Assembly: GCA_965656375.1 (NCBI GenBank)
Contig: CBFHKH010000001.1
Span: 409,319-473,318 of the forward strand
From: Minisyncoccia bacterium
GTDB taxonomy: Bacteria > Patescibacteriota > Minisyncoccia > Phycocordibacterales > UBA9973
Length of the DNA stretch: 64,000 bases
Direction of reading: 5' to 3'
Both the position numbers and the translations under genes were made by a program. Below the pieces are notes generated by a model. It was not told the DNA's origin. It worked only from the letters and a program-made list of their open reading frames with translations, and ran no database searches. Numbering within the stretch: position 1 is the stretch's first letter; each line of letters opens with the position of its first letter. Below, piece by piece: positions 1 through 64,000 of the stretch.

Positions 1-500
1 ATAAGGCGATGGGAATATCGACTAATCCGGATGAAGGAAGCAAAGATATATTGAAGGTGACCACGTTTCCTACTCGAGTCTTCCCTGTCGGGCGCCTCGA
101 TAAAGATTCTCATGGGCTCATCCTCATGACAAATGATGGTCGTGTAACTGATCGACTCCTTTCACCTAAATATGTTCATGAGAAAGAATATGTTGTCCGT
201 GTAGAACCTGCATTTTCAGATAAATTCGTAGAACTTATGTCAGCGGGAGTAAAATTCGATGGCTTTGTAAGTAAAAAGTGTAAGGTATGGCGTAAGAACA
301 AGGACACATTTCACATAGTACTTACTGAGGGTAAAAAGCGACAGATTCGCCGCATGGCAGAAGCACTTCACCATAAGGTTATCGATTTACGCCGTATTCG
401 CATCATGAATATCAAGCTCGACAAACTCCCGTTTGGCGCATACACAGAAATCAAAGGTAAAGAACTCGATGAACTCTTGAAATCTCTCAAATTGAAATGA
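1..500 (+). CDS. Pseudouridine synthase, RsuA/RluB family (5'-truncated at window edge)
   Basis: Motif GRLDKDSHGLILMTNDG typical of the RsuA/RluB catalytic core; the ORF is open to the window start. Confidence 0.7.
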   Translation, partial: KAMGISTNPDEGSKDILKVTTFPTRVFPVGRLDKDSHGLILMTNDGRVTDRLLSPKYVHEKEYVVRVEPAFSDKFVELMSAGVKFDGFVSKKCKVWRKNKDTFHIVLTEGKKRQIRRMAEALHHKVIDLRRIRIMNIKLDKLPFGAYTEIKGKELDELLKSLKLK

Positions 501-501
501 A

Positions 502-535
502 AAAGCGAATCCAGAGGATTCGCTTTTTTGTTTTT
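502..535 (+). terminator. Rho-independent terminator
   Basis: 11-bp perfect stem aaagcgaatcc/ggattcgcttt with a 3-nt loop, followed by a T-run, immediately after the stop codon. Confidence 0.65.
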
Positions 536-544
536 AACATAATT

Positions 545-919
545 TTATTGCAAAGAAACAATCGTGGTTCCCTTCTTAATGAAGAGCGATTGTATACCGC
601 TCATTTTTGTTTCTCTCCATATTGCTTTTTTGTTTCCAAGCTTTATGATTTGATATAACGCAATTCTGGTCTGTCCGTTTTCCTTGTATATAAATACATT
701 TGGGTTCTTTATGCTTAAGCCAAATAACCCGGGAACCAGTGACATATCATCTTTTGCGCTTTTCATATCAGAATAATTGGAAAAAGGAGTTCCTGAGATA
801 GTATTCACAAGGTCTGTAACAGAGTGAATATCTTTTTCCAGAAATTCAATTTTTACGTAGTTTTGAGAAAAACAAAATAACGGCATTATGCAAAGAGCAA
901 GAATTAATAACTTTTTCAT
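545..919 (-). CDS. Hypothetical small secreted protein (N-terminal signal peptide)
   Basis: ORF with hydrophobic N-terminus MKKLLILALCIMPLFCFS; no recognisable domain. Confidence 0.45.
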   Translation of the reverse strand: MKKLLILALCIMPLFCFSQNYVKIEFLEKDIHSVTDLVNTISGTPFSNYSDMKSAKDDMSLVPGLFGLSIKNPNVFIYKENGQTRIALYQIIKLGNKKAIWRETKMSGIQSLFIKKGTTIVSLQ

Positions 920-1016
920 TTGTTAGGTAGTTTGGTTATAAATAGTGATTCTTATTGTATATTATACCATTTTAAACCTAAATAGTCAAACTCCTATACT
1001 ACAAATATTTGATAGT

Positions 1017-1047
1017 AAAAAACCCTCTCAATTGAGAGGGTTTTTTA
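1017..1047. terminator. Bidirectional terminator hairpin
   Basis: ccctctcaattgagaggg stem-loop flanked by an A-run and a T-run. Confidence 0.55.
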
Positions 1048-1057
1048 CTTGAGAAAC

Positions 1058-3967
1058 TTAGTTATTTATAAAAGCAAATTCAGTCTGATACATATGGGGT
1101 GGTAACAAAGCAATATTAGTTCCTCCGGTTGTAAGCATTCCATTCGTGAATGTTCTTATCTCACGAAGAGACACTCTATAATGGCTATTTTGAGCTGATG
1201 GAGTTATAAGGGTGACAGTAAGAGTGAAATGCTTTGTAGCCCCATCATCAAGACGATATCCATTCCCTTCGATTATTGCATTAGGTGACGTCAGCGTAGA
1301 AGAAGCGATACTTGTAGTGTCTGCGATTGCAGGATTCTGCGCCGTATTAAAGACATAGGCAAGCGCATTGGTTCCAGTCGGCGTAACAGCTAGCTCGACT
1401 GTTTGTCCTATGTATTTCGTCGCCCCGACAGATGAGACTGTCAGTGGAATACTGTATGTAACCTGGGTAACATTTCCATTATTTGTAACTGTACTAATAA
1501 TCGATGTACCCATAGCAACATTTACAACACTGGTATTAAAGTATTGCGTCTGTGAGTGAGCAAATCCTGCTCTTTGCGACGGAAGTAGTTGGTCGCCATT
1601 TTGATCTAGAACTGAGAAATTTGCCGGTGTTAGTACGCTCTCATTCGTGATACCAGATATGAGACTGAACCCACTTGGGTAATTGCCACCGAGCGCTTTT
1701 ATATCCACCGCTACAGTGAATGACACTGTCGTTCCAACAGGCACAATAGTATTCCATAGATTGCTAAAGATGAACCCACATGTACTTGTACAAGAAGGGT
1801 TGTTTGTAATGACCCCTCCAACTACATCATACCCCATTCCGCCATCCATAGAATCTATCAAATCATTGCCCCGATATAATTTTATTGTATTTATAAGTGA
1901 AGATATGTTGTATGGGCCAGTAGTTATCATCACAGGAATCTTGCGTAAATCAAGATCAGATTCTTCGGCAGTAACGGTAAATTTAAGAAGAGGGACATTC
2001 TGGGTGCTTGCGGTATTGCTGACGAGTGTAGTCCTACTTGGCGGGGTCGTCGGATCAGTAGCTACTATTACTCGAGCCAGGGCGATACTGAAATTTTGAT
2101 TAGACTGATCGAGTGGTCCATATGAAGGTCCCGATGTTGGATATATTCTGACTTTGAAATTATTGCCGTAGACCATTTGCGGCCATGTAGTTGTATTTGG
2201 CAACGATACAGTCTCTGCTCCATCATTGATAGTGGTTGCCAGATGTCGAACAAGATCAGGACTACCAGTACGCGACATCACGAGATCGATAGACATCTGG
2301 GTACTCGCTGGAATCAAGCATGTCCTCCAACTAACCGGCATCTCAACGGGAAGGAAGTGTTCCCCGCCGTTTGGTGAAAGTACATCTACGGCAGGAACGG
2401 TCGTTGAATCATCAGGATTGCAAAATGTAGGAGTGATTATTACTACGCATGGCTGACCAGTCGTAACGCTGAATCCTTGGCTTGTGACGCAGCCCTGAGG
2501 TACGTTCGGATAAACTATCGTCCAGTTACATGGCTGACCGGTTGTCATGCTATAGCCATTCGCTGAATTACAGCCTGCTATCCAAGTAACAGGATTGGTA
2601 CATGGTATGCCAGTCAATGGACTATATCCGAGGAATGGGGATACACATCCTGCGGGAGCTGTTACTCCCCCTAATATAAACGGCGCATCACTAAAATCTA
2701 TTGCTAAGGTGTTATTATTGTAATCTGCTACACGTATAATGATTTCATAAAGTCCTGGTGCATAATTAGATGGAATCGTGTAGGAAAAATTCGATCCACT
2801 CGGCCCTCCTACTGGAGCACCACCAACAGCAGTACCTCCGGCTGGATTCAGAGAATGTAAAGTAATCTCAGCTCCAATGTTCGGATCGATACCTGACGCG
2901 GTCCACGAAATATTTATTGTTTGCCCTGGTTGGTAAACTTCCCCGCCATTTGGAGAAGTGACAGTAATAGAAGGAGCAAGAGAGTTAATGCGAAATGTTG
3001 TATTAGATTCATCCCAAAGATCAGTCGTGTTGTCAGCTGCGAGAGCGCTCAAGCGTATCTTGTAATTTCCTGTTATTAAGCCAGAGTAGGCACTTGTAGG
3101 AATCGGAAAGGTTTCCTCTCCATCATTCGGAGTAGAAATCGTTGGAATATTAGGATCATCGGTAAAATATATTACTGTATTGTTATCTACATTAAAGAGC
3201 CCGATGATTGCATCGTGGTTTAATGGAACATCGCAGCTTGTCCATGTTACTGTCATCTGCTGGCCTGCAGTGTATACTTCGCCACCATTTGGAGAAATAA
3301 CAGTGATGCCTGGCGTATCAGTACTATCGCAACCAGTAGGGTTGTTTTGGGTTTGAATCGTAAAAAAATTATCTGAAAGATCCATTAAATTAGGATTGCC
3401 TCCTATTGCTATGTATATTTTATAGTAATTGCCAGATGCCAATGGATGTCCGCCTTGGTAACCAATGAGAGGAAGTGTCACTATTTCACTGCCATCATTA
3501 GGAGTGATGGTTATTTCATCCCTTTCATCTGTTAACGAAGAATAAAGGGCGATAAATGCAGTAGAGCTTGAAGAATATGCACTATTCCACCTAATTTCAA
3601 TCTGCTGTCCTGGCTGATAGATTTCTCCGCCGTTTGGAGAAAGTACAGTTACTGGAGGAGTTCCAGTTGAATCAAAGTCTGCAGAAGTAGCCGTGGTATT
3701 TTTTTCATCTTGAGGTTGCTGCTCTTCGAATTTCTGAGATTCTATCAAATCAGTCGTTGCGATAGATGCATCCTTTTCTGTAATGCTATCGATGTCTAGT
3801 CTTGCATCATTAATACTAGCTGTTACATCTTGCATTACTTCATTTTGCTCAGCTTTTGCACTACTCATCTCAGTTTTATATGAAAGGGATGTATCTGCCA
3901 AAACTGCAGAAGTCGACATTACAAACATGTTATAGACTATAAACGCCCCAAGAAGGATTTTTTTCAT
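1058..3967 (-). CDS. Large secreted repeat protein (969 aa) with four SPNGGE(V/I)Y..GQ repeats and three Cys-bounded G(Y/F)S.TTGQPC repeats
   Basis: Signal peptide MKKILLGAFIVYNMFVMSTSAVLA. Internal tandem ~100-aa repeats each contain SPNGGE; a Cys-rich triple repeat lies in the middle. Function unknown. Confidence 0.8.
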   Translation of the reverse strand: MKKILLGAFIVYNMFVMSTSAVLADTSLSYKTEMSSAKAEQNEVMQDVTASINDARLDIDSITEKDASIATTDLIESQKFEEQQPQDEKNTTATSADFDSTGTPPVTVLSPNGGEIYQPGQQIEIRWNSAYSSSSTAFIALYSSLTDERDEITITPNDGSEIVTLPLIGYQGGHPLASGNYYKIYIAIGGNPNLMDLSDNFFTIQTQNNPTGCDSTDTPGITVISPNGGEVYTAGQQMTVTWTSCDVPLNHDAIIGLFNVDNNTVIYFTDDPNIPTISTPNDGEETFPIPTSAYSGLITGNYKIRLSALAADNTTDLWDESNTTFRINSLAPSITVTSPNGGEVYQPGQTINISWTASGIDPNIGAEITLHSLNPAGGTAVGGAPVGGPSGSNFSYTIPSNYAPGLYEIIIRVADYNNNTLAIDFSDAPFILGGVTAPAGCVSPFLGYSPLTGIPCTNPVTWIAGCNSANGYSMTTGQPCNWTIVYPNVPQGCVTSQGFSVTTGQPCVVIITPTFCNPDDSTTVPAVDVLSPNGGEHFLPVEMPVSWRTCLIPASTQMSIDLVMSRTGSPDLVRHLATTINDGAETVSLPNTTTWPQMVYGNNFKVRIYPTSGPSYGPLDQSNQNFSIALARVIVATDPTTPPSRTTLVSNTASTQNVPLLKFTVTAEESDLDLRKIPVMITTGPYNISSLINTIKLYRGNDLIDSMDGGMGYDVVGGVITNNPSCTSTCGFIFSNLWNTIVPVGTTVSFTVAVDIKALGGNYPSGFSLISGITNESVLTPANFSVLDQNGDQLLPSQRAGFAHSQTQYFNTSVVNVAMGTSIISTVTNNGNVTQVTYSIPLTVSSVGATKYIGQTVELAVTPTGTNALAYVFNTAQNPAIADTTSIASSTLTSPNAIIEGNGYRLDDGATKHFTLTVTLITPSAQNSHYRVSLREIRTFTNGMLTTGGTNIALLPPHMYQTEFAFINN

Positions 3968-4031
3968 AAATCAATAATTTATTAATAGGCCTTTATCTTA
4001 CCATTTTTTAATCATTTTGTCAATAATAAAA

Positions 4032-4062
4032 ATACCCTGTATCAACAGAGTATTTTTATTTC
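4032..4062. terminator. Bidirectional terminator downstream of rpsR
   Basis: ataccctgtatcaacagagtat hairpin (8/9 bp) between an A-run and a T-run. Confidence 0.45.
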
Positions 4063-4262
4063 TATTTTGCGATATAAGGTAGAAGTCCCATGAAGCGAGC
4101 ACGCTTGATAGCTTCTGCAAGCTTACGCTGGTTCTTTGCAGTTACATCAGTGCGACGTCGAGCAAGCATACGAGCGCTCGGTGCAAGGAACTTTCGGAGC
4201 AATTCGACATCTTTATAGTCGATATGCTTTATATTGTTTGATGAGAAATAATCTTGTTTCAT
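4062..4262 (-). CDS. rpsR: 30S ribosomal protein S18
   Basis: [28 protein letters not shown] signature; conserved position after ssb. Confidence 0.9.
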
Positions 4263-4289
4263 AAATTCTAGTTAATAGTTAGTAATTCT

Positions 4290-4745
4290 TTAAAATGGAA
4301 TATCTTCAGCATTGATCTGTTCGTCTGGATATTCGATCGTATCGAGTGAATCATCTCCTGCCTGGGCAGGCAAGTCCTGCGGAGTAGTTCGAGGAGCGCT
4401 TGATCCCCCGCCCATACCACCACCGCCAAACTGAACTCGATCTGCGATAACTTCTGTACGATATTTCTTTGTACCAGTACCTGCATCATCCCAGGATCGT
4501 GTCTGCATGCGGCCTTCGATCATAACCTGCGAGCCCTTCTTCATATACTGGGCCACAGTCTCTGCCTGGCGACCGAATACAACGATATTGTGGTAATCCG
4601 CTGCTTCTTGCTTTGCACCGTTTTTATCTTTCCAGACACGGTTTGTCGCAATAGAGAAGCTGCATACCTTGATCCCTGAAGGAATCGCTTTGAGTTCCGG
4701 ATCACGGGTGAGGTTACCTATGAGCAATGCTTTGTTTAAATACAT
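4290..4745 (-). CDS. ssb: Single-stranded DNA-binding protein
   Basis: OB-fold N-terminus, Gly-rich linker and acidic C-terminal tail ending DIPF; rpsF-ssb-rpsR synteny. Confidence 0.9.
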   Translation of the reverse strand: MYLNKALLIGNLTRDPELKAIPSGIKVCSFSIATNRVWKDKNGAKQEAADYHNIVVFGRQAETVAQYMKKGSQVMIEGRMQTRSWDDAGTGTKKYRTEVIADRVQFGGGGMGGGSSAPRTTPQDLPAQAGDDSLDTIEYPDEQINAEDIPF

Positions 4746-4775
4746 AGTTTTGATGAGTTATGACTAATAGGTTTA

Positions 4776-5273
4776 TTATACTACAAGCGCATCGATCTCC
4801 TTGTCTATAACTTCCTCGTTGATTGGGCCAGCATCTTCACTCTTTTGTACTCGGCGCTTTGCTCCATCAGTCTTGCCATATGGGCGTTTTGAAGACATAG
4901 TATTCTCGCGAACAGTCTTGATCATAAGGTATCGAACAAGCTTTTCGTTCTTATCGAGCATATCTTTGATGATACGAGCGGCTTCTGTCGTACATTCAAA
5001 TTTTACCCAACCAAAGTACCCATACGAGAACTTCTGTTTTTTGTTTGCAATTGAACGAGTCATCTCGTATGCAAGCTCCATCATTTTTGGATATTCATCT
5101 GAGATGAATGTAACTCCCTGCTCTCCGAGCATATCCTTAAATGTTGTGACTTCACCGCCGAGATTCTCCTCAGCTACTGTCGGTACCATAATGTACCCTA
5201 CTTCATACACACTAACCTTTCCTCCTTTTTCCTCACCTACTACTTCTACACTTTCTTCTTTTGCTTTTGCCAT
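4776..5273 (-). CDS. rpsF: 30S ribosomal protein S6 (with N- and C-terminal extensions)
   Basis: YEVGYIMVP...LAYE... pattern of S6, and its position at the head of the rpsF-ssb-rpsR operon. Confidence 0.75.
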   Translation of the reverse strand: MAKAKEESVEVVGEEKGGKVSVYEVGYIMVPTVAEENLGGEVTTFKDMLGEQGVTFISDEYPKMMELAYEMTRSIANKKQKFSYGYFGWVKFECTTEAARIIKDMLDKNEKLVRYLMIKTVRENTMSSKRPYGKTDGAKRRVQKSEDAGPINEEVIDKEIDALVV

Positions 5274-5466
5274 AAAGATAGCTTTTAGCTATTAGCAGAC
5301 TAGCTACTAGCAACCAAATAATATTGTTAATTCATAATAAAGTCTTGCTATGGACCCAATTAGACCTTTTTGGGTGTACCGGCTTCAGGGCCGGGACAAA
5401 CAAGACCTGCCTGCGATAGCCAGGCGTGCGAATATACTAACAAAAATAAGGCTTTATGTCAAAATC

Positions 5467-8400
5467 TTACTGTCCTTGTTCCCCACCTGATGGGAGGGCT
5501 TCTTGGCCTCCAGTATCATCGCTTGATGAACCAGTGGTATCTTCAGTTGAACTTGTATCAGTAGTATTACTGTCTGTACTTTCTAGAGATCCGTCGGTAT
5601 TTCCGGTGTTTCCATTTTGAGCATCCCCAGTATCAGTATCTCCATTACCACCAGATCCACTGAAAGTAGTCTGCCCACCGAGAAGTTGTTCTAGTTGATC
5701 TCCTGTTATACAGATATCACTTCCATCTCCTTTCTTCACACAAAGTTCTTCAGTGTGAATTCTCTTTGCGAACAAGTTTTCAATACCGTTACTTATATCT
5801 GCCAAGAATTGTTTGACGAGCGAACCAAGTGAATTTGAATTTGTCGTATCGAGTGAGGAGAGGCCATTCACCTTAAGATTGAGTTCTTTGAGTGCTCCAA
5901 TAGCATATGGCATGAGCCCTCCCATACTCAGGAATTTCTTTTGTGTTCCATCAATCCACAAATGATCAGTCACCAAATCTGGGAATTGTTCGGCAACTTC
6001 TTGGGCAATGAAGCCATATTGAAGCGGCGATGTCGATCCTTCAGCAAGCCAGTGATATGAGACTGGATTGAGTGCTGAGATCTTTGTAAGAAGATCCGCA
6101 GTTGAGAGAGATGCAATATCTTTTTTGAGAGTACGGTCTGATCCACATGTCGGAGCGCCGGAGTTTGCGTTGAAATCACAGGTAGAGTTTGCATCTTCAA
6201 GTCTAAGGAGAGTGGTACCGTCGGTGATTAAAGAAGAACCTACATGAAGAGTGAAAGCAGGAGCAGCTTGAGCAATACCAATTTTACCAGAGGCTGTTGG
6301 CGCAATCGAAGGATTTCCTGATGTAGTTGCATAGGTACCCGTACCAAAAAGCACACCGCCGATATTGATAGCATTCGCCGTAGCATTAGGCAGTGAGATG
6401 TTTGTACCGATGATGATGTTGTTTGCTCCTACATCATTACCTGTAAACTGCGACCCCGTATTGAACCCAAAGAAATTTGAAAATGATCCACTTGCAGTAT
6501 TTTGACCTGCCTGTCTTCCAAAGAAGTTAGAGTTATTTGCGCTTGCGGCACTCCGTCCGGCATTGTTACCAAAGAAGTTTGAGTTTGCTGCACTCGTTGC
6601 TTGATACCCTGCAGAGTTACCAAAGAAATTGGACTGCGTCGCACTTCCCGCTGTATTACCAGAAGAGTTACCAAAGAAGTTAGAATTCGCGGCACCAGTT
6701 GCATTGAGTCCGGCCGAGCTTCCAAAGAAGTTTGAGTTATTAGCGCCACTTGCGCCATTACCTGCAGATGGACCGAGGAAATTGGATGTGTTCGCTCCTG
6801 TTGCTCCAAAGCCCGCTGATGGTCCCAGGAAGTTCGAGTTATTAGCACTTGTTGCGCCCTGTCCCGCCTGCCTGCCGATGAAATTTGATTGTGTCGAGCT
6901 TGTCGCATTGAGACCAGCATTGTCTCCGATGAACAGTCCGTAGTTTACGGTCGCATGAGTTGTGTTGTTACGTACAAGAGTATTACGAACAGTTGATGGA
7001 CTAAAGAATAAATCTGTACCATCGTACTCAAATGCACCAGCTTCTACTGCAGTGAGATTGGTCCCCGAAGTAAGCTTAAGAGGTGCGGTGTTTGCGGTAG
7101 CCGTGCCTGCTTTCAAATGCAAAACTGCTGTTGGAGAAGTTGGACCAATACCAAGATTGCCTCCGTTAAGAAGCGTCATGAGCTGCGTATTGTTTGCATT
7201 GTTATTAAACGCAATCGAAGTTGTACCACTAATGAACTGCGGTGAACCTGCAGCAACTCCAATACGGAGACCACCATTCGTGCCATTCATCACACTGAGA
7301 GTGCCATTCACATCAAGTGTATATCCAGGTGTTGTGTTATTGATTCCCACCCGGTTGTTTGCTCCGTCCCATGTCATAGTATTAAAGCTAGGACTTCCCC
7401 AAGTCCAAACATTCGTATTGCTCTGATAAAAGCTATAGTAATCCGACACAGTTCCCAAGCGGAGCGCATTGGTACCAATAATCTGGAGCTTTGTCGCTGG
7501 ACTTGTTGTCCCAATCCCTACATTTCCATCTGCTCGTATTGAGAGGCGATTTGATCCTCCGCTTTCGAAACGAGCAATATAGGAAGCAGTATCAGTTGCT
7601 GCTGTTTTGACTAACAAACCATTACGAACAGTAGTATTTGAATCTCTATTTTCAATAGCAGCTACATATCCTGCGCCTGAACTTGACCACGAAAGTGAAT
7701 CGAGCGTTGTGAGAAGTCCAAATCCGGACGAATCATATACGTTAGCATTGTAGTTAGTAAAATTTGCATATGGGTTTGTTGTATTAATACCTACCATGCC
7801 ATTGAGGGTAATCAGCTGATTCCCGACAGTTGCATTTTGCTGGATATAGATAGGACTCCCGTTTTGGTCGCCAGCGTAACTACCTCGATCGATTGAGTTT
7901 ATAAATACTTGGTCAGACGCAGTCCCGCTATACCATCCACCATATGATCCGATAAAGATGTTTCTATTTCCTGTTGTATTGTTTTCTCCAGCAAGATATC
8001 CAAGATAGCTGTTGTTGCTTCCAGATGATGTTGAATGACCAACATGGTACCCGATACCTGTGTTTGAAGAACCAGATGTCATATACCGAAGTGATGCGCC
8101 TCCGACAGATACATTGTAACTTCCTGTTGGACTCGTTGTAGTGTTACGCTGAGCATCTGCACCGACAGCGGTGTTGTAACTCCCGGTCGTATTGCCTGCA
8201 AGCGCAGAATTTCCAATTGCAGTATTGAATCCTCCGGAAGTATTTCCGCCAAGAGCTTGATATCCGACACCGACAATACCTGATGCAGTATTATTCCCGA
8301 GTGCAGACAATCCAACAGCAACATTGTAGTTGCCATTTGTCGTTACGAGAGATGATTTCATACCGATTGCGATATTTCCATAGCCACTCGTGAGAGCATT

Positions 8401-9414
8401 GAGTGCTGCATCACCAAGCGCGATGTTGTTTCCTCCGCCAGTAGCAGTTAAATTACCGGCATTCCTTCCAAGGAAAATATCGAGTCCAGTGATAAGACCT
8501 GAAGTGTAATAGGTAGGATCATCTCTTAGTATCAACATACTCTCACCAGTAGGAAGCTTCACATATTTACTCGTAGGTGTTACTCCGCTTGCAAGCGCTG
8601 GCAAAATGACACTTCCGTCTATCGTAATATCACCGACTACATGAAGCGCAGTTGCAGGAGTATTTGTACCGATACCAAGCCTGTTAGTCGCATTATCCCA
8701 GAATAGATTTGTATTATCCTCCTCGAGGCCGCTTGTACCTTGAAAAGGAACAGAGCCAAGAGTAAACGACGGATTAATAGTGCCCACAACTGTACCTATG
8801 ATATTACCCGTAATAGTGAGATCTCCTCCGACAGTTGCATCTCCTACTACAGAGAGGGTTTTTGTGTCAGTACGCTCGTACAGTCTATCCGCAAGATCAG
8901 TCACTTTATTGCTTGCAGAATCAAGAACAGTGAGAATCTGAATATCGAAAAGCTTCTTAGAAACAAATTGAGATGCATCGAAACTCCCTCCACTCCCTCC
9001 TCCTGATTGATAAACTGTGGTAGTCGGATATGTATTCGTAACATACGTGACTGGTGAAGATCCTGTCACATACACAGTCTTTTGTGATGACACAAGTGAT
9101 GGAGGTATTGATACTGATTTCTTAGAATTTGTAGGGCGAGGCGAGACGTGATTTATATCGAGAGTTGTAACATGTATCGGTATATAAAAAATAGATTCAA
9201 TCACGTTACTGAGTGGCTCGATAATACGAGTCATATATGTGTTCCAAATGGAATTGCCGAGATCAAGAACAGGATTTGAAGCAAAAGCGACGGTCGGAGA
9301 TAAAGCAATCAGTAAAAGGATGCTCGAAAGTAGTTTAGAAGATCGACGTTTAATTATATTTTGAAATTTACTTTTTACCATATGATAATTGGATAGAAAA
9401 CACCCAATATACAC
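5467..9414 (-). CDS. Giant secreted tail-fibre-like protein (1315 aa) with Gly/Asn-rich NSNFFG.SAG repeats, a C-terminal Peptidase_S74 intramolecular-chaperone domain and an acidic low-complexity tail
   Basis: Signal peptide. At least 10 tandem NSNF(F/L)G.(S/N)AG repeats. CGSDRTLKKDI...GFIAQEV...P.LV matches the endosialidase/tail-spike chaperone (S74) domain at about nt 5844-6160. Confidence 0.85.
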   Translation of the reverse strand: MYIGCFLSNYHMVKSKFQNIIKRRSSKLLSSILLLIALSPTVAFASNPVLDLGNSIWNTYMTRIIEPLSNVIESIFYIPIHVTTLDINHVSPRPTNSKKSVSIPPSLVSSQKTVYVTGSSPVTYVTNTYPTTTVYQSGGGSGGSFDASQFVSKKLFDIQILTVLDSASNKVTDLADRLYERTDTKTLSVVGDATVGGDLTITGNIIGTVVGTINPSFTLGSVPFQGTSGLEEDNTNLFWDNATNRLGIGTNTPATALHVVGDITIDGSVILPALASGVTPTSKYVKLPTGESMLILRDDPTYYTSGLITGLDIFLGRNAGNLTATGGGNNIALGDAALNALTSGYGNIAIGMKSSLVTTNGNYNVAVGLSALGNNTASGIVGVGYQALGGNTSGGFNTAIGNSALAGNTTGSYNTAVGADAQRNTTTSPTGSYNVSVGGASLRYMTSGSSNTGIGYHVGHSTSSGSNNSYLGYLAGENNTTGNRNIFIGSYGGWYSGTASDQVFINSIDRGSYAGDQNGSPIYIQQNATVGNQLITLNGMVGINTTNPYANFTNYNANVYDSSGFGLLTTLDSLSWSSSGAGYVAAIENRDSNTTVRNGLLVKTAATDTASYIARFESGGSNRLSIRADGNVGIGTTSPATKLQIIGTNALRLGTVSDYYSFYQSNTNVWTWGSPSFNTMTWDGANNRVGINNTTPGYTLDVNGTLSVMNGTNGGLRIGVAAGSPQFISGTTSIAFNNNANNTQLMTLLNGGNLGIGPTSPTAVLHLKAGTATANTAPLKLTSGTNLTAVEAGAFEYDGTDLFFSPSTVRNTLVRNNTTHATVNYGLFIGDNAGLNATSSTQSNFIGRQAGQGATSANNSNFLGPSAGFGATGANTSNFLGPSAGNGASGANNSNFFGSSAGLNATGAANSNFFGNSSGNTAGSATQSNFFGNSAGYQATSAANSNFFGNNAGRSAASANNSNFFGRQAGQNTASGSFSNFFGFNTGSQFTGNDVGANNIIIGTNISLPNATANAINIGGVLFGTGTYATTSGNPSIAPTASGKIGIAQAAPAFTLHVGSSLITDGTTLLRLEDANSTCDFNANSGAPTCGSDRTLKKDIASLSTADLLTKISALNPVSYHWLAEGSTSPLQYGFIAQEVAEQFPDLVTDHLWIDGTQKKFLSMGGLMPYAIGALKELNLKVNGLSSLDTTNSNSLGSLVKQFLADISNGIENLFAKRIHTEELCVKKGDGSDICITGDQLEQLLGGQTTFSGSGGNGDTDTGDAQNGNTGNTDGSLESTDSNTTDTSSTEDTTGSSSDDTGGQEALPSGGEQGQ

Positions 9415-9504
9415 CTATAGTATAGTATATTTCTCAGTAAAATAAAATCCAAGGAAGTGGAGAAAGCGTTATGTAACAATCCAAAAGTACCAAGCAGCTG
9501 CTAT

Positions 9505-10344
9505 TTAAATATTCCAAACGCGTTTCGCGTTTGCGATCAGAGTTTGCGCAACTTCACTCTCGGGCAAGTCTTTAATGAAAGCTATTTTTTTAACTACTTC
9601 GGAGACATAGAGCGGTTCATTGCGTTTACCTCTGTGGGGTACTGGAGTTACATATGGGGCATCAGTCTCAGACATGATCATATCGATAGGTGTAGCACGA
9701 ATAACTTCATCATAACTTGATGCAAAGGTAATAACGCCTGTAAAAGAAAGCGTAAAACCAAAATCAACATATGCTTTTGCTATTTCTAGATCCCCTGCAA
9801 AAAAATGCACATCACCTTTTACTTTCGCGTGCTGCTTAAGTATATCTAATGCATCCGAATACGCATCGAATTCTTTATTATCTGGATTATTGCGGATATG
9901 AAGCATGATCGGCTTCCCTACTTCATTTGCAATCTCAATCTGCCCTATAAATGCCTTCTTCTGTCTCTCTATTGATTCTGTATCACACCTAAAATAATCG
10001 AGCCCGCATTCACCCACCCCGACAACTTTTGGGTCGCGAAGGAGCTCCAAATACTTTTCTCTATCAAATACTTCTCCGCGAGAAGTAAACTCAACTCCTC
10101 CTTCACCGAGCTCTTTTTCGTCATGAAACGACGCACCAGTATGAATCGGGTGAAGGCCAATAATGGCAAAGACTCCCTCCTTATATTGATGCGCTATTTC
10201 TACAGCTTTTCGTGATGTATCAATCTGCGTGCCAACATTGATGACCCATGTGTCGTTATCTAGAGCACGGCGAATAACTACATCTCGATCTTCGTCGAAT
10301 GCTTTAAAATTCACATGTGAATGGATATCTATATATTTAGGCAT
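9505..10344 (-). CDS. tatD: TatD-family metal-dependent DNase/hydrolase
   Basis: IDIHSHVNF...GLHP...GECGLDY...HFFAG...ETDAPY motifs. Confidence 0.85.
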   Translation of the reverse strand: MPKYIDIHSHVNFKAFDEDRDVVIRRALDNDTWVINVGTQIDTSRKAVEIAHQYKEGVFAIIGLHPIHTGASFHDEKELGEGGVEFTSRGEVFDREKYLELLRDPKVVGVGECGLDYFRCDTESIERQKKAFIGQIEIANEVGKPIMLHIRNNPDNKEFDAYSDALDILKQHAKVKGDVHFFAGDLEIAKAYVDFGFTLSFTGVITFASSYDEVIRATPIDMIMSETDAPYVTPVPHRGKRNEPLYVSEVVKKIAFIKDLPESEVAQTLIANAKRVWNI

Positions 10345-11787
10345 TTAATCTTTGCGTAAGAAAAGTGGAGCTTCAGGCTTTTTATTTTCTTTGATCAATT
10401 TCTTAAGAGTTACATTTGTTTCTGGAAGTATCGGATTAAGCATTCGAGCTATCTGGTACAAGCGAAGCACGAGATCTGTGATAAGTTCTTTTCCTTTACT
10501 TTCATCAACTTTTACAACCTTGAACGGTTCAGTCTCTTGGATAGTCTTATCGAGTTCTGCGATTTCATTCCATATATAGTCAGCTGCCTTTTTTATATCG
10601 TACGCTTCATACATTTCAAAATAGTCCGCAAAATCTGATTTCTCAGGAATTTCTGGACATCTATCTAAATACTTCTCAGAAAGAGTTAGAATTCGTGAAG
10701 CCAAGTTTCCTAAACCGTTTGCAAGGCCTGAATTGTAGGCTTCTTTGAAGCGCTCTAGTGTAAATGGTGAATCTTCGAACGAAGATACTTCTCTAAGAAG
10801 GAAGTAGCGAAGTGCATCGGTGCTATATTCTTCTACGATATCTTTTGGATCAACCACATTACCGAGAGTCTTCGACATCTTGATACCTCCATCAGCTGTG
10901 ATGAAACCGTTCACGACTATCTGGTGTGAATTGGGCACATCTGCAGCCATGAGCATTGCCTGCCACATCGCAGATTGAAAACGAGTATTGTCCTTACCAC
11001 AATATTGCGTTGGCGTTCCCTCTATCCAATATTTTTTGAAATCCCCACCTTCGTTGGGCCAGCCAAGCGTATTGATATAATTGGTAAGCGCATCAAACCA
11101 CACATACATAACATGGTCTCTATCATCTGGTACCTCTATTCCCCACGGCATTTTGGTCTTGAGTCGAGAAATTGAGAAATCTTGAAGACCTCTTTCAACA
11201 AATGCTTTTATTTCATTGAAACGAAAATCCGGAACAACGAACGTCGGATTCTCTTCGTAGAATTTTAGTAACCGCGAACCGAACTCGCTGTATTTGAAAA
11301 AGTAATTCTCTTCTTCTATGAGCTCAAGTTCAATCCCCGGATGATCTGGGCAGTGACCATCTTCATTGAGCTCTGAATCAGTTTTCTCACTCTCACAACC
11401 GACACAGTATTTAGTTTGGTATGCCTTTTTATAGATGTATCCATTATCTCGAACTCGGACCCAAAATTCTCGGGCAGACTCTTCGTGGCGCACATCTGTC
11501 GTACGAATAAAGTGAATATCATCAGTGATACCAAATATTTTAATACTCTCCTTGAATGTCTCAAATCCCTGATCAACAAAAGCTTGCGTATCAATGCCTT
11601 TCTCTTTTGCCTTTTCATAAATCTTCATTCCATGTTCATCAGTACCAGTATTAAAAAATACATCATACCCAGCAAGCTTCTTGTATCGTGCGATCGCATC
11701 AGCACGAACAAATTCAAGCGCATGCCCCATATGAAGTGGCGCATTTACGTATGGAAGAGTAGTAGTAAGATAAAAGGTCTTCTGCAT
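10345..11787 (-). CDS. metG: Methionyl-tRNA synthetase (short form)
   Basis: HMGH (HIGH) and KMSKT (KMSKS) class-I motifs. The start is chosen at MQKTFY (ATG at 11785-11787) rather than the upstream in-frame extension. Confidence 0.9.
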   Translation of the reverse strand: MQKTFYLTTTLPYVNAPLHMGHALEFVRADAIARYKKLAGYDVFFNTGTDEHGMKIYEKAKEKGIDTQAFVDQGFETFKESIKIFGITDDIHFIRTTDVRHEESAREFWVRVRDNGYIYKKAYQTKYCVGCESEKTDSELNEDGHCPDHPGIELELIEEENYFFKYSEFGSRLLKFYEENPTFVVPDFRFNEIKAFVERGLQDFSISRLKTKMPWGIEVPDDRDHVMYVWFDALTNYINTLGWPNEGGDFKKYWIEGTPTQYCGKDNTRFQSAMWQAMLMAADVPNSHQIVVNGFITADGGIKMSKTLGNVVDPKDIVEEYSTDALRYFLLREVSSFEDSPFTLERFKEAYNSGLANGLGNLASRILTLSEKYLDRCPEIPEKSDFADYFEMYEAYDIKKAADYIWNEIAELDKTIQETEPFKVVKVDESKGKELITDLVLRLYQIARMLNPILPETNVTLKKLIKENKKPEAPLFLRKD

Positions 11788-11788
11788 A

Positions 11789-12856
11789 TTAGTTTGTACG
11801 TGCAACAATTTTCTTCTTTTCAAGGTCATCGAGAAATTCGAGCAATGCAACTGCACAAGGGATCGCAAGTATTACTCCCCAGAATCCAGCAAGTGTAGCA
11901 CCGATGAGGATCGAAATAATCACAACGAGCGGAGAAATACCTGTTGCTTTCTTTACGATAAGCGGATAGATAAGGTATGTCTCGAATTGTCCGAGGACAA
12001 GGTACATAAGTGCTGTAATCGCAGATACGGTAACTCCACCATCAATATAGGCAAAAATGATTCCAGGAATTGCAGCGAGAATCAGGCCAAATGGAACAAG
12101 CTCGGCAATCACAACCAAGAGTGCAAGCACAAGTGAATATTTCACCCCGATAATTGTAAGCCCGAGGTATGTGAGCATTCCGACAATTACACCCATGAGC
12201 ATTTGCCCCTGCATCCACAAACCGATCTTGTGCTCAGTACGAAGCCAGAGTCCGATAATGTACTCTTCGTGAGCAGCCGGAGTGATGATGCGCAAAAAGC
12301 TCTGAATACCATGTTCGGTGATAGACAAATAGAACGAGACGATCATAATCAAAAGAAGATTCAGCACTCCACCAAACGCCGCACCGAAAATATTAAAGAA
12401 TCCTCCGGAAAGACTAGTTACCAAGTTCTGTGTACTTTTAATAACATCGGCAATTGATGCATTATGTGAGATCGTAGATACTACACCTTGTGCTCCTGAA
12501 ATAGTCGTCGGTTGAAATGTATTTAGAATACTCGTATCGGGAATATACTTGCCAAGTTGTGCGACAAGAGTCGACATTTCCTGGATAAAGACCGGGACAA
12601 AGACAGAAAGCAATCCTACAATGATGGCAAACGTGCAGAAATAAATCAGAAACACAGCAAGAGTACGATTTTTGATATACCGCTTCATTTTTTTGACCGC
12701 GAATCCTATAAAAGAAGCAACGACAATGGAAGTAAGTATAATGAGAATGATATTTGTGAGCTTCACTAGAGCCATAAATACCACTCCAAAGAGAATGACT
12801 CGTATGATAGATCCGTTCGAGATAGAAACAGTCTGGTTCTTAATATTTTGTTCCAT
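11789..12856 (-). CDS. AI-2E family transporter (PerM/UPF0118)
   Basis: About 8 TM helices and family-typical length; its stop abuts the metG start. Confidence 0.75.
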   Translation of the reverse strand: MEQNIKNQTVSISNGSIIRVILFGVVFMALVKLTNIILIILTSIVVASFIGFAVKKMKRYIKNRTLAVFLIYFCTFAIIVGLLSVFVPVFIQEMSTLVAQLGKYIPDTSILNTFQPTTISGAQGVVSTISHNASIADVIKSTQNLVTSLSGGFFNIFGAAFGGVLNLLLIMIVSFYLSITEHGIQSFLRIITPAAHEEYIIGLWLRTEHKIGLWMQGQMLMGVIVGMLTYLGLTIIGVKYSLVLALLVVIAELVPFGLILAAIPGIIFAYIDGGVTVSAITALMYLVLGQFETYLIYPLIVKKATGISPLVVIISILIGATLAGFWGVILAIPCAVALLEFLDDLEKKKIVARTN

Positions 12857-12889
12857 AGGGGTATTTTAGCACATTCCGATAACCTCTAC

Positions 12890-14161
12890 CTAGAACTTCA
12901 AGATCTTCTCAAATGGCTTCTTGTCTTCAAATGGACCTATGAGAGCGAGGTTTAGATGCTTTGTTTTGAATATGTGTTTTGCCATTTTTCGTATATCGTG
13001 TGCGGTAACCTTCTGTATCCCTTTTATTTTCTCATCGAGCGTTTTTAGCTCACCTTTCATAAGTTCCTGCATACCATAAAAGTTTGCGATATCGTCTGTC
13101 GCTTCGAGTGAAAGTTTGGTATTACCAATGATGAAAGATTTGACCTTTTCGAGTTCTTGCTCGCTTACTTCTTCATGTACGAGTTTGTTGCACTCTTTGA
13201 GAATTTCCTCGATGACTTCAATAGTTCGTGTATTACTTACTCCAGCTGATATCTGAAATGCACCATGATCAAGTGATGCATCGTTATGTGCGCGTACATA
13301 GTATGCAACACCAAGCTCCTCGCGAAGCTTGATGAAAAGCCGTGAACTCATTCCTGCACCAAGGAGGGCGGAGAGGACTGAAAGGATAACATTCCTCTTG
13401 TCAGAAAGCGGAAATGATCTCGTTCCAAGTACAAAATGAGTTTGATCAGTGACTTTGTGACTTAGCAGTATGCTCGGTTTTGTCTGTGTGTCTTTTGTCT
13501 TTACCTTTCCCACTTTCTTCCCAGTATGAACGGAAGCAAAATGCTTTGACACTTCTTTCTCTACATCACTTGCTGTAATACTACCAGCCACGATGATGAC
13601 CGTACTTTCTGCCACATAATGAGACGCTTTATATTTTACAAGATCGTCGCGAGCCATGCCTTTAACTCGTTCTCTCGTACCAGCGATATTGCGTCCTGCG
13701 GGCTGATCACCGTAGAGAACTTCTTGGAAAAGATCTTGTACATGACTCTGAGGCATATCTTCGTACATATTGATCTCCTCGACAATAACGCCTTTTTCTT
13801 TTTCCATTTCTTTCTCCGGAAATGTAGAGTTTAAATAAATATCAGAAATGATTTCGAAAATCTGTCTAAAACTCTTAGAATCGCTTTTTGCATAGTAGCC
13901 TGTCACCTCGTGCCCCGTAAATGCATTGTATTGACAGCCAAGCGCATCGAGTTCATGCGAAATCGCTTGGGCAGAGGGACGCTTAACAGTACCCTTGAAG
14001 CACATATGCTCAAGAAAATGCGAGATCCCATTTACTTCCTTTGCTTCATAGTTACTCCCCGTCCCTACGAGGACGAGTACAGTAACTGTCGGATTATCCT
14101 TCATTGGTATTGTCACTATCCGCAAGCCATTTTTTAATTTCTTTTTTTTAGGTTTTTGCAT
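12890..14161 (-). CDS. M16-family (insulinase/pitrilysin-like) zinc peptidase
   Basis: Inverted zinc motif HFLEH (HxxEH) near the N-terminus. Confidence 0.8.
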   Translation of the reverse strand: MQKPKKKKLKNGLRIVTIPMKDNPTVTVLVLVGTGSNYEAKEVNGISHFLEHMCFKGTVKRPSAQAISHELDALGCQYNAFTGHEVTGYYAKSDSKSFRQIFEIISDIYLNSTFPEKEMEKEKGVIVEEINMYEDMPQSHVQDLFQEVLYGDQPAGRNIAGTRERVKGMARDDLVKYKASHYVAESTVIIVAGSITASDVEKEVSKHFASVHTGKKVGKVKTKDTQTKPSILLSHKVTDQTHFVLGTRSFPLSDKRNVILSVLSALLGAGMSSRLFIKLREELGVAYYVRAHNDASLDHGAFQISAGVSNTRTIEVIEEILKECNKLVHEEVSEQELEKVKSFIIGNTKLSLEATDDIANFYGMQELMKGELKTLDEKIKGIQKVTAHDIRKMAKHIFKTKHLNLALIGPFEDKKPFEKILKF

Positions 14162-14164
14162 ATA

Positions 14165-14623
14165 TTACTTTATATCATATCGTATGAGTTTTTCACCTGT
14201 ATTACCAAGATGTATCTCACCTGTAAATGTTTCCCTTTTTACCACCTTCGGAAGCCAGATTTTGTCACTTGTCCACATCTTCTCATATGGTAGTTTGGAA
14301 ACTTCGAACCATGCCGGGATCATCTCTTCAGTTTCCACAGGTTCACCTAGAAATTTATCAATTCGGTATACGATAACCCGTTGATTCCACTCTTCTTTAT
14401 CGTCAAAGAAAAAATCAATATACCCGAGTTCAGTACATTCGTCTTTATTTGCTATTACACTGCACTCCTCTCTTACTTCACGTATAACTGCATCAAGCGG
14501 CGATTCATCTTCTTCAAGTTTTCCACCGTATCCATTCCACTTTCCTACTCCAAAACTTCTTCTCTTCATACCAAGCAGCATTTTGTCTCCTCTGAATAAA
14601 TATGCGAGAGTGGTGATTTTCAT
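14165..14623 (-). CDS. NUDIX hydrolase (MutT-like)
   Basis: Nudix box GKWNGYGGKLEEDESPLDAVIREVREECSV. Confidence 0.8.
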   Translation of the reverse strand: MKITTLAYLFRGDKMLLGMKRRSFGVGKWNGYGGKLEEDESPLDAVIREVREECSVIANKDECTELGYIDFFFDDKEEWNQRVIVYRIDKFLGEPVETEEMIPAWFEVSKLPYEKMWTSDKIWLPKVVKRETFTGEIHLGNTGEKLIRYDIK

Positions 14624-14677
14624 ATTACTATCAGTAATTATTTACTTAAAGAAATAATCTATTCTATGCATGAAAAA

Positions 14678-15622
14678 TTACAAATCTTTTGTTAGCTTCT
14701 CGTATTGTAAACGTTCCCTTTCATTTAATAATTTCTTAGCAATACTATCCTTTGTCATTTTATTATCAGCGTTAAAAAACTCTAGAGCAAATTCTGTTTC
14801 TTGTACTTCATTGTACTTAGGCTTAACAGCTGATCCTAATGCGGCTAAGAAACGCAAAGATCCTCTTCCAAAAACTTTATCAACATCTCTTAGATGCATC
14901 ATATCTCCTGTGAGCATTCCTTTCTCAAATCTTTTTTCTGTTTCTTCTATCTTTTCCTTTCGGTATTCAGATATCTTAATTAGTAATAAATCTAAAACTT
15001 TAAGATAGGGATAAGTAATAAATCTATTATTTTTTAACTCCTCTTCAGTAATATTTAAATCTTTAATGATTGCTTCATTAGATTTTATAATTGAGAGAAA
15101 AGTTTTTGCTGTTACTGCTTCATTAAGAGCATTAAAATGTTCATGACTAAGATCATCCTCAATACTTTCTACACCATACCCAAGGCGGTAATGGTTAACT
15201 CTCTTATCCTCACTGAGAGAGACTGCTGTATATGAAATCGCATGGGTCATTTCTTCTAGAAGAATAAAATACTCTTGTAATCGTTTACCAATTAATCTGC
15301 TTATGACTATGGTATGAGTATCTGGAGAATACCTTCCAATCGTACTCCCATCTTCTGGTTGAGGTAAAATATGGATGTTTTCTAAGAGAATATCTGGCTT
15401 TGCGACTCCATGAACTTTACATTTTTCTTCGAGTATTTGATTAATTTTTTTAATTATATACTTCTCTTCTTCAGTTTTTTCTAATTCACCTGGCAATCTT
15501 TCCATCCCTTCATGAAGTTTATCTTGCATATACATCCCAAGACCTTCTAGGCTTTTTGGATCTTCCTCAGCATCCTTCACACCCTTACCTACTATTTTTC
15601 CTGGCTTCCAAATATTTTCCAT
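14678..15622 (-). CDS. Hypothetical protein (314 aa), AT-rich gene
   Basis: Long ORF with no recognisable domain. Local AT content is higher than in the neighbouring genes. Confidence 0.5.
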   Translation of the reverse strand: MENIWKPGKIVGKGVKDAEEDPKSLEGLGMYMQDKLHEGMERLPGELEKTEEEKYIIKKINQILEEKCKVHGVAKPDILLENIHILPQPEDGSTIGRYSPDTHTIVISRLIGKRLQEYFILLEEMTHAISYTAVSLSEDKRVNHYRLGYGVESIEDDLSHEHFNALNEAVTAKTFLSIIKSNEAIIKDLNITEEELKNNRFITYPYLKVLDLLLIKISEYRKEKIEETEKRFEKGMLTGDMMHLRDVDKVFGRGSLRFLAALGSAVKPKYNEVQETEFALEFFNADNKMTKDSIAKKLLNERERLQYEKLTKDL

Positions 15623-15623
15623 A

Positions 15624-16943
15624 CTAACTTAATTTATCTTTTATGTATTCAACAAGCTCAGATATTGCGACACGCTCCTGGGAACCAGTATCGCGATCTC
15701 GAATTGTTACTGTGTCTTTACGTTCAGGATTCTCCTGACCGAGGGTATCAAAATCGATAACGATGCAAAATGGTGTACCGATTTCATCTTGCCTGCGATA
15801 CCGTTTACCGATATTGCCATTGTCATCCCACATAACACGACCAAATTCTGCTTTGAGCATTCCGTAAACGATATGTGCTTCTTTTACGAGTTCAGGTTTA
15901 TTTTTAAGGAGTGGAGAAACAGCACAAATAACCGGAGCAACATTCGGCTTGAGAGCTAGATAGCTTCGAGTCTCGTCATTCTGTTCATCCTCTTTATACG
16001 CAGAGACAAGAAGTGCCAGAACCATGCGATCCACGCCCATCGAAGGCTCGATAACATGCGGTACGATTTTTTCTTTCATTTCTTCATCAATGTAGTCGAG
16101 TTTGTGATTATCAAGATCAAATGATCCGCGATATGCCAAGCCAAACAATTCCTTCTGGCCAAACGGGTAATCAAACTCAACATCGATCGTGCGCTTTGAA
16201 TAGTGCGCTCGATCGCCGTCCCCCACTTCTATATCGTGTATACGAGACATATCGAGTCCGAGCTCCTCGATAAACTCAGTGACAACATCTTTCCAATACA
16301 CAAAATGCTTCTCCCAGTCTTCCGGTCGAATGAAGTATTCGATTTCCATTTGCTCGAATTCACGAACTCGGAAAACAAAATCACGAGGCGTGATCTCATT
16401 TCGGAATGCTTTACCAATCTGAGCGATACCAAACGGAAGCTTTGGATGAAATGAATCGACGACATTCTTGAAATTCACAAATACTCCTTGAGCAGTCTCT
16501 GGTCGCAGATATACAGTTGCAGATGAATCCTCGACTGCTCCGATCTGTGTTTTAAACATCATATTAAACTGTCGTGACTCGCCGAGCGTACCCTCACAAT
16601 CAGGGCATTTTGTAGCGTCAATAAGCTGATCAGCACGAAACCTATGGTGACATTTTGTACATTCCACAAGCGGATCAGAGAATCCAGCTACGTGACCAGA
16701 TGCCTCCCATACTTTTGAACTCATCAAAATCGCAGCATCAACTTCATACATATCCGTACGAGAAGAAACAAATTTCTTGCGCCAGAGATCCTTGATATTG
16801 TTCTTAAGCAGTACGCCAAGCGGACCGTAATCCCACGTACCAGCGAGTCCGCCGTAGATTTCCGAACCTTGATAGACAAAACCGCGACGCTTCGCAAGCG
16901 AGGTAATCTTTTCCATTAAATTTTCATTTTGATTTTCTTGCAT
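15624..16943 (-). CDS. glyQS: Glycyl-tRNA synthetase, alpha2 dimeric type
   Basis: Class-II GlyRS N-terminus RRGFVYQGSEIYGGLAGTWDYGPLG plus an anticodon-binding C-terminus. Confidence 0.9.
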   Translation of the reverse strand: MQENQNENLMEKITSLAKRRGFVYQGSEIYGGLAGTWDYGPLGVLLKNNIKDLWRKKFVSSRTDMYEVDAAILMSSKVWEASGHVAGFSDPLVECTKCHHRFRADQLIDATKCPDCEGTLGESRQFNMMFKTQIGAVEDSSATVYLRPETAQGVFVNFKNVVDSFHPKLPFGIAQIGKAFRNEITPRDFVFRVREFEQMEIEYFIRPEDWEKHFVYWKDVVTEFIEELGLDMSRIHDIEVGDGDRAHYSKRTIDVEFDYPFGQKELFGLAYRGSFDLDNHKLDYIDEEMKEKIVPHVIEPSMGVDRMVLALLVSAYKEDEQNDETRSYLALKPNVAPVICAVSPLLKNKPELVKEAHIVYGMLKAEFGRVMWDDNGNIGKRYRRQDEIGTPFCIVIDFDTLGQENPERKDTVTIRDRDTGSQERVAISELVEYIKDKLS

Positions 16944-16947
16944 TGTA

Positions 16948-18855
16948 TTATTCTACCACGCGTTCGTTGCCAGGCTCAAAGCTTGCGTCACTGATAAGCT
17001 GTGTAGTGATCGGTCCGCGAGAATTCTTGATCACAGTACCAGTGAATGAATCCGTACCAGTCAGATACACATTCTTCATGAGTTGCGGTACCGACCCTAT
17101 CTGCGAGAGAGATGGTTTGAGCGCAATGATGAAGGAAACCTCGCGATTCGTATTTACACCGGTGTTGGGCATAACAGTACCGATATTCCAGATTACTTCA
17201 CGTGTCGTAGCATTGTAAGAAACTTTTTCAATCGATCCTGATTCAAGCTGTGTTCCTACCCACGATACGTATATCGGAAGTGCGGAACGTGCTTCAGCTT
17301 TATTTACTGTATTAGCAGAGTTTGCAAGCGTCCATGTTACCTTGTATCTCGTTTCAGTTTCTGCTTTTGGTGGAAGTGCACCGGATGAATAGCTTGCCGA
17401 TGAGGCAATCTGAAGATCAGAGACAATCTTTACGACTTTCTTTGCAAAGTTATTTACATCACTAAATGTCGATCCGATAGAAGGCTGGCTTCCTTTAATG
17501 CTGACATCGAGAACAACTTCAGGATCCTTGAGCGTATAGATCGATCCGACAAGAGAAACTGGTTTGAAGCTAAAGCTCACCGTACCACTTTGTCCCGGTT
17601 CAACACTTGCAAAGTCAGAAACGGTGTTTTTATCCCAGACGATTCTGCTGTTTGTGGAATCGTAGAATCCTTCGAGCGGATTAACCTCGCTTCGATTGAA
17701 TGCATTCCCGGAAAGATTGGCAATTATTTGCACATCAGCGATTCGAGTCGAGAGATTATTGACCCATGTGATTTGTGCGTTTACGGTCTCGCCTCCCGAA
17801 GCAGTATAGGTAGACAGATCTTGCCCGTTCACCAAGACTTTCGCTTCGAGGAATGGCTTTGTAATTGTCATAGTTTGAAGGAGCGACGTATATACAACCT
17901 TCACTGTCGAAGCATCAGTCGGATTTGTGGTTCCAGCATACACATGAAATACTTGCTCATCTCCATCCTGGCCAATGAGACGACCTTCTACCTTTATCGT
18001 TACTGGTGTTGTTTGCGTTAGACCTTCGAGACTCCAGACAGATTGCCCAACAGATGGAGCTGGAGTCGCAGTATCAAATACGAAATTAGTCGGGTACACA
18101 ATCTGAAGCATTGTCTTATCTTGTGTTGGAAGCGTGGTATTGAGTGATGCAGTAACAGTAAATGATACGAGCTGATTGGCAGTGGCTTCTGTTGGAGCAT
18201 CAATGCGTAGCGAGAGAGGGGCTGAACTTATCGTAACTGGATATTCTTTTGATTTCGTGAAGATGGCATTTGATCCTTCAGGATGGTATTCGAGACTGAT
18301 CTTTACATTGCGAACAAGCTTCTCGTCCCCAAAGAGTGTGACTTTTACATTGCGAGTGATACTCTGCCCTTTTTGGATAGTACCGATAGCTTCGCGAGGA
18401 AGACGAATAACTTCATTCGGATTGTCATTTGCACCGCGTGGATATTCGATCAGAAGATCAGCAAGCTCGAGGCTCGCGTTGTTACGGTTTGTGATCTCGA
18501 TCTGAAGCGGAAGCTCTTCACCCCCCTTTGCAAATGCGTTGCCTAAGACAGTGATGTCGATATTGTCATTCGACACTGATACACCGCCCGTACTATACAT
18601 ATACACTGCGAATCCTACTGCACACACAAAAAAGACAACCGCTCCTATGAAGAATTTCTTTAGAAGTGATGTTCGTGGCTTTTTTACTGTCGTCATGGAT
18701 GATGTTACATCTGGCTTGGATTCACTTTTCCATTCTTTTTCTACTTTGAAATTCTGAGGGTGAAGCACTCCAGTACTGCGATGGTCAGCAGTGGTATCTT
18801 TTGGATCATAGAGACGGCGTTTTATCTCTTCGATCCTGTTATGTTCATTCTCTGC
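16948..18855 (-). CDS. Membrane-anchored surface protein with Ig-like/CARDB-like beta repeats (hypothetical)
   Basis: N-terminal cytoplasmic segment, one TM helix (FFIGAVVFFVCAVGFAVYMY), then about 550 aa of beta-rich repeats. Start chosen at MAENEH. Confidence 0.6.
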   Translation of the reverse strand, partial: AENEHNRIEEIKRRLYDPKDTTADHRSTGVLHPQNFKVEKEWKSESKPDVTSSMTTVKKPRTSLLKKFFIGAVVFFVCAVGFAVYMYSTGGVSVSNDNIDITVLGNAFAKGGEELPLQIEITNRNNASLELADLLIEYPRGANDNPNEVIRLPREAIGTIQKGQSITRNVKVTLFGDEKLVRNVKISLEYHPEGSNAIFTKSKEYPVTISSAPLSLRIDAPTEATANQLVSFTVTASLNTTLPTQDKTMLQIVYPTNFVFDTATPAPSVGQSVWSLEGLTQTTPVTIKVEGRLIGQDGDEQVFHVYAGTTNPTDASTVKVVYTSLLQTMTITKPFLEAKVLVNGQDLSTYTASGGETVNAQITWVNNLSTRIADVQIIANLSGNAFNRSEVNPLEGFYDSTNSRIVWDKNTVSDFASVEPGQSGTVSFSFKPVSLVGSIYTLKDPEVVLDVSIKGSQPSIGSTFSDVNNFAKKVVKIVSDLQIASSASYSSGALPPKAETETRYKVTWTLANSANTVNKAEARSALPIYVSWVGTQLESGSIEKVSYNATTREVIWNIGTVMPNTGVNTNREVSFIIALKPSLSQIGSVPQLMKNVYLTGTDSFTGTVIKNSRGPITTQLISDASFEPGNERVVE

Positions 18856-18884
18856 CATATAAGAAGTATTATAGCACAAGAATA

Positions 18885-19469
18885 TTAAAGTTGGCTTTCG
18901 TTTAGGGCTTTGTTTATATGGGCGATTATGGATTGGCGTTCGCGAAGAAGCGATTCTATTCCTACACTCGCAAAGTCAGATTCCAAGTATTCTTTCAGAA
19001 TATCAGAGTCACCTATATACCCGAGTGTGTTCATAATCCGAAGGACGAGATGAAGCTCGAGCGCTGTACGAGTTTCGGGTGCGGTAGCAGTGTCATCGAG
19101 GATAGTGAGAGCCTGTATAAAGTCGTGGAATATGCTTTCATGCGCTTCCTCTCCATCGCAAAGGCGTTCGAGCAATTTACTAATACGAGCAATGAGAAGA
19201 AGTGAATCTCTATTAGAACGGGCATATGGAAAAGAGCTGATTGTAGTTGCCGAAGTTATTCGCCAAATGTCGCGACCGCGAACAAGATCGATTCGTGCAT
19301 ATGAAAAATCCTGTAATGCAAAGCGAAGCTTTGACTTATTAAGTCGTACTCCTTGCGCAACTGCGCGGACAAGTCCCATCTCTTTTGTATAGATAGTAAA
19401 AAGCTTGTTCGCTTCACCTCTCGGCCGCGAACTCGTAATAAACCCATGTGTGTGGTAAATATGGTGCAT
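18885..19469 (-). CDS. recO: DNA repair protein RecO (short, no zinc-finger)
   Basis: N-terminal OB-fold pattern GFI..SRP.GE..KLFTI.T.E.G.VRAVAQGVR..KS.L and a C-terminal helical domain. No CxxC motifs. Confidence 0.65.
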   Translation of the reverse strand: MHHIYHTHGFITSSRPRGEANKLFTIYTKEMGLVRAVAQGVRLNKSKLRFALQDFSYARIDLVRGRDIWRITSATTISSFPYARSNRDSLLLIARISKLLERLCDGEEAHESIFHDFIQALTILDDTATAPETRTALELHLVLRIMNTLGYIGDSDILKEYLESDFASVGIESLLRERQSIIAHINKALNESQL

Positions 19470-20050
19470 TATTTTTCCATCATTCTTAGTAATGTATCTA
19501 ACGCTTCAGGTAATTTATACCATCCACTTTCATCATTTAAATGACCTCCACCATGAATAACTATAAGTGGACATGAGAGGAGTTCACTTACTTCTTTCGC
19601 TTGTGCCAAAGGAACAAGTCCATCATTATCTGCATGTATAAGAGCGATCGCATTAGAAACTTTTTTCACATGGGAAAAATCAAATGGTCGATTAAAAAAA
19701 TTTCGCAATATAAACCATTTTGCTAAACCTGCGACATTCTTTATTGCGATCTTTTTAGGGGAAGATACGAGAACAATACCACCAATTTTTGAAGAGAGTG
19801 GAAGTGATTCAAGATAGCGCAGAACTGCTGGTCCTCCTAAACTATGTCCAATGAGAAAAGTATCTGGAGTGGGTTCACCGACCGCATTCTTGATAGTTTT
19901 TACCCATTCTTTTTCTTTTGGAAAGTTAGAGTTTGGCATAGAGAGGAGTTCTACTGCTACCCCACTCTTTTCGAGTTCAGTTTTTAACCACGGCCTCCAT
20001 CCCCCTTCAGGCATTCCCTGAAACCCGTGTATCATAATTACCTTTTTCAT
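19469..20050 (-). CDS. Alpha/beta hydrolase, RBBP9/YdeN family serine hydrolase
   Basis: IMIHGF...GHSLGG nucleophile elbow and a C-terminal D...HGGGH triad. Start chosen at MKKVIMIHG. Confidence 0.7.
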   Translation of the reverse strand: MKKVIMIHGFQGMPEGGWRPWLKTELEKSGVAVELLSMPNSNFPKEKEWVKTIKNAVGEPTPDTFLIGHSLGGPAVLRYLESLPLSSKIGGIVLVSSPKKIAIKNVAGLAKWFILRNFFNRPFDFSHVKKVSNAIALIHADNDGLVPLAQAKEVSELLSCPLIVIHGGGHLNDESGWYKLPEALDTLLRMMEK

Positions 20051-20484
20051 ATATCCTCTGAAGTAAGAATTAATTTTCCTTCTGGTCCAGTCCAGTCTGT
20101 GTATCGCCACCATGTTGGAGTGAAGGAAAATACAACGTCAGAAGATGGGTCATAAGCTTTCTTAGATTTCTCAGGGAATTTACCGTAGTAGACAGTATCG
20201 AATAGACCTTTTTCCTCTGCCTTGATCAAAACAGCTTCGCCATCTAGCTGAAGTGTTTTCATATTATTTTCATCAAAGCCAATTACTATTGAAGCACGTG
20301 ATTTCTCTTTGCCGAAAAGTGGTTCAGATTTACGATAGGAACGAGAGGTTTTGAAGAAAAAAGTAAGAGAGTCCTCATCAAACGCAAAATGCAATGTCGA
20401 AGCATGAGGTGAACCATCAATCATTTCAATAGAAAAAACACATATTCTCTGACTTTGTATAAAATCAATAATTTTCTTTTCCAT
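20047..20484 (-). CDS. PNPOx-like FMN-binding split-barrel protein (general stress protein 26-like)
   Basis: Size and pattern are typical of the pyridoxamine 5'-phosphate oxidase-like fold; the similarity is weak. Confidence 0.45.
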   Translation of the reverse strand: MEKKIIDFIQSQRICVFSIEMIDGSPHASTLHFAFDEDSLTFFFKTSRSYRKSEPLFGKEKSRASIVIGFDENNMKTLQLDGEAVLIKAEEKGLFDTVYYGKFPEKSKKAYDPSSDVVFSFTPTWWRYTDWTGPEGKLILTSEDI

Positions 20485-20485
20485 A

Positions 20486-21127
20486 TTATAAATCTTCTTC
20501 TTTTCCTATCTCGAGAACTTTAAATTCAATACCATTCTTTGAGAGTACAGTTTTGGGTAAGTTGTATATAGGTCCAGGCTTATCTTCTTTTATCATTCCA
20601 TCATGAACTGGGAAACAAACTCTTGGTTTCAATTGTAAAGTGTACTCTATAGCATTTTTAATTTTCATCCATGGACCAGCGACAGGTAACGCAAGTATTT
20701 CTACTGCTTTTTTTGGATTTGTAAAAGCATCACCTGGATAGAAAAATTTACTATCTATAAAATAACCAGTATTTTGAACCTGCCCAAATTCTTCATAAAC
20801 CTCAGCATGCGTATCACCATACCCTTCAAATTTGACTCCATTAAATTCACCACTTTGTCCTTCTTCTAAGTTTTCATATTTGATTCCAGCTTCATCCAAA
20901 ATCGTACCTACTGCAGTATTTGTGATTATTGTTACGTCTTTATTATTTTCTAAAATTTTCTTCAGAGAATCTACGTGTAGGTGATCTTGGTGTTCATGGG
21001 TAATAAGAATGATATCGATATTTCTTTCTTCAATTTGGAGTGTAGAATAAGAACCCGGATCAGTCATGATCCGTTTACCATTGATCTCGATGATCAAACA
21101 GCAGTGGCCTAGTTTCTTTATCTTCAT
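20486..21127 (-). CDS. MBL-fold metallo-hydrolase
   Basis: ILITHEHQDHL (HxHxDH) motif. Confidence 0.8.
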   Translation of the reverse strand: MKIKKLGHCCLIIEINGKRIMTDPGSYSTLQIEERNIDIILITHEHQDHLHVDSLKKILENNKDVTIITNTAVGTILDEAGIKYENLEEGQSGEFNGVKFEGYGDTHAEVYEEFGQVQNTGYFIDSKFFYPGDAFTNPKKAVEILALPVAGPWMKIKNAIEYTLQLKPRVCFPVHDGMIKEDKPGPIYNLPKTVLSKNGIEFKVLEIGKEEDL

Positions 21128-21131
21128 CCCT

Positions 21132-21563
21132 CTATTTTACCATATTTAGGTATTTTTGTGCTTTTTCTAGGGTCTCTTTACGAGTGCTAAAAGTAAACAA
21201 TTCCAAGGCTTCTTCGTACGTTGCCCATTTGTAGTTAGATATTTCACTATTGTCTATATCTACATCTTTATTATCCACAAAGCCCATGAAGTGTTCATTC
21301 ACTTTGAGCTTTCTTTCTCCATCACGAGAGATCTCATATTCTTCATAGATAAGAGGAATATCGAGCAAATCGATTTTAGATATTCCTGTTTCTTCTTTCA
21401 GTTCCCGTAACGCTGTTTCTTTTGGTGACTCACTCCCTTCATGATGCCCTTTGGGGAACGTCCACCAACTCGGGGTATTGTTGTATGTCTGCTGTAAGAT
21501 CAGGAAGAGATTTTGCTCTCCTTTGTATACAACAATAACTCCATAGCATTGTTCTTTTGGCAT
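21132..21563 (-). CDS. NUDIX hydrolase
   Basis: Nudix box GHHEGSESPKETALRELKEETGI. Confidence 0.8.
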   Translation of the reverse strand: MPKEQCYGVIVVYKGEQNLFLILQQTYNNTPSWWTFPKGHHEGSESPKETALRELKEETGISKIDLLDIPLIYEEYEISRDGERKLKVNEHFMGFVDNKDVDIDNSEISNYKWATYEEALELFTFSTRKETLEKAQKYLNMVK

Positions 21564-24500
21564 TACTTTAAAAGTTTAACCTTAAATTCTAATTCATCGA
21601 TCTTGATCTCGATTCCGTTTGTCTTCCCTATCGCTACATCTTTTGCCCCAACAATTTTCATAAGTTCATCTTTAAATGTATTTACTATATCTTTGCCTTG
21701 GTCACTCGTCTCAATTTCAAGTGTGATAACATCGCTTGGATTTAATCCTTCTTTCTTGCGCATATCTTGAATTGCACGAACAAGTTCACGATACTGACCT
21801 TCTTTCTTGAGTTCAGGAGTAATTTCTAATTCCATGCTAATTTCGGTCATAGTTAAATTTTCAATTTCAGTTATTTCTACGTCCTTTATATTTAACTCGT
21901 CTTTAATTATGGAAAGATAATTCTCTGTTTTAGGAAAACCAATGCTGGAGTTTATTCTCACATTTGCTTTATTTAATGGTTGTCTAACTTTTATTTTATT
22001 TTTTTGTCTATTTTCAAGACCTAGAGTAATAACCATTCTCACAAATTCCATATTTTGAATAACATTCCCGCCCATTTCTAGTACTTTAGGCCATTCTACA
22101 AGATGCACACTTTCTTGATCAGAATCATTCTTCAACTTCTGCCAAATATCTTCCGCTGCAAATGGTGCAAACGGTGCCATAATTTTTGTAAGGGTCTTGA
22201 GCACAAAGTAAAGCGTTCGCTTTGCATCTCTATCATCATCTTTCAGGCGATCGCGTGAACGACGTACATACCAAGTAGAGAGTTCATCGATAAATTCTCG
22301 AATACCCCGTACAGGCTCGAGAAGCTTGTAGGTATCCATATGCTTTGTCGCATCTGTAATGAGCATATTAAGTCTTGCTAGTATCCACTGATCAAGAATA
22401 TTTGCGCTTTCAGGATTCGAATTTTCATTTTCGATTTCTTTGTCTCGATAGAGTTCATAGAATGCGAGCACATTGTAGAGCAAATTGAATACCTGCTGGT
22501 GAAGTAGCGAAACAGTTTTTTCATCGAAGTTCTTTGATTCACCTGGCTGATTCACCGAATACATCCACAGACGAAGCGTGTCCACGCCATATTTTTCCAT
22601 CATGAGCCATGGGTCAACGATATTGCCTTGGGATTTCGACATTTTTTTACCTTTCTCATCGAGAATATGACCAAGACAAATAACATTTGTATATGCTTTG
22701 CCCCGCTCCATAAGTACGCCGATCGCATGGAGTGTATAGAACCATCCACGAGTCTGATCGATAGCTTCACAGATAAAGTCTGCAGGGAATCCTTTTCTAT
22801 CAATCCATTCCTTATTTTCAAATGGATAGTGATCCTGTGCAAATGGCATAGCTCCAGAATCGAACCATACATCCATCACCTCTTTGACTCGCACCATCTC
22901 TTCACCATCGGATCCGATGAGCGTTACTTGGTCGATATATGGCTTGTGGAAGTCGAGTTCGTATTCTTCATTGTGTGGAATCGGAACAAATGGCAATTCT
23001 CGGACTTCAGCATTGCTAAATCTTTTGAAATCAGAAACGAACACATGAGTATTTGCAACTTGGTAATCTTTACCCTTTGGAGTGAATAACCCTGCATTGA
23101 CGTAGCACACCCAGGCAGGTCCACCGTGAGTAACAATGAGAATATTCTTTCCTTTATATTTTTCTTCGAGCTCATAGAGGACCGCAGCTGTTCGCTTCTG
23201 TACATCTTTAAGAGATTCCCCACCGCCAATATGCTCAGTAAACCACCCTGGTCCCCCATGCTTGTATACATAGTCATGATATTCGTTCCAATTCTTGCCA
23301 TCAAAATCGCCGGGATTGATCTCAACCAATCGGTCATCGTATATAATTGCGCTCTTGTCTATCCCAATATTCTCAGCGACGAGTTCTGCGGTCTCGCGAG
23401 TACGAGTAAATGAAGATGCGATAATGATATCTATATTCTTGTGTTTGAGATCATGTTCTGCAGTTTTGATAACTCCTTCTCTACCTGCCTCTGTCAGGTT
23501 GTCATCAACTTGTAGTTTGTAACTCACGAGTTCATGGGCATTGCCTTCTGTTCCTCCATGACGCATGACAAAATATTTGTTACCGGACTTCTTTGTCTTT
23601 TCTTTGAGCTCATCCAAGCTTCCAATAACTAGAAATGTACCATCTGCCTTCTGCCAGATCGGAAGTGGTGTACCCCAATATCGCTCACGAGAGATTGCCC
23701 AGTCTTTAATGTCTTTGAGCCATTCGCCAAAGCGTCCCACGCGAATATGTGACGGCTCCCAATTGATGGATTTATTTTGCTCGATTAATTCTTGCTTTAC
23801 ATGCTCATTCGACATGCGGATATACCATGAATCACGTGCATAGTAGATGAGCGGAGTTTTACAACGCCAACAGTGTGGATATGAGTGCTCGTATTTTTCC
23901 TTCTTGAACAGGAGTCCTCGATGTGCCAAGTTTTTGATGATATCGACGGCGACATCTTCGTCTTTGACAAATCGTTTAGAGAGGAAGTCCGTCCCTTCGA
24001 TAAAGTGCCCAGATGCATCGACGGTATGGAATTTTGGAAGCCCGATTTTCGTTCCAAGATCAAAGTCATCAGCACCATACATCACTGCTGTATGTACGAT
24101 ACCCGTCCCATCTTCGGTATTCACGAAATCCGCTTCGTAGACTTTGTATGCTTCTTTCAATCGTGGGTCGTCCTTACCAAGCTCTGCTAAATATGGATAC
24201 AATGGTTCATATTCCATACCTACCATCTCAGACCCTTTATGTTCTGCTACAATTTCATAATTCTCTGTAACTATAGAGAGTCTTTCTTTTGCAAGGACAA
24301 GAATTTCTTCTCCAACTTTTACTTCTACATACACAATATCTTTCCCAACAGCGAGAGCGACATTACCAGGTAGTGTCCATGGTGTTGTCGTCCAGGCGAG
24401 AAAGTATCCATTATCGCTAAAGTTTCCTTTTGCTTTGATTTTGAATTTTGCCGTTACAGAGAGATCCTTCACATCTTCATATCCTTGAGCAAGCTCGTGT

Positions 24501-25075
24501 GATGAAAGCGCAGTACCACAACGTGGACACCACGGTACGACTTTGTAATCTTTATAAAGAAGATTCCTCTTCTGTACTTCTTTGAGCACATTCCATACTG
24601 ATTCAATATATTCATTGTGATAGGTCACATACGGATTCTCCTGGTCTACCCAGTAGCCAATACGCTTTGTGAATTTATTCCAAATATCGAGATATTCCCA
24701 TACAGATTCCTTGCATTCCTTGTTGAATGCTGCGATGCCATACTCCTCGATTGCTTTCTTTGAATCAAGTCCGAGCTTCTTTTCTACTTGAAGTTCCACA
24801 GGCAGACCATGAGTATCCCAGCCTCCCTTGCGACGAACATGATATCCACGCATTGTCTTGTATCGTGGAATTGCATCCTTGAACGCACGTGCTTCGAGGT
24901 GGTGGATTCCTGGCTTGCCATTGGCAGTTGGTGGGCCCTCGTAGAATACGAATTCCTTTTTGCCCTCGGACTGAGAAAGAGATTTTGCGAAAATATTATT
25001 CTCTTTCCAGAATTCCAAGATCCGCTCTTCTCGAGCGGAAGCTTCACTATTTTTGTTTTCTTTTTCTTTATCCAT
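21563..25075 (-). CDS. ileS: Isoleucyl-tRNA synthetase (type 2, Thermus/eukaryote-like) carrying an inserted histidine-phosphatase (PGM/GpmB-like) domain
   Basis: PPTANG...; CP1 editing signature WTTTPWTLPGN; WAISRERYWGTPLPIW; DVWFDSG; KMSKS. About 190 aa (aa 497-690, nt 23006-23587) between PLPIW and HKPYID match RHGGTEGN...IIASSFTRTRETAE...DDRL.E...GGES...LIVTHGG of histidine phosphatases. Confidence 0.95.
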   Translation of the reverse strand: MDKEKENKNSEASAREERILEFWKENNIFAKSLSQSEGKKEFVFYEGPPTANGKPGIHHLEARAFKDAIPRYKTMRGYHVRRKGGWDTHGLPVELQVEKKLGLDSKKAIEEYGIAAFNKECKESVWEYLDIWNKFTKRIGYWVDQENPYVTYHNEYIESVWNVLKEVQKRNLLYKDYKVVPWCPRCGTALSSHELAQGYEDVKDLSVTAKFKIKAKGNFSDNGYFLAWTTTPWTLPGNVALAVGKDIVYVEVKVGEEILVLAKERLSIVTENYEIVAEHKGSEMVGMEYEPLYPYLAELGKDDPRLKEAYKVYEADFVNTEDGTGIVHTAVMYGADDFDLGTKIGLPKFHTVDASGHFIEGTDFLSKRFVKDEDVAVDIIKNLAHRGLLFKKEKYEHSYPHCWRCKTPLIYYARDSWYIRMSNEHVKQELIEQNKSINWEPSHIRVGRFGEWLKDIKDWAISRERYWGTPLPIWQKADGTFLVIGSLDELKEKTKKSGNKYFVMRHGGTEGNAHELVSYKLQVDDNLTEAGREGVIKTAEHDLKHKNIDIIIASSFTRTRETAELVAENIGIDKSAIIYDDRLVEINPGDFDGKNWNEYHDYVYKHGGPGWFTEHIGGGESLKDVQKRTAAVLYELEEKYKGKNILIVTHGGPAWVCYVNAGLFTPKGKDYQVANTHVFVSDFKRFSNAEVRELPFVPIPHNEEYELDFHKPYIDQVTLIGSDGEEMVRVKEVMDVWFDSGAMPFAQDHYPFENKEWIDRKGFPADFICEAIDQTRGWFYTLHAIGVLMERGKAYTNVICLGHILDEKGKKMSKSQGNIVDPWLMMEKYGVDTLRLWMYSVNQPGESKNFDEKTVSLLHQQVFNLLYNVLAFYELYRDKEIENENSNPESANILDQWILARLNMLITDATKHMDTYKLLEPVRGIREFIDELSTWYVRRSRDRLKDDDRDAKRTLYFVLKTLTKIMAPFAPFAAEDIWQKLKNDSDQESVHLVEWPKVLEMGGNVIQNMEFVRMVITLGLENRQKNKIKVRQPLNKANVRINSSIGFPKTENYLSIIKDELNIKDVEITEIENLTMTEISMELEITPELKKEGQYRELVRAIQDMRKKEGLNPSDVITLEIETSDQGKDIVNTFKDELMKIVGAKDVAIGKTNGIEIKIDELEFKVKLLK

Positions 25076-25097
25076 AGTGTTATAAAATCCCGCAAAT

Positions 25098-25103
25098 TAT
25101 ATT
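25098..25103 (-). promoter_or_regulatory. Possible proximal -10 (TATAAT) for ileS
   Basis: TATAAT on the minus strand about 22 nt upstream of the ileS ATG; no clear -35. Confidence 0.3.
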
Positions 25104-25195
25104 CTTTCCTCGGGTCCTCGGGTTGGTTCACCAGACCGGCTCGGAAATAAAATAATTTGCTCGATTTCTTTTCTTATAACTTGCTTCAATGAATG

Positions 25196-25285
25196 GAGCG
25201 AATTATTTTATGAAAAACAGTCTGGCCTCGCTCCGCTCCCGAATTTAGTGCGAGGAGATCCGAGGACTTTTTTCAGAATATAATT
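25196..25285. repeat. About 90-bp intergenic repeat element, copy A (imperfect palindrome; ends in TTTTTTCAGAATATAATT)
   Basis: About 90% identical to 38953-39046, including a CCTCGC...GCGAGG inner stem and AAAAAAGTC/GACTnTTTTT outer arms. Both copies sit just upstream of minus-strand genes. Confidence 0.7.
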
Positions 25286-25299
25286 CGCGTAATGACCAT

Positions 25300-25660
25300 A
25301 ATAATTAAAACTCGTCCACGTACAACAATTAAATAATTGCTATACAAGGACGAGTTTCACTTCGTGGTACCACCTTGTTTACTTCTCATTTGTAGGGCTC
25401 TACTCCCCCGTAAGGGTTTCTTCCCAAAGCTCCAGGGTGATAGCCCTTTCACTGCTTATACTTTAAGAATACAATCAAAAAGCGAATTTTGCAATACGGC
25501 TTGCATTTTAATGAAAAGTGAGTAGGATACTAGCATACGTTGTACATTCCGCTTTGTGTTTAGCTACTAGGGGTAATACCCTATCACTGATTACTTGTCG
25601 GGCCCACTTAAACGTCTCACCCGAGTATCTAACCTGTGATCAGACAGATAAACACACTGG
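25300..25660 (-). ncRNA. T-box riboswitch leader of ileS (antiterminator 25345-25377; terminator 25300-25358)
   Basis: Minus-strand antiterminator CAAGG-UGGUACC-ACGA(AGUGAAAC)UCGU-CCUUG with the canonical 7-nt UGGNACC bulge. The overlapping terminator AAACUCGUCC...GGACGAGUUUUAAUU shares the 3' strand. Upstream GUAAUCAG offers an AUC(A) specifier candidate. A TTGTAT-N18-TATATT promoter lies at about 25660-25695. Confidence 0.6.
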
Positions 25661-25736
25661 TACAACTACTCAATATATAAAAAGCTCCCCGATCCATACA
25701 AAGGGGGCTTTTTTTTATTAACATCTTGCACATAAA

Positions 25737-25771
25737 AATGCCATCGGTTATAACCGATGGCATTTTATCAT
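25737..25771. terminator. Bidirectional terminator
   Basis: aatgccatcgg-ttataa-ccgatggcatt perfect 11-bp hairpin with T-runs on both strands; terminates the 25784-26275 gene. A second weaker hairpin gctcccc...gggggc with a T-run lies at 25683-25712. Confidence 0.65.
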
Positions 25772-25783
25772 TCGAAAAAAGCA

Positions 25784-26275
25784 CTACTTAAAAATATCTT
25801 TAAAAGCTATGAAAAACTTTTGCCATTTTATACGCTTCTCTGCAAGCGTACCAATACCACCTTCAAGCAGGTATGGCCTGAGCCACAGTTTATCTTTCGC
25901 ATCCTTATAGATCTCTTCTTCCAAGGCAACAATTGCTGCCAGAAAAGAATACGGACCTCCAGGCCACAAAAGTTTCATCAGTGCTTCGTTTGGCACTATA
26001 TCGAAATTTGTTGACACTGAAAGTATCCCCGATCCCTGGGGACCAACTTTTACTACCAAATTAAAGCCACGTAATTGGCCAGGTGTTTGGAGGCCGTAGA
26101 ACGTGAGGGCAAGGTTGTGCTTGTCTTCAGTTACAGCTACATACGCTGTATCTTTCTTTTTTTCCCACGCTGTAAGGTAGAAATGAAGAGGTTCTTTTTC
26201 ACGCTCAGGATATACCGTAAGAGCGCCTTCCTTGTTTTGGGCAAGGGCGAATGTGTTTACTACGTAATTTTTCAT
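25784..26275 (-). CDS. Hypothetical protein (163 aa)
   Basis: ORF with no recognisable motif. Confidence 0.5.
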   Translation of the reverse strand: MKNYVVNTFALAQNKEGALTVYPEREKEPLHFYLTAWEKKKDTAYVAVTEDKHNLALTFYGLQTPGQLRGFNLVVKVGPQGSGILSVSTNFDIVPNEALMKLLWPGGPYSFLAAIVALEEEIYKDAKDKLWLRPYLLEGGIGTLAEKRIKWQKFFIAFKDIFK

Positions 26276-26336
26276 CTTTTAAAATTTTAAATTTCCTGTA
26301 GTATAACAGGTTATTTTAAAAAGTATAGAGATGAAA

Positions 26337-28034
26337 TTACATCTTCTCTGGAGTCTTTATACCAAGGAGATAAAGACCATTTTGCATCGTCTGATGAAAC
26401 GCTTCAACTAATGCTACGCGATAATTTGAATATGGATCACTTTTATTCACAATCATTGTATTGCCATAGAATGTATTGAACGCGCTCGCAAGCTCTGTAA
26501 GATACGTAGCGATATGATGTGGCTCAAGGAGTGTATAGGAACGTGCTACAACTTCTGGAAATTGATACAAAGTCTTCTCGAGTATTGTGATTTCACTTGG
26601 AATGTCTGTATATGCTGCACAGATACCTTCCGCTTCTGCCTTCTTTTGTATGGAGTTTGCGCGCACAGCTGTGTATTGTAAATATGGTCCTGAATCTCCG
26701 TCAAATGAAATAGATTTCTCGAAATCGTAGATAATATCACCAGTGAGTGATGAGCGGAGTATCGAATATTTTACTGCCGATACACCGACTATCTTTGCGA
26801 TATTTTCTTTTTCTTCATCACTGAGGTCTCTTTCTTTTACTTTCTCACCAACGACATCCATAGAGTCACGGATGAGCGACTCACCAGTAATGACATTCCC
26901 TTTTCGGGAAGACATCTTTCCTGAAGCAAACTTCATCATGCCGTGAGTAATATGCTTCATCCGCTTTTCATAGTCAGGATGAATGAGTGACACTGCTTTC
27001 TGGACTACTTTCATGTATTCTCCTTGTTCGATCGCTGTGATAATAATAGAAAGATCAGGATTTTCCTTTTCAAACTTGGTCATCATGAGACCAATCTCTT
27101 TTGTCTCATAAAGTGGAATACCCATAGAAGTAATAAATACCCGAGTATGGAGCTTGGGATCATAATTCTCTGCATGGAAAACTATCGCTCCATCGCTTTC
27201 TGTAAATACACTGCCGAGATTCTCTTCAACGATCTTCTTTCCAATTGGCGCCATTTCACTTTCAAAGAAATAGTGATTAAACCTTGTTCCGAGAAGCGCA
27301 TAGATCTCTTCAAATGCATCAAGAGTTACTTTCCTTCCCCAATCATATATTGTATTAATCTCATCATCACTTCGGTCATACACTTTTTTGTTTATGGAAT
27401 CAATTTCTTTTTTCTTTGCTTCATCTGTATCATATGCATCACTTCCTTTTGCATACTGCTCGCCGATCCAGAGCGCACCTTTGCCTTCGTATGATTCACC
27501 AGAATTCATAATACCGTAGATAGCTTTGGCAACATGGGGGCCAACATCACCTTGGTAGTTTGCACGAATTGTATCTGCTCCAGAATATTCAGTAATACGA
27601 GCGATGGATTCGCCGATAGCATTCGTCATAAGGTGTCCAATGTGGAATGGCTTGAATGGATTCGGATCAGTGTATTCCACCATAATCTTTTTACCTTTGA
27701 CTTCTTCATTTTTTCCCCAGTTTTCCTTTTTCTTCAAAATCTCTTTAACACTCTCTGCAAAGAATTCATGTGAAAGATAAAAGTTTATGAATCCCGCACC
27801 GGCAACTTCTAGTTTCGAGATTTCCTTTGGTTGTTCTTTTTCGATTTCTGCTTTTATCTTCTCTGCGAGTTCTCGAGGGTTACTGCCAACTTGTTTTGCG
27901 TATGCCATTGCAACATTTGTCGAATAGTCACCAAAATTTATATCAGAAGGATGCTCAAGGGCAATAGACCCGGCTTCGATACCGAGATTCTTTAATGCTT
28001 CTTTTATTGATGATGAGAGTATATCTTTAATCAT
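26337..28034 (-). CDS. argS: Arginyl-tRNA synthetase
   Basis: N-terminal Add-1 domain, HIGH (FHIGHLM) and a KMSK-like MSSRKGN motif, plus the DALR anticodon-binding C-terminus. Confidence 0.9.
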   Translation of the reverse strand: MIKDILSSSIKEALKNLGIEAGSIALEHPSDINFGDYSTNVAMAYAKQVGSNPRELAEKIKAEIEKEQPKEISKLEVAGAGFINFYLSHEFFAESVKEILKKKENWGKNEEVKGKKIMVEYTDPNPFKPFHIGHLMTNAIGESIARITEYSGADTIRANYQGDVGPHVAKAIYGIMNSGESYEGKGALWIGEQYAKGSDAYDTDEAKKKEIDSINKKVYDRSDDEINTIYDWGRKVTLDAFEEIYALLGTRFNHYFFESEMAPIGKKIVEENLGSVFTESDGAIVFHAENYDPKLHTRVFITSMGIPLYETKEIGLMMTKFEKENPDLSIIITAIEQGEYMKVVQKAVSLIHPDYEKRMKHITHGMMKFASGKMSSRKGNVITGESLIRDSMDVVGEKVKERDLSDEEKENIAKIVGVSAVKYSILRSSLTGDIIYDFEKSISFDGDSGPYLQYTAVRANSIQKKAEAEGICAAYTDIPSEITILEKTLYQFPEVVARSYTLLEPHHIATYLTELASAFNTFYGNTMIVNKSDPYSNYRVALVEAFHQTMQNGLYLLGIKTPEKM

Positions 28035-28453
28035 TTTTTGCCTGTGCTTCCAAAACTTCCTTCTCCACGTGCTGATTCACTTAATGTATCAGTTTCCTCA
28101 AGTTCTGCAATAGCTACTGGATAGATGATGAGCTGTGAGACTTTATCACCTGCTTCTATTGTATATGGCTCTGTGCCGAGATTCACCAAATGCGTATTGT
28201 ATTCACCTCGGTATCCCGCATCAAATACTCCTCCCATAGTATGGAGATATGCTTTTGAAATACTGGATTTATCCTTCACAATAGCGGCATAACCAACCTC
28301 AAACTCAAGAGCAAACCCATGCCAAATCCGCATATGCCCCATCGGAGGTATAATTACCGCTTCCGTAGCATAGAGATCCATCCCTACATCTCCTGGATGT
28401 GCATAGGTCGGAAGTTTTGCTTCATCTTTTAATTTTTTAACTTTGATATGCAT
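28031..28453 (-). CDS. dut: dUTP diphosphatase
   Basis: Conserved dUTPase motifs (GxDL, ...RGEGSFGSTG at the C-terminus); overlaps argS by 4 nt. Confidence 0.9.
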   Translation of the reverse strand: MHIKVKKLKDEAKLPTYAHPGDVGMDLYATEAVIIPPMGHMRIWHGFALEFEVGYAAIVKDKSSISKAYLHTMGGVFDAGYRGEYNTHLVNLGTEPYTIEAGDKVSQLIIYPVAIAELEETDTLSESARGEGSFGSTGKK

Positions 28454-28457
28454 TCTA

Positions 28458-29150
28458 TTATTTTAAAACCTTCCTTACTTTTTCATATACCGTTTCATGG
28501 ATCGCATCTCGAGACAATATCTTCTTTTTCGGAGCACAATCAATCTTGAGGAAATTTTTCTGTGTCTTTGCAAGCCAAAGTGCGCTCGCGCGTGAATTCT
28601 TTTGGAATTCTGTATCTACTTCATGAACATCTTTTTTTGTACCAACATAATTTCTCTTTGAAGCGAGATTGCGCTCTTTCATCATCTTTAAACTCAGATC
28701 AAGTGGTACTGATAGATAGAGAACGATATCTGGCTTTGGAATCTTGAAAACTTTGTATTCCATTTCGTTGAGCCATTCTATGAATGCCTGACGCTTGGCT
28801 GCACTCTTTATCTTGCCTCCTTGGTGAATCTGATTTGCACTCACATATCGATTCGCAATTACTATGTATCCCTTCTTTAACCACAATTCCATTTCTCCTT
28901 TTGATTCAGAACGATCAGCCGCATAGAGTACCGATGCGATCTTTGGATGCACTTTTACAAAGTTATAGTATTGCTCAGAAAGACAGTGGCCAATAAATTT
29001 ACCGAAAAAATTTTTGTAGTATTCTGGAAAGTCTACAGTCTTTACCGTATACCCGTCTTTTTTCAATCGTTTCACTAAAAGGCCAACTTGCGTCGCCTTT
29101 CCTGATCCATCTGTACCATCGATAACAATTAATTTTCCTTTTTTATTCAT
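28458..29150 (-). CDS. tmk: Thymidylate (dTMP) kinase
   Basis: P-loop IVIDGTDGSGKAT and a DRY-like motif. Confidence 0.9.
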   Translation of the reverse strand: MNKKGKLIVIDGTDGSGKATQVGLLVKRLKKDGYTVKTVDFPEYYKNFFGKFIGHCLSEQYYNFVKVHPKIASVLYAADRSESKGEMELWLKKGYIVIANRYVSANQIHQGGKIKSAAKRQAFIEWLNEMEYKVFKIPKPDIVLYLSVPLDLSLKMMKERNLASKRNYVGTKKDVHEVDTEFQKNSRASALWLAKTQKNFLKIDCAPKKKILSRDAIHETVYEKVRKVLK

Positions 29151-29499
29151 TTTCTTTTATTTGTGGCGGATTCTTTGAATCCAAAATGATCTTTTCGAGA
29201 TCCTCTGTTTGTTTAATATTTCTGAGTCGTACTATCAATGCATTATAGAAAGAAATCAATTCCTGATAGTATGTATCTTTCTTTATATCAGTTGATAGTT
29301 CTAATTTTCGATCATCTAATTGTTCAGCAAATGTCATGAGAGTAGATACATTCTGGCGTATCGTTTCAACCGACGCTTTTCCTTTCGATAAAAAGTCAAA
29401 TCCTGCTATCTGATTTTTCATGTCATTAACAAGCTCCATAAAATCTTCATGTTCTGTGATTGTCTTTTTTTGTTCTGGTTTATTTAATCCTTCAGGCAT
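29143..29499 (-). CDS. Hypothetical small coiled-coil protein
   Basis: ORF inside the dTTP operon. Start chosen at MPEGLNK to avoid overlap with the upstream Nudix gene. Confidence 0.4.
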   Translation of the reverse strand: MPEGLNKPEQKKTITEHEDFMELVNDMKNQIAGFDFLSKGKASVETIRQNVSTLMTFAEQLDDRKLELSTDIKKDTYYQELISFYNALIVRLRNIKQTEDLEKIILDSKNPPQIKENE

Positions 29500-29504
29500 A
29501 TTAT

Positions 29505-29966
29505 TTATTCTCCTAATTCTTTTAATGCTTCTTCTGCATAGAATCGTATATTTGGTACAAGATCCATTGTGGCAAGATCTTCTTTTGTGCACCATCTGAT
29601 TTCAACGCCTTTTTCATGATCAAGTATTGAATCAGAGATCGTATCTGACTTGCATGTTGCAAAATATACCATAAACACGTGTTCATGGATATCATTAACT
29701 TTATTTCGTCCCATATATCGTGGAGAAGGAATAGGTTTTATCAAGTCATCAGTTGGTGGAACCTTGCCAGATGCAATTACGATATCAAGACCTACTTCCT
29801 CTTTTGCTTCTCTGATTACAGCTTCGATTGGATCTTCATCCAATTCTATATGACCTCCAGGCACGAGCCACCGGTGATGCTTTTCATGCATACGAAGAAG
29901 AACTTTATTCTTGTACACAATAAATACATCTACAGTGAAATCTATTTTTTCATGAATATGGGGCAT
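29505..29966 (-). CDS. NUDIX hydrolase
   Basis: Nudix box GGHIELDEDPIEAVIREAKEEVGL. Confidence 0.8.
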   Translation of the reverse strand: MPHIHEKIDFTVDVFIVYKNKVLLRMHEKHHRWLVPGGHIELDEDPIEAVIREAKEEVGLDIVIASGKVPPTDDLIKPIPSPRYMGRNKVNDIHEHVFMVYFATCKSDTISDSILDHEKGVEIRWCTKEDLATMDLVPNIRFYAEEALKELGE

Positions 29967-29970
29967 ATTA

Positions 29971-30543
29971 TTATAAATAATCTTTTAGTATTTCATAAAT
30001 TTCGGGCCGCTCTTTTTCTAAATAGGCTCGGGATTTAAGCGGTAACTTTTTTATTTCTAATCCATATGTATTGGCAAGTTTTAGAATTTTATCTTCAGCT
30101 TCCTTCGCTTTATCTTTATCATCTACCATAACTTCAATCTCAACAGCATTATAACCAAAGCTCGTTTCATCTATATCAATATTAAAATCTTCTTTTTTGT
30201 ATTTTTTTCTTTTCGTAGTGAAATCACATACATATTGCATATCATTCAAAACAATTTCATTGAGAGAACGTGTGTCTTTTGTAAATCCGAGAAAATCTTT
30301 TATCTCTTGATCATTTTCAATTTCTCGAGCAATCTCGATAGTAGATACTGTATCAGGCTGGTAAATCTTCATTTCGTATCCAGAATCTCTTTTGCGTAAT
30401 CTATTTCCTGATTTGTATATTCTAAAATCAGGAAAATCATAATATAAATCACGTATATTTTTTTCTCCAAGAAATTCTGCGTCTTCAAGTAAAGCTGCCA
30501 TCTGTTCTTCTGTTGGTTGGAATTTTCTTTCTACTTCTATCAT
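29971..30543 (-). CDS. CYTH-domain protein (triphosphate tunnel metalloenzyme; class IV adenylyl cyclase/thiamine-triphosphatase-like)
   Basis: N-terminal EVERKF (ExExK) signature of CYTH. Start chosen at MIEVERKF, directly after the glyA stop. Confidence 0.7.
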   Translation of the reverse strand: MIEVERKFQPTEEQMAALLEDAEFLGEKNIRDLYYDFPDFRIYKSGNRLRKRDSGYEMKIYQPDTVSTIEIAREIENDQEIKDFLGFTKDTRSLNEIVLNDMQYVCDFTTKRKKYKKEDFNIDIDETSFGYNAVEIEVMVDDKDKAKEAEDKILKLANTYGLEIKKLPLKSRAYLEKERPEIYEILKDYL

Positions 30544-30544
30544 A

Positions 30545-31801
30545 TTAGATAAAACTCTTTGGTATTGGATGCTTATGGGCAAGAGCTTTAACTTTGTCTT
30601 TAATCTCGGCCTTCTTGCTTGCATCATCTTTATTTCTAAGTGTCTCTATGAGAAGCTTTGCAACTTCCGCACAATCTTCTTCTTTAAATCCTCGCGTTGT
30701 AATCGCAGGTGTTCCAAAGCGAATACCAGACGGATCAAGTGGTTTACGAGTATCGTTTGCTATCGAGTTCATATTAAGCGTAATTCCTACCTCATCAAGG
30801 ACTGTCTGTGCTTCCTTGCCTGTTACTCCGAGCGAGCCGAAAACATCGGCGAGAATAAGATGATTGTCTGTTCCTCCACCAATCATACGCACACCTTCAT
30901 CCTTGAGAACTTTTTCCATTGCTTTCGCATTTTTGAGTACCTGCTGGGCATATTCTTTGAATTCCGGGCGAAGTGCTTCACCAAATGCAATCGCTTTTGC
31001 TGCAATCGTATGCATGTGTGGACCACCTTGAATTCCAGGAAAAATAGATTTGTCGATCTTCTTTGCGATTTCTTCGTCCTCACGAGTAAGTATCATTCCT
31101 CCGCGTGGACCACGAAGTGTCTTGTGAGTAGTAGTTGTAATGATGTCGAATCCAAAATCAAATGGATTCGGAAGTGCCTTCGCAGCGATGAGCCCCGCGA
31201 TGTGCGCCATGTCTGCCATTGTGATCGCACCGACTTCTCGGGCTATATCTACGAACTTCTGATAGTCCAGAGTGCGTGAATATGCAGAGAATCCAGCAAG
31301 GATGATCTTTGGTTTTGTTTCGAGTGCAACTTCTCGAAGAGCATCATAATCTATCTCTCCTGTTTCTGGATCTTTCATTTTGTAGGTGACGAAGTTATAG
31401 ATCTTTGCAGGCAGAGTCATAGGATGACCGTGCGTTAGGTGTCCGCCATGAGAAAGATCCATACCAAGGACAGTATCTCCCGGAGAAAGAAGTGCAGCAT
31501 AGACTGCAAGATTTGCAGGCGCACCAGAGTGTGGCTGAACATTAGCATACTTGGCACCAAAGAGTTCGCATGCACGCGCTATTGCAAGTCTCTCGACTTG
31601 GTCTGTAAAATCCTGTCCACCATAGTATCGCTTGCCTGGATATCCTTCAGAATATTTGTTTGTGAATACTGAGCCGTTAGCTTCTCGGACTGCCATCGAG
31701 ACATAGTTTTCTGATGGTATGAGCTCGAGTCCATCCTCCTCACGAGTAATCTCCCCGTCTATAGCTTTTTGCACCTCTTCGTCCTGTAGTTCGATATACA
31801 T
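30545..31801 (-). CDS. glyA: Serine hydroxymethyltransferase
   Basis: LELIPSENYVS...TTTTHKTLRGPRGG (PLP-lysine) motifs. Confidence 0.95.
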   Translation of the reverse strand: MYIELQDEEVQKAIDGEITREEDGLELIPSENYVSMAVREANGSVFTNKYSEGYPGKRYYGGQDFTDQVERLAIARACELFGAKYANVQPHSGAPANLAVYAALLSPGDTVLGMDLSHGGHLTHGHPMTLPAKIYNFVTYKMKDPETGEIDYDALREVALETKPKIILAGFSAYSRTLDYQKFVDIAREVGAITMADMAHIAGLIAAKALPNPFDFGFDIITTTTHKTLRGPRGGMILTREDEEIAKKIDKSIFPGIQGGPHMHTIAAKAIAFGEALRPEFKEYAQQVLKNAKAMEKVLKDEGVRMIGGGTDNHLILADVFGSLGVTGKEAQTVLDEVGITLNMNSIANDTRKPLDPSGIRFGTPAITTRGFKEEDCAEVAKLLIETLRNKDDASKKAEIKDKVKALAHKHPIPKSFI

Positions 31802-31852
31802 ATGCCAATTTTAGCACGTTGAACAAGAAAGCAAAAACTGTATAATGAAACT

Positions 31853-32794
31853 ATGAAAGAAGACCATGTAGACCTAATTTATCTCGACCTTTTAGAGCGT
31901 ATCAAGCGTGAAGGTGCAAAGAAAACTGATCGTACAGGTACTGGTACCCTCTCTCTCTTAGGTCACCAGATGCGTTTTGATCTATCAAAAGGATTCCCGC
32001 TACTCACAACAAAAAAGCTGCCGATCAAAGCGATCATCCATGAATTGATTTGGTTTCTTCGTGGCGATACAAATTTAAAATATCTTGCAGATAACAATGT
32101 ACATATTTGGGATGAGTGGCCGTACAAAGCGTACCTACTTAAAAACAACATCGAAGTTCCGAAAACTGGAAGTGATGAATGGAATACTGGTATTAAAGAA
32201 TTCATTGAAAGAATAAAAACAGATGATCAATTTGCAAAAGAGTATGGCAACTTGGGTCCTATTTATGGATACCAGTGGCGAAACTGGCCAGCTCCGAATG
32301 GCGAACATATTGATCAGTTAAAAAATGTTATAGATCAAATAAAACAAACTCCAGATTCTCGCAGACTTATAGTTTCTGCTTGGAATGTCGCGGATATAGA
32401 CGAGATGGCAAAAGCGGGACTCCCCCCATGTCATTGTCTTTTTCAATTTTATGTTGCTGATGGCAAGCTCTCGTGCCAACTCTACCAGCGTAGTTGTGAT
32501 ACATTCTTAGGTGTGCCGTTTAACATTGCATCATATGCTTTGCTTACAATGATAATCGCTCAAGTTACAGGACTTACTCCTGGAGAATTTGTATGGACTG
32601 GTGGAGACACGCATCTGTATCTCAATCATTTGGAACAAGCAGACCTCCAACTCTCAAGAAAAGACGACATTCGCCCAATGCCAACAATGAAAATCAATCC
32701 AGAAAAGAAAAGTATAGAAGACTTTACTATAGAAGACTTCGAACTTGTCGATTACAATCCTCACGATGCTATCAAAGCACCGATCGCTGTATAG
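31853..32794 (+). CDS. thyA: Thymidylate synthase (ThyA type)
   Basis: Catalytic Cys motif [11 protein letters not shown] plus other conserved ThyA blocks. Confidence 0.95.
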
Positions 32795-32796
32795 GT

Positions 32797-33315
32797 ATGA
32801 TCATCTCGCAAATAGCTGCAGTTGCACAAAATGGTGTCATTGGAGGAGGTAATACCCTCCTTTGGGATTTGCCTGCTGATATGAAGCACTTTCGTGACAC
32901 TACTCGCGGACATACTGTCATAATGGGAAGGAAGACATTTGAAAGTATTGGTAAACCATTACCAAATAGAAAAAATATCGTGATAACACGTGATGCAAGC
33001 TATACTCATGATGGAATAGATGTAGTAGGCTCCCTTGAAGAAGCATTGCGCCTGGCCGCGCTCGAACAAGGGAAAGAATTTGAGGAAAATCAGGAAGAAG
33101 TCGAGGTGTTTGTAATCGGTGGAGGAGAAATATACAAACAGGCAATGGAGAAAGCAAATAAACTCTATATTACGGAAATCCATCAAGACTTCGAAGGAGA
33201 TACGCTATTTCCTACCATTGATAAAAATATATGGAAGGAAACAGTCCGCGAAGATCACAAAGATGAATCAATTCCTTATTCATTTATAGAATACAAAAAG
33301 ATTGACCAAAAATAG
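32797..33315 (+). CDS. folA: Dihydrofolate reductase
   Basis: MIISQIAAVAQNGVIGGGNTLLWDLPADMKHFRDTTRGHTVIMGRKTFESIG. The ATG is 2 nt after the thyA stop, the classic thyA-folA pairing. Confidence 0.9.
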   Translation: MIISQIAAVAQNGVIGGGNTLLWDLPADMKHFRDTTRGHTVIMGRKTFESIGKPLPNRKNIVITRDASYTHDGIDVVGSLEEALRLAALEQGKEFEENQEEVEVFVIGGGEIYKQAMEKANKLYITEIHQDFEGDTLFPTIDKNIWKETVREDHKDESIPYSFIEYKKIDQK

Positions 33316-33336
33316 CTAATATGCGAAACTCATACC

Positions 33337-33873
33337 ATGATCCTCTCTGACACAAAAATTTTAGAACATATAGAAAAGGGCGACATTGTTATCACACCAT
33401 TTGATCCTGTGAACATGGGTGGCAATTCATATGATGTACATTTGAGTAAATATTTTGCTCAATATGTAGATGATGAAATAGATGCCAAGAAGCACAATCA
33501 AATTAAACATTTCGAAATTCCTGATGAAGGATTTGTCCTTATGCCTGGAGAATTGTATCTCGCCTCAACTCTTGAATACACAGAATCCCACATCCATGTA
33601 CCCTTCCTCGAAGGAAAGTCATCGACAGGAAGACTTGGGATTGATATCCATGCTACAGCAGGTAAGGGTGATGTTGGATTCTCTGGCTACTGGACGCTTG
33701 AGATTTCAACATCAAAACCTGTACGAATATATCCTGGCATGCCGATCGGACAACTAATCTATTATGTTGTCGAAGGTCCTGTAGAGCGCGTCTATCACAA
33801 AAAAGAAACTGCAAAGTATAGTGATCAAGGAAAACTACCAAAAGAATCCATGATGTGGAAAAATCTTCAATAA
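33337..33873 (+). CDS. dcd: dCTP deaminase
   Basis: dCTP deaminase/dUTPase-fold motifs, with a high match over the full length. Confidence 0.9.
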   Translation: MILSDTKILEHIEKGDIVITPFDPVNMGGNSYDVHLSKYFAQYVDDEIDAKKHNQIKHFEIPDEGFVLMPGELYLASTLEYTESHIHVPFLEGKSSTGRLGIDIHATAGKGDVGFSGYWTLEISTSKPVRIYPGMPIGQLIYYVVEGPVERVYHKKETAKYSDQGKLPKESMMWKNLQ

Positions 33874-33877
33874 TAAA

Positions 33878-33906
33878 AACTCCTCAGTATTTGAGGAGTT
33901 TTTATT
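33878..33906. terminator. Bidirectional terminator between dcd and htrA
   Basis: aaaaactcctcagtatttgaggagttttt perfect hairpin. Confidence 0.7.
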
Positions 33907-33908
33907 AT

Positions 33909-35228
33909 TTACATTCCATCTGGTGCAGCATCGAGGGTAAGCGTGAGCGTTTTCTCAACTCCTTTCGAAAGGACCTTTAGTGTTATCCTATCGCCTACTT
34001 TTTTAGATCGTATAAGAGATGCGAAATCATTGTCTTCTTTTATCTTTGTACCATTCATCTCAAGTACGATATCATTCTCAACGATACCTGCACGATCAGC
34101 AGGCGATCCGGGGATAACTGCGATTTCGGCCGCTCCCTTGCCACGGGCGACTAACACTCCATAGTCAACAGAAAGATTGTTCTTCGTTTTCAGATCAGAA
34201 GTAATGGTAACATACCGGAATCCTACATACGGCCGTACAATCTTCCCGGTTCTTTTCACTGAATCTATTGCACTTTTTACACTATTCACAGGGAGCGCAA
34301 ATCCTACATTTGAAGATCCCTGAACAACTGCGACATTAATACCGATCACATTGCCATGAAGATCAAGCAATGGGCCACCAGAATTCCCAGGATTAATCGC
34401 TGCATCAGTTTGAATTACTTTATCGAGTCTCTCCGACATTCCTTGTCCATCACCTGCAATCACTGAGCGGGAAAGTCCAGAGACAACACCGACTGAAACA
34501 GTATTTTTAAATTCACCAAGTGCATTGCCGATAGCGATGACACTCTGCCCTACTTCGAGAGCATTCGAGTCGCCAAGATTCAAATACGGAAGCCCACTTG
34601 CTGTAATTTTTATAAGTGCTATATCGAGAATTCCGTCTCGTGCGAGAACTGTCGCATTGTATTTAGTCCCATTATTCAGAAGTACTTCGTAAACCGCATT
34701 TGTATCAGAAACGACATGCTTGTTCGTTACGATCAAACCATCTGAAGATATGAGAAATCCGGAGCCGCTACCAATCTGCTTCTTTTCAGTTCCGTTCTCC
34801 TTATACGTTGGAGTCTGGAACAATCCCGGGAACATTCCACCGAATGGATCACTTCCTTGGTCATACGATACCTCATATTTTGGAACTTCTTTACTCACAA
34901 CGATAGATACGACTGCTGGTCGTGCTATCTTTACAGCATCCACTACGGTTTCCTGTCGTGTAGAAGCTGTTTGAAGCGGTACTGTGTCAGCGACTTTAGC
35001 TGCTAGATCCCCTGGCAAGGTTATATCGTTTGTACTGGCAATTTGATTTTGCTCTTTGGTATATCCCGTTGCTAAAACTTTAAAAATAGCTGCTCGATAA
35101 TGCCATGCAAGAAGTGCAAATAGAGAAAGTGTGATAATCACCGTGGCAAGACTGATAAGGATAGTCCGAACCACAGGATCCCTAAACATTTCCTTTATTT
35201 TCTTTACGGTCAAACGTGAATTTTCCAT
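33909..35228 (-). CDS. HtrA/DegP-family serine protease with PDZ domain
   Basis: N-terminal TM; catalytic H (TNKHVV), D and GNSGGPL Ser motif; C-terminal PDZ. Confidence 0.85.
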   Translation of the reverse strand: MENSRLTVKKIKEMFRDPVVRTILISLATVIITLSLFALLAWHYRAAIFKVLATGYTKEQNQIASTNDITLPGDLAAKVADTVPLQTASTRQETVVDAVKIARPAVVSIVVSKEVPKYEVSYDQGSDPFGGMFPGLFQTPTYKENGTEKKQIGSGSGFLISSDGLIVTNKHVVSDTNAVYEVLLNNGTKYNATVLARDGILDIALIKITASGLPYLNLGDSNALEVGQSVIAIGNALGEFKNTVSVGVVSGLSRSVIAGDGQGMSERLDKVIQTDAAINPGNSGGPLLDLHGNVIGINVAVVQGSSNVGFALPVNSVKSAIDSVKRTGKIVRPYVGFRYVTITSDLKTKNNLSVDYGVLVARGKGAAEIAVIPGSPADRAGIVENDIVLEMNGTKIKEDNDFASLIRSKKVGDRITLKVLSKGVEKTLTLTLDAAPDGM

Positions 35229-35280
35229 ATACGTTGTATTATATCAAAACTTATTTTATAAATAAAAATACTTTTTTACC

Positions 35281-36075
35281 TTACGCAAAAAAGCCTTCAT
35301 TTTTCAGATTGTCATACTCACGCTCAATGATTTCCTTAGCATACGGCAATACATGAATGAGAGAGCGCTTTGTCGTCGTATGGTCTACTGTATAGCTTCG
35401 AATAATCGCTCCGCGAACCTCACGAATTGATCCTTTGAATGTGCTCTGACGTGTATGGTGTTTGCTCTTACGACTTGGGTTCGGAATCGTCATTTTTAAA
35501 AATACTCCATAATCCATGAGTGCGTTGTACCATTCCTTAGGATATTCACTATCCATATATTTTCCTATAAGCGGTAGAAGTTTCGTATCGGGAATTTTCT
35601 TTGATTTTGGAAAAAAGAAATGAATGAACACTGCTCGTATGTTTGTTTCAATAAGAACTTGTGACTTTTCATAGGCAAACACCATAATCGCAGATGCGGT
35701 ATACGGACCGATACCAGGAAGAGCGCAGAGCTCTTCATATGTTTTTGGGAATATTCCTTTATAATGTTTTACAACTGTCCGTGCGATACGAGAGAGATAC
35801 AACGCCCGACGATTATATCCAAGCCCTTGCCACATTTCCAATACCTCTCTCGTAGATGCGGTGGCGAGAACTTTAATAGTAGGAAACTTTTTCAGGAATG
35901 CTTTGTATTTTGGAATAACTCTCGGTGCTTGTGTTTGCTGGAGCATAAGCTCAGAGACGAGAACCTTGTATGGATCACGCGTTTCTCGCCATGGCAGGGA
36001 GCGTTTATTTTTCCTGTAGTAGGTATACATTTTCGATTGGAATGCTTTCTTTGTAAGGCGATTTGGAGTATCCAT
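35281..36075 (-). CDS. HhH-GPD DNA glycosylase, MutY/Nth-like, lacking the Fe-S cluster loop
   Basis: LPWR..DPYKVLVSE.MLQQT...; HhH with GIGPYTA; catalytic MDYG Asp. Only one Cys in the whole protein, so no C-x6-C-x2-C-x5-C loop. Confidence 0.75.
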   Translation of the reverse strand: MDTPNRLTKKAFQSKMYTYYRKNKRSLPWRETRDPYKVLVSELMLQQTQAPRVIPKYKAFLKKFPTIKVLATASTREVLEMWQGLGYNRRALYLSRIARTVVKHYKGIFPKTYEELCALPGIGPYTASAIMVFAYEKSQVLIETNIRAVFIHFFFPKSKKIPDTKLLPLIGKYMDSEYPKEWYNALMDYGVFLKMTIPNPSRKSKHHTRQSTFKGSIREVRGAIIRSYTVDHTTTKRSLIHVLPYAKEIIEREYDNLKNEGFFA

Positions 36076-36097
36076 TTTTCTACTATACTATAGAGGT

Positions 36098-37744
36098 ATG
36101 AGGAGGCTCAAATACATATTCATCATAGTTATATCATTCAGCATTCTGCACAGCGCAGAAGCGCTTGATATACAATACGGAAGTATCTTGAGTGTAAAAG
36201 GAACGAATGTCCTTATCGAATATTATGGTATTGGCAAAAAGCAGAATTATCTCTGTAGTGTTACTACAAGATCCTGCAGTGCTACAAAAAAAGTTACTCT
36301 TGGCATTCCTCCTACCCAAAAAATTCAAGCATCACTCGAACAAGAATTAAAAGAAAAGAAAGCAGGTCACGTAACTCTATCCCCTGATGAAAAACTCGTC
36401 GCCTATTATAGAGGAGGGACAGATGCGAATCCCACTCGCATATACACAGTCAGAGATTTGGAAACGAAAAAAGAATACAGTATCTCAAGCTCTGTCGCAT
36501 ATTGGGATCTTGTAGATGATCAGGGACGAGTATTTGATTTCTCTCCAGATAGCAAAAGTCTCGCGTATATCGATGATAAAGATGGAACTATTGCACTCTA
36601 TATCACAGACACGACAAAGCTCACAGATGAAGTAATCACAAGCACAAAACTATCGACAACCGCCTACCAAGTCGATGACTTTCTTTTTACCGATAAAGAT
36701 ACGATGTATTATGTCGGCAATACAAAAGAAAACCCATATGGATGGTCACTGTATAGATATAATCTTAAGACAAACAAAGATGTAGTTGTAGAATCGAACG
36801 TCTCATATAGTAGCCCGATCAGAAAAATCGGGACTTCTCTTGTATTCGGCAAACTCCAAGCAAAAGGATATGGGCCAGAAATCTATAATTTAAATACCAA
36901 GAAGATCGCACAATTCTCAATTCCGAAAATAAGCACAAAGAAAAGCATCACTAACCAAGAGATCATACAAACAGATACGGTAAAGGGAGTACTGATGACT
37001 CCAACAAAAAAGGATACTAAAAAATCATATCCACTCGTCATCTGGCTTCATGGTGGACCATATCGCCAGACAAGTTACGGATACCATCCATTCCATAGTT
37101 ATGGCCTATACGATTCTATACTCGAACTGTTGCGCAAGAATAACGTCGTAGTGCTCAAGCTTGACTATAGAGGAAGCTTTGGATTCGGGCGTGCATATGC
37201 TGAAGGTATCAAGGGTGCAGTGGGTAAAAGTGATGTGGAAGATGTCATGAACGCGATCACCTACGCGAAGAGTCGCTACAATATAAAAGATGTCTACCTC
37301 ATGGGCAATAGCTATGGTGGATATATGTCCCTCCGAACACTTGTCGAACATCCAGATGCATTTACTGGAGTAGTATCTATCAATGGAGTCACAGACTGGG
37401 AGAGTTTGCTCGTAAAGATGCAAACTTCAATATTTAATACTGAATTTAATGGTCTACCGGATCCGAGCAACCGAGCCCTCTATGACAAAGCTTCCATTGC
37501 TGACAAAATTGAAAATATCGGCAACCAGAAAATCGCAATAATCGCAGGTGAAGCTGACCGAACCATCCCCTTCTGGCAAGCGTCTGATTTCTATAAGAAA
37601 TTAAAAGAAGCAGGTAAAAATGTCACCCTTACATCATATCCGAACGAAGACCATGTGTATAAAGAAAAGAAAACTATGCAAAGTCTCTGTACTGAACTAT
37701 TCAATTTTGTAGGAGTCAAAGTAGATTCAGAATGCAAAAAATAG
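36098..37744 (+). CDS. S9-family serine peptidase (prolyl oligopeptidase/dipeptidyl-peptidase-like), secreted
   Basis: Signal peptide; beta-propeller-like N-terminal region; GNSYGG nucleophile elbow and C-terminal Asp/His. Confidence 0.8.
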   Translation: MRRLKYIFIIVISFSILHSAEALDIQYGSILSVKGTNVLIEYYGIGKKQNYLCSVTTRSCSATKKVTLGIPPTQKIQASLEQELKEKKAGHVTLSPDEKLVAYYRGGTDANPTRIYTVRDLETKKEYSISSSVAYWDLVDDQGRVFDFSPDSKSLAYIDDKDGTIALYITDTTKLTDEVITSTKLSTTAYQVDDFLFTDKDTMYYVGNTKENPYGWSLYRYNLKTNKDVVVESNVSYSSPIRKIGTSLVFGKLQAKGYGPEIYNLNTKKIAQFSIPKISTKKSITNQEIIQTDTVKGVLMTPTKKDTKKSYPLVIWLHGGPYRQTSYGYHPFHSYGLYDSILELLRKNNVVVLKLDYRGSFGFGRAYAEGIKGAVGKSDVEDVMNAITYAKSRYNIKDVYLMGNSYGGYMSLRTLVEHPDAFTGVVSINGVTDWESLLVKMQTSIFNTEFNGLPDPSNRALYDKASIADKIENIGNQKIAIIAGEADRTIPFWQASDFYKKLKEAGKNVTLTSYPNEDHVYKEKKTMQSLCTELFNFVGVKVDSECKK

Positions 37745-37793
37745 TACTGAACTTGAAACGATGTTCGAAATATCATTTTGAGTACAAAATATA

Positions 37794-37827
37794 AAAGGCT
37801 TCTTGGAAAATCCAAGAAGCCTTTTGA
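37794..37827. terminator. Bidirectional terminator
   Basis: aaaggcttcttgg-aaaat-ccaagaagcctttt hairpin. Confidence 0.65.
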
Positions 37828-37845
37828 ATTGATCAAAACAATACT

Positions 37846-38322
37846 TTATAGCTGTGCATATTCATAAATTCCAATTAAACCTCTTTGATGATCAATATAC
37901 CGTACTTTTATTGAAGTTTGAGTAGCCAACTCGGCACTTTCTTCATCTGATTGAACCATCACTAAGCCTCCTTTTCGAACGAATTTGAAGCATTTGCTTT
38001 TTAGTAATAATTTTTGATTTTCCGTAATGGGTGATACATTAAGTACTACTAAATATATTTCGTTTTCACAATTGAAATATACTAACCACAAGCCTACTAA
38101 GTACTTTTCAATTGAAAACACTTCACATTGTTTTCCAACTAAATCTACGTAATTATAAAAGTACTTTTCTGCTCTTTTGTATTCAATCTTAATGTGTGGC
38201 GGATCTATGATTTTTTGAATTTCCCTTTTAAGTTTTTTAGGGATAAACTTTTTAAAAAATGTTGTTACAGTAATAAGTATCTGAGCCAGATACCAACTTT
38301 TCGGGATTGTTTGACTTTTCAT
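37846..38322 (-). CDS. Hypothetical protein (158 aa) in a strongly AT-rich segment
   Basis: ORF with no recognisable domain; flanked by very AT-rich DNA (37750-38507). Confidence 0.45.
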   Translation of the reverse strand: MKSQTIPKSWYLAQILITVTTFFKKFIPKKLKREIQKIIDPPHIKIEYKRAEKYFYNYVDLVGKQCEVFSIEKYLVGLWLVYFNCENEIYLVVLNVSPITENQKLLLKSKCFKFVRKGGLVMVQSDEESAELATQTSIKVRYIDHQRGLIGIYEYAQL

Positions 38323-38469
38323 TTTTTATCAATTTTAGATTTTCCAATTTATTAAATTACTTTAGCTTCCATATTGAAAACCAAAATAATTTAATAAATC
38401 TAAATACAAAATATATTGAGGAGCAATAATTAAGAGTACATTATAATATATTTCATTTTGTGTCAATAA

Positions 38470-38497
38470 GAAAAATCCCTCATTGTGAGGGATTTTA
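38470..38497. terminator. Hairpin/terminator
   Basis: aaaaatccctcattgtgagggatttt. Confidence 0.5.
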
Positions 38498-38507
38498 CAT
38501 TTTACAT

Positions 38508-38945
38508 CTAGTTGATCTTTAGGGGTTGGACAGGAGTATCTCGTAATTGTATCTGTTCTGCACTCACACTACCATCTGCATTTACTTTACCCGTAATCAT
38601 GACATTCTTGCCGATAGCAATATCTTCAGATGTTCCTGCAATTGATTTCATGACTGGAGTAGTAGCTGTAAAGAGAATGATCTTTGATCCACCATCTTGA
38701 AGCTTTACTGTCATGCTCGTTGCATCTTTTGCTATAACTTCTCCCGATGTAAATCCACCATTTGCACCGCTGCGCATCATGGCACCATCTGGGCGGACAC
38801 CCATGCCGTTTTGTGATCGAAAATTACCAGAACGCATAGTATTCTTTCCTTTTGCTTGGGCGTACTTCATACCCCCATAAAAGAATGCCCCCGCAACCAC
38901 AATTATACTTATAGCGATAATTGAAACTAATTTATTTTTCTTCAT
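38508..38945 (-). CDS. Small exported beta-rich protein (hypothetical; paralogue-like to 42518-43024)
   Basis: N-terminal signal-anchor. ATG start at 38943-38945 is preferred over the upstream TTG extension. Confidence 0.5.
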   Translation of the reverse strand: MKKNKLVSIIAISIIVVAGAFFYGGMKYAQAKGKNTMRSGNFRSQNGMGVRPDGAMMRSGANGGFTSGEVIAKDATSMTVKLQDGGSKIILFTATTPVMKSIAGTSEDIAIGKNVMITGKVNADGSVSAEQIQLRDTPVQPLKIN

Positions 38946-38952
38946 ATATATC

Positions 38953-39046
38953 GAGCGAAACAAATTACTTTATGAAAAATAGTCTGGCCTCGCTCCTTTA
39001 GAAATTTAGTGCGAGGAGAACCGAGGACTTTTTTCAGAATATAATT
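38953..39046. repeat. About 90-bp intergenic repeat element, copy B
   Basis: About 90% identical to 25196-25285. Lies between the MacB-like permease stop and the start of the 38508-38945 gene. Confidence 0.7.
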
Positions 39047-39074
39047 TGTGAAGCTTATCAACTACTAATAATTC

Positions 39075-40295
39075 TTACTCATATCGCAATGCTTCGATAG
39101 GATTGAGCTTCGAAGCACGCGAAGCGGGATAATATCCAAATATAATGCCGATACCTGCTGACACGCCGAATGCAAGAAGAATTGATTTGAGCGATACCGA
39201 TGTCGCGATGATTCCAGTCTTTGCTACTAAAAATGCAATCCCCCACCCGAGAATGACTCCAATCACCCCTCCAATAAATGTAAGTGCAACCGCCTCTACC
39301 AGAAATTGCTTGCTGATGTCTCTCCGCTTTGCACCAATTGCTTTTCTGAGTCCGATCTCGCGAGTACGCTCAGTCACTGTGGTGAGCATCATGTTCATGA
39401 TTCCAATACCACCGACGAGGAGTGAAATCCCTGCAACTGCAGCCAGAAGCGTCGTAAATGTACTCGTCACAGAAGATGCAGTCGCAATAATGTCAGCTTG
39501 ATTAAGCGTGTTGAAGTCTGCTTGAGTTGGATCTTTTATGTTATGCGCATCAAGCAATGCGAGTGTAACATCAGATTGGACTTGCGTAGTAACCTCAGCA
39601 CTCTCGGCTTGAACAGAGATGCTCGTCACATATTGGTCACCTGAGAAATATCGCTGTGCAGTCGAGAGCGAAATATAAATGACATCATCAGGATTCTGGA
39701 AACCTGAACCCCCTTTTGTCTTTGTGATACCGATAATTTTAAATTGTGTACCTTTGATTCGAATTGTCTGTCCGACTGCACTCGCACCCTCTCCAAACAA
39801 GTCATCTCGAGCTGAAGGACCGAGTACTGCAACTTTTGCTCCACTTGTAACATTTTGATCAGTGATAAATACTCCTTCATCTACTTCTACATTGCGAACG
39901 CTCGGATAGCTTGTAGTTACTCCAGTTACAGATGTATTTGTATTTGTTCCTTTTGCAGTAACTTGATATCTACCTGTAACTTCAGGAGCAACAGCTTTTA
40001 CCCCAGAGATACTTGTAAGTACCTCCACGTCTTCGAGTGTAAGTGATTTTGCTGATCCTCTTCCTGAGCTCACTTGTACCCCCGCACCACGCCCTGCCCC
40101 CGGTGAGACAATAATCAGATTCGATCCAATAGACTGAATAGAGCTTTGGATAGATGCTTGCGCACCCTGACCAATAGCGGTCATAGCAATGACAGAAGCG
40201 ATACCGATGATGATGCCAAGCATCGTAAGCCCTGATCGAACTTTGTTTGATGAGAGTGCAGAATATGTTTCTTGGAATATATCTTTTGTAGTCAT
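39075..40295 (-). CDS. ABC transporter permease, MacB/FtsX family with large extracytoplasmic domain
   Basis: FtsX/MacB topology (TM1, then about 220-aa periplasmic domain, then 3 TM). Start chosen at MTTKDIF. Confidence 0.85.
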   Translation of the reverse strand: MTTKDIFQETYSALSSNKVRSGLTMLGIIIGIASVIAMTAIGQGAQASIQSSIQSIGSNLIIVSPGAGRGAGVQVSSGRGSAKSLTLEDVEVLTSISGVKAVAPEVTGRYQVTAKGTNTNTSVTGVTTSYPSVRNVEVDEGVFITDQNVTSGAKVAVLGPSARDDLFGEGASAVGQTIRIKGTQFKIIGITKTKGGSGFQNPDDVIYISLSTAQRYFSGDQYVTSISVQAESAEVTTQVQSDVTLALLDAHNIKDPTQADFNTLNQADIIATASSVTSTFTTLLAAVAGISLLVGGIGIMNMMLTTVTERTREIGLRKAIGAKRRDISKQFLVEAVALTFIGGVIGVILGWGIAFLVAKTGIIATSVSLKSILLAFGVSAGIGIIFGYYPASRASKLNPIEALRYE

Positions 40296-40296
40296 A

Positions 40297-40986
40297 CTAT
40301 TTTGCATCAGTCTTACGATCACTTAAAAGTAATCCATCTTTTATATGAATAATACGATCAGCATGCTCTGCCACATCAGGTTCGTGAGTAATGAGTATAA
40401 TTGTACGACCGAGTTCACGATTAAGCTTCTGAAATGTCGCAAGGACGATCTCTCCCGTTTTTGAATCAAGATTCCCTGTCGGTTCATCAGCAAGTATAAG
40501 CGTCGGATCATTAACGAGCGCTCGTGCAATAGCGACACGCTGAATCTGACCGCCAGAGAGCTGGTTTGAAAGATGATGAAAGTGAGCTTCATCAAACCCT
40601 GCAGAAATAAGTGCGCTTTTTGCACGCTCAATTCTTTGCCCTTCTGCTACCCCCTCATATACAAGCGGTAGTGATACGTTGCGGAGTACGCTTGCACGAG
40701 GAAGCAGATTGAATGCTTGAAATACGAAACCAATTTTATCCCTCCTAATATCGGCAAGCTCATCATCAGAGAGAAGTGATACGTCTTTGCCGTCGAGAAA
40801 GTATTCACCTTCGGTCGGGTTATCAAGCGCTCCCAAGATATGCATAAGCGTCGACTTTCCTGAACCAGATGGACCCATGATAGCTACAAACTCTCCGTCT
40901 TTGATTGTGAAGCTCACACCTTTGAGCGCTTGAAATTTATTCTCTCCTGAGTTATATGTCTTTGTTATATTTTTTATTTCTATCAT
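40297..40986 (-). CDS. ABC transporter ATP-binding protein (MacB/LolD-like)
   Basis: Walker A GPSGSGKST, signature LSGGQ, Walker B ILADEPTGNLD. Confidence 0.9.
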   Translation of the reverse strand: MIEIKNITKTYNSGENKFQALKGVSFTIKDGEFVAIMGPSGSGKSTLMHILGALDNPTEGEYFLDGKDVSLLSDDELADIRRDKIGFVFQAFNLLPRASVLRNVSLPLVYEGVAEGQRIERAKSALISAGFDEAHFHHLSNQLSGGQIQRVAIARALVNDPTLILADEPTGNLDSKTGEIVLATFQKLNRELGRTIILITHEPDVAEHADRIIHIKDGLLLSDRKTDAK

Positions 40987-42512
40987 CGTGTTATTGCTCT
41001 TGTCGCACCTCGTGCACCCGCATTACCAAAGAGGCTCGGTGTACTTACAGTCGAAGGCTTTGTCGTGTTCGATGTGATAGTACGAGAGACGACCTGGTCA
41101 CCTTCCTTTAGTCCCGTTGTAACTTCTGTAGATGTATCATCTGATACACCAACTTCGACAGCGACTTGTTCTGGTAACACTTCTGAGAGTGAACCTTGAG
41201 CACTTGCTGCTGTACCTACAGGAAGCGCAGGATTGAAAATTTCTACATAACTTCCGCGTGTATCAGTCTTGATGGCAGATGCTGGAATGACGAGCACTCC
41301 CTGTTTCATAGCAGTAATTACAGAAGCAGAGACGCTCATACCTGGCTTTATGCGAGCATCATCAGTATCAAAGCTAATTTTTACCGTATACGATACTACT
41401 CCTTGAGTAACAGTTCCTACTCCGTCGATCTCTACAACTTCGCCAGTAATCGTCAGATTTTCTACTGCATCAAACGTAAGCGTCGCTTTCTGTCCGAGGC
41501 TAACCTTTGATACATCGACTTCATTAAGAGTGATAGAAGCAACTTTTTGTTTCGTAATAATAGTGCCGAGTGTATCTGATGCAGTATTGCCAACGATAGC
41601 AGTTACACTTGCGATAGTGCCATCAAATGGCGCAGATACATAGTAATCAGAAAGAGTTCTCTGTGCATCTATCAAGGCATTCTGTTTTTGAACGAGAGCG
41701 AGTTCACGCGATTTTACTGTTTCTTCAGCATTTTCTATATCTTGTGGAATAGAAAGCTTACCTTCTTCATATGCTCGCAATTTTGCTGCATAGGTAGTTG
41801 ACGCGAGAGATGGTAAATCGATATACCACTCTTCCCCTGTCTTTGGAAGTGAAGTGAATGTAACATAGAGCCCTCGATCACCAAGCTTTTGTGGAACATT
41901 TGTTTTAATTGCAAATGATCCCGATTCGAGTCCACGGTAGGTTATACACTGACCACCTGAACACTCATATACTTCGAGGGTATATCTCCCTTGAACTGTA
42001 GAAGTATATGTTCCCGATACATTCACTATATTAGTATTTACATTATCACTCTCTGGCATAGCAACCACCGATGAGTTTAAATCAAGCAAGAGATTCTTAA
42101 GAGCAGTATCCTTGGAAACTTTTGTATTTTCATAATCTTTTTTTGCACTCGCAAGATCACTTTCTGCGATTTGTAGACTTAATTTTGCGTCACGCACACC
42201 TTTAAGAGCATCCGAGCCATCGATTACGAATAGAGTTTGACCTTTTCTGACATATGAACCTGCTGTCACATTTACTTGTGTGATAGTCCCTGATGATTTT
42301 GCTTTAAGTTCTATTGTGCTTGTTGCTTCTACTTGACCGGTTCCAGTGATAGAGGAAATAATATCTCCTTTCTCTACAATTGCTGTCACATAGCGGACTT
42401 CTGCAGTCGCATTACTTTTAAACATGAAGTAAGAACTAATAATAAGAATGAGTGCAATAGCTCCGCTTATAATTTTATGACCTACAATGAATGTTTTTAT
42501 TTTCTGTATCAT
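40983..42512 (-). CDS. Membrane-fusion/periplasmic adaptor protein (HlyD/MacA-like)
   Basis: N-terminal TM, long coiled-coil, beta-barrel and lipoyl-like segments; overlaps the ATPase gene by 4 nt. Confidence 0.75.
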   Translation of the reverse strand: MIQKIKTFIVGHKIISGAIALILIISSYFMFKSNATAEVRYVTAIVEKGDIISSITGTGQVEATSTIELKAKSSGTITQVNVTAGSYVRKGQTLFVIDGSDALKGVRDAKLSLQIAESDLASAKKDYENTKVSKDTALKNLLLDLNSSVVAMPESDNVNTNIVNVSGTYTSTVQGRYTLEVYECSGGQCITYRGLESGSFAIKTNVPQKLGDRGLYVTFTSLPKTGEEWYIDLPSLASTTYAAKLRAYEEGKLSIPQDIENAEETVKSRELALVQKQNALIDAQRTLSDYYVSAPFDGTIASVTAIVGNTASDTLGTIITKQKVASITLNEVDVSKVSLGQKATLTFDAVENLTITGEVVEIDGVGTVTQGVVSYTVKISFDTDDARIKPGMSVSASVITAMKQGVLVIPASAIKTDTRGSYVEIFNPALPVGTAASAQGSLSEVLPEQVAVEVGVSDDTSTEVTTGLKEGDQVVSRTITSNTTKPSTVSTPSLFGNAGARGATRAITR

Positions 42513-42517
42513 ATAGT

Positions 42518-43024
42518 TTAACGATTATCACTATTCTTTTCTCGCATCATCTCAGGAGATGGTGCAGGAAGTATACGAATTAATTTTGCTTCAATCTGAC
42601 CTTCCGTATTTGGTGAGCCGATAACGACGACATATGAATCTACGTTGATATCATCTTTAGTTCCATCTTCACGCATTTTGCGGAATTGCGTATCATCCGT
42701 AATGAGAATAACCTTTTCGGTATTATCTTTGTCTGCGACGATCATTGTTGGAAATTCAACTTTGATCACCTTTCCGATAGATCCGTGTGCATTCGGGAAA
42801 TTCTCAGGGGACCCTTTCATCATCATCTTGCCTCCACGACGTGGGCCAAAATTCTTTGAGAAATTGCCATCCATATCATGTCGATATGATGCCTTATGAA
42901 AACCGACAAACATCCCTGCTTGGAATATGAGTGATGCTATGAACAAAGCTCCAAACCCATACATGATCTTCTTAAAAATCTTTGGTTCTGATAATTTATT
43001 AACGTATGTTTTTATTTTTTCCAT
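42518..43024 (-). CDS. Small exported beta-rich protein (hypothetical)
   Basis: Signal-anchor followed by a beta-rich domain; lies between the anti-sigma gene and the MFP gene. Confidence 0.5.
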   Translation of the reverse strand: MEKIKTYVNKLSEPKIFKKIMYGFGALFIASLIFQAGMFVGFHKASYRHDMDGNFSKNFGPRRGGKMMMKGSPENFPNAHGSIGKVIKVEFPTMIVADKDNTEKVILITDDTQFRKMREDGTKDDINVDSYVVVIGSPNTEGQIEAKLIRILPAPSPEMMREKNSDNR

Positions 43025-43034
43025 AATGATACTG

Positions 43035-43433
43035 TTATGCTATTGATAATTGATTTCTATTTCTCAATACGAGACGTCTCATCGAGAACGCGAGTACAAA
43101 GAGTAAGAGTAAGGATACTGTAATGCTCGTAAGTGGGAGTGATTCAGCAATAGAGAGTATAAATTCCTTCCAATACGCGGTAAACGCTCCGCTTTCTCTG
43201 GCGAGTGACATATATTCATAGAATCCAGATTGGGACAATCCAGTTAGAACATCTCGCACTACAAATACAAACCCTGACAAAGAGAGCACGAGAACTCCGA
43301 TATATTTAAAATATGAGATCTTCTTTCTCTTTTCTTCTTTGAGACTGATTGTTCGCCAGATATCGGCAGAGAGCTTCATCTCCCCATGATACGAGGCATT
43401 TTTGAATAGTTCTTGTAAACGTTTTCCATCCAT
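43035..43433 (-). CDS. Putative membrane anti-sigma factor
   Basis: Small two-TM protein immediately downstream of the ECF sigma gene. Confidence 0.45.
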   Translation of the reverse strand: MDGKRLQELFKNASYHGEMKLSADIWRTISLKEEKRKKISYFKYIGVLVLSLSGFVFVVRDVLTGLSQSGFYEYMSLARESGAFTAYWKEFILSIAESLPLTSITVSLLLLFVLAFSMRRLVLRNRNQLSIA

Positions 43434-43469
43434 ATTGGTATATACGATATAACATATACAAGTGGTGCA

Positions 43470-44021
43470 CTAGACATCAAGCAATCCACGTAGTCTTTTG
43501 ATAGCTCGGAAATGATAATTTTTAACGGTATTGAGAGGCTTACCAAGCACTTTCCCTATTTCCTTAAATGTCATATCTTCTTGGTAGTAGAGCATGAGGA
43601 CTGTTTGATAGTCGGTAGGTAATTGCGAGAGAAGCTCATTGAGCAATTTCGTATCTTCGAGTTTTACAATGGCAACATCGGGGAGGATAGTTTCGTCTTG
43701 TATACTCTCTGAAAAAGAATCTTCTTCCGTATCAAGATCAGAAAATACAGTCGACTTTTTCTTACGTAAAAAGTCAGTTGTCGTATTGCGTGCAATGGTA
43801 AAAAGCCACGTCTTGAATTGAGCACGTTTTACTTTGAACTTTTTTATATTTCTCCAGACCTTTATAAATACATCCTGAGTAACGTCAGGCGCATTAGTCG
43901 CACCTACAAAACGGATTACAAAATTGTATATCTCGGGCGTATATCTCTCAATCAGTATTTTCAGAGCTTCCTGATTTCCAGCAATATATTCTCTGATTAA
44001 TTCTTCATCCGTCTCTCGCAT
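43470..44021 (-). CDS. ECF-family RNA polymerase sigma factor
   Basis: Sigma-70 region 2 (DVTQDVFIKVW) and region 4 (MTFKEIGKVLGKPLNTVK). Confidence 0.85.
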   Translation of the reverse strand: MRETDEELIREYIAGNQEALKILIERYTPEIYNFVIRFVGATNAPDVTQDVFIKVWRNIKKFKVKRAQFKTWLFTIARNTTTDFLRKKKSTVFSDLDTEEDSFSESIQDETILPDVAIVKLEDTKLLNELLSQLPTDYQTVLMLYYQEDMTFKEIGKVLGKPLNTVKNYHFRAIKRLRGLLDV

Positions 44022-44065
44022 TACTCCACTATACTAGAAAATTAAAATTTCAAAGAATAGTAAAA

Positions 44066-44094
44066 AACCTTCCTATTATTAGGAAGGTTTTTTA
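44066..44094. terminator. Bidirectional terminator
   Basis: aaaaccttccta-tta-ttaggaaggtttttt hairpin. Confidence 0.65.
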
Positions 44095-45594
44095 CTTCTC
44101 GAGATCGAGGATGTCATCGATTCGAATCTGTGAGACGAATTCAGGAACGTGAGAGACGAGAATCATCGCACCTTCGTATGAATCGAGAGCCTTAGCAATG
44201 ACTGGTAGATGGCGAAAGTTGATATGATTTGTCGGCTCATCTAGAATAAGTAGTCCTGGTCGAAGCAGAACAAGACTTGCAAATGCAACCAGACCTTTCT
44301 GTCCTTCAGAAAGACTACCAATACGAGTATGCACCATATCCCCTGCGATCAAAAACGATGCAGCAACAGCACGAATATTCTGCTCATCGACACGACCAGT
44401 CACCATACGACTGATTTCAGAAAGCGATTCAAGAACAGTGTGTTCGAAATTAAGGGTTGAGAAATCCTGACGATAGTATCCTACACGTGTACCATTTTGT
44501 ATTACTGCACCTGCCTGCGCAGGCAGGCCATCAGCTTTACCGCTTGCAAGTGATTCAAGAAGTGTACTCTTGCCGATGCCATTCGGACCAGAGAGTAATA
44601 AATGTTTATTCTTGCGAAGTGAAAGGCTTACTTTCTTTTTCGATGGTTTTCCTTTTTTAAGTATTGATACAGATGAGAGGGTGAGGATATCGCCGATAAG
44701 GTCGCCCTGGAATGGAATAGTGAACGGTCGGATCGTCTTGTCTTCTTTTCGCACATCGACTTTCTCTTCTTCGAGTTCTTCTGCAAGATCTCGCATGCGC
44801 TTGGCAACTGCACGAAGATTTCCCCCCTTCATCGCAAAGGCATTGGCCTGATCTTTCTTTGCTTGGATTTCTTTCGAAAGAAGTGCGTTCTTCCTATTTT
44901 CTCGTTCCATCCGAGCAGTGATCTGATCACGTACATCTGTATAGTTACCGACATATTGCTCGATTTTGCGAGTATAGACATCGAGGTACAGCACCGCATC
45001 AGTGAATGCATTCAAGAAGTGCGCATCGTGGGAAATCACGATCACTGTCTTTTTGTATTTGATAAGAAAGTCTGTAAGATGCGCAATCCCTGCTTTGTCC
45101 AAATTGTTTGTTGGCTCATCGAGAAGGAGGATATCAGGTTCTTGGATTAGAGCGCTTGCAAGAAGCAAGCGTGCCTGCTGTCCGCCAGAGAAAGATTTCA
45201 CGATGCGATCATGGACCTTTTCATGACCTTTCAAATTCACCACCTCAAGCGCATCATCAATCCGAGGATCAATATCGTATACCTTCTCCTTGAAACACTT
45301 TTCAAAAAATTCTCGGACTGTAAGGTCGAGTTCATCGCGAGGAATAACCTGGCGAGAAAGCGCAATTGTCGTGCGCTGAGCCAGATTGATCTTGCCATTT
45401 TCAGGCACATGAGCACCAGTAATAAGGCCAAAGAGCGTACTTTTGCCTGCACCATTCTGTCCCATGATAGTAACCTTCATCCCGCGGCGAATAGAAAAAT
45501 CAACCGTGTCCAAGATCGGTTTGTTGTGCCCATATTCAAATGAGACTTTCTCGAATCGTATTACGACTTCGCCATGTAAAGGTTTTTCTGCCAT
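44092..45594 (-). CDS. ABC-F family ATPase (two ABC domains, no TMD)
   Basis: Two Walker A motifs (GQNGAGKST, GPNGIGKST), two signature motifs and two Walker B motifs. Confidence 0.85.
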   Translation of the reverse strand: MAEKPLHGEVVIRFEKVSFEYGHNKPILDTVDFSIRRGMKVTIMGQNGAGKSTLFGLITGAHVPENGKINLAQRTTIALSRQVIPRDELDLTVREFFEKCFKEKVYDIDPRIDDALEVVNLKGHEKVHDRIVKSFSGGQQARLLLASALIQEPDILLLDEPTNNLDKAGIAHLTDFLIKYKKTVIVISHDAHFLNAFTDAVLYLDVYTRKIEQYVGNYTDVRDQITARMERENRKNALLSKEIQAKKDQANAFAMKGGNLRAVAKRMRDLAEELEEEKVDVRKEDKTIRPFTIPFQGDLIGDILTLSSVSILKKGKPSKKKVSLSLRKNKHLLLSGPNGIGKSTLLESLASGKADGLPAQAGAVIQNGTRVGYYRQDFSTLNFEHTVLESLSEISRMVTGRVDEQNIRAVAASFLIAGDMVHTRIGSLSEGQKGLVAFASLVLLRPGLLILDEPTNHINFRHLPVIAKALDSYEGAMILVSHVPEFVSQIRIDDILDLEK

Positions 45595-45629
45595 AGATTC
45601 CCTATACTACCGTATTTAGAGAGAATCTG

Positions 45630-46028
45630 CTAGTAATTTTGGGATAAAATGGTGTTTATCTCTTCTATATCGCGCGCGATCTGAAGCGCAAGTGCGTGGG
45701 CATCTTCAAATTTTCTCACTTCGCGTATACGTTTGATCATATCAATTTGAATTACTGTTTGATCCGTAGAAGGTACAGTCTCATCAGTCATATCAATCAA
45801 GTGCACTTCCATCGTCTTCTCTGGCAAATCAAATGTCGGAATGGAACCGTAGTGAAGCGCACCATTGTATGTTTTACCATCTATCGTAACAAGTACTGCA
45901 TAGATACCCTCCTCTAGTGCGAGATCCTCTGGGACAACTAGATTTATCGTGGGGAATCCAACACTATGTCCGCGACCGTTACCTTTAATTTGTTTGGATT
46001 GGAAGAGCATGGTGTTGTAAGCGAGCAA
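45630..46028 (-). CDS. Riboflavin kinase (monofunctional flavokinase)
   Basis: GNGRGHSVGFPTINL and E.H.ID motifs of the RibF C-terminal kinase domain; no FAD-synthetase domain. Confidence 0.7.
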   Translation of the reverse strand: MLAYNTMLFQSKQIKGNGRGHSVGFPTINLVVPEDLALEEGIYAVLVTIDGKTYNGALHYGSIPTFDLPEKTMEVHLIDMTDETVPSTDQTVIQIDMIKRIREVRKFEDAHALALQIARDIEEINTILSQNY

Positions 46029-46914
46029 TTTTGTACATTGCTAATACTAATACAAGTGCAGCCATAAACTGAGAGACTGAGAGCGTCGTATGATAGAGTG
46101 TCATATCAATAAATATCGCGATGAATGGAAATGTGAGTTCAAGAATTGTAGAAATATGCACTGGTGTGCGAGAAAGTCCACGATAATAGATCATGAGCGC
46201 GACCATTCCTGTCGAGATAGCAATCAAAGCAAACAAGCTAAACTGAGGCACAGTCACCGATGAGAGTGAAGTTCCATATCCAAAGAGAATGACTACAACA
46301 AGCGCAATGAGAGTAGTGAATAGGAATCGATAGAATGTGCTCGTCTTATGCGAGATTTTGGTAAGGACCATTTTCGAAAATGTAGTCGATGTCCCCCACG
46401 CAAAGGCTGCACCAAATGCATAAATCGCTGCAATGACACTTTCCTCACCTGTTTTTAGATTTACATATCCATTTGGAAATGTCACAAAAAATGCAGCGAT
46501 AAGGGCAAGTACCGCCCACTTGATATATCGCTTGTCGAATTTTTCCTTGAGAAAGATTGATGCAGAACCTATTGCAAATATCGGCTGCAACTTCTGAAGC
46601 AGGAATACCACAGAAAACGATATGAAATGTACTTTGAGAAGTGCTGTGGTGAACCAGAGTGTTCCCAAGAGACCGCTTAACAGTGCAACAAGAAGCAGTA
46701 ACCATATCTCTCTCTTCCCTATTTTCTCTGTTCTGATGTTCTTGTAAATAAATGGAGCAAGGATGATAAGACCAATCAAATGCTCAAAGAATATAATAGT
46801 GATCGGAGGTAACGTATACAAATATCTACGTATTACTCCATCAAATGCCCATAAAAATGCTGCGATTATGATCAGGACTGGACCGTTCACGCCTCTATTC
46901 TTAAATAGTTTCAT
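45985..46914 (-). CDS. EamA/DMT-superfamily transporter
   Basis: 10 predicted TM helices in two EamA repeats. Confidence 0.8.
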   Translation of the reverse strand: MKLFKNRGVNGPVLIIIAAFLWAFDGVIRRYLYTLPPITIIFFEHLIGLIILAPFIYKNIRTEKIGKREIWLLLLVALLSGLLGTLWFTTALLKVHFISFSVVFLLQKLQPIFAIGSASIFLKEKFDKRYIKWAVLALIAAFFVTFPNGYVNLKTGEESVIAAIYAFGAAFAWGTSTTFSKMVLTKISHKTSTFYRFLFTTLIALVVVILFGYGTSLSSVTVPQFSLFALIAISTGMVALMIYYRGLSRTPVHISTILELTFPFIAIFIDMTLYHTTLSVSQFMAALVLVLAMYKIARLQHHALPIQTN

Positions 46915-46975
46915 TGGTCCAGTATATCATACTCCACCCTTACAATATCGACTATATTTGATATACTAGACATAT

Positions 46976-48241
46976 ATGAACAGGGAGGGGCATCGTAATA
47001 CTACAAATGAATCGCCACTAGTTGGACCGAAAATACCCGAAACAGGTGTCGCTTTTCGAGGAGAAGATGCGAACGAGCGATCCGCTCCCGATACTAAACT
47101 GCGCTCAATTAATACGGCATCGGATGCGCACGAACAAGCAATACAAAATGCAAAGGAAGGAGTCATCGCAAAGTACCCTCCAGACCCGATACCAAACGAG
47201 AGAAACATTCCCGTAGCTACAGGCCCGAGAAATACATTTACGTACACACACAAAGAGAAGGATGCTTCAAAAATAAAATCCTTTTTAAAAAATGCGCAGA
47301 GAAAACTATTTATGAGTCTCGGGTTGCTTACACTCGGAACGAGCGCAATAAAAGCGGAAAGTGGAAACAGCGCAGAGAAAACATTTTCTGACCCGTTAGA
47401 GAAAAAGACAGAGAAGAAAGTAGGAGTCGGTAAGGACAATAGAATCGAACGAGATTCTTTGATAAAGGAATACGGAGAAGTCATGGCTGGAAGATGGGAT
47501 GATTTCAAGATACTTAACAAGAAAACTCCTGAAGGGAAAACGTACAGACAAATATTCAATGAACTTGGTGAAGAATACGGCATCGCACCAGAGATCCTAT
47601 TCGCATCAGCAGCAGAAGAAGGACTTCGAAACTATCTTATAAATCCATATGATACACAAGATAAGGTATATAAAGTAAGCGGGTTTGAAAATTTTGGCTT
47701 GGATCACTTTGCTGAAGCGTTTCCGATCCTTCTTAAAAAGAAATTATTAGATGCTGATTTTTCTTTTAAAGAATCAATCCATACAAATGAAAAAGGTATC
47801 TCAGTAAAATCAGCAGATTTCAAAACTCCAGAAGATGCTATTCGAGCTAAAGTCGCTCTCTTGCGATTAAATAGTGACAAGATTGTAGAGTTTGCAGATA
47901 AAAACGGAATAGGATTGTCGGATACTGCTCTCGATTTCTTTATGCTTATCGCCTACAATGCAGGATTTACGAATGCGACTAAAATGCTCACTGATTATCA
48001 CGGTATCGGTGCACTTGATGATGATGCATTTTTAAAAGCAAGACCAACAAAAGGAAGCGGCACTATACTCTTGAAAGAAAATTCATGGGAGCAACCATAT
48101 ACAAATGTTATTCGAAGAATAAAACCAGCTGAAGCATGGAAAAATAAAGGCGTTATGGAAGAATCAAGTACCGTAAAGAAACTAGGTCAAAGTCAGACAA
48201 ATTCTCCGAATACCGCAAAGGTCACAATGGCATCAAAGTAA
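46976..48241 (+). CDS. Hypothetical membrane-anchored protein, possible lytic-transglycosylase-like C-terminal domain
   Basis: Long open frame with a hydrophilic N-terminus, a signal-anchor MSLGLLTLGTSAIKA (alternative start 47312) and an IAYNAGF motif reminiscent of SLT AYNAG. Confidence 0.5.
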   Translation: MNREGHRNTTNESPLVGPKIPETGVAFRGEDANERSAPDTKLRSINTASDAHEQAIQNAKEGVIAKYPPDPIPNERNIPVATGPRNTFTYTHKEKDASKIKSFLKNAQRKLFMSLGLLTLGTSAIKAESGNSAEKTFSDPLEKKTEKKVGVGKDNRIERDSLIKEYGEVMAGRWDDFKILNKKTPEGKTYRQIFNELGEEYGIAPEILFASAAEEGLRNYLINPYDTQDKVYKVSGFENFGLDHFAEAFPILLKKKLLDADFSFKESIHTNEKGISVKSADFKTPEDAIRAKVALLRLNSDKIVEFADKNGIGLSDTALDFFMLIAYNAGFTNATKMLTDYHGIGALDDDAFLKARPTKGSGTILLKENSWEQPYTNVIRRIKPAEAWKNKGVMEESSTVKKLGQSQTNSPNTAKVTMASK

Positions 48242-48246
48242 GATAA

Positions 48247-48277
48247 AACACCTCTCAAGCGCGAGGTGTTTTATCTT
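48247..48277. terminator. Bidirectional terminator
   Basis: aacacctc-tcaagcgc-gaggtgtt hairpin. Confidence 0.55.
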
Positions 48278-48278
48278 A

Positions 48279-48722
48279 CTAAAGTCCTTTGTGATTCTTG
48301 TGCGCTTGTTTTTCAATATCTTCGAGCCTCTTTGAGATCTCGACAAGTTCTTTTTGAATATCACTGATCGCACTGAGCTCGTCTTTTATCTCAGCATCAT
48401 TTCTCTCTGTAAGTTTCTTCTCACCTCGAAGTCCAGAGAGGATAAGTTCATTCCCGATAAAACTCGAAGTAAACGCTCCCGTAAAAGAAAGGAGTACAAC
48501 ACCGACACATAATGAGAGCGGTCCATCCCACCACGGGGCAAACATAATACTCGTCGAACCATCAGAATAGATACCATCTATCAGCGTATGGATATTATCA
48601 ACACTATGCCAGACTCCTCGCCAAAAAAGCACTATTCCGATACCGACAATAAATGCATAGAATTTGGGATGATGACTCAGAATGTTTTGAATCCGCAGTT
48701 CCAAGTTTTTTACAGTCTTCAT
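48279..48722 (-). CDS. Hypothetical membrane protein with C-terminal coiled coil
   Basis: Two or three TM segments followed by a coiled-coil tail. Confidence 0.5.
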   Translation of the reverse strand: MKTVKNLELRIQNILSHHPKFYAFIVGIGIVLFWRGVWHSVDNIHTLIDGIYSDGSTSIMFAPWWDGPLSLCVGVVLLSFTGAFTSSFIGNELILSGLRGEKKLTERNDAEIKDELSAISDIQKELVEISKRLEDIEKQAHKNHKGL

Positions 48723-48743
48723 ATATGTAGTATACCAGATTCA

Positions 48744-48779
48744 AATACAGTCTTCGAGAATATTCTCGAAGACTGTATT
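48744..48779. repeat. Perfect 36-bp palindrome (16-bp arms, 4-nt spacer)
   Basis: aatacagtcttcgaga-atat-tctcgaagactgtatt, located between the FN3-protein gene stop and the next gene start. Confidence 0.7.
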
Positions 48780-48802
48780 GGTAGCGCTTATACTTTGATA
48801 CA

Positions 48803-49891
48803 CTATCGTTTTGTAGTGAAGGATACAGTTTTACCGTAGACTGTACCATGATCGTTCATACCAACAAGGCGATAATAATATTTTGTATTCGACGAAAGAT
48901 TGTTTACATTGATCTCTACCTCTTGTGTGTCCATACCAGAGAGTGTCCTCTTTGGAGTACCACTTCCTATCAAGTTTCCAAGAAGAGAGTCAGTACTATA
49001 CTCGAACCAATAGGTCGTCTGTGCATCATTTGGATTTATCCGTCCATTGAATACTGCATCAGAAGAGCTAATGCTGCTTGCATTTAGAGTCTCAACAGAT
49101 GGCTTGCTTGATTGCGCAGGGCCAGACGTAGTGAAATTCATAGTTGTTCCATTCACTGTACCGTACTGATTCTGTGCATTCAAGCGGAAGTAATATTTTG
49201 TAAGAGGTTCGAGTCCTGTGAGAGACATTGGAACAGACATAAATGTCGTACCTGAATTTGTAGCTCGGTATCCGGTTACAGACCCGAAGCTATTGTCCGT
49301 TCCGTATTCATACCAGTAGCTCGTGTCTGTACCATTTGGATTTACTTGGCCATTGATAGTAGCAGAGGTACGAGCAATATCACCTGCAGCATTTGTGCGC
49401 GTTGAAGGAGCTTTCGCCTGAGGTGGTGAGGTCATGTTTGTCTGGAAAGTATATGTAGTGCCATTCACAGTTCCGAATTTATTCTGTGCACTTAAGCGAT
49501 AGTAGTAGAGCGTGTTTGCTTTAAGACCTGTGATGAATGCAGGTGTTGGGGTAACATAATATCCTGAACCAATTGCTTGTGATGTACTCCGAGTGCCGAG
49601 TGCTGTTGTTTCCCCATATTCGTACCAGTATGTTGTAGCTGCTCCATTCGGCTTTACTGTTCCTGTGACTGCTGCAGTTGAGCTTGAAGTGTTGGCATTT
49701 GAATTTGTCACTACGATTGGTGCAGCTGGCGTTGCTACAGTCGAGGTTGGTGTGGGTGTAGTACCCTCTTCTGTAATAACAGGAAGTACTGTGGTATTGT
49801 CTACCATTACTTTATCTTTTGTTGATATATAGTATCCGAGTCCGATGATGATTATTAAGATCAATAATCCGATTACTGTATTTTTATTCAT
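48803..49891 (-). CDS. Membrane-anchored surface protein with three FN3-like NPNG..T.YW(F/Y)EYGT...YY(Y/F)RL.A.N repeats
   Basis: N-terminal TM, Thr/Pro linker, then three roughly 95-aa repeats of identical pattern. Confidence 0.7.
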   Translation of the reverse strand: MNKNTVIGLLILIIIIGLGYYISTKDKVMVDNTTVLPVITEEGTTPTPTSTVATPAAPIVVTNSNANTSSSTAAVTGTVKPNGAATTYWYEYGETTALGTRSTSQAIGSGYYVTPTPAFITGLKANTLYYYRLSAQNKFGTVNGTTYTFQTNMTSPPQAKAPSTRTNAAGDIARTSATINGQVNPNGTDTSYWYEYGTDNSFGSVTGYRATNSGTTFMSVPMSLTGLEPLTKYYFRLNAQNQYGTVNGTTMNFTTSGPAQSSKPSVETLNASSISSSDAVFNGRINPNDAQTTYWFEYSTDSLLGNLIGSGTPKRTLSGMDTQEVEINVNNLSSNTKYYYRLVGMNDHGTVYGKTVSFTTKR

Positions 49892-49970
49892 AAAATCAAA
49901 ATTAGTTAGTAAAATTACAATTATTTATAAATGAGTGCGACCTTTATACCTAATAAGCCTACCATGTAGG

Positions 49971-49997
49971 TAGACGGCCCAGTAATTACAATCTTAC
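49971..49997 (-). promoter_or_regulatory. ECF-type promoter GGTAAG-N16-CGTCTACC upstream of the FN3-repeat protein gene
   Basis: Minus-strand GTAAG (49993-49997), 16-nt spacer, CGTCTA (49971-49976). Same motif as three other sites in the window. Confidence 0.5.
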
Positions 49998-50023
49998 CAG
50001 TGAAAATAGGTACCTGAGTATCT

Positions 50024-50452
50024 TTATCTAAGTTTGCCTTGTTCGGTAAGCACTCTTTTAATATTGAAACGCATAGAGAGAATTCGCCCAAGCATGGCGC
50101 CTTCGATAAAACTAAATGTAAACGCAGAGAGGATCGCGCCAGTAAGCCAATGCTCAAAGATAAAATGGCGAGAAAAAGAGAATATAATATATAGCACGAG
50201 AACGACAATTCCTATCCTATCGAGTCTACCGATCACCTTTTCCTCTTCGGCATGCCATTCGATCGAGAACATTCGCCCAGCAATAAATCCTATCCCGACA
50301 CCAAGGAAAATCCCCAGGATTAAAAGAAGAATCTTGATATGGCTTATATATACTTCATATACAAGCACACCGGACATGATCGCGAGAATTACCACAAATA
50401 TTCTCAATCTCCGTATCAATTTCTTATCTACATGTACATGCTCATCTTGCAT
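50024..50452 (-). CDS. Hypothetical 4-TM membrane protein
   Basis: ORF with 4 hydrophobic helices, downstream of the sigma/anti-sigma pair. Confidence 0.5.
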   Translation of the reverse strand: MQDEHVHVDKKLIRRLRIFVVILAIMSGVLVYEVYISHIKILLLILGIFLGVGIGFIAGRMFSIEWHAEEEKVIGRLDRIGIVVLVLYIIFSFSRHFIFEHWLTGAILSAFTFSFIEGAMLGRILSMRFNIKRVLTEQGKLR

Positions 50453-50468
50453 GTATGTATTTTATCTT

Positions 50469-51509
50469 TTATCTCCACTCGTGTCTATTTTCGTCTGGAA
50501 ACGATTGTTCTTTGATGCTATTTCTATCACGTTTTGAATGAGTATTTTCTTCTTTCAATTGAAGTCCTGCTTTCAAAAAGATATCGGCTTCTGTAACTGA
50601 ATTTTCAGATTCAAGAAGCTTTGAGTATGCGTTCTCTTTATTTTCTTCGATATTGCCTTCATCAGACTCTTTCAACAGTTGTGCCGCCTGATCGAGTGTC
50701 TCCTGAGCGGTATTGATCACTCGTTGCTGCACTCGTGAATCCTTGCTCTCTGTACGATCTAGATTTTTATTTGTCGAATCTATGAGTGATTTAACCATTT
50801 CTTTTTTCTTGTTGTATCGTTCAGATGAATTGATCTCCTTGGTTTTCCAATTTGTTCGTATTGTATCGACGCTCGCACGAGCTGTCTTTGAGATCTCATT
50901 TCCTTCTGGTGTGTCTTCCTCTTTCTGATCAGAATCGATGATATCAAGAACTTTCGCATGGGCATTCATTCCCGCTTGGAAATTACGTACGATATCATCA
51001 ATTTTGTCCGATGATTTTTCTTTATCGAGCTCTATAAGACTTTTTTCCAAAGCCTTCGTATGAGTTTCCAAGAGGACAGCTATTTCTTTTTGCTTTGTCT
51101 CATCAAGGTTACCTGTCGAGGCAAGAGTCTCTGCTTCAACCATACGCTTTTTTGCACGGGTGCTTTCATATTCTGCTTTTGCTTCTTGTGAAAACGTAAG
51201 GCGAGCTCGAACAGGTTCTACAATATTTACTTTTACCGCATAGAGAGCGTCTCCCGGCAAACTCTCTTCTGAAGCAAATACTGCTTCTCGGCCGCCGACA
51301 AACACGATCAATAACATCGCAATACTTGCATAGAAAAAGCGATGCCGTTTTGAGAATATAAAAGAATACGACACCCATGAACTCTGTACTGGTTTTTTTA
51401 CAACTTGCGACGTACTCAAAATACGACCGAGCATGCGTTCTTTCTCAGCATCAGTCATGGTGATTTTTTTTATCTGTTGTATTCCTTTGTGTAATTTTTC
51501 GTCTTCCAT
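50469..51509 (-). CDS. Putative anti-sigma factor (DUF5667-like; single TM; LPGDALYAVK motif)
   Basis: Follows the ECF sigma with a 1-3 nt overlap. Cytoplasmic N-terminus, TM, then an extracytoplasmic domain with a PGD.LY motif and a Lys/Glu-rich tail. Confidence 0.55.
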   Translation of the reverse strand: MEDEKLHKGIQQIKKITMTDAEKERMLGRILSTSQVVKKPVQSSWVSYSFIFSKRHRFFYASIAMLLIVFVGGREAVFASEESLPGDALYAVKVNIVEPVRARLTFSQEAKAEYESTRAKKRMVEAETLASTGNLDETKQKEIAVLLETHTKALEKSLIELDKEKSSDKIDDIVRNFQAGMNAHAKVLDIIDSDQKEEDTPEGNEISKTARASVDTIRTNWKTKEINSSERYNKKKEMVKSLIDSTNKNLDRTESKDSRVQQRVINTAQETLDQAAQLLKESDEGNIEENKENAYSKLLESENSVTEADIFLKAGLQLKEENTHSKRDRNSIKEQSFPDENRHEWR

Positions 51510-51510
51510 T

Positions 51511-52038
51511 TTAATTTCCTTCTTCAATACTATACCCTGTCTTTTTTCGCAGCTCGAGCAATCCGCGATTAACCCGAACTGACGCTGCGTTGGCAGATAT
51601 GCCAAGACTTTCTCCTATCTCTCCTGGTGATAATCCTTCTACATACCGCAAATACACAGGATCTCGATATGTCGGAGACAATTCATTGATTTTCTCCAAG
51701 AGATATCTACCTTCTGGCCCAAGATCAAGATTGTCTGCTGTGCTCGCATCGATGACATCATACTCCCCCGTCTCTTCATCTGCCATTTTGCTGAACACAA
51801 TGCTCTTCTTCTTGCGATACCAGTCGATAATCAGGTGTCGAATGATGGTAAAGAGAAATGCTCTCGTATTTTGTATTTCATCCCCTTTTTGCATCGTTTG
51901 CCAGAGGCGAACAAAAGCTTCCTGGGTGATATCGAGAGCTTGCTCTCTATCAGACACGCGAGTCAAGCAAAATCGGAATAGGGTGTCTGACTCTGTAGTG
52001 TATATCTCTTCAAATGTATGGGTAATATCAGGTTTCAT
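51511..52038 (-). CDS. ECF-family RNA polymerase sigma factor
   Basis: Regions 2 and 4 (IIDWYRKKKS...LSPGEIGESLGISANAASVR). Paralogue of 60519-61031. Confidence 0.85.
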   Translation of the reverse strand: MKPDITHTFEEIYTTESDTLFRFCLTRVSDREQALDITQEAFVRLWQTMQKGDEIQNTRAFLFTIIRHLIIDWYRKKKSIVFSKMADEETGEYDVIDASTADNLDLGPEGRYLLEKINELSPTYRDPVYLRYVEGLSPGEIGESLGISANAASVRVNRGLLELRKKTGYSIEEGN

Positions 52039-52130
52039 TGGGAAAGACGAACAAAAGCGCTATTTCTTACGTACTCGTACGGCCGTTGCTATCTAGATAT
52101 AAAATACAATATATATCATCCAATGTCTAT

Positions 52131-52158
52131 GTAAGGAAAGAGAATAGAGCTCCGTCTA
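52131..52158 (+). promoter_or_regulatory. ECF-type promoter GTAAG-N17-CGTCTACC upstream of the PKD/FN3 protein gene
   Basis: Plus-strand GTAAG at 52131-52135 and CGTCTA at 52153-52158, followed by the palindrome tataggg-atatat-accctata (52166-52186). Confidence 0.45.
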
Positions 52159-52237
52159 CCATAGTATAGGTTACTTATAGGGATATATACCCTATAAAAA
52201 GCCTTCAAATTATCAAATTAATTGAGTAAATAAAATT

Positions 52238-53479
52238 ATGAAAAAAACAAAATTTATAACAAGTTCGCTTTTGATTCTATCCATGGCTATCGTGCCGTTC
52301 GTAAGTTCTGCGGATAATGGATTTCTTTTCCGTGGAGACGATAATAATCGCAGTATCCGAGTAGAAACTCGGGCTGACCTTGATGCGAAAGCAAAAGTAG
52401 ATCTAAAACATGAAAGTAATAAAAATAAAGAAGATAAAGATAAGGATCGAGATTCTCGTTCCAATAAATCAATCTTGGGTGCGTTATTTGGTTCATCTGA
52501 GAATCGCGTAAATGCAGAAGTAAAAGCAAATAGTAATGCGAGCTTTAACCGTAACAACATACCGATTATTTCTGGGATTACTGCTCCAACAATGTTGAAG
52601 GTTGGAGAAACAGGTACATGGACAGTAAATGCATCTGATTCATCTAATGGATCACTCTCATACTCAGTTAACTGGGGTGACAGAAAAGACGATAGTACTG
52701 CAAAGATGTCATCAGAATCATTTACTCAGACAAGTACATTTACCCATGCATATGCGAACCCGGGAACATACAAGATCGCATTCGCAGTTAAAAATAGTGC
52801 AGGGCTTTCAGCAGTTTCCACTACAACAGTCCGCGTAACAAGTACAAATACAGTTGCCGCACCAGTTATTAGTAATGTTTCTGTTACATCAACAAAGCCA
52901 CATCAGGCTACAGTAACATGGACTACAGATGTCCGTTCAACGAGCCTCGTTTGGTACAGCAAAACATCACCAGTTAACACTTCAGGAAATGCAAACATTG
53001 CTCGAAATTCATTCTGGAATTCTTTCTGGAACGTGAAGGGTCGTGATCACAAGGTTACTCTTACAAAACTAGAACCAGGTACGACATACTATGTAATAGT
53101 AGGTTCCGCAAATGCTTCTGGCAAGACTCTATCATCAGAAGTATCTGTAACAACACCTGCTCTTCCAAATTCAAGTAACGCACCAGTGATAACAAGCCTT
53201 ACAGGAAATACATCAGTAGTAGTGGGACAAACAGCAACAATTACAGTTAACGCCTATGATCCAGATAACGGTTCCCTTACCTACACAGCAGACTGGGGTG
53301 ATAACACAAGTTCTACATTCTCACTCAAAGCTGGCACTGATGTGTATACACAGACAAGCACATTTACCCACGTTTATGATGTAGCAGGTACATATAAAGC
53401 CACATTCACCGCACAAAACAGTAAAGGATTGAAAGCATCTTCATCAGTAAATATCACAGCACAAGCTGCTACTCAATAA
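52238..53479 (+). CDS. Secreted protein with two PKD domains flanking an FN3-like domain
   Basis: Signal peptide. The W.GDxxD...P.H.Y...GTYK pattern occurs twice (SYSVNWGDRKDD / YTADWGDNTSS); central VTWTT...YYVIV FN3-like domain. Confidence 0.75.
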   Translation: MKKTKFITSSLLILSMAIVPFVSSADNGFLFRGDDNNRSIRVETRADLDAKAKVDLKHESNKNKEDKDKDRDSRSNKSILGALFGSSENRVNAEVKANSNASFNRNNIPIISGITAPTMLKVGETGTWTVNASDSSNGSLSYSVNWGDRKDDSTAKMSSESFTQTSTFTHAYANPGTYKIAFAVKNSAGLSAVSTTTVRVTSTNTVAAPVISNVSVTSTKPHQATVTWTTDVRSTSLVWYSKTSPVNTSGNANIARNSFWNSFWNVKGRDHKVTLTKLEPGTTYYVIVGSANASGKTLSSEVSVTTPALPNSSNAPVITSLTGNTSVVVGQTATITVNAYDPDNGSLTYTADWGDNTSSTFSLKAGTDVYTQTSTFTHVYDVAGTYKATFTAQNSKGLKASSSVNITAQAATQ

Positions 53480-53527
53480 CAACAGTCGTGTGAGAAAAGC
53501 ATCATTATCAGTTAATCAAATACATAT

Positions 53528-54040
53528 ATGATTACAACAGCAGGAATCTTTAGGACTCATTTAGAAGCAGAACGAGCAATCAATGAATTACACGCATTCG
53601 GTGTCGCTACAAGTGATATGTCATACGTATATATCGATGTTGATGGAGAAATAATCGATGCACACACAGATAGTAAAATAGGTTCAGGCCTTGCTTCTGG
53701 CGCAACGACAGGGTCAGTCCTTGGAGCAATCGCTGGCCTTGCTATCGCAAACGGCATCTTGCCAGGACTTGGTTCACTCATAGTAGCTGGACCACTCGCA
53801 GCAGCGCTCGGATTTACGGGTGTAGCAGCTACAACAGTAGCAGGTGCAGCTACGGGCGCAATGGCAGGAGGATTCATCGGGGCACTCAGCAATATGGGTG
53901 TAGAAAGTGCTGATGCAGCGATCTATGAGAACTCTGTCCGCTTAGGAGAAGTATTAGTCGTCGTAAAGTCACAAAATCTCGTTACAAAAGATATCTTCGA
54001 AAAAGCAGGGGCTCGCGAGATCAGAGAGTACATACATTAA
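53528..54040 (+). CDS. General stress protein YflT-like (DUF1269) with glycine-zipper membrane region
   Basis: N-terminus GIFRTHLEAERAINELHAFGV resembles B. subtilis YflT; central Gly/Ala-zipper repeats. Confidence 0.6.
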   Translation: MITTAGIFRTHLEAERAINELHAFGVATSDMSYVYIDVDGEIIDAHTDSKIGSGLASGATTGSVLGAIAGLAIANGILPGLGSLIVAGPLAAALGFTGVAATTVAGAATGAMAGGFIGALSNMGVESADAAIYENSVRLGEVLVVVKSQNLVTKDIFEKAGAREIREYIH

Positions 54041-54052
54041 ATAAAATAGAAA

Positions 54053-54088
54053 ATCCCGACAGAGAAAGATTACTGTCGGGATTTTCTA
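54053..54088. terminator. Bidirectional terminator
   Basis: atcccgacag...ctgtcgggat 10-bp hairpin with T-runs on both strands; overlaps the nfi stop. Confidence 0.6.
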
Positions 54089-54762
54089 TATACATTCACG
54101 CCGAGATGCGCTTGGCGAGTCGGCTCAGGAAGACGATATCCCCGAAGACAACTTTCTACAAAGGATACTGACTCATCGATCGTAATCAAATGTCCAGGAG
54201 AGATGATAAGTGGATTAGATCCCTTTTTCGTTTTGAATGCTTTGCCAATTTTCTCTCGAGTTTTTGGATCAACGATATCATTCTTGGTGCCCACATCTAT
54301 AGGAACTTCGTATGTACCATAGAGCTTACTTTTGCCGACTCCAATAGTAGGTACACCTGCAAGAATTCCGAAATGACTTGCAATACCGAGCCGTCTCGGA
54401 TGAGCGATACCTTGGCCATCTACCATGACGAGATCTGGTTTTTGTTTGAGTTTTTTCCATGCTTCAAGCAGTCCTGGTATTTCTCTGAATGAAAGGAGTC
54501 CAGGGATGTATGGGAACTTTGCCTCAAGTTTTACATATGCCTGATCAATTATCGCAAGTTCAGGATATGAGAGAACCACGATTCCCGCATACAAATCTTT
54601 TCCAAACATATTGAGTGAAACATCAGCCCCGCCGATCGTCCGTATCTGTTTTTGAAGTGGAGAAAGAGTAACCGCATCCGTGAGTGTTTTTTGAATCGCA
54701 ATTGCTTCGCGCGCAGATACATCCCATGCATGAGATATGTTGTTTTCTTTTGAGTGCTTCAT
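54070..54762 (-). CDS. nfi: Endonuclease V
   Basis: GADVS...PGLLSFRE...DGQGIAHPRRLGIASHFG...PTIGVGK motifs. Confidence 0.85.
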   Translation of the reverse strand: MKHSKENNISHAWDVSAREAIAIQKTLTDAVTLSPLQKQIRTIGGADVSLNMFGKDLYAGIVVLSYPELAIIDQAYVKLEAKFPYIPGLLSFREIPGLLEAWKKLKQKPDLVMVDGQGIAHPRRLGIASHFGILAGVPTIGVGKSKLYGTYEVPIDVGTKNDIVDPKTREKIGKAFKTKKGSNPLIISPGHLITIDESVSFVESCLRGYRLPEPTRQAHLGVNVYRKSRQ

Positions 54763-55922
54763 ATATCTTTCTTCCAATATTTCTGACCTTGTATCTTCTC
54801 TGGCAAGAGATCCTCTTTGGTATATTTCTCATACCCCTTGTGATAGCCGAGATCCTTCATAAGTTTCGTCGGTGCATTTCGTATCTTAAGCGGGATCGGC
54901 AAGTTGCCATGCTTCTTTGCGTCTTCTAGTGCTGCGAGGTATGCATAATATGCAGCTTTACTTTTTGGGGCTTCTGCGAGATAAATTACGCCATGTGAGA
55001 GATTAATCCCCGCTTCGGGATATCCGATCGTTTCCACTGCTCGAAAGACGGCATTCGCAACTACAAGCGCCTGTGGATCTTCCATACCGATATCTTCAGA
55101 AGCAAATATTACCATTCGTCGGGCGATGAATTTTGGATCTTCCCCAGCCTCGATCATTCGAGCGAGATAGTACAAACTTGCATCAGGCTGACTTGCGCGC
55201 ATGCTTTTTATAAATGCTGAAATTGTATTGTAATGTTCCTCGCCTTTTTTGTCGTAACGCAGATGTTTTGACTGAAGTGTCTGAGTTAGATTGGTGACTG
55301 TTATATCGCCATAGAGACGAGCAGTATTTTCAATCATAGCAATAGCTTGCCGTGCATCACCTGAAGCCATTTCAATCAGCCAATCAATTGCCTTCTCATC
55401 AAGTTCGTATCCTGTGCGTGCGATAATCTCTTTCATATTCTCGCCACTCAATTCTTCCATAACAAACACACGACATCGAGACAAGAGCGCTGAGATCACT
55501 TCAAATGATGGGTTTTCAGTTGTCGCGCCGATGAGGATTAATTTACCAGATTCTACTTGAGGAAGGAGAAAATCCTGCTGCGCTTTGTTAAAGCGATGAA
55601 TCTCGTCGAGAAAGAGAATTTTCGGACCAAACAAATCTCCACTTCCCTCTACGATTCTCCGAATATCATCCTTCCCTGCGGAAACAGCTGAAAGCTCGTG
55701 ATATTCTGCGTTGAGAGCTTTTGCATAGATACGCGCAAGTGTCGTTTTCCCGACTCCAGGCGGTCCCCAGAGAATAAATGAGAATATATGACCTTCTTCT
55801 ATCGCCACTCGAAGTGGTCCTTTGGCAATACCTTTCTTTATATCACCTATACCTACAAGGTGCGTTTGCCCAATGAATTCATCGAGGTTTTTGGGTCTAA
55901 TTTTTGATGCTAATGGCTCCAT
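54759..55922 (-). CDS. rarA: Replication-associated recombination protein A (AAA+ ATPase)
   Basis: N-terminus IRPKNLDEFIGQ; Walker A GPPGVGKTT; MgsA/RarA C-terminal domains. Confidence 0.9.
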   Translation of the reverse strand: MEPLASKIRPKNLDEFIGQTHLVGIGDIKKGIAKGPLRVAIEEGHIFSFILWGPPGVGKTTLARIYAKALNAEYHELSAVSAGKDDIRRIVEGSGDLFGPKILFLDEIHRFNKAQQDFLLPQVESGKLILIGATTENPSFEVISALLSRCRVFVMEELSGENMKEIIARTGYELDEKAIDWLIEMASGDARQAIAMIENTARLYGDITVTNLTQTLQSKHLRYDKKGEEHYNTISAFIKSMRASQPDASLYYLARMIEAGEDPKFIARRMVIFASEDIGMEDPQALVVANAVFRAVETIGYPEAGINLSHGVIYLAEAPKSKAAYYAYLAALEDAKKHGNLPIPLKIRNAPTKLMKDLGYHKGYEKYTKEDLLPEKIQGQKYWKKDI

Positions 55923-55989
55923 ATCTCTATTATACTCTCCTCGTCAATCCCTTTATAGTTATTTAAATCAAAGAGAGTATAATTAAAAT

Positions 55990-56838
55990 ATGAAAAAGAA
56001 AGTGCCTAAAAAACAATACCGAAGACCAGGACTCCAGTCGAAGATGAATCCAAAGCCAAAAAGCGACACTTCTGCGACCAAGAATACTCCTCGATTACAA
56101 GATAAGGTTGCGATAATCACCGGAGGAGATAGCGGTATTGGTCGTGCAGTAGCTATCGCATTTGCCAAAGAAGGCGCACAGGTGGCTATTGTATATCTCA
56201 ACGAGCACAAGGACGCAAAGGAAACAAAGCATCTTGTTGAAGAGTATGGAGGAGAGTGTATGCTCATCGCAGGTGATATCGGCCGAGAATCATTCGTAAA
56301 AAAAGCAGTAGGAAGCGTGAAGAAACACTTTAAGAAGATCGACATCATAGTCAACAACGCAGCCGAACAGCATCCACAAAAATCAATATTACAAGTAAGC
56401 GAGCGTCAGATTGAGCGGACATTTCGGACAAATATTTTTGCTCAGTTTTTCATGGTTAAAGCTGCGCTTCCCTATCTCAAAAAAGGAAGTACTATTATAA
56501 ACACCGCATCTGTGACTGCATATCGCGGAAGTAAAGATCTGCTTGATTATTCAGCGACAAAAGGTGCCATCGTAGCGTTCACTCGATCGCTGTCTGAATC
56601 CCTCGCAAAGAAAGGTATTCGAGTAAATGCAGTCGCACCTGGTGCAGTCTGGACTCCCCTCATTCCGTCTACATTTTCCAAAAAGAAAATGAAGAAATTC
56701 GGAACACAGAACCCTATGGAACGAGCAGGTGAACCGGCAGAGATAGCTCCGGCATTCGTATATTTGGCAAGCGAAGACTCGTCATTCATGACAGGCCAAG
56801 TACTCCATCCGAATGGAGGAGAAATAATAAACGGATAG
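55990..56838 (+). CDS. SDR-family oxidoreductase, YghA/YhdF (general stress protein 39)-like
   Basis: N-terminal extension KQYRRPGLQSKMNPKPK parallels YghA; TGGDSGIGR cofactor motif; catalytic YSATK. Confidence 0.85.
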   Translation: MKKKVPKKQYRRPGLQSKMNPKPKSDTSATKNTPRLQDKVAIITGGDSGIGRAVAIAFAKEGAQVAIVYLNEHKDAKETKHLVEEYGGECMLIAGDIGRESFVKKAVGSVKKHFKKIDIIVNNAAEQHPQKSILQVSERQIERTFRTNIFAQFFMVKAALPYLKKGSTIINTASVTAYRGSKDLLDYSATKGAIVAFTRSLSESLAKKGIRVNAVAPGAVWTPLIPSTFSKKKMKKFGTQNPMERAGEPAEIAPAFVYLASEDSSFMTGQVLHPNGGEIING

Positions 56839-56867
56839 GAGCTATTTTTATTGCTATAGCGATATAT

Positions 56868-58988
56868 TTATAGTCCGAGGTCCTTCATCATCACAGCGTG
56901 TGTGATCGGACCGACGACACCGTCGATGCGAGTGATATTTTTCATCTTTTGATATGTTTTCACTGCATTAAATGTTCGCATACTGAACAGATCTGTTTCT
57001 TTGCCTGGTGCACCTGCCCCATCTGTTGCAAGTACTGCATCGTGCGCATTCAAAAATTGCTGCAATTTTCGTACATCTTCTTTTTTGTTTCCATATCTGA
57101 GCGTTGGATAAAAAGGATACTTAGATGGAATAACTGGTAGAGTTACAAGTGGAGTTGTAGCTGGAAGAGTATTTGTGACTACAGGTTTATAGTTAGGAAT
57201 CTTGTATCCTGATGAGTGATATGGTCGAGACACTGCCACAAATGGACCAATCGTAAGCGTATTTGATTGATTACCAGCGGCATCAGTCGAATAGAATGTG
57301 CAGGAATATGTCTGATTGAGAACAAGAGTAGTGAAAGTTACTTTACCCGACCCTTCATCGGCTATTGGTTGTGACGTTCCACCACATGTACTAATTGTAT
57401 ACGTACCAGATTCAGTCGTAGAAAAACTATAGAATGGGCTCGTATCGACATACACCGGTGCGGCAACTGGTGCGACTTGTGTAAGCACAGGAGCAGTAAG
57501 ATCAATCACAACAGATCCGGCAGCTGAATACGCTGAATCATTTTGAGCATTGTCTCTTGCCGCTACACAGAAATACCACGTACCAGCGGTAAAGATTCCA
57601 CCTGGTGGAGTATATGTTCCGCTTGGGCCCGTTGTGGTAGTGTAGTCATAACAATCTGGAGTCTGTGCCCATTTGAGTAGATACCGTTCAAGCCCAGAGC
57701 CAGAATCAGTTGATTCGCTCCATGTCCATGTAGGAGTAGTGTCATTTGTCGGTGATGGAGTCGAAGGTGTACCCGGAACTGTCGGCGGAGTAAAATCTCC
57801 AGTCGTAAAATTCCATGTTGTACCAAGCGAGATGCCAGCGTAGAAGTTATTTGACCCATCTTTGAATGCAGTTCCCGGGATAGTGACATAATATCCCGTC
57901 AAATCAACTAACGTTGTAGCCGGATTTATCGTGATAGTACTTGTACCGCTACCGGTAACTTTTAGGCCAGTTACATCTATTGTCTCTATAGTAGAATCGT
58001 CTGAGGTCTTCTTGATAAGGATGTCGCCGCTATTTACAGTTACTGCGGTACTAAACGTAAGTACAAGATTACTATTTGGATTTACATTCGTTGCATTATC
58101 AACTGGAGAAAAAGTACTCACTGTTGGATTTGTACCCGTTGTGATGGAGATGTTCTTTGCTATCACTGTCGGCAAATTTCCAGGCGTACCGAATTCAGCT
58201 ACATACCCTGCGAGATTACTACCAGAACATGGCAAGTCATTCCACTTACCAGTCGAGATATAAAATTGGGCACAGTCTTCATTGCCACTGCTATCATTCG
58301 GTTCACCACTCGCCCAGTTTGCATAATTACCTCCTACGGTACTACCGCCACCTGCTCCTGACCAGAATTGCGTTCCGCTTTCTGGACCAGTTACCCATCT
58401 CCAGTTACCTTCTATCGCGCTATCGCTTGCACCAAACCATCCATCACCAACGAGACGAGCCGCAACGAAATCATTTTCAGATTGTGAAGTGATCGTCGCA
58501 AGGTATCCATTTACCCCGTACGCTGTTTGACTCGGAGCCGCCGCTTGAGCTCCATTCCATGTGATGCTTCCACTAATAAATTTATAAAGGTGATTATTCT
58601 CAGAGAAAAATACTTCTCCTGAATTCACGAGAGATACTTCGAGTGTATCTGTACCGGTACTGCCTCGGGTATATGTAAGCGTCGCGAGTGCTGCGTTAAT
58701 ATTTGCGAGTGTTCCAGAGAAGTAGAGCGTCGATCCAGTTGGTGACCCGGTAAATGTAAGTCCTGTTGTTGTGGACATCGCAAGCGTGCCACTCGTAACA
58801 CGAAGTTTAACTGGTGTGGTAGATGGAGTTGTACCGGATATTTGTAGATCAGTAATAGGCATCGCCACACTCACAGTGCCAGAGAAGCTGTTGCTACCGG
58901 TAAGCGCAAGGTCATCCGCGTAGGCGAAATTCGTACTCGAAACAATAAAGAGTAAAATGAAAAAACTTACAAAAAAATAACGTCGCAT
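56868..58988 (-). CDS. Secreted C-type-lectin-domain protein with Ig-like domains and a C-terminal peptidoglycan-binding (PG_binding_1) domain
   Basis: Signal peptide. CTLD with EPN (GEPNDSSGNEDCA) and WND (GKWNDLPCSGS) motifs at about 58190-58600. C-terminal LQQFLN...DGVVGPIT PG-binding domain at about 56868-57090. Confidence 0.75.
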   Translation of the reverse strand: MRRYFFVSFFILLFIVSSTNFAYADDLALTGSNSFSGTVSVAMPITDLQISGTTPSTTPVKLRVTSGTLAMSTTTGLTFTGSPTGSTLYFSGTLANINAALATLTYTRGSTGTDTLEVSLVNSGEVFFSENNHLYKFISGSITWNGAQAAAPSQTAYGVNGYLATITSQSENDFVAARLVGDGWFGASDSAIEGNWRWVTGPESGTQFWSGAGGGSTVGGNYANWASGEPNDSSGNEDCAQFYISTGKWNDLPCSGSNLAGYVAEFGTPGNLPTVIAKNISITTGTNPTVSTFSPVDNATNVNPNSNLVLTFSTAVTVNSGDILIKKTSDDSTIETIDVTGLKVTGSGTSTITINPATTLVDLTGYYVTIPGTAFKDGSNNFYAGISLGTTWNFTTGDFTPPTVPGTPSTPSPTNDTTPTWTWSESTDSGSGLERYLLKWAQTPDCYDYTTTTGPSGTYTPPGGIFTAGTWYFCVAARDNAQNDSAYSAAGSVVIDLTAPVLTQVAPVAAPVYVDTSPFYSFSTTESGTYTISTCGGTSQPIADEGSGKVTFTTLVLNQTYSCTFYSTDAAGNQSNTLTIGPFVAVSRPYHSSGYKIPNYKPVVTNTLPATTPLVTLPVIPSKYPFYPTLRYGNKKEDVRKLQQFLNAHDAVLATDGAGAPGKETDLFSMRTFNAVKTYQKMKNITRIDGVVGPITHAVMMKDLGL

Positions 58989-59052
58989 ATAGAATAAGTA
59001 TATCAAAATGACAAGGTGCCAACAAGTATAAATCTACGTATATATACTCTAA

Positions 59053-59436
59053 TTACCTTTCGATTACCTTTGTGATAGTGAATATCCCTTTCATATTATA
59101 TTTCTCCCACTGATTGGAACTGAGTGCTTCCTTGATGACAACAAACCCCTCTGCAGTTATAGTTTCCCCACTCTTAAATTGCATCATCGCATCAGCTGAC
59201 GCACCAAAGTTTACGGCATAATAGGTATTCTCATCTGTCTGTAGCCCAAATGCACATTCGAGTGTCTGTGGTCCGCGTGTATCAAGATGCGGCAAGCATA
59301 CATATTTGCCAGTGAGAGTAACATTTTGTGGAGTTGGATCAAGGTCAGCAGGTGCTGTATTTTTATGTGGACGGACAATCAGATACCCGAGAGTAAAAGC
59401 GCAGATGATAATAATCAGAGATATAATAGTTTTCAT
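59053..59436 (-). CDS. Hypothetical exported protein
   Basis: Signal-anchor MKTIISLIIIICAFTLGYLIV. Confidence 0.45.
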   Translation of the reverse strand: MKTIISLIIIICAFTLGYLIVRPHKNTAPADLDPTPQNVTLTGKYVCLPHLDTRGPQTLECAFGLQTDENTYYAVNFGASADAMMQFKSGETITAEGFVVIKEALSSNQWEKYNMKGIFTITKVIER

Positions 59437-59615
59437 ATGTTGAGTAGTCATATAGAGAGTATACACTAAACTACTATTATTTAGTTTCCCCTACTGCTAG
59501 AAAAAGATCCAGTAGATGATAAGCGCAAGGATAAGTCCACCTCCGAGAAACCACGATATTACAGATGCTTTAAGAAAGTTCCACATATAATTATATAAGT
59601 TTATTTCTGTTAAAA

Positions 59616-60125
59616 TTATTCTTCTTCCTCGCTCTCTTCTTCGACTCGTTCAAGATTTTCCGTACAAGCTTCCGCAAGTTTTTCATCAGCTGCAACTTCT
59701 TCTTCGAGTGTCATTTCTAAAAGTTCTACTGCATCATCGAGTCCTAGATTCTGTGCTTCTTCTATAGCCCCCATATAACCAGCCATCTCGTAATGCTCTG
59801 CATATCGAGCAGCAGAAGCAAGCATACTATCTTTGAGAGCACTTGGTGCATCCAATTTCGCGACCCAGTCTCCATCTTTTATTATGCCTTTGATTCCTTC
59901 GCAAGTTACTTTCTTTGGTTTTTCCTCAAGAAGAGAAAATATTTTCTCTAATCTCATACTATGTTCTTTTGTTTCTTCTAAGTGGGAAAGAAACCCTTTT
60001 TTAAGAACAGGATCAGTAGATGCTTTTGCAAGTTTGGGAAGGGCTTTTTCGAGTTGTCTTTCTATATCATAGAGTGCTTGGATTTTTATAACGAATGCAC
60101 TTTCTGTGTCATTTATTTTTTTCAT
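59616..60125 (-). CDS. Ferritin-like DUF892 (YciE/YciF-family) stress protein
   Basis: ALYDIERQL...LSHLEETKEH..RLE pattern typical of YciF/YciE; acidic C-terminal tail. Confidence 0.65.
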   Translation of the reverse strand: MKKINDTESAFVIKIQALYDIERQLEKALPKLAKASTDPVLKKGFLSHLEETKEHSMRLEKIFSLLEEKPKKVTCEGIKGIIKDGDWVAKLDAPSALKDSMLASAARYAEHYEMAGYMGAIEEAQNLGLDDAVELLEMTLEEEVAADEKLAEACTENLERVEEESEEEE

Positions 60126-60211
60126 ATATATTTATAATTAAACTTATAATGTCGACATTAATTATTGTATTGATCTCCCCTTATGATGACGTCTTACAAA
60201 TGAAATACTTT

Positions 60212-60249
60212 CTCAAGCAAAAAGCCACCGAAGTGGCTTTTTGCTTGAG
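60212..60249. terminator. Terminator hairpin (17-bp perfect stem) downstream of small protein 1
   Basis: ctcaagcaaaaagccac-cgaa-gtggctttttgcttgag. Confidence 0.6.
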
Positions 60250-60251
60250 AA

Positions 60252-60407
60252 TTATTCTCCGTCATTCATATTAGTGCCCTTGTTTTCACTACCAGAATTA
60301 TTTTCATTCCCATTGTTGCCATTATTTTGATTCTGGTTCTTATTCTCGTTCTCATTTTCATTTCGAGAGTCTGCGTCATTTCGAGTCTGATTGTTATTGT
60401 TTGCCAT
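60252..60407 (-). CDS. Small Asn-rich hydrophilic protein 1 (51 aa; MANNNNQTRNDADSRNENENENKNQNQNNGNNG...)
   Basis: ATG at 60405-60407, stop at 60252. ECF-type promoter and conserved 5'UTR upstream, strong terminator downstream. Paralogue of 61165-61287. Confidence 0.45.
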   Translation of the reverse strand: MANNNNQTRNDADSRNENENENKNQNQNNGNNGNENNSGSENKGTNMNDGE

Positions 60408-60473
60408 AAAATGTATTGAATGGTTATGGTTAGAAATCTAACCTCCTTATAATATTCGACCCTCGCACTAGAG

Positions 60474-60502
60474 TAGACGTGCGAGGGTGTGAAAGTCTTT
60501 CC
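60474..60502 (-). promoter_or_regulatory. ECF-type promoter GGAAAG-N17-CGTCTACT
   Basis: Minus-strand GGAAAG (60497-60502) and CGTCTA (60474-60479). The 5'UTR shares GGGTCGA.TATTA.AAG(G/A)AGGT with copy 2. Confidence 0.5.
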
Positions 60503-60518
60503 TGTCTAAAATTTAAAT

Positions 60519-61031
60519 TTAATACTGATATCCGGATATTTTTCGAAGTGCGGTGAGCGCTTTACTGATACGTACTGATGCAGCATTTGCAGACACACCA
60601 AGTTTCTCTCCTATTTCTTTTGGAGATAGACCCATCATAAAGCGAAGGTTAAGTATTTCTTTATGCGTGTGAGTAAGTTCATTTACTTTCTGCCAGATAA
60701 GCCTCGATTCAGGCCCAAAGCTCAAATTGTCCATTGATTTTTCATCAATGACTTCATTCACAAATTCCCCCTCACTCATTTCTTCAAGAGATACGCTTTT
60801 TTTCTTGCGGTACCAATCAATGATAAGTCGACGGGTTATAGTGAATATATATGCTTTGCCATTCTTTATAGTCTTGCCAATTGAAAGGCTCTGCCACAGT
60901 CGCAAAAATGCTTCCTGACTGATGTCTTCTGCTTGCTCTTTATTGGATACACGTAACATACAGAATTTCATAATGAGTCCTGATGTTTCTTCGTATATCT
61001 TCTTAAATGTAATAACAATGTGTTTTCTCAT
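60519..61031 (-). CDS. ECF-family RNA polymerase sigma factor
   Basis: Regions 2 and 4; about 45% identical to 51511-52038 (IIDWYRKKKS, LSFGPE, GLSPKEIGEKLGVSANAASVR). Confidence 0.85.
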   Translation of the reverse strand: MRKHIVITFKKIYEETSGLIMKFCMLRVSNKEQAEDISQEAFLRLWQSLSIGKTIKNGKAYIFTITRRLIIDWYRKKKSVSLEEMSEGEFVNEVIDEKSMDNLSFGPESRLIWQKVNELTHTHKEILNLRFMMGLSPKEIGEKLGVSANAASVRISKALTALRKISGYQY

Positions 61032-61164
61032 AAGTAGAAATATCGCACTATTTCATTATATACCTACTTTATAATATTAGAAATATCGAAATTCTTTCTT
61101 TTATGTACACACAGCTACATACCCTAATACAAGGCCACGCTTGTGGCTTTGTATTAGAGTATGT

Positions 61165-61287
61165 TTATTTACCGCTTATATTTGAACCCCTTTCATTGCG
61201 ATTATTGTTTTTGTTCCTGTTATTTCCAGCTCTATTACGGTTAGCGCTTCTATTCTCAGAAGCATTTCGATTTTGATTGTTTGGCAT
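61165..61287 (-). CDS. Small Asn/Arg-rich hydrophilic protein 2 (40 aa; MPNNQNRNASENRSANRNRAGNNRNKNNNRNERGSNISGK)
   Basis: ATG at 61285-61287, with the same promoter/5'UTR architecture as protein 1. The ORF-track upstream extension was not used. Confidence 0.4.
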   Translation of the reverse strand: MPNNQNRNASENRSANRNRAGNNRNKNNNRNERGSNISGK

Positions 61288-61338
61288 ATTGTATATATTA
61301 ATTACTATTACCTTCTTAATACTCGACCCACATCTAAG

Positions 61339-61366
61339 TAGACGGGGTGGAAGTCGTATCCTTTCC
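61339..61366 (-). promoter_or_regulatory. ECF-type promoter GGAAAG-N16-CGTCTACT
   Basis: Minus-strand GGAAAG (61361-61366) and CGTCTA (61339-61344). Confidence 0.5.
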
Positions 61367-61390
61367 CTTTGAAAAAATATGTGTGATTTT

Positions 61391-62422
61391 CTATTCAAAT
61401 GCCCGCGAAGAGTCAGCTAGCGCTCGTTTTTTTGCGATGTACGAATCAAGACTATATATTCCAGCTCCCGTCACAACGAGCATCGACAGCGCTCCGAAAA
61501 GCGTCACATGCGAATAAACGGATTCCTTGAAATAGAAAAATGAGAGCGAAATGACAATAAAGGAAACGACAGAAACCAGCCGTACCTCGAAACCGAGAAT
61601 AAGTAATACTCCAAGAAGAAACTCAACGAGTCCTGCTCCGAGAACCCACAGAGCCGGAGATATGGGAATCGCTCGAGCAAGATTATATGTTTGAACAACG
61701 AGTTCGGAATCATGCGGATTAAGAAACTTTTCATACATCGCAAGAAAAATGAATGCACTACCCAAGCCAAGCCGCAAAACAAGCGGTGCATACCTCTGGT
61801 ATTTCGAAGTGTTGTTCTTGCCAATACCAAGCATATCATCAAGGCCAGGACGTTTTGATCCAAGCAAAAGGAGAGCAGTGGCAAGCGCCAGTATATCTAC
61901 ATTACCGATAAGGTACGATGAATGGATAAAACCGAAAAAGAAAAGTGCGATAGCTACAATGAGTGCGGGTGTAATCAAAAATCCAGCAAGCAAGAGGAAT
62001 CCGAGCACAATTTCAGTAAATGCTATAAGTGGTGTCGCCAAAAGTACCGGCGAGATAAATGCGTTTAGAGTACCTGCCCCGAGAAATAGAATGCCGAGAG
62101 AAAGCCGCGCCATCCACGGAAGCAATTCATAGTACGAAGCGAGTTTCTCTCGTACCTTCGAAAGGAATCGCTGTGAACGAGGACGGCTGCGGAAATACAA
62201 GATTGCCCCTACGACAACAAGAAGGACCAAGGATGCACTAACAACAGCCATCGGCGATTGTACTATTCCTGATAAAAGGAAGAGAGGATCACTTCCTTCA
62301 TGTGCGATAAATTCATCATGAGAGATAACATAGCCCACATGTGCGCGTGCGATGTACGGAAAGAGTGACATCGCAAGGCCAACGAGAAATACATTTGTAA
62401 AAAGCGAGTGGATTCTTTTCAT
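61391..62422 (-). CDS. DoxX-like integral membrane protein (duplicated 4-TM halves) with N-terminal signal peptide
   Basis: Signal peptide, then about 8 TM helices; weak DoxX-family pattern. Confidence 0.5.
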   Translation of the reverse strand: MKRIHSLFTNVFLVGLAMSLFPYIARAHVGYVISHDEFIAHEGSDPLFLLSGIVQSPMAVVSASLVLLVVVGAILYFRSRPRSQRFLSKVREKLASYYELLPWMARLSLGILFLGAGTLNAFISPVLLATPLIAFTEIVLGFLLLAGFLITPALIVAIALFFFGFIHSSYLIGNVDILALATALLLLGSKRPGLDDMLGIGKNNTSKYQRYAPLVLRLGLGSAFIFLAMYEKFLNPHDSELVVQTYNLARAIPISPALWVLGAGLVEFLLGVLLILGFEVRLVSVVSFIVISLSFFYFKESVYSHVTLFGALSMLVVTGAGIYSLDSYIAKKRALADSSRAFE

Positions 62423-62442
62423 AGATAGTATGATGTTTACAG

Positions 62443-62958
62443 TTATATAGATATCCCAAGTATTTTGAGAACTGTTCCAGCAATAGGGTCAGCAGTAACT
62501 CCGTATACCAGTACCCCACCGAGTAAGCCGGTAAGAGAAATAGCAACGATACCACAAAGGGCAAGAATAAGAGATACCACTCTCTTCGTAAGTAATCGTT
62601 CTAGAAAAAGAGTGAGTTTTGCTATCGATCCTGGAAGCAATTTCGGAATATACTTTTTATTTAGAAATGCGAGAATCTCTCCGGACAAAAGAAGTCCGTA
62701 CATCCATGTAGCGAGTGTCGCAAAAAAGGAATGTGCCTCGACGAGCGTATGAGTAGGACGAACGAGATGTTCGGCTGTCTCACCGGTTGAAAGAGCTACA
62801 AACGCTCCCATTACACCAAGTGCAAGGAAGGTGAACTCGATCTCTCTCCAAGCAATAGTCGGAAACCAGCGTTTGAGCGGTACGATTCGTAACACTGAAT
62901 ACACAAAAAGAAGCGCAATAGGAAAATGTACAAAAAGTGGATGAATGTTATATGTCAT
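62443..62958 (-). CDS. DUF2231-family membrane protein
   Basis: N-terminal HPLFVHFPIAL signature and 4 TM helices. Confidence 0.6.
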   Translation of the reverse strand: MTYNIHPLFVHFPIALLFVYSVLRIVPLKRWFPTIAWREIEFTFLALGVMGAFVALSTGETAEHLVRPTHTLVEAHSFFATLATWMYGLLLSGEILAFLNKKYIPKLLPGSIAKLTLFLERLLTKRVVSLILALCGIVAISLTGLLGGVLVYGVTADPIAGTVLKILGISI

Positions 62959-62970
62959 AAGCTTAGTATA

Positions 62971-63552
62971 TCACTTTTTCTTTCGCAAAATAAACACTGT
63001 CATAACGGTATTGGTACAGATCATGGCGATAGAGTGGAACATAGTTGCGATATTGTATGTTTCAAGAGAAAAAAGTGTCAGTATGTGTCGAGAAATATTC
63101 ATCTCGTAGAGAAGAGGTTTTTCAGTTTCCGGATGTGTCCATGTCTTTCTCAAGGTCGGAATAAACGCAATCATATCAATACAAACCACGATAATCACGG
63201 ATAGAGTAGGATCTTTGGTCAGTACCCAAGGGATGAGACCGACAAGTGCGGCAATAAGAAAATAGGTATCTATCCTTCGTGTACGCCCTGCTTCTTGGTG
63301 AAAGAGATATTTCAACGAAAATACAAAGATGATCAGCGTAAATCCCTCTGCAATACCTGTCGGCAGAGCTCCAATACCTGCGCCTTTTGTAAGACCGCCA
63401 AAGAACGTCGTCATCGAAACGATGGACCAAATGAACCACGTATAGGGATGCGGTTTTACCTTTCCGCGAAATGTATCTCTCAGATACGAAATGTTGCCGA
63501 CAATAGCAAGAATAGATGCGACAATAGCGATGACTGTTTTAAGATCAAACAT
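62971..63552 (-). CDS. Hypothetical 6-TM membrane protein
   Basis: ORF with multiple TM helices. Start chosen at MFDLKTV. Confidence 0.5.
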   Translation of the reverse strand: MFDLKTVIAIVASILAIVGNISYLRDTFRGKVKPHPYTWFIWSIVSMTTFFGGLTKGAGIGALPTGIAEGFTLIIFVFSLKYLFHQEAGRTRRIDTYFLIAALVGLIPWVLTKDPTLSVIIVVCIDMIAFIPTLRKTWTHPETEKPLLYEMNISRHILTLFSLETYNIATMFHSIAMICTNTVMTVFILRKKK

Positions 63553-63557
63553 GGAAA

Positions 63558-64000
63558 TTACTGCTCGCGCATGAGGTCCCCTCGATGCCACGGTGTACCA
63601 ATCATACGAAGCAACCAGTAATCAAGACCAATAAATCCAGCAACACGCCATGCAAGCATAAGTCCAAGAGCAAGTACAAAAAGGATAGGGTTAGTGCTCA
63701 CTGTCCCCGCCAGAAGATAATTGAGATTCATAAAGAGACCGAAGAATGCGGCAATACCAGCAAATAATCCAAGGATAAGAGCGACCCCAACAATTACTTC
63801 ACCATATGCAACCGCATGAGACCAGAGTGATGTATGCGGCAATACAGCATGCTCTAAAAACCATGCGTACCAGCCTTGTACATCAGGATGTGCTCCGCCA
63901 GTCTTTGCGAGTGCACCATTAAGGAAACCTGAGAGAGCAGCTCCTGCTTGTGGGCCAACCCATGCTTGATTGTGTATTTTATCCCATCCAGCTACCAACC
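63558..64000 (-). CDS. DoxX-family membrane protein (5' end beyond window)
   Basis: WYAWFLEHAVLP...VAYGEVIVGVALILGLF pattern of DoxX/DoxD-like proteins. The ORF is open to the window end. Confidence 0.55.
   Translation of the reverse strand, partial: LVAGWDKIHNQAWVGPQAGAALSGFLNGALAKTGGAHPDVQGWYAWFLEHAVLPHTSLWSHAVAYGEVIVGVALILGLFAGIAAFFGLFMNLNYLLAGTVSTNPILFVLALGLMLAWRVAGFIGLDYWLLRMIGTPWHRGDLMREQ

Follow-up and report, generated by a model that had tools for sequence, protein, structure and literature searches.

Promoters read by ECF sigma factors have a conserved -35 element, typically with AAC, and a CGT(C) -10 element (PMC5758882). In Bacillus subtilis, those of sigma X, M, V and W take the form tGnAAC-N16-17-CGTC/CGTA/CGAC (PMC5758882). 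Autoregulation is an accepted route to the promoter specificity of such a factor (PMC5758882), and in the ECF group classification, as in our analysis, it is the motif upstream of the sigma operon that defines specificity (Casas-Pastor et al. 2021, PMC7826278). The main text of that classification makes no mention of CPR, Parcubacteria or Patescibacteria, and a limited search of the open-access literature found no ECF regulon, ECF group or ECF promoter in Paceibacteria/CPR.

The candidate system described here comes from a Minisyncoccia bacterium and lies in a 64,000-nt stretch of DNA that we call the window. It shares with the B. subtilis sigma X/M/V/W systems a bipartite -35/-10 structure with a spacer of 16-17 nt, a CGTC-type -10 element, sites near consensus, a putatively autoregulated sigma/anti-sigma operon (the membrane partner here being a candidate), paralogues with probably overlapping specificity, and envelope or surface targets. 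It differs in its -35 core, which is GTAAG instead of AAC, and in the stretch that follows the -35 element, which is A-rich instead of T-rich. Unlike the B. subtilis systems, it would also have a leaderless sigma mRNA, a leader module, and a DUF5667 partner that lacks a recognized anti-sigma domain. Many mycobacterial genes are leaderless, and the spacing between their -10 element and the start codon is constant. The same leaderless -10-to-start-codon geometry is predicted here, except that the targets have leaders and it is the sigma gene itself that is leaderless. Mycobacterium SigL and SigE are also among the best solved relatives of these sigma factors, but the similarity is remote and the phylum is different.

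The central site lies upstream of a gene (48803-49891, minus strand) for a 362-aa FN3-repeat protein, which has an N-terminal membrane anchor, a Thr/Pro linker and three FN3/PhoD_N-like repeats. The minus strand reads ...ttttcactGGTAAGattgtaattactgggcCGTCTACctacATGgtaggc... at this point. It contains a -35 element GGTAAG (49998-49993), which includes the invariant GTAAG core of the family, a 16-nt spacer (49992-49977), and a -10 element CGTCTA (49976-49971) that is followed by C at 49970 (21.1 bits with the matrix described below). The earlier note had reported GGTAAG-N16-CGTCTAC at 49971-49997; the minus strand does carry this motif, whose start coordinate was given 1 nt short while the remaining coordinates were right. 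The site was also correctly located between the stop of the membrane-protein gene 50024-50452 and the FN3 start at 49891, within the 95-aa ORF 49921-50208. The gap between that stop and the FN3 ATG is 132 nt, and the motif is 80 nt upstream of the ATG and oriented toward the FN3 gene. A CGT(C)-type -10 element, a 16-nt spacer, an intergenic position and a gene-facing orientation are all features expected of an ECF promoter. The AAC usually seen in the -35 element is absent, since the core is GTAAG and thus has AAG instead.

Four copies of this motif had been listed in the window, and all four are real. One of them, at 52130-52158 on the plus strand (TGTAAG-N17-CGTCTA, 26.0 bits), falls outside the pattern G[GT][AT]AAG in which the motif was written, but it fits G[AT]AAG. 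This copy is the predicted divergent promoter of a PKD/FN3 secreted protein. The two others precede small Asn-rich ORFs on the minus strand: GGAAAG-N17-CGTCTA at 60502-60474 (16.0 bits) would serve the 51-aa ORF 60252-60407, and GGAAAG-N16-CGTCTA at 61366-61339 (18.6 bits) the 40-aa ORF 61165-61287 (ATG 61287-61285). A further copy, CGTAAG-N16-CGTCTT at 52071-52044 on the minus strand, was absent from the list of four and differs in the last base of its second hexamer.

The pattern G[AT]AAG-N16-17-CGTCTAC occurs four times in the window against 0.015 expected from 200 dinucleotide shuffles, a count in which the 60474 and 61339 sites are paralogous copies and amount to one event. The window contains five CGTCTAC heptamers, and four of them are part of a motif copy. 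As this pattern was set after seeing the data, we constructed a two-block position weight matrix (PWM) from sites in other genomes only. It finds five matches of at least 16 bits in the window (0.23 expected), which are the five copies above, all of them intergenic and each pointing at a gene, and two of at least 20 bits (0.023 expected). The G of GTAAG is invariant in the 44 training sites, which also have an A-rich stretch 3' of the -35 element; variants with AAC or AAT in the -35 element are confined to distant lineages. The earlier note had suggested looking for enrichment of the motif upstream of start codons, and such enrichment is found in the window together with 80 loci from other genomes. 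In this set, 80 of 89 matches of at least 15 bits have a same-strand gene start within 150 nt downstream, with the limit that some of these counts come from the very 80 loci that supplied the training sites, although the sites next to the sigma genes were outside the training set. Only 8 of the 89 matches (9%) lie in long ORFs compared with 71% of random positions, and at a threshold of 20 bits this falls to 1 of 46.

Two predicted proteins in the window are ECF sigma factors, as had been proposed. Sigma 1 (51511-52038, minus strand, 175 aa, 2 kb from the FN3-gene site) and sigma 2 (60519-61031, minus strand, 170 aa) both match only the Pfam families Sigma70_r2 and Sigma70_r4/r4_2, and they score 89 and 94 bits, respectively, with TIGR02937, for which the cut-off is 42.9 bits. 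Their size and their restriction to regions 2 and 4 agree with the architecture of ECF group IV (about 170-200 aa). All NCBIfam subfamily and equivalog models, including SigW, SigX, SigM and SigV, remain below their cut-offs for both proteins. They therefore differ from those four named factors in passing the superfamily model only. Among solved structures, SigL, SigW and SigE are closest; SigL and B. subtilis SigW give the best PDB matches (E about 4e-13). Sigma 1 and sigma 2 are 51% identical to each other, and their recognition helices are nearly the same (SANAASVR in region 4 and IIDWYRKKKS in region 2). We found 774 homologues of sigma 1, named Paceibacterota or Nomurabacteria wherever a source name was given. 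By its homologues, the organism belongs to the Paceibacteria/Nomurabacteria (CPR), and the contig that holds the window is 840 kb long.

The gene that follows sigma 1 encodes a single-pass membrane protein (50469-51509, minus strand) whose ATG lies 1 nt past the sigma stop codon. Domain searches detected no known anti-sigma domain in it, and its DUF5667 match (25.8 bits) is below the cut-off of 27. A homologue is nevertheless found directly downstream of the sigma gene in 70 of 80 loci, and on the strength of this synteny we presume that the protein is the anti-sigma partner of sigma 1. Sigma 2 has neither an ECF-type promoter of its own nor an adjacent anti-sigma gene at 60519-61031.

The sigma 1 locus was compared across 80 genomic Paceibacteria loci that have an orthologue with 48-68% identity. 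In 54 of 78 loci, the sigma gene is immediately preceded by a motif of the form G[TA]AA[GTC]-N16-17-CGxC.., whose -10 element is usually CGTCTT or CGTCAT. The distance from this hexamer to the sigma ATG is 5 nt in 43 loci, 6 nt in 10 and 4 nt in one. The window has the same arrangement, with CGTAAG-N16-CGTCTT-tccca-ATG at 52071-52036, which leaves 5 nt between the hexamer and the ATG of 51511-52038. The copy at 52071-52044 and its counterparts in the 54 loci are what positive autoregulation predicts. A separation of 5-6 nt is the distance from a -10 element to a transcription start, and the sigma mRNA would therefore be leaderless. Together these observations imply that sigma 1 is autoregulated and that its transcript begins at the start codon.

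A second promoter of this class, TGTCyATGTAAGAAA-N14-CGTCTAC, is predicted to point away from the sigma gene on the other strand, at a distance of 80-110 nt upstream. It reaches at least 15 bits in 47 of 80 loci, where it stands before the orthologue of the PKD/FN3 protein; a homologue of this protein is divergent from the sigma gene in 50 of 80 loci. In the window, this conserved putative target (52238-53479, plus strand) has a signal peptide followed by PKD and FN3 domains. The suggestion that the motif is the cognate promoter of this sigma family is thus supported both before the sigma gene and before its divergent neighbor. Because the motif sits upstream of the sigma gene itself, it is best assigned to the sigma 1 family. 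The cognate factor had been proposed to be one of the two paralogues, and this is supported. Sigma 1 is the better candidate because it has a putative autoregulatory promoter copy and a candidate anti-sigma partner, and it is most likely the factor that reads the 49971 site; overlap with sigma 2, which has almost the same recognition helices, is likely.

A leaderless sigma mRNA would fit the general pattern of this genome. In 20 of 45 genes that begin with ATG, the start codon has the end of a TAnnnT hexamer 5-8 nt upstream, compared with 5% of all ATG triplets, and a Shine-Dalgarno-like sequence precedes only 1 of 46 genes. The genome therefore appears to use mostly leaderless mRNAs with no Shine-Dalgarno pairing. 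The anti-Shine-Dalgarno sequence has been lost in about half of Parcubacteria (PMC9297842). Our limited open-access literature search found nothing specific on DUF5667 or on leaderless mRNAs in Patescibacteria.

The same geometry allows a transcription start to be predicted for the FN3 gene. We infer that it is A49965, 5 nt past the -10 hexamer, because the sigma ATG is at this distance in 43 of 54 loci and an NTG triplet occurs at the same offset in 35 of 62 target promoters. The resulting leader is 74 nt long, in good agreement with the estimate of roughly 70 nt made earlier. No sigma-70-type -10 box is seen 5-8 nt before the FN3 ATG, the distance expected for a leaderless transcript, and the FN3 gene therefore probably depends on the promoter at 49998-49971.

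Conservation of the site among FN3 orthologues is clear in the closest relative and patchy beyond it. The closest orthologue (61% identity, locus L006), which is also the only genomic locus with the FN3 gene in reach, has TGTAAG-N16-CGTCTAC at the same distance upstream. When the two upstream regions are aligned, little is conserved beyond the two promoter blocks, a stretch at the upstream stop codon and the region of the start codon, and in L006 another gene separates the FN3 gene from the sigma operon. We also inspected a further 80 loci, from metagenomes, whose FN3 orthologues are less closely related (40-59% identity). The strict PWM finds no match of at least 14 bits upstream of 75 of these genes. 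Lineage variants are present in some of them, including GTAAT-N16-CGTCTTCAT, GTAAC-N16-CGTCAT, and GTAAT or GTAAC combined with CGTCTT. A relaxed pattern, G[TA]AA[GTC]-N16-17-CGTC[TA], which was drawn up after the strict matrix had failed and the orthologue sequences had been inspected, occurs upstream of 18 of 65 distinct FN3 orthologues compared with 0.8% of 3,700 control windows. These copies are always on the coding strand and never on the reverse strand. Conservation before orthologues is thus found in L006 and, in relaxed form, in a minority of the distant genes, and it fails with the strict matrix. With no recognizable copy in 47 of 65 orthologues and no strict match in 75, putative membership of the FN3 gene in the ECF regulon is recurrent without being universal and depends on lineage. 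An ECF sigma gene lies within 4 kb of the FN3 orthologue in six of the metagenome loci.

The Asn-rich ORFs near sigma 2 have a counterpart in one other locus, L161. Its sigma 2 homologue (64% identity) is the only protein that is closer to sigma 2 than the sigma 1 family is. The gene is followed by TGTAAG-N16-CGTCTAC, a AGGTCGAA box, a 38-aa Asn-rich ORF and a terminator hairpin. The combination of sigma 2 and an Asn-rich ORF, to which the 60474 promoter belongs, is thus a conserved module by sequence comparison, and in L161 it has the canonical TGTAAG -35 element. The proposed link between the motif and the tiny Asn-rich proteins is conserved in this arrangement.

Target promoters have additional conservation downstream of the -10 element, of the form CGTCTAC-yyyaw-TGTrAGGTCGy, that is missing from the sigma genes' own promoters. 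One part of it is a start codon. An ATG, TTG or GTG occurs at the offset of the leaderless sigma ATG in 35 of 62 target sites compared with 4.6% by chance, and in 19 of these 35 it is directly followed by a stop codon, as in AUG-UAA or AUG-UGA. In the window, the 49971 site has an ATG and 13 further codons, which together with the predicted start at A49965 make up the 14-codon mini-ORF MVGLLGIKVALIYK and its stop codon (49965-49921, minus strand). The 61339 site has an ATG and 4 codons, the 60474 site a GTG and 11 codons, and the 52158 site has none.

The other part is an RGGTCG box, which is AGGTCG at 49943-49938 (minus strand) in the FN3 leader and is conserved past the -10 element in other genomes. 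Outside the called ORFs of the window, RGGTCG is found only at 49943 and 60462, both adjoining ECF-type promoters; a third copy, read by hand, is at 61329-61324 next to the 61339 promoter. A hairpin of variable sequence lies 3' of the box, with a mean energy of -7.1 kcal/mol compared with -3.6 kcal/mol in shuffles. The box is sense-biased (41 to 18) in 478 co-directional intergenic gaps, to which the count was restricted as divergent gene pairs confound a count over all upstream regions. Of 120 composition-matched hexamers, GGTCGA and AGGTCG take the top two places by frequency in these gaps. The distance from the -10 element to the box is about 5-40 nt in FN3 leaders, and in other loci the box also occurs past TATAAT-type promoters in the leaders of unrelated genes. 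We therefore treat RGGTCG as a putative RNA-level leader element that is separate from the promoter. A role as an ECF-specific, -10-like pause element is weakened by the occurrence of the box after TATAAT-type promoters and by a -10 distance that varies from about 0 to 40 nt. The idea that it is coding sequence of the mini-ORF was rejected because the reading frame is not conserved.

We propose very tentatively, and think it rather doubtful, that the +1 start codon, the RGGUCG(A) box and the hairpin form an undescribed 5' module that would serve mRNAs with leaders by loading or parking ribosomes or by shielding the 5' end. In Gram-positive bacteria, mRNAs can be protected against RNase J by a 5' hairpin or by the Shine-Dalgarno-like STAB-SD element. 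The arrangement here is similar in that a purine-rich AGGUCG box lies ~5-30 nt from the predicted 5' end and is followed by a hairpin. It is unlike STAB-SD in that AGGUCG is not a full Shine-Dalgarno complement and the window genome does not use Shine-Dalgarno sequences. RNase J is kept in CPR genomes (PMC12641178). No 16S rRNA 3' end was present in the window or in 160 loci for a test of AGGUCG pairing.

We consider it likely that 49998-49971 is a promoter recognized by an RNA polymerase whose sigma subunit is an ECF factor of the 51511-52038 family, and that 60519-61031 may also read it. It is possible, although we lean against it, that sigma 2 is the factor that reads this ECF-type promoter in place of sigma 1, or that both do so with overlapping regulons. 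The recognition helices would hardly distinguish the two, and sigma 2 is flanked on either side by motif-bearing genes while its L161 homologue has one after it. Overlapping recognition is documented among the CGTC-type ECF promoters of B. subtilis sigma M/W/X/V (PMC5758882). The first G of GGTAAG at the FN3 site is common to the GGAAAG sites, but the divergent promoter next to the sigma 1 orthologues of L001, L034, L041 and L060 has GGTAAG too. Sigma 2 is also rare and lineage-specific, whereas the promoter class occurs throughout genomes with sigma 1 orthologues, and the FN3 gene adjoins the sigma 1 operon both in the window and in L006. The missing promoter and anti-sigma partner of sigma 2 likewise point toward sigma 1. 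If instead the FN3 gene were expressed mainly by read-through, either from the sigma operon or from the membrane-protein gene upstream, which has a sigma-70-like promoter, then the motif would be of minor importance. There is a TAGACA-N17-TAAAAT sequence that ends 6 nt before ATG 50452 of that gene, and no terminator-like hairpin was found on the minus strand from 50024 to 49998. This account is nonetheless unlikely, given that L006 preserves the motif and its exact spacing despite a different upstream gene, that the motif recurs before 18 of 65 distant orthologues, and that the FN3 site scores on a par with the conserved divergent promoters.

Two further explanations would deny the site a promoter function. 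It is very unlikely that the conserved sequence is an operator bound by some other protein or part of a structured RNA that presents CGUCUAC in a hairpin loop, as could happen at 60474, where a 10-nt perfect inverted repeat surrounds the -10 element. A weaker repeat is present at 61339, and the additional conservation downstream of the -10 element could be read in the same way. Flanking complementarity is not general, however: the mean longest match between spacer and downstream sequence is 4.0 compared with 3.8 in shuffles over 62 sites, and structure was rejected on this basis as a general feature. Rfam gives nothing at the gathering threshold in the window and, at E<=5, no match of note around 49850-50050 and 52040-52300. 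In spacing (16-17 nt) and content the two blocks resemble an ECF promoter, and the fixed distance of 5-6 nt from hexamer to sigma start codon is explained by a promoter and not by an operator. The least credible reading is that the FN3 site is a chance match or a decaying, functionless copy. Most distant FN3 orthologues do lack a recognizable copy, but only 0.023 matches of such strength are expected per window, and this one is intergenic, correctly oriented and conserved in L006 amid diverged flanks.

An ECF promoter of the sigma 1 family would act as follows. A weak, leaderless promoter of its own (CGTAAG-N16-CGTCTT, 52071-52044) would supply sigma 1, which the co-translated DUF5667 membrane protein 50469-51509 would hold until an extracytoplasmic signal releases it. 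Region 4 of the free factor would then bind GTAAG, and region 2 would bind CGTCTA 16 nt downstream. Transcription would start about 5-6 nt past the hexamer, at A49965. The FN3 mRNA is predicted to have a 74-nt leader with no Shine-Dalgarno sequence, in which an AUG comes first (the 14-codon mini-ORF), followed by the AGGUCG box and then the FN3 gene. The same class of holoenzyme may drive the divergent PKD/FN3 gene and the two Asn-rich mini-proteins, and together these targets would make up a small surface or stress regulon with positive autoregulation.

The analysis supports the view that the FN3 site is a promoter of the ECF type and that this uncultured CPR lineage has a small, conserved regulon. 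The mechanism would be textbook ECF signaling, and in this respect the biological surprise is limited. The analysis provides a promoter consensus that can be tested, TGTAAGAAA-N13-CGTC(T)(A/T), together with a putative pair of cognate ECF sigma factor and membrane partner that is found in many Paceibacteria genomes, dozens of which have the same promoter type. The leaderless autoregulatory arrangement pins down the likely transcription start from sequence alone. Possible uses include the reading of regulons from metagenome-assembled genomes and an orthogonal sigma/promoter pair for synthetic biology. For the organisms themselves, the predicted regulon has a first set of targets that consists of FN3/PKD-repeat surface proteins and tiny Asn-rich proteins. 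If the leader module is real, then it would be a new translation or stability signal, outside the promoter, on the minority of their mRNAs that have leaders.

The ECF sigma factor gene designated sigma 1 (51511-52038) is preceded on the minus strand by a promoter of its own, CGTAAG-N16-CGTCTT (52044-52071), whose -10 hexamer ends 5 nt before the ATG. This arrangement of the sequence suggests that the promoter is autoregulatory and that the sigma 1 mRNA is leaderless. A sigma-proximal promoter with the same layout is found at 54 of 78 orthologous loci, where the -10 element at the sigma genes is mostly CGTCTT or CGTCAT and that of target promoters, which precede genes other than the sigma genes, is CGTCTA. 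Upstream of the sigma 1 ECF promoter is a sigma-70-like promoter on the same strand, TAGACA-N17-TATTTT (52101-52129, minus strand). Its -35 element lies immediately next to that of the divergent promoter, which explains why TGTCyA is conserved in other genomes. A second sigma-70-like promoter, TAGACA-N17-TAAAAT (50459-50487, minus strand), lies ahead of the membrane-protein gene and stops 6 nt short of its ATG (50452).

Leadered mRNAs carry an RGGTCG(A) box near their predicted 5' ends (49938-49943, 60457-60462 and 61324-61329, all minus strand). This box occurs downstream of ECF-type and TATAAT-type promoters alike, and it recurs in many of the loci fetched from other genomes or metagenomes (for example, L010 5880s, L013 3441 and L036 2251). 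The sequence after it is usually a variable hairpin with a ATTATTAG-like stretch behind it. Within intergenic gaps the box shows a bias towards the sense strand and ranks first among composition-matched hexamers. One leader, which begins TATATA-N13-AGGTCG, contains about ten tandem copies of ACGAATT (L005 ~11540-11610, plus strand).

A start codon coincides with the predicted +1 position in 35 of 62 target promoter sites, and in 19 of these 35 it belongs to a bare start-stop (ATG-TAA, ATG-TGA or TTG-TGA). Sites with a start codon at +1 include one in the window (49921-49965, minus strand) and position 5890 in each of L006, L008 and L010, among others. At the FN3 promoter, the +1 start codon begins a 14-codon ORF, which forms the final part of the longer ORF at 49921-50208 that the earlier note had regarded as spurious.

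Tiny Asn-rich ORFs of 51 and 40 aa (60252-60407 and 61165-61287, minus strand) and one of 38 aa in L161 (4618-4734) each lie behind an ECF-type promoter. All three are highly hydrophilic, and each terminates at a strong hairpin (for example, 60213-60249). A tblastn search of the 80 genomic loci with a sigma 1 orthologue yielded no homologues. Neighboring genes are of stress type, encoding DUF892 (59616-60125), DoxX and DUF2231; a YflT-like gene (53528-54040) is farther away, directly downstream of the PKD/FN3 gene. A perfect 10-nt inverted repeat (CCCTCGCAC...GTGCGAGGG; 60457-60489, minus strand) flanks the -10 hexamer of promoter 60474. The repeat bracketing promoter 61339 is weaker, and the feature is not general across the ECF-type promoter class.

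The PKD/FN3 protein (52238-53479, plus strand) matches the NCBIfam model CPR_pilus_PamR weakly, at 39 bits and far below the cut-off of 300, which probably reflects shared Ig-like domains only. In five genomes, the TTGnTATAAT promoter of an MscS-like membrane protein gene has a perfect DnaA-box-like GTTATCCACA immediately upstream (L011 ~6950, L013 ~3500, L021 ~6085, L025 ~5655 and L036 ~2310, all minus strand), and L082 has two copies upstream of its FN3 orthologue (~3850).

Across the window, only one of 46 ATG genes has an SD-like sequence. In 20 of 45 genes the ATG is preceded by a -10-like TAnnnT hexamer whose end lies 5-8 nt away, and in 14 of them this distance is exactly 6 nt. The genome appears to rely mostly on leaderless mRNAs and to do without Shine-Dalgarno pairing, a pattern that fits the published finding that many Parcubacteria have lost the anti-SD (PMC9297842).

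Follow-up and report, generated by a model that had tools for sequence, protein, structure and literature searches.

An apparently orphan ECF sigma factor gene of a Minisyncoccia bacterium, flanked by two short units that may encode asparagine-rich disordered proteins

Because CPR/Patescibacteria are uncultured, the regulation of their transcription has hardly been explored. The closest described systems are found in other bacteria. In enterobacteria, the sigmaE-dependent small RNAs MicA, RybB and MicL belong to the sigma factor's own regulon, and each consists of an ECF promoter, a transcript of ~100–300 nt and an intrinsic terminator, with nothing else between. The KGG-repeat proteins YciG and YmdF (sigmaS-dependent yciGFE, E. 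coli and Salmonella) are very hydrophilic, disordered proteins of 55–60 residues, made from an alternative-sigma promoter, and their genes directly precede DUF892 genes (yciF/yciE). YciG is counted among the hydrophilins (PMC5437024), for which the Garay-Arroyo criteria, as quoted in the same paper, are Gly >6% and mean hydrophilicity >1. For ECF sigma factors a co-encoded anti-sigma is common but not obligatory, and those without one, such as HrpL and SigE of S. coelicolor, are often under transcriptional or cascade control (PMC8999054). Two further reports describe SutA of P. aeruginosa (bioRxiv 10.1101/423384) and the 5.7-kDa CrsL of actinobacteria (PMC12709188) as small disordered modulators of transcription, ~5 kDa or slightly larger, charged, and made in stress or growth arrest.

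We analyzed a 64,000-nucleotide stretch of the genome of a Minisyncoccia bacterium, referred to as the window. A 1.2-kb segment contains an ECF sigma factor gene, sigma-B, bracketed by two short units, each with a promoter, a leader, a small ORF (w40 or w51) and a hairpin:

61339–61366, minus strand: promoter P(w40), with −35 GGAAAG (61366–61361), a 16-nt spacer and −10 CGTCTA (61344–61339); exact match to the motif
61317–61329, minus strand: leader core GGGTCGAGTATTA of the w40 unit, the family 5′ element GGTCG...ATTATTA minus its usual inserted hairpin
61165–61287, minus strand: w40, a 40-codon ORF MPNNQNRNASENRSANRNRAGNNRNKNNNRNERGSNISGK; protein start MPNNQNRN, Asn 38%, pI 12, GRAVY −2.4
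61117–61164, minus strand: second hairpin, directly after the w40 stop; dG −31, without a clean U-tract
61055–61060, minus strand: perfect TATAAT between the second hairpin and sigma-B, 23 nt before the sigma-B ATG
60519–61031, minus strand: sigma-B, group 4 ECF sigma with regions 2 and 4 only, at 170 aa within the small size range of that group, ~170–200 aa (Pfam Sigma70_r2, Sigma70_r4, Sigma70_r4_2, Sigma70_ECF)
60474–60502, minus strand: promoter P(w51), with −35 GGAAAG (60502–60497), a 17-nt spacer and −10 CGTCTA (60479–60474)
60459–60488, minus strand: 10-bp GC-rich inverted repeat ACCCTCGCAC/GTGCGAGGGT enclosing the −10 of P(w51); dG −19, z −5.9, unique to this copy
60450–60462, minus strand: leader core GGGTCGAATATTA of the w51 unit
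60252–60407, minus strand: w51, a 51-codon ORF MANNNNQTRNDADSRNENENENKNQNQNNGNNGNENNSGSENKGTNMNDGE; protein start MANNNNQTRN, Asn 41%, pI 4.4, GRAVY −2.6
60210–60251, minus strand: first hairpin, 3′ of w51; 19 pairs in the scan, dG −34, inner stem GCCAC-TTCG-GTGGC followed by TTTTT

A first-pass annotation had described the two ORFs as minus-strand paralogs on either side of the sigma gene. This description holds: the ORFs lie at 60252–60407 and 61165–61287, the units are real paralogs, and neither ORF is a product of chance. The six frames of the window contain 787 open segments that span 38 codons or more; of these, w51 and w40 alone reach at least 25% Asn over a 38-residue span (peaks 47% and 42%), and they are the only ATG-initiated ORFs of 20–100 aa in the window that combine at least 20% Asn with at most 12% hydrophobic residues. 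The longest ORF is improbable when compared with dinucleotide shuffles, with p=0.008 for w51, 0.005 for w40 and 0.02 for a third copy, L081, described below. The composition, first given as free of hydrophobic residues, is nearly so, with a few Ala, one Met and one Ile beyond Met1. The products, of 5.6 kDa (w51) and 4.5 kDa (w40), carry opposite net charges (−5.5 and +6.5), and they are predicted to be disordered, rich in charged residues and almost without hydrophobic ones; AF2 run on the single w51 sequence gave no secondary structure (pTM 0.13). On an identical 29.6-kb Logan contig, which falls inside the window, an automatic gene caller had called w51 as a gene. Neither ORF matched a Pfam family at E≤10, LEA and the KGG repeat (PF10685) of YciG/GsiB included, and exact look-ups of the small ORFs returned no match. 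No homolog was found by phmmer with w51 against 1.84 billion representatives or by a three-copy profile against 5.8 billion proteins, searches in which short low-complexity queries are nearly blind.

Pfam confirms the neighbors that had been read as stress proteins:

59616–60125: DUF892 gene, with w51 directly upstream
53528–54040: YflT
55990–56838: SDR

The same 'island' also holds MgsA, endonuclease V (Pfam, precomputed on the identical Logan contig) and a lectin/Ig surface protein. The position of w51 upstream of a DUF892 gene is that of YciG and YmdF, which w51 and w40 also resemble in small size, hydrophilicity, predicted disorder and an alternative-sigma promoter. w51 and w40 have Gly 10% and 8% and GRAVY −2.56 and −2.41, and L081 has Gly 3% and GRAVY −2.89. 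GRAVY spans −2.4 to −2.9 over the three copies, and two of the three lie beyond both formal hydrophilin thresholds. In contrast to YciG and YmdF, the window proteins are rich in Asn, not in Gly/Lys/Gln, and have no KGG/PF10685 match; their promoter is of the ECF and not the sigmaS type, and a strong terminator parts w51 from the DUF892 gene. The low-Gly L081 copy has no DUF892 neighbor.

The pattern GGAAAG-N15–18-CGTCTA occurs exactly twice in the 64 kb, at 60474–60502 and 61339–61366, compared with 0.02 expected, and GGGTCGARTATTA also has two exact occurrences in the window. Both promoters have the marks of the ECF type: an AAC/AAG-type −35 core, a 16–17-nt spacer and a −10 CGTC(T). P(w51) begins 16 nt past the sigma-B stop codon, with no terminator between. 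The blocks upstream of w40 and w51 align from the −35 through ...TATTA and are only weakly similar beyond, so the solid part measures about 55–60 nt and not 75; the shared promoter and leader are present as described at first. The hairpin around the −10 was ruled out as a family feature, as the mean z over 30 promoters is 0.0 and P(w51) alone has one. AAGGAGGT, 25–38 nt from the ATG, was rejected as a ribosome-binding site on its distance, its failure to be conserved in L081 and the near-absence of Shine-Dalgarno use. The source organism is largely leaderless, with Shine-Dalgarno sites at 2 of 50 genes and a −10 box 4–9 nt before the ATG in 24 of 59, and the lack of such a site before w40 and w51 is normal there.

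Four promoters of this ECF type lie in the window, within 49.9–61.4 kb, and a canonical set of the sigma family is found at lower window coordinates than the module:

51511–52038, minus strand: sigma-A, the canonical paralog, with its own leaderless autoregulatory promoter GTAAGA-N15-CGTCTT at 52044–52070
50469–51509, minus strand: DUF5667 anti-sigma gene, paired with sigma-A
52131–52159, plus strand: divergent target promoter tgtctatGTAAGGAAAG-N14-CGTCTAC, followed by AGGTTA, a hairpin and ATTATCA, before the secreted PKD/fn3 protein at 52238–53479
49970–49997, minus strand: fourth promoter of the same type, GTAAGA-N16-CGTCTAC, upstream of an fn3/PhoD_N-like protein at 48803–49891

GTAAGA/GGAAAG-N14–17-CGTCTAC is the family-wide promoter of this ECF group in Paceibacteria-like bacteria. 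The same −35/−10 pair is conserved as autoregulatory and target promoter across 80 related genomes, which bears out the ECF-type reading of the first-pass annotation. The promoter stands directly before the sigma gene in 61 of the 80 loci, as GTAAGAAA-N14/15-CGTC ~7 nt before the ATG, an arrangement found for sigma-A too, and in 31 of 80 it faces a secreted target in divergent orientation; of the relaxed matches in these loci, 31 of 43 are divergent and at most 400 nt from the sigma gene. In relatives, secreted PKD/fn3 or cytochrome-b5-like genes follow GGTCG-(hairpin)-ATTATTA. The leader hairpin is significant in 17 of 21 family cases, and the w40 and w51 leaders are without this insertion. 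Because the leader is generic to the target promoters of the family, it is not peculiar to the small ORFs and does not qualify as a dedicated riboswitch-like RNA, and since it precedes real genes, the small ORFs occupy the position of a regulon gene. This corrects the earlier suggestion of a conserved 5′UTR tied to the small ORFs. No small hydrophilic ORF was found beside 80 canonical sigma homologs; an Asn-rich match at locus L060 (5094–5252) is the C-terminal tail of a DUF5667 anti-sigma, not a separate small ORF.

Sigma-B is 51% identical to sigma-A, and their DNA-recognition segments are nearly identical. There is no anti-sigma gene next to sigma-B, as the DUF5667 anti-sigma gene of the window pairs with sigma-A, and no cognate promoter directly upstream. 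Both are likewise absent for P0002, the reciprocal nearest neighbor and NJ sister of sigma-B; the profile scores of the two are 358 and 350 bits, with a drop to 233 after them. We suggest that sigma-B is a paralog of the canonical ECF sigma of the lineage, left an orphan by the probable loss of its anti-sigma partner. The first-pass annotation was right about the two flanking units but had overlooked the orphan status of sigma-B and the canonical set at 48.8–53.5 kb. Sigma-B appears to have a housekeeping −10, the perfect TATAAT at 61055–61060, which may drive it. This hexamer sits in a degenerate relic of the family's autoregulatory ECF promoter, with GAAATAG(C/T)GC in common with the sigma-A promoter. 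Like HrpL and SigE, sigma-B has no cognate anti-sigma gene, and it appears to depend on transcription, with a housekeeping-type −10 and a possible feed from an upstream cognate promoter. It differs from them in being, apparently, a recent paralog in a genome that also carries the canonical sigma/anti-sigma pair. It probably recognizes the same promoters as that pair's sigma, and tiny ORFs bearing those promoters bracket it.

Strong terminators had been reported behind both ORFs. Hairpins are present in both places, but the adjective fits only the first, which is a strong bidirectional intrinsic terminator. The hairpin after w40 is without a clean U-tract and is therefore possibly leaky, so that transcripts may run into sigma-B. 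Given its apparent housekeeping TATAAT, sigma-B expression may not depend on this read-through.

Among 5.8 billion proteins sigma-B has a single clade-mate, of 64% identity, at locus L081. Downstream of that sigma gene are a promoter, a leader, an ATG, a MxNNN start, a 38-codon Asn-rich ORF and a stop beside a terminator; L081 has the downstream unit only. The gene neighbors of the two genomes are completely different (DinB-like in L081, no DUF892). A search of relatives for the same module, suggested by the first-pass annotation, thus finds the Asn-rich ORF kept in the only orthologous locus, with its ATG, frame, composition and stop near the terminator. With three known copies in two genomes, a single ortholog carries the evidence for conservation; still, the presence of the same module beside the only clade-mate of sigma-B argues for selection on the open frame. 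The metagenome pattern CGTCTAYT-N6–13-GGTCGA-N1–4-ATTA was too permissive: the loci inspected, among the matches listed, were all chance occurrences in unrelated GC contexts.

In all three copies the ATG is at the start of the periodic stretch and the stop is 0–12 nt before the hairpin. The 3-periodicity is strong, with positions 1 and 2 A-rich and position 3 T-rich in the window and C-rich in L081. The AAT:AAC ratios are 15:6 and 10:5 in the window copies versus 5:12 in L081, a third-position drift that tracks genomic GC3 and fits coding. An aligned N-R-N is retained through synonymous changes (AAC CGT AAT versus AAC CGC AAC). About 75% of codons are RRN (72–76%) and 48–59% are ARN, and a second frame is open too in 3/3 copies. 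Because an RRN-rich, (AAN)n-like repeat opens a frame automatically, periodicity and openness alone do not tell a coding sequence apart from a periodic RNA motif. GCA, CCA and ACA, which differ in their first base, serve as second codon, whereas the nucleotide string CAAACAA is kept. A hydrophobic antisense peptide, called by JGI in L081, was rejected: any run of AAY codons produces it automatically on the complementary strand, and it has TTG starts only, varies in length and frame among the copies, and opposes the promoter and leader in orientation.

The anatomy, the promoter identity, the paralogy and the retention of the ORF in the one ortholog are established, whereas translation, the choice of sigma at these promoters, read-through and function are inferred. 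We hold with moderate confidence that each of the two units around sigma-B combines a promoter of the ECF sigma family, a shortened regulon leader and an ORF for an Asn-rich disordered small protein. A protein of 40–51 residues is the most likely product of each unit. Weighed against this is the unlikely reading of the units as ECF-dependent small RNAs, noncoding or dual-function, of ~215–255 nt, in which the frame is a triplet-repeat by-product of an A-rich (AAN)n body; such RNAs could act as a sponge for a protein that binds A-rich motifs or as base-pairing regulators. MicA, RybB and MicL have this build, an ECF promoter and a terminator enclosing nothing else, and the window units are likewise short and in the sigma regulon. 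The RRN and ARN content resembles Hfq distal-face and CrcZ-type motifs, which are A-rich, the ORF bodies fold weakly, CAAACAA is kept although the second amino acid varies, and the searches of 5.8 billion and 1.84 billion sequences gave no protein homologs. However, unlike those small RNAs, w40 and w51 carry conserved ATG-to-stop frames that fill the transcript, placed alike in 3/3 copies, with a third-position drift that follows GC3, and the conserved 5′ segment is a generic regulon mRNA leader, not an sRNA-specific seed. Rfam covariance models found nothing in the window at gathering score, only sub-threshold miRNA-like noise at the hairpins. The window also has no Hfq-like gene, which is uninformative as it spans just 64 of ~840 kb.

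It is quite unlikely that w40 serves mainly as a leader or upstream ORF, putting sigma-B under its cognate P(w40) and so making up for the positive autoregulation missing at the sigma-B start, with the hairpin as a leaky or regulated attenuator and an unimportant peptide, and the same holds for the special case of an Asn-sensing ribosome-mediated attenuator. L081 is without the upstream unit, and w51, the conserved copy, cannot be a leader because it follows sigma-B and is closed by a strong terminator; moreover, the perfect TATAAT lies between the w40 hairpin and sigma-B. Asn sensing was rejected on two grounds: an antiterminator is not evident, as the 5′ terminator arm has no convincing alternative pairing, and the downstream genes (sigma, DUF892, DinB-like in L081) are unlinked to asparagine supply. 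Consistent with a leader role are the position of P(w40), 335 nt upstream of sigma-B on the same strand, the missing U-tract of the intervening hairpin, the lack of the autoregulatory promoter that 61 of 80 relatives carry, and the frequent transcriptional or cascade control of ECFs without anti-sigma (PMC8999054). The ORFs might also be non-functional leftovers, transcribed but yielding no product under selection. In that case they would derive from duplicated target promoters joined either to fragments of the N/K/D/E-rich low-complexity linker found in the secreted target or to the tail that remained of the lost anti-sigma. The mature N-termini of the family's secreted targets are alike in composition (for example AENNNKDQNNNGNKIEQTDNEKNNENEGRK in L060), w51 occupies the place of the anti-sigma gene in canonical loci, and the module is limited to two genomes. 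We consider this origin very improbable, however, as the whole module survives between genomes in which sigma-B is 64% identical and the surrounding genes are entirely different, and each ORF is improbably long for its own composition.

In the operation that we consider most likely, the DUF5667 anti-sigma would release sigma-A, and sigma-A and sigma-B would fire all promoters of the same type: P(w40), P(w51), that of sigma-A itself and those of the secreted PKD/fn3 targets. Transcripts that pass the U-tract-less hairpin behind w40 may raise sigma-B, which has no anti-sigma and so is proposed to be an unrestrained amplifier, and the w40 and w51 proteins would build up in the cytoplasm. By analogy with the small hydrophilic proteins found in other alternative-sigma regulons, they would most plausibly serve as stress proteins of this kind, either protecting in the manner of hydrophilins or binding nucleic acid or protein through their charge. 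At 5.6 and 4.5 kDa they resemble SutA and CrsL in size, charge and predicted disorder but have no sequence similarity to either. A highly speculative possibility is that the tiny Asn-rich proteins functionally replace the lost anti-sigma, as sigma-induced, disordered, oppositely charged partners that bind sigma-B or RNA polymerase, or that condense mutually or with nucleic acid. If true, this would provide feedback on an unrestrained ECF sigma and represent a new class of ECF regulator in the usual anti-sigma slot.

Practical impact is limited, because just two metagenomic genomes carry the module and sequence cannot give function. For the biology of the group, the locus and its relatives present a readable ECF regulon, with a leaderless autoregulated sigma, a DUF5667 anti-sigma and secreted PKD/fn3 targets with a hairpin leader. 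In one rare sub-lineage, an apparently orphan sigma paralog is coupled to unannotated micro-genes. If the small proteins are real, they would be new, extreme (~40% Asn), disordered products of a stress regulon, which annotation pipelines overlook or assign to the opposite, incorrect strand.

Two short Asn-rich ORFs, w40 and w51 (40 and 51 codons), lie on either side of sigma-B, an ECF sigma gene. In minus-strand order, the elements of the locus are:

62422-61391, minus: DoxX-family membrane protein, the first element
61366-61339, minus: GGAAAG-N16-CGTCTA, the putative w40 promoter P(w40)
61329-61317, minus: leader core GGGTCGAGTATTA ahead of w40
61287-61165, minus: w40, 40-codon ORF
61164-61117, minus: long hairpin after w40 (dG -31, no clean U-tract)
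61031-60519, minus: sigma-B, ECF sigma gene
60502-60474, minus: GGAAAG-N17-CGTCTA, the putative w51 promoter P(w51), beginning 16 nt past the sigma-B stop codon
60462-60450, minus: leader core GGGTCGAATATTA ahead of w51
60407-60252, minus: w51, 51-codon ORF
60251-60210, minus: 19-pair hairpin and T-run after w51 (dG -34)
60125-59616, minus: DUF892 gene, the last element

The first-pass annotation had described two tiny Asn-rich ORFs with a common upstream motif, and both parts were confirmed. The bipartite motif GGAAAG...CGTCTA has two sites in 64 kb, at w40 and w51 only, where 0.02 are expected. Among 787 open segments in six frames, only w51 and w40 reach at least 25% Asn over 38 residues (47% and 42%). 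The conserved block upstream is real, although its solid similarity is shorter than proposed, spanning about 55-60 nt. A strong terminator was claimed for each ORF; the hairpin after w51, with its T-run, fits this description, but the one after w40 lacks a clean U-tract. The -10 box of P(w51) lies inside a GC-rich inverted repeat of 10 bp (ACCCTCGCAC/GTGCGAGGGT, 60459-60488, minus; dG -19, z -5.9), at which read-through RNA from sigma-B would fold. The family does not share this repeat: across 30 promoters the mean z is 0.0.

The promoters were compared with those at 80 genomic loci carrying sigma-B relatives of 40-57% identity. At 61 of these 80 Paceibacteria-like loci, and at sigma-A, the canonical paralog elsewhere in the window, GTAAGAAA-N14/15-CGTC stands immediately ahead of the sigma gene, its CGTC some 7 nt from the ATG. 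We interpret this arrangement as a leaderless autoregulatory promoter; such promoters are a hallmark of ECF sigma genes. A divergent second copy is present within 400 nt upstream of the sigma gene at 31/80 loci (about 100 nt away, opposite strand), with the consensus tgtcYATGTAAGAAA-N15-CGTCTAC-N9/10-GGTCG. These 31 copies account for most of the 43 relaxed matches across 608 kb. The genes behind them encode secreted proteins with a signal peptide, an N/K/D/E-rich low-complexity stretch and PKD/fn3 or cytochrome-b5-like domains. By this comparison the GGAAAG...CGTCTAC sequences of P(w40) and P(w51) are variants of the sigma-family motif, and the earlier assignment of an ECF-type promoter is therefore well founded.

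The canonical arrangement is present in the window at sigma-A:

52038-51511, minus: sigma-A, with its own promoter GTAAGA-N15-CGTCTT at 52044-52070 (minus)
51509-50469, minus: DUF5667 anti-sigma gene adjoining sigma-A
52131-52237, plus: divergent promoter and leader, driving a secreted PKD/fn3 protein (52238-53479)
49997: fourth promoter of the type, before an fn3/PhoD_N-like protein

Sigma-A and sigma-B share 51% identity, and their segments for recognition of the -10 and -35 elements are near-identical (LIIDWYRKKKS; SANAASVR(I/V)). Both factors could thus work from one set of promoters, and those of w40 and w51 could be driven by either. Sigma-B has no anti-sigma gene. Its autoregulatory promoter is lost too, and the relic (GAAATAGTGC...) now holds a perfect TATAAT (61060-61055). 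In sigma-B and its clade-mate P0002, the near-invariant FRFC of region 2.1 is replaced by (M/L)KFC, AEGRY by PESR, and TYRDPVYLRF by (T/K)H(K/R)EIL(N/E)LRF. These substitutions may reflect release from anti-sigma binding.

P0002, on contig L081, is the only close relative of sigma-B (64% identity); each is the nearest neighbour of the other, and an NJ tree joins them as sisters. A profile search of 5.8 billion proteins gave this pair 358 and 350 bits, against 233 for the match that followed. The neighbouring genes on L081 are unlike those in the window, and an anti-sigma gene is likewise absent. Five nt past the sigma stop codon lies GTAAGAG-N15-CGTCTACTCTA...GGTCGAAATTATTA; an ATG 41 nt beyond this leader opens a 38-codon ORF (MTNNNSNNNQNTSDNRNDNRNENDNNRSQNSGSNKNRE), and a terminator hairpin stands 12 nt beyond its stop. 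No comparable small ORF was found at the 80 canonical loci (0/80), so the module, recorded as three copies in two metagenomic genomes, is on present sampling specific to the orphan sigma-B clade. Judged by position, w51 has an ortholog in L081; the genome of the window has w40 as an additional copy.

In nearly all target promoters GGTCG is fixed 9-11 nt past the -10, followed by a hairpin of variable sequence and then ATTATTA. The hairpin has z below -2 against shuffles in 17/21 cases (mean z -3.7). The w40 and w51 leaders, GGTCGA(A/G)TATTA, are this element minus the hairpin, and the hairpin-less form also precedes ordinary genes in two canonical loci (L035 and L026). No Rfam family matched the leader. 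These patterns indicate that it is the generic 5' end of regulon mRNAs and not an RNA element dedicated to w40 and w51; its role is probably that of a 5' stabilising stem-loop. The promoter-plus-hairpin leader before secreted targets is a candidate for a previously undescribed CPR 5'-UTR element. The first-pass annotation had offered as an alternative that the leader is a cis-regulatory RNA and the ORFs incidental. This is weakened, since the leader is regulon-wide and the small ORFs occupy the slot that bona fide protein genes take behind it elsewhere.

Do the small ORFs encode proteins? We consider this moderately probable. Each of the three ORFs is much longer than composition predicts (p = 0.008, 0.005 and 0.02 against dinucleotide shuffles). 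In every copy the ATG opens the periodic stretch, the stop falls 0-12 nt before the hairpin, and A is enriched at codon positions 1 and 2. At position 3 the window favours T (GC3 0.35) and L081 favours C (GC3 0.43), with AAT:AAC at 15:6 and 10:5 versus 5:12. An aligned N-R-N is preserved across copies through synonymous differences, and automatic gene prediction on an identical Logan contig picked up w51. Other points are neutral or contrary to coding. RRN codons make up about 75% of the total, and this repeat by itself leaves the frame open. A second reading frame is open too, and the first base of the second codon differs between copies, whereas CAAACAA is conserved as nucleotide sequence. 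Searches of Pfam and two large protein collections returned no homolog of the small ORFs, and both w40 and w51 are missing from a 15-billion-protein collection. That the units act only as RNA, as sRNAs, or have a dual function we regard as unlikely. A leader role for w40 is compatible with either the coding or the RNA reading. A non-functional relic is disfavoured, as the complete module is retained despite 36% sigma divergence, and an attenuator role for w40 was rejected for want of an antiterminator and a matching pathway. A JGI call in L081 (5191-5343, minus), an antisense Val/Ile-rich 50-aa ORF annotated in place of the Asn-rich one, is an artefact, the codon complement of AAY-rich sequence; its counterpart in the window is at 60327-60419 (plus).

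Matches to sigma-B and its neighbouring proteins come from metagenome-assembled Paceibacterota, Nomurabacteria and Minisyncoccia (CPR/Patescibacteria). An identical sigma-B sequence is present on a contig of 840 kb. Among long ORFs of the window (at least 120 aa), an SD-like tetramer precedes only 2/50, and a TAnWMT -10-like box ends 4-9 nt before the ATG in 24/59, versus 3.6% of random positions. The host appears largely leaderless and SD-free. Because leaderless initiation is common, a missing SD is no argument against the small ORFs. The leader sequence AAGGAGGT was rejected as a ribosome-binding site: it lies 38 nt (w51) or, as AAGAAGGT, 25 nt (w40) from the ATG and is missing from the L081 ortholog.

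The predicted proteins are of 4.4-5.6 kDa, their GRAVY values lie between -2.4 and -2.9, and structure prediction gives them no secondary structure. The paralogs differ in the sign of their net charge (w51 -5.5, pI 4.4; w40 +6.5, pI 12), and the single L081 protein is near neutral (pI 6.1). Secreted regulon proteins (52238-53479, plus; L014, L043, L056, L060 etc.) carry an N/K/D/E-rich stretch right after the signal peptide, e.g. AENNNKDQNNNGNKIEQTDNEKNNENEGRK. As its composition resembles that of the small ORFs, this stretch is a possible evolutionary source of them. By analogy with small hydrophilic proteins that alternative sigma factors control elsewhere, our best guess is that these act in stress as protectants or binders. 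w51 stands immediately ahead of a DUF892 gene, an arrangement reminiscent of the yciG-yciF-yciE locus, whose YciG is a hydrophilin (PMC5437024). Pfam comparison did not place the small proteins in the KGG family.

We propose that a signal sensed by the DUF5667 anti-sigma would free sigma-A, and that the GTAAGA/GGAAAG-CGTCTAC promoters, P(w40) and P(w51) among them, would then fire. Transcripts from P(w40) would partly pass the U-tract-less hairpin, adding to sigma-B made from the TATAAT promoter. Lacking an anti-sigma, sigma-B would sustain or amplify expression from the same promoters. With no terminator between them, sigma-B and w51 would share one transcript, and the whole unit would end at the strong terminator (60251-60210). 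The products would be small, hydrophilic, disordered proteins. No prior description was found in the literature on ECF sigma factors in Patescibacteria, DUF5667 or asparagine-rich small bacterial proteins. Known kinds include small hydrophilic proteins driven by alternative sigma factors, short transcripts dependent on an ECF factor, and ECFs that lack an anti-sigma (PMC8999054). New here are the occurrence of all these together in a CPR bacterium, the extreme Asn content of two oppositely charged paralogs, and the placement round an orphan paralog bereft of both anti-sigma and its own promoter.
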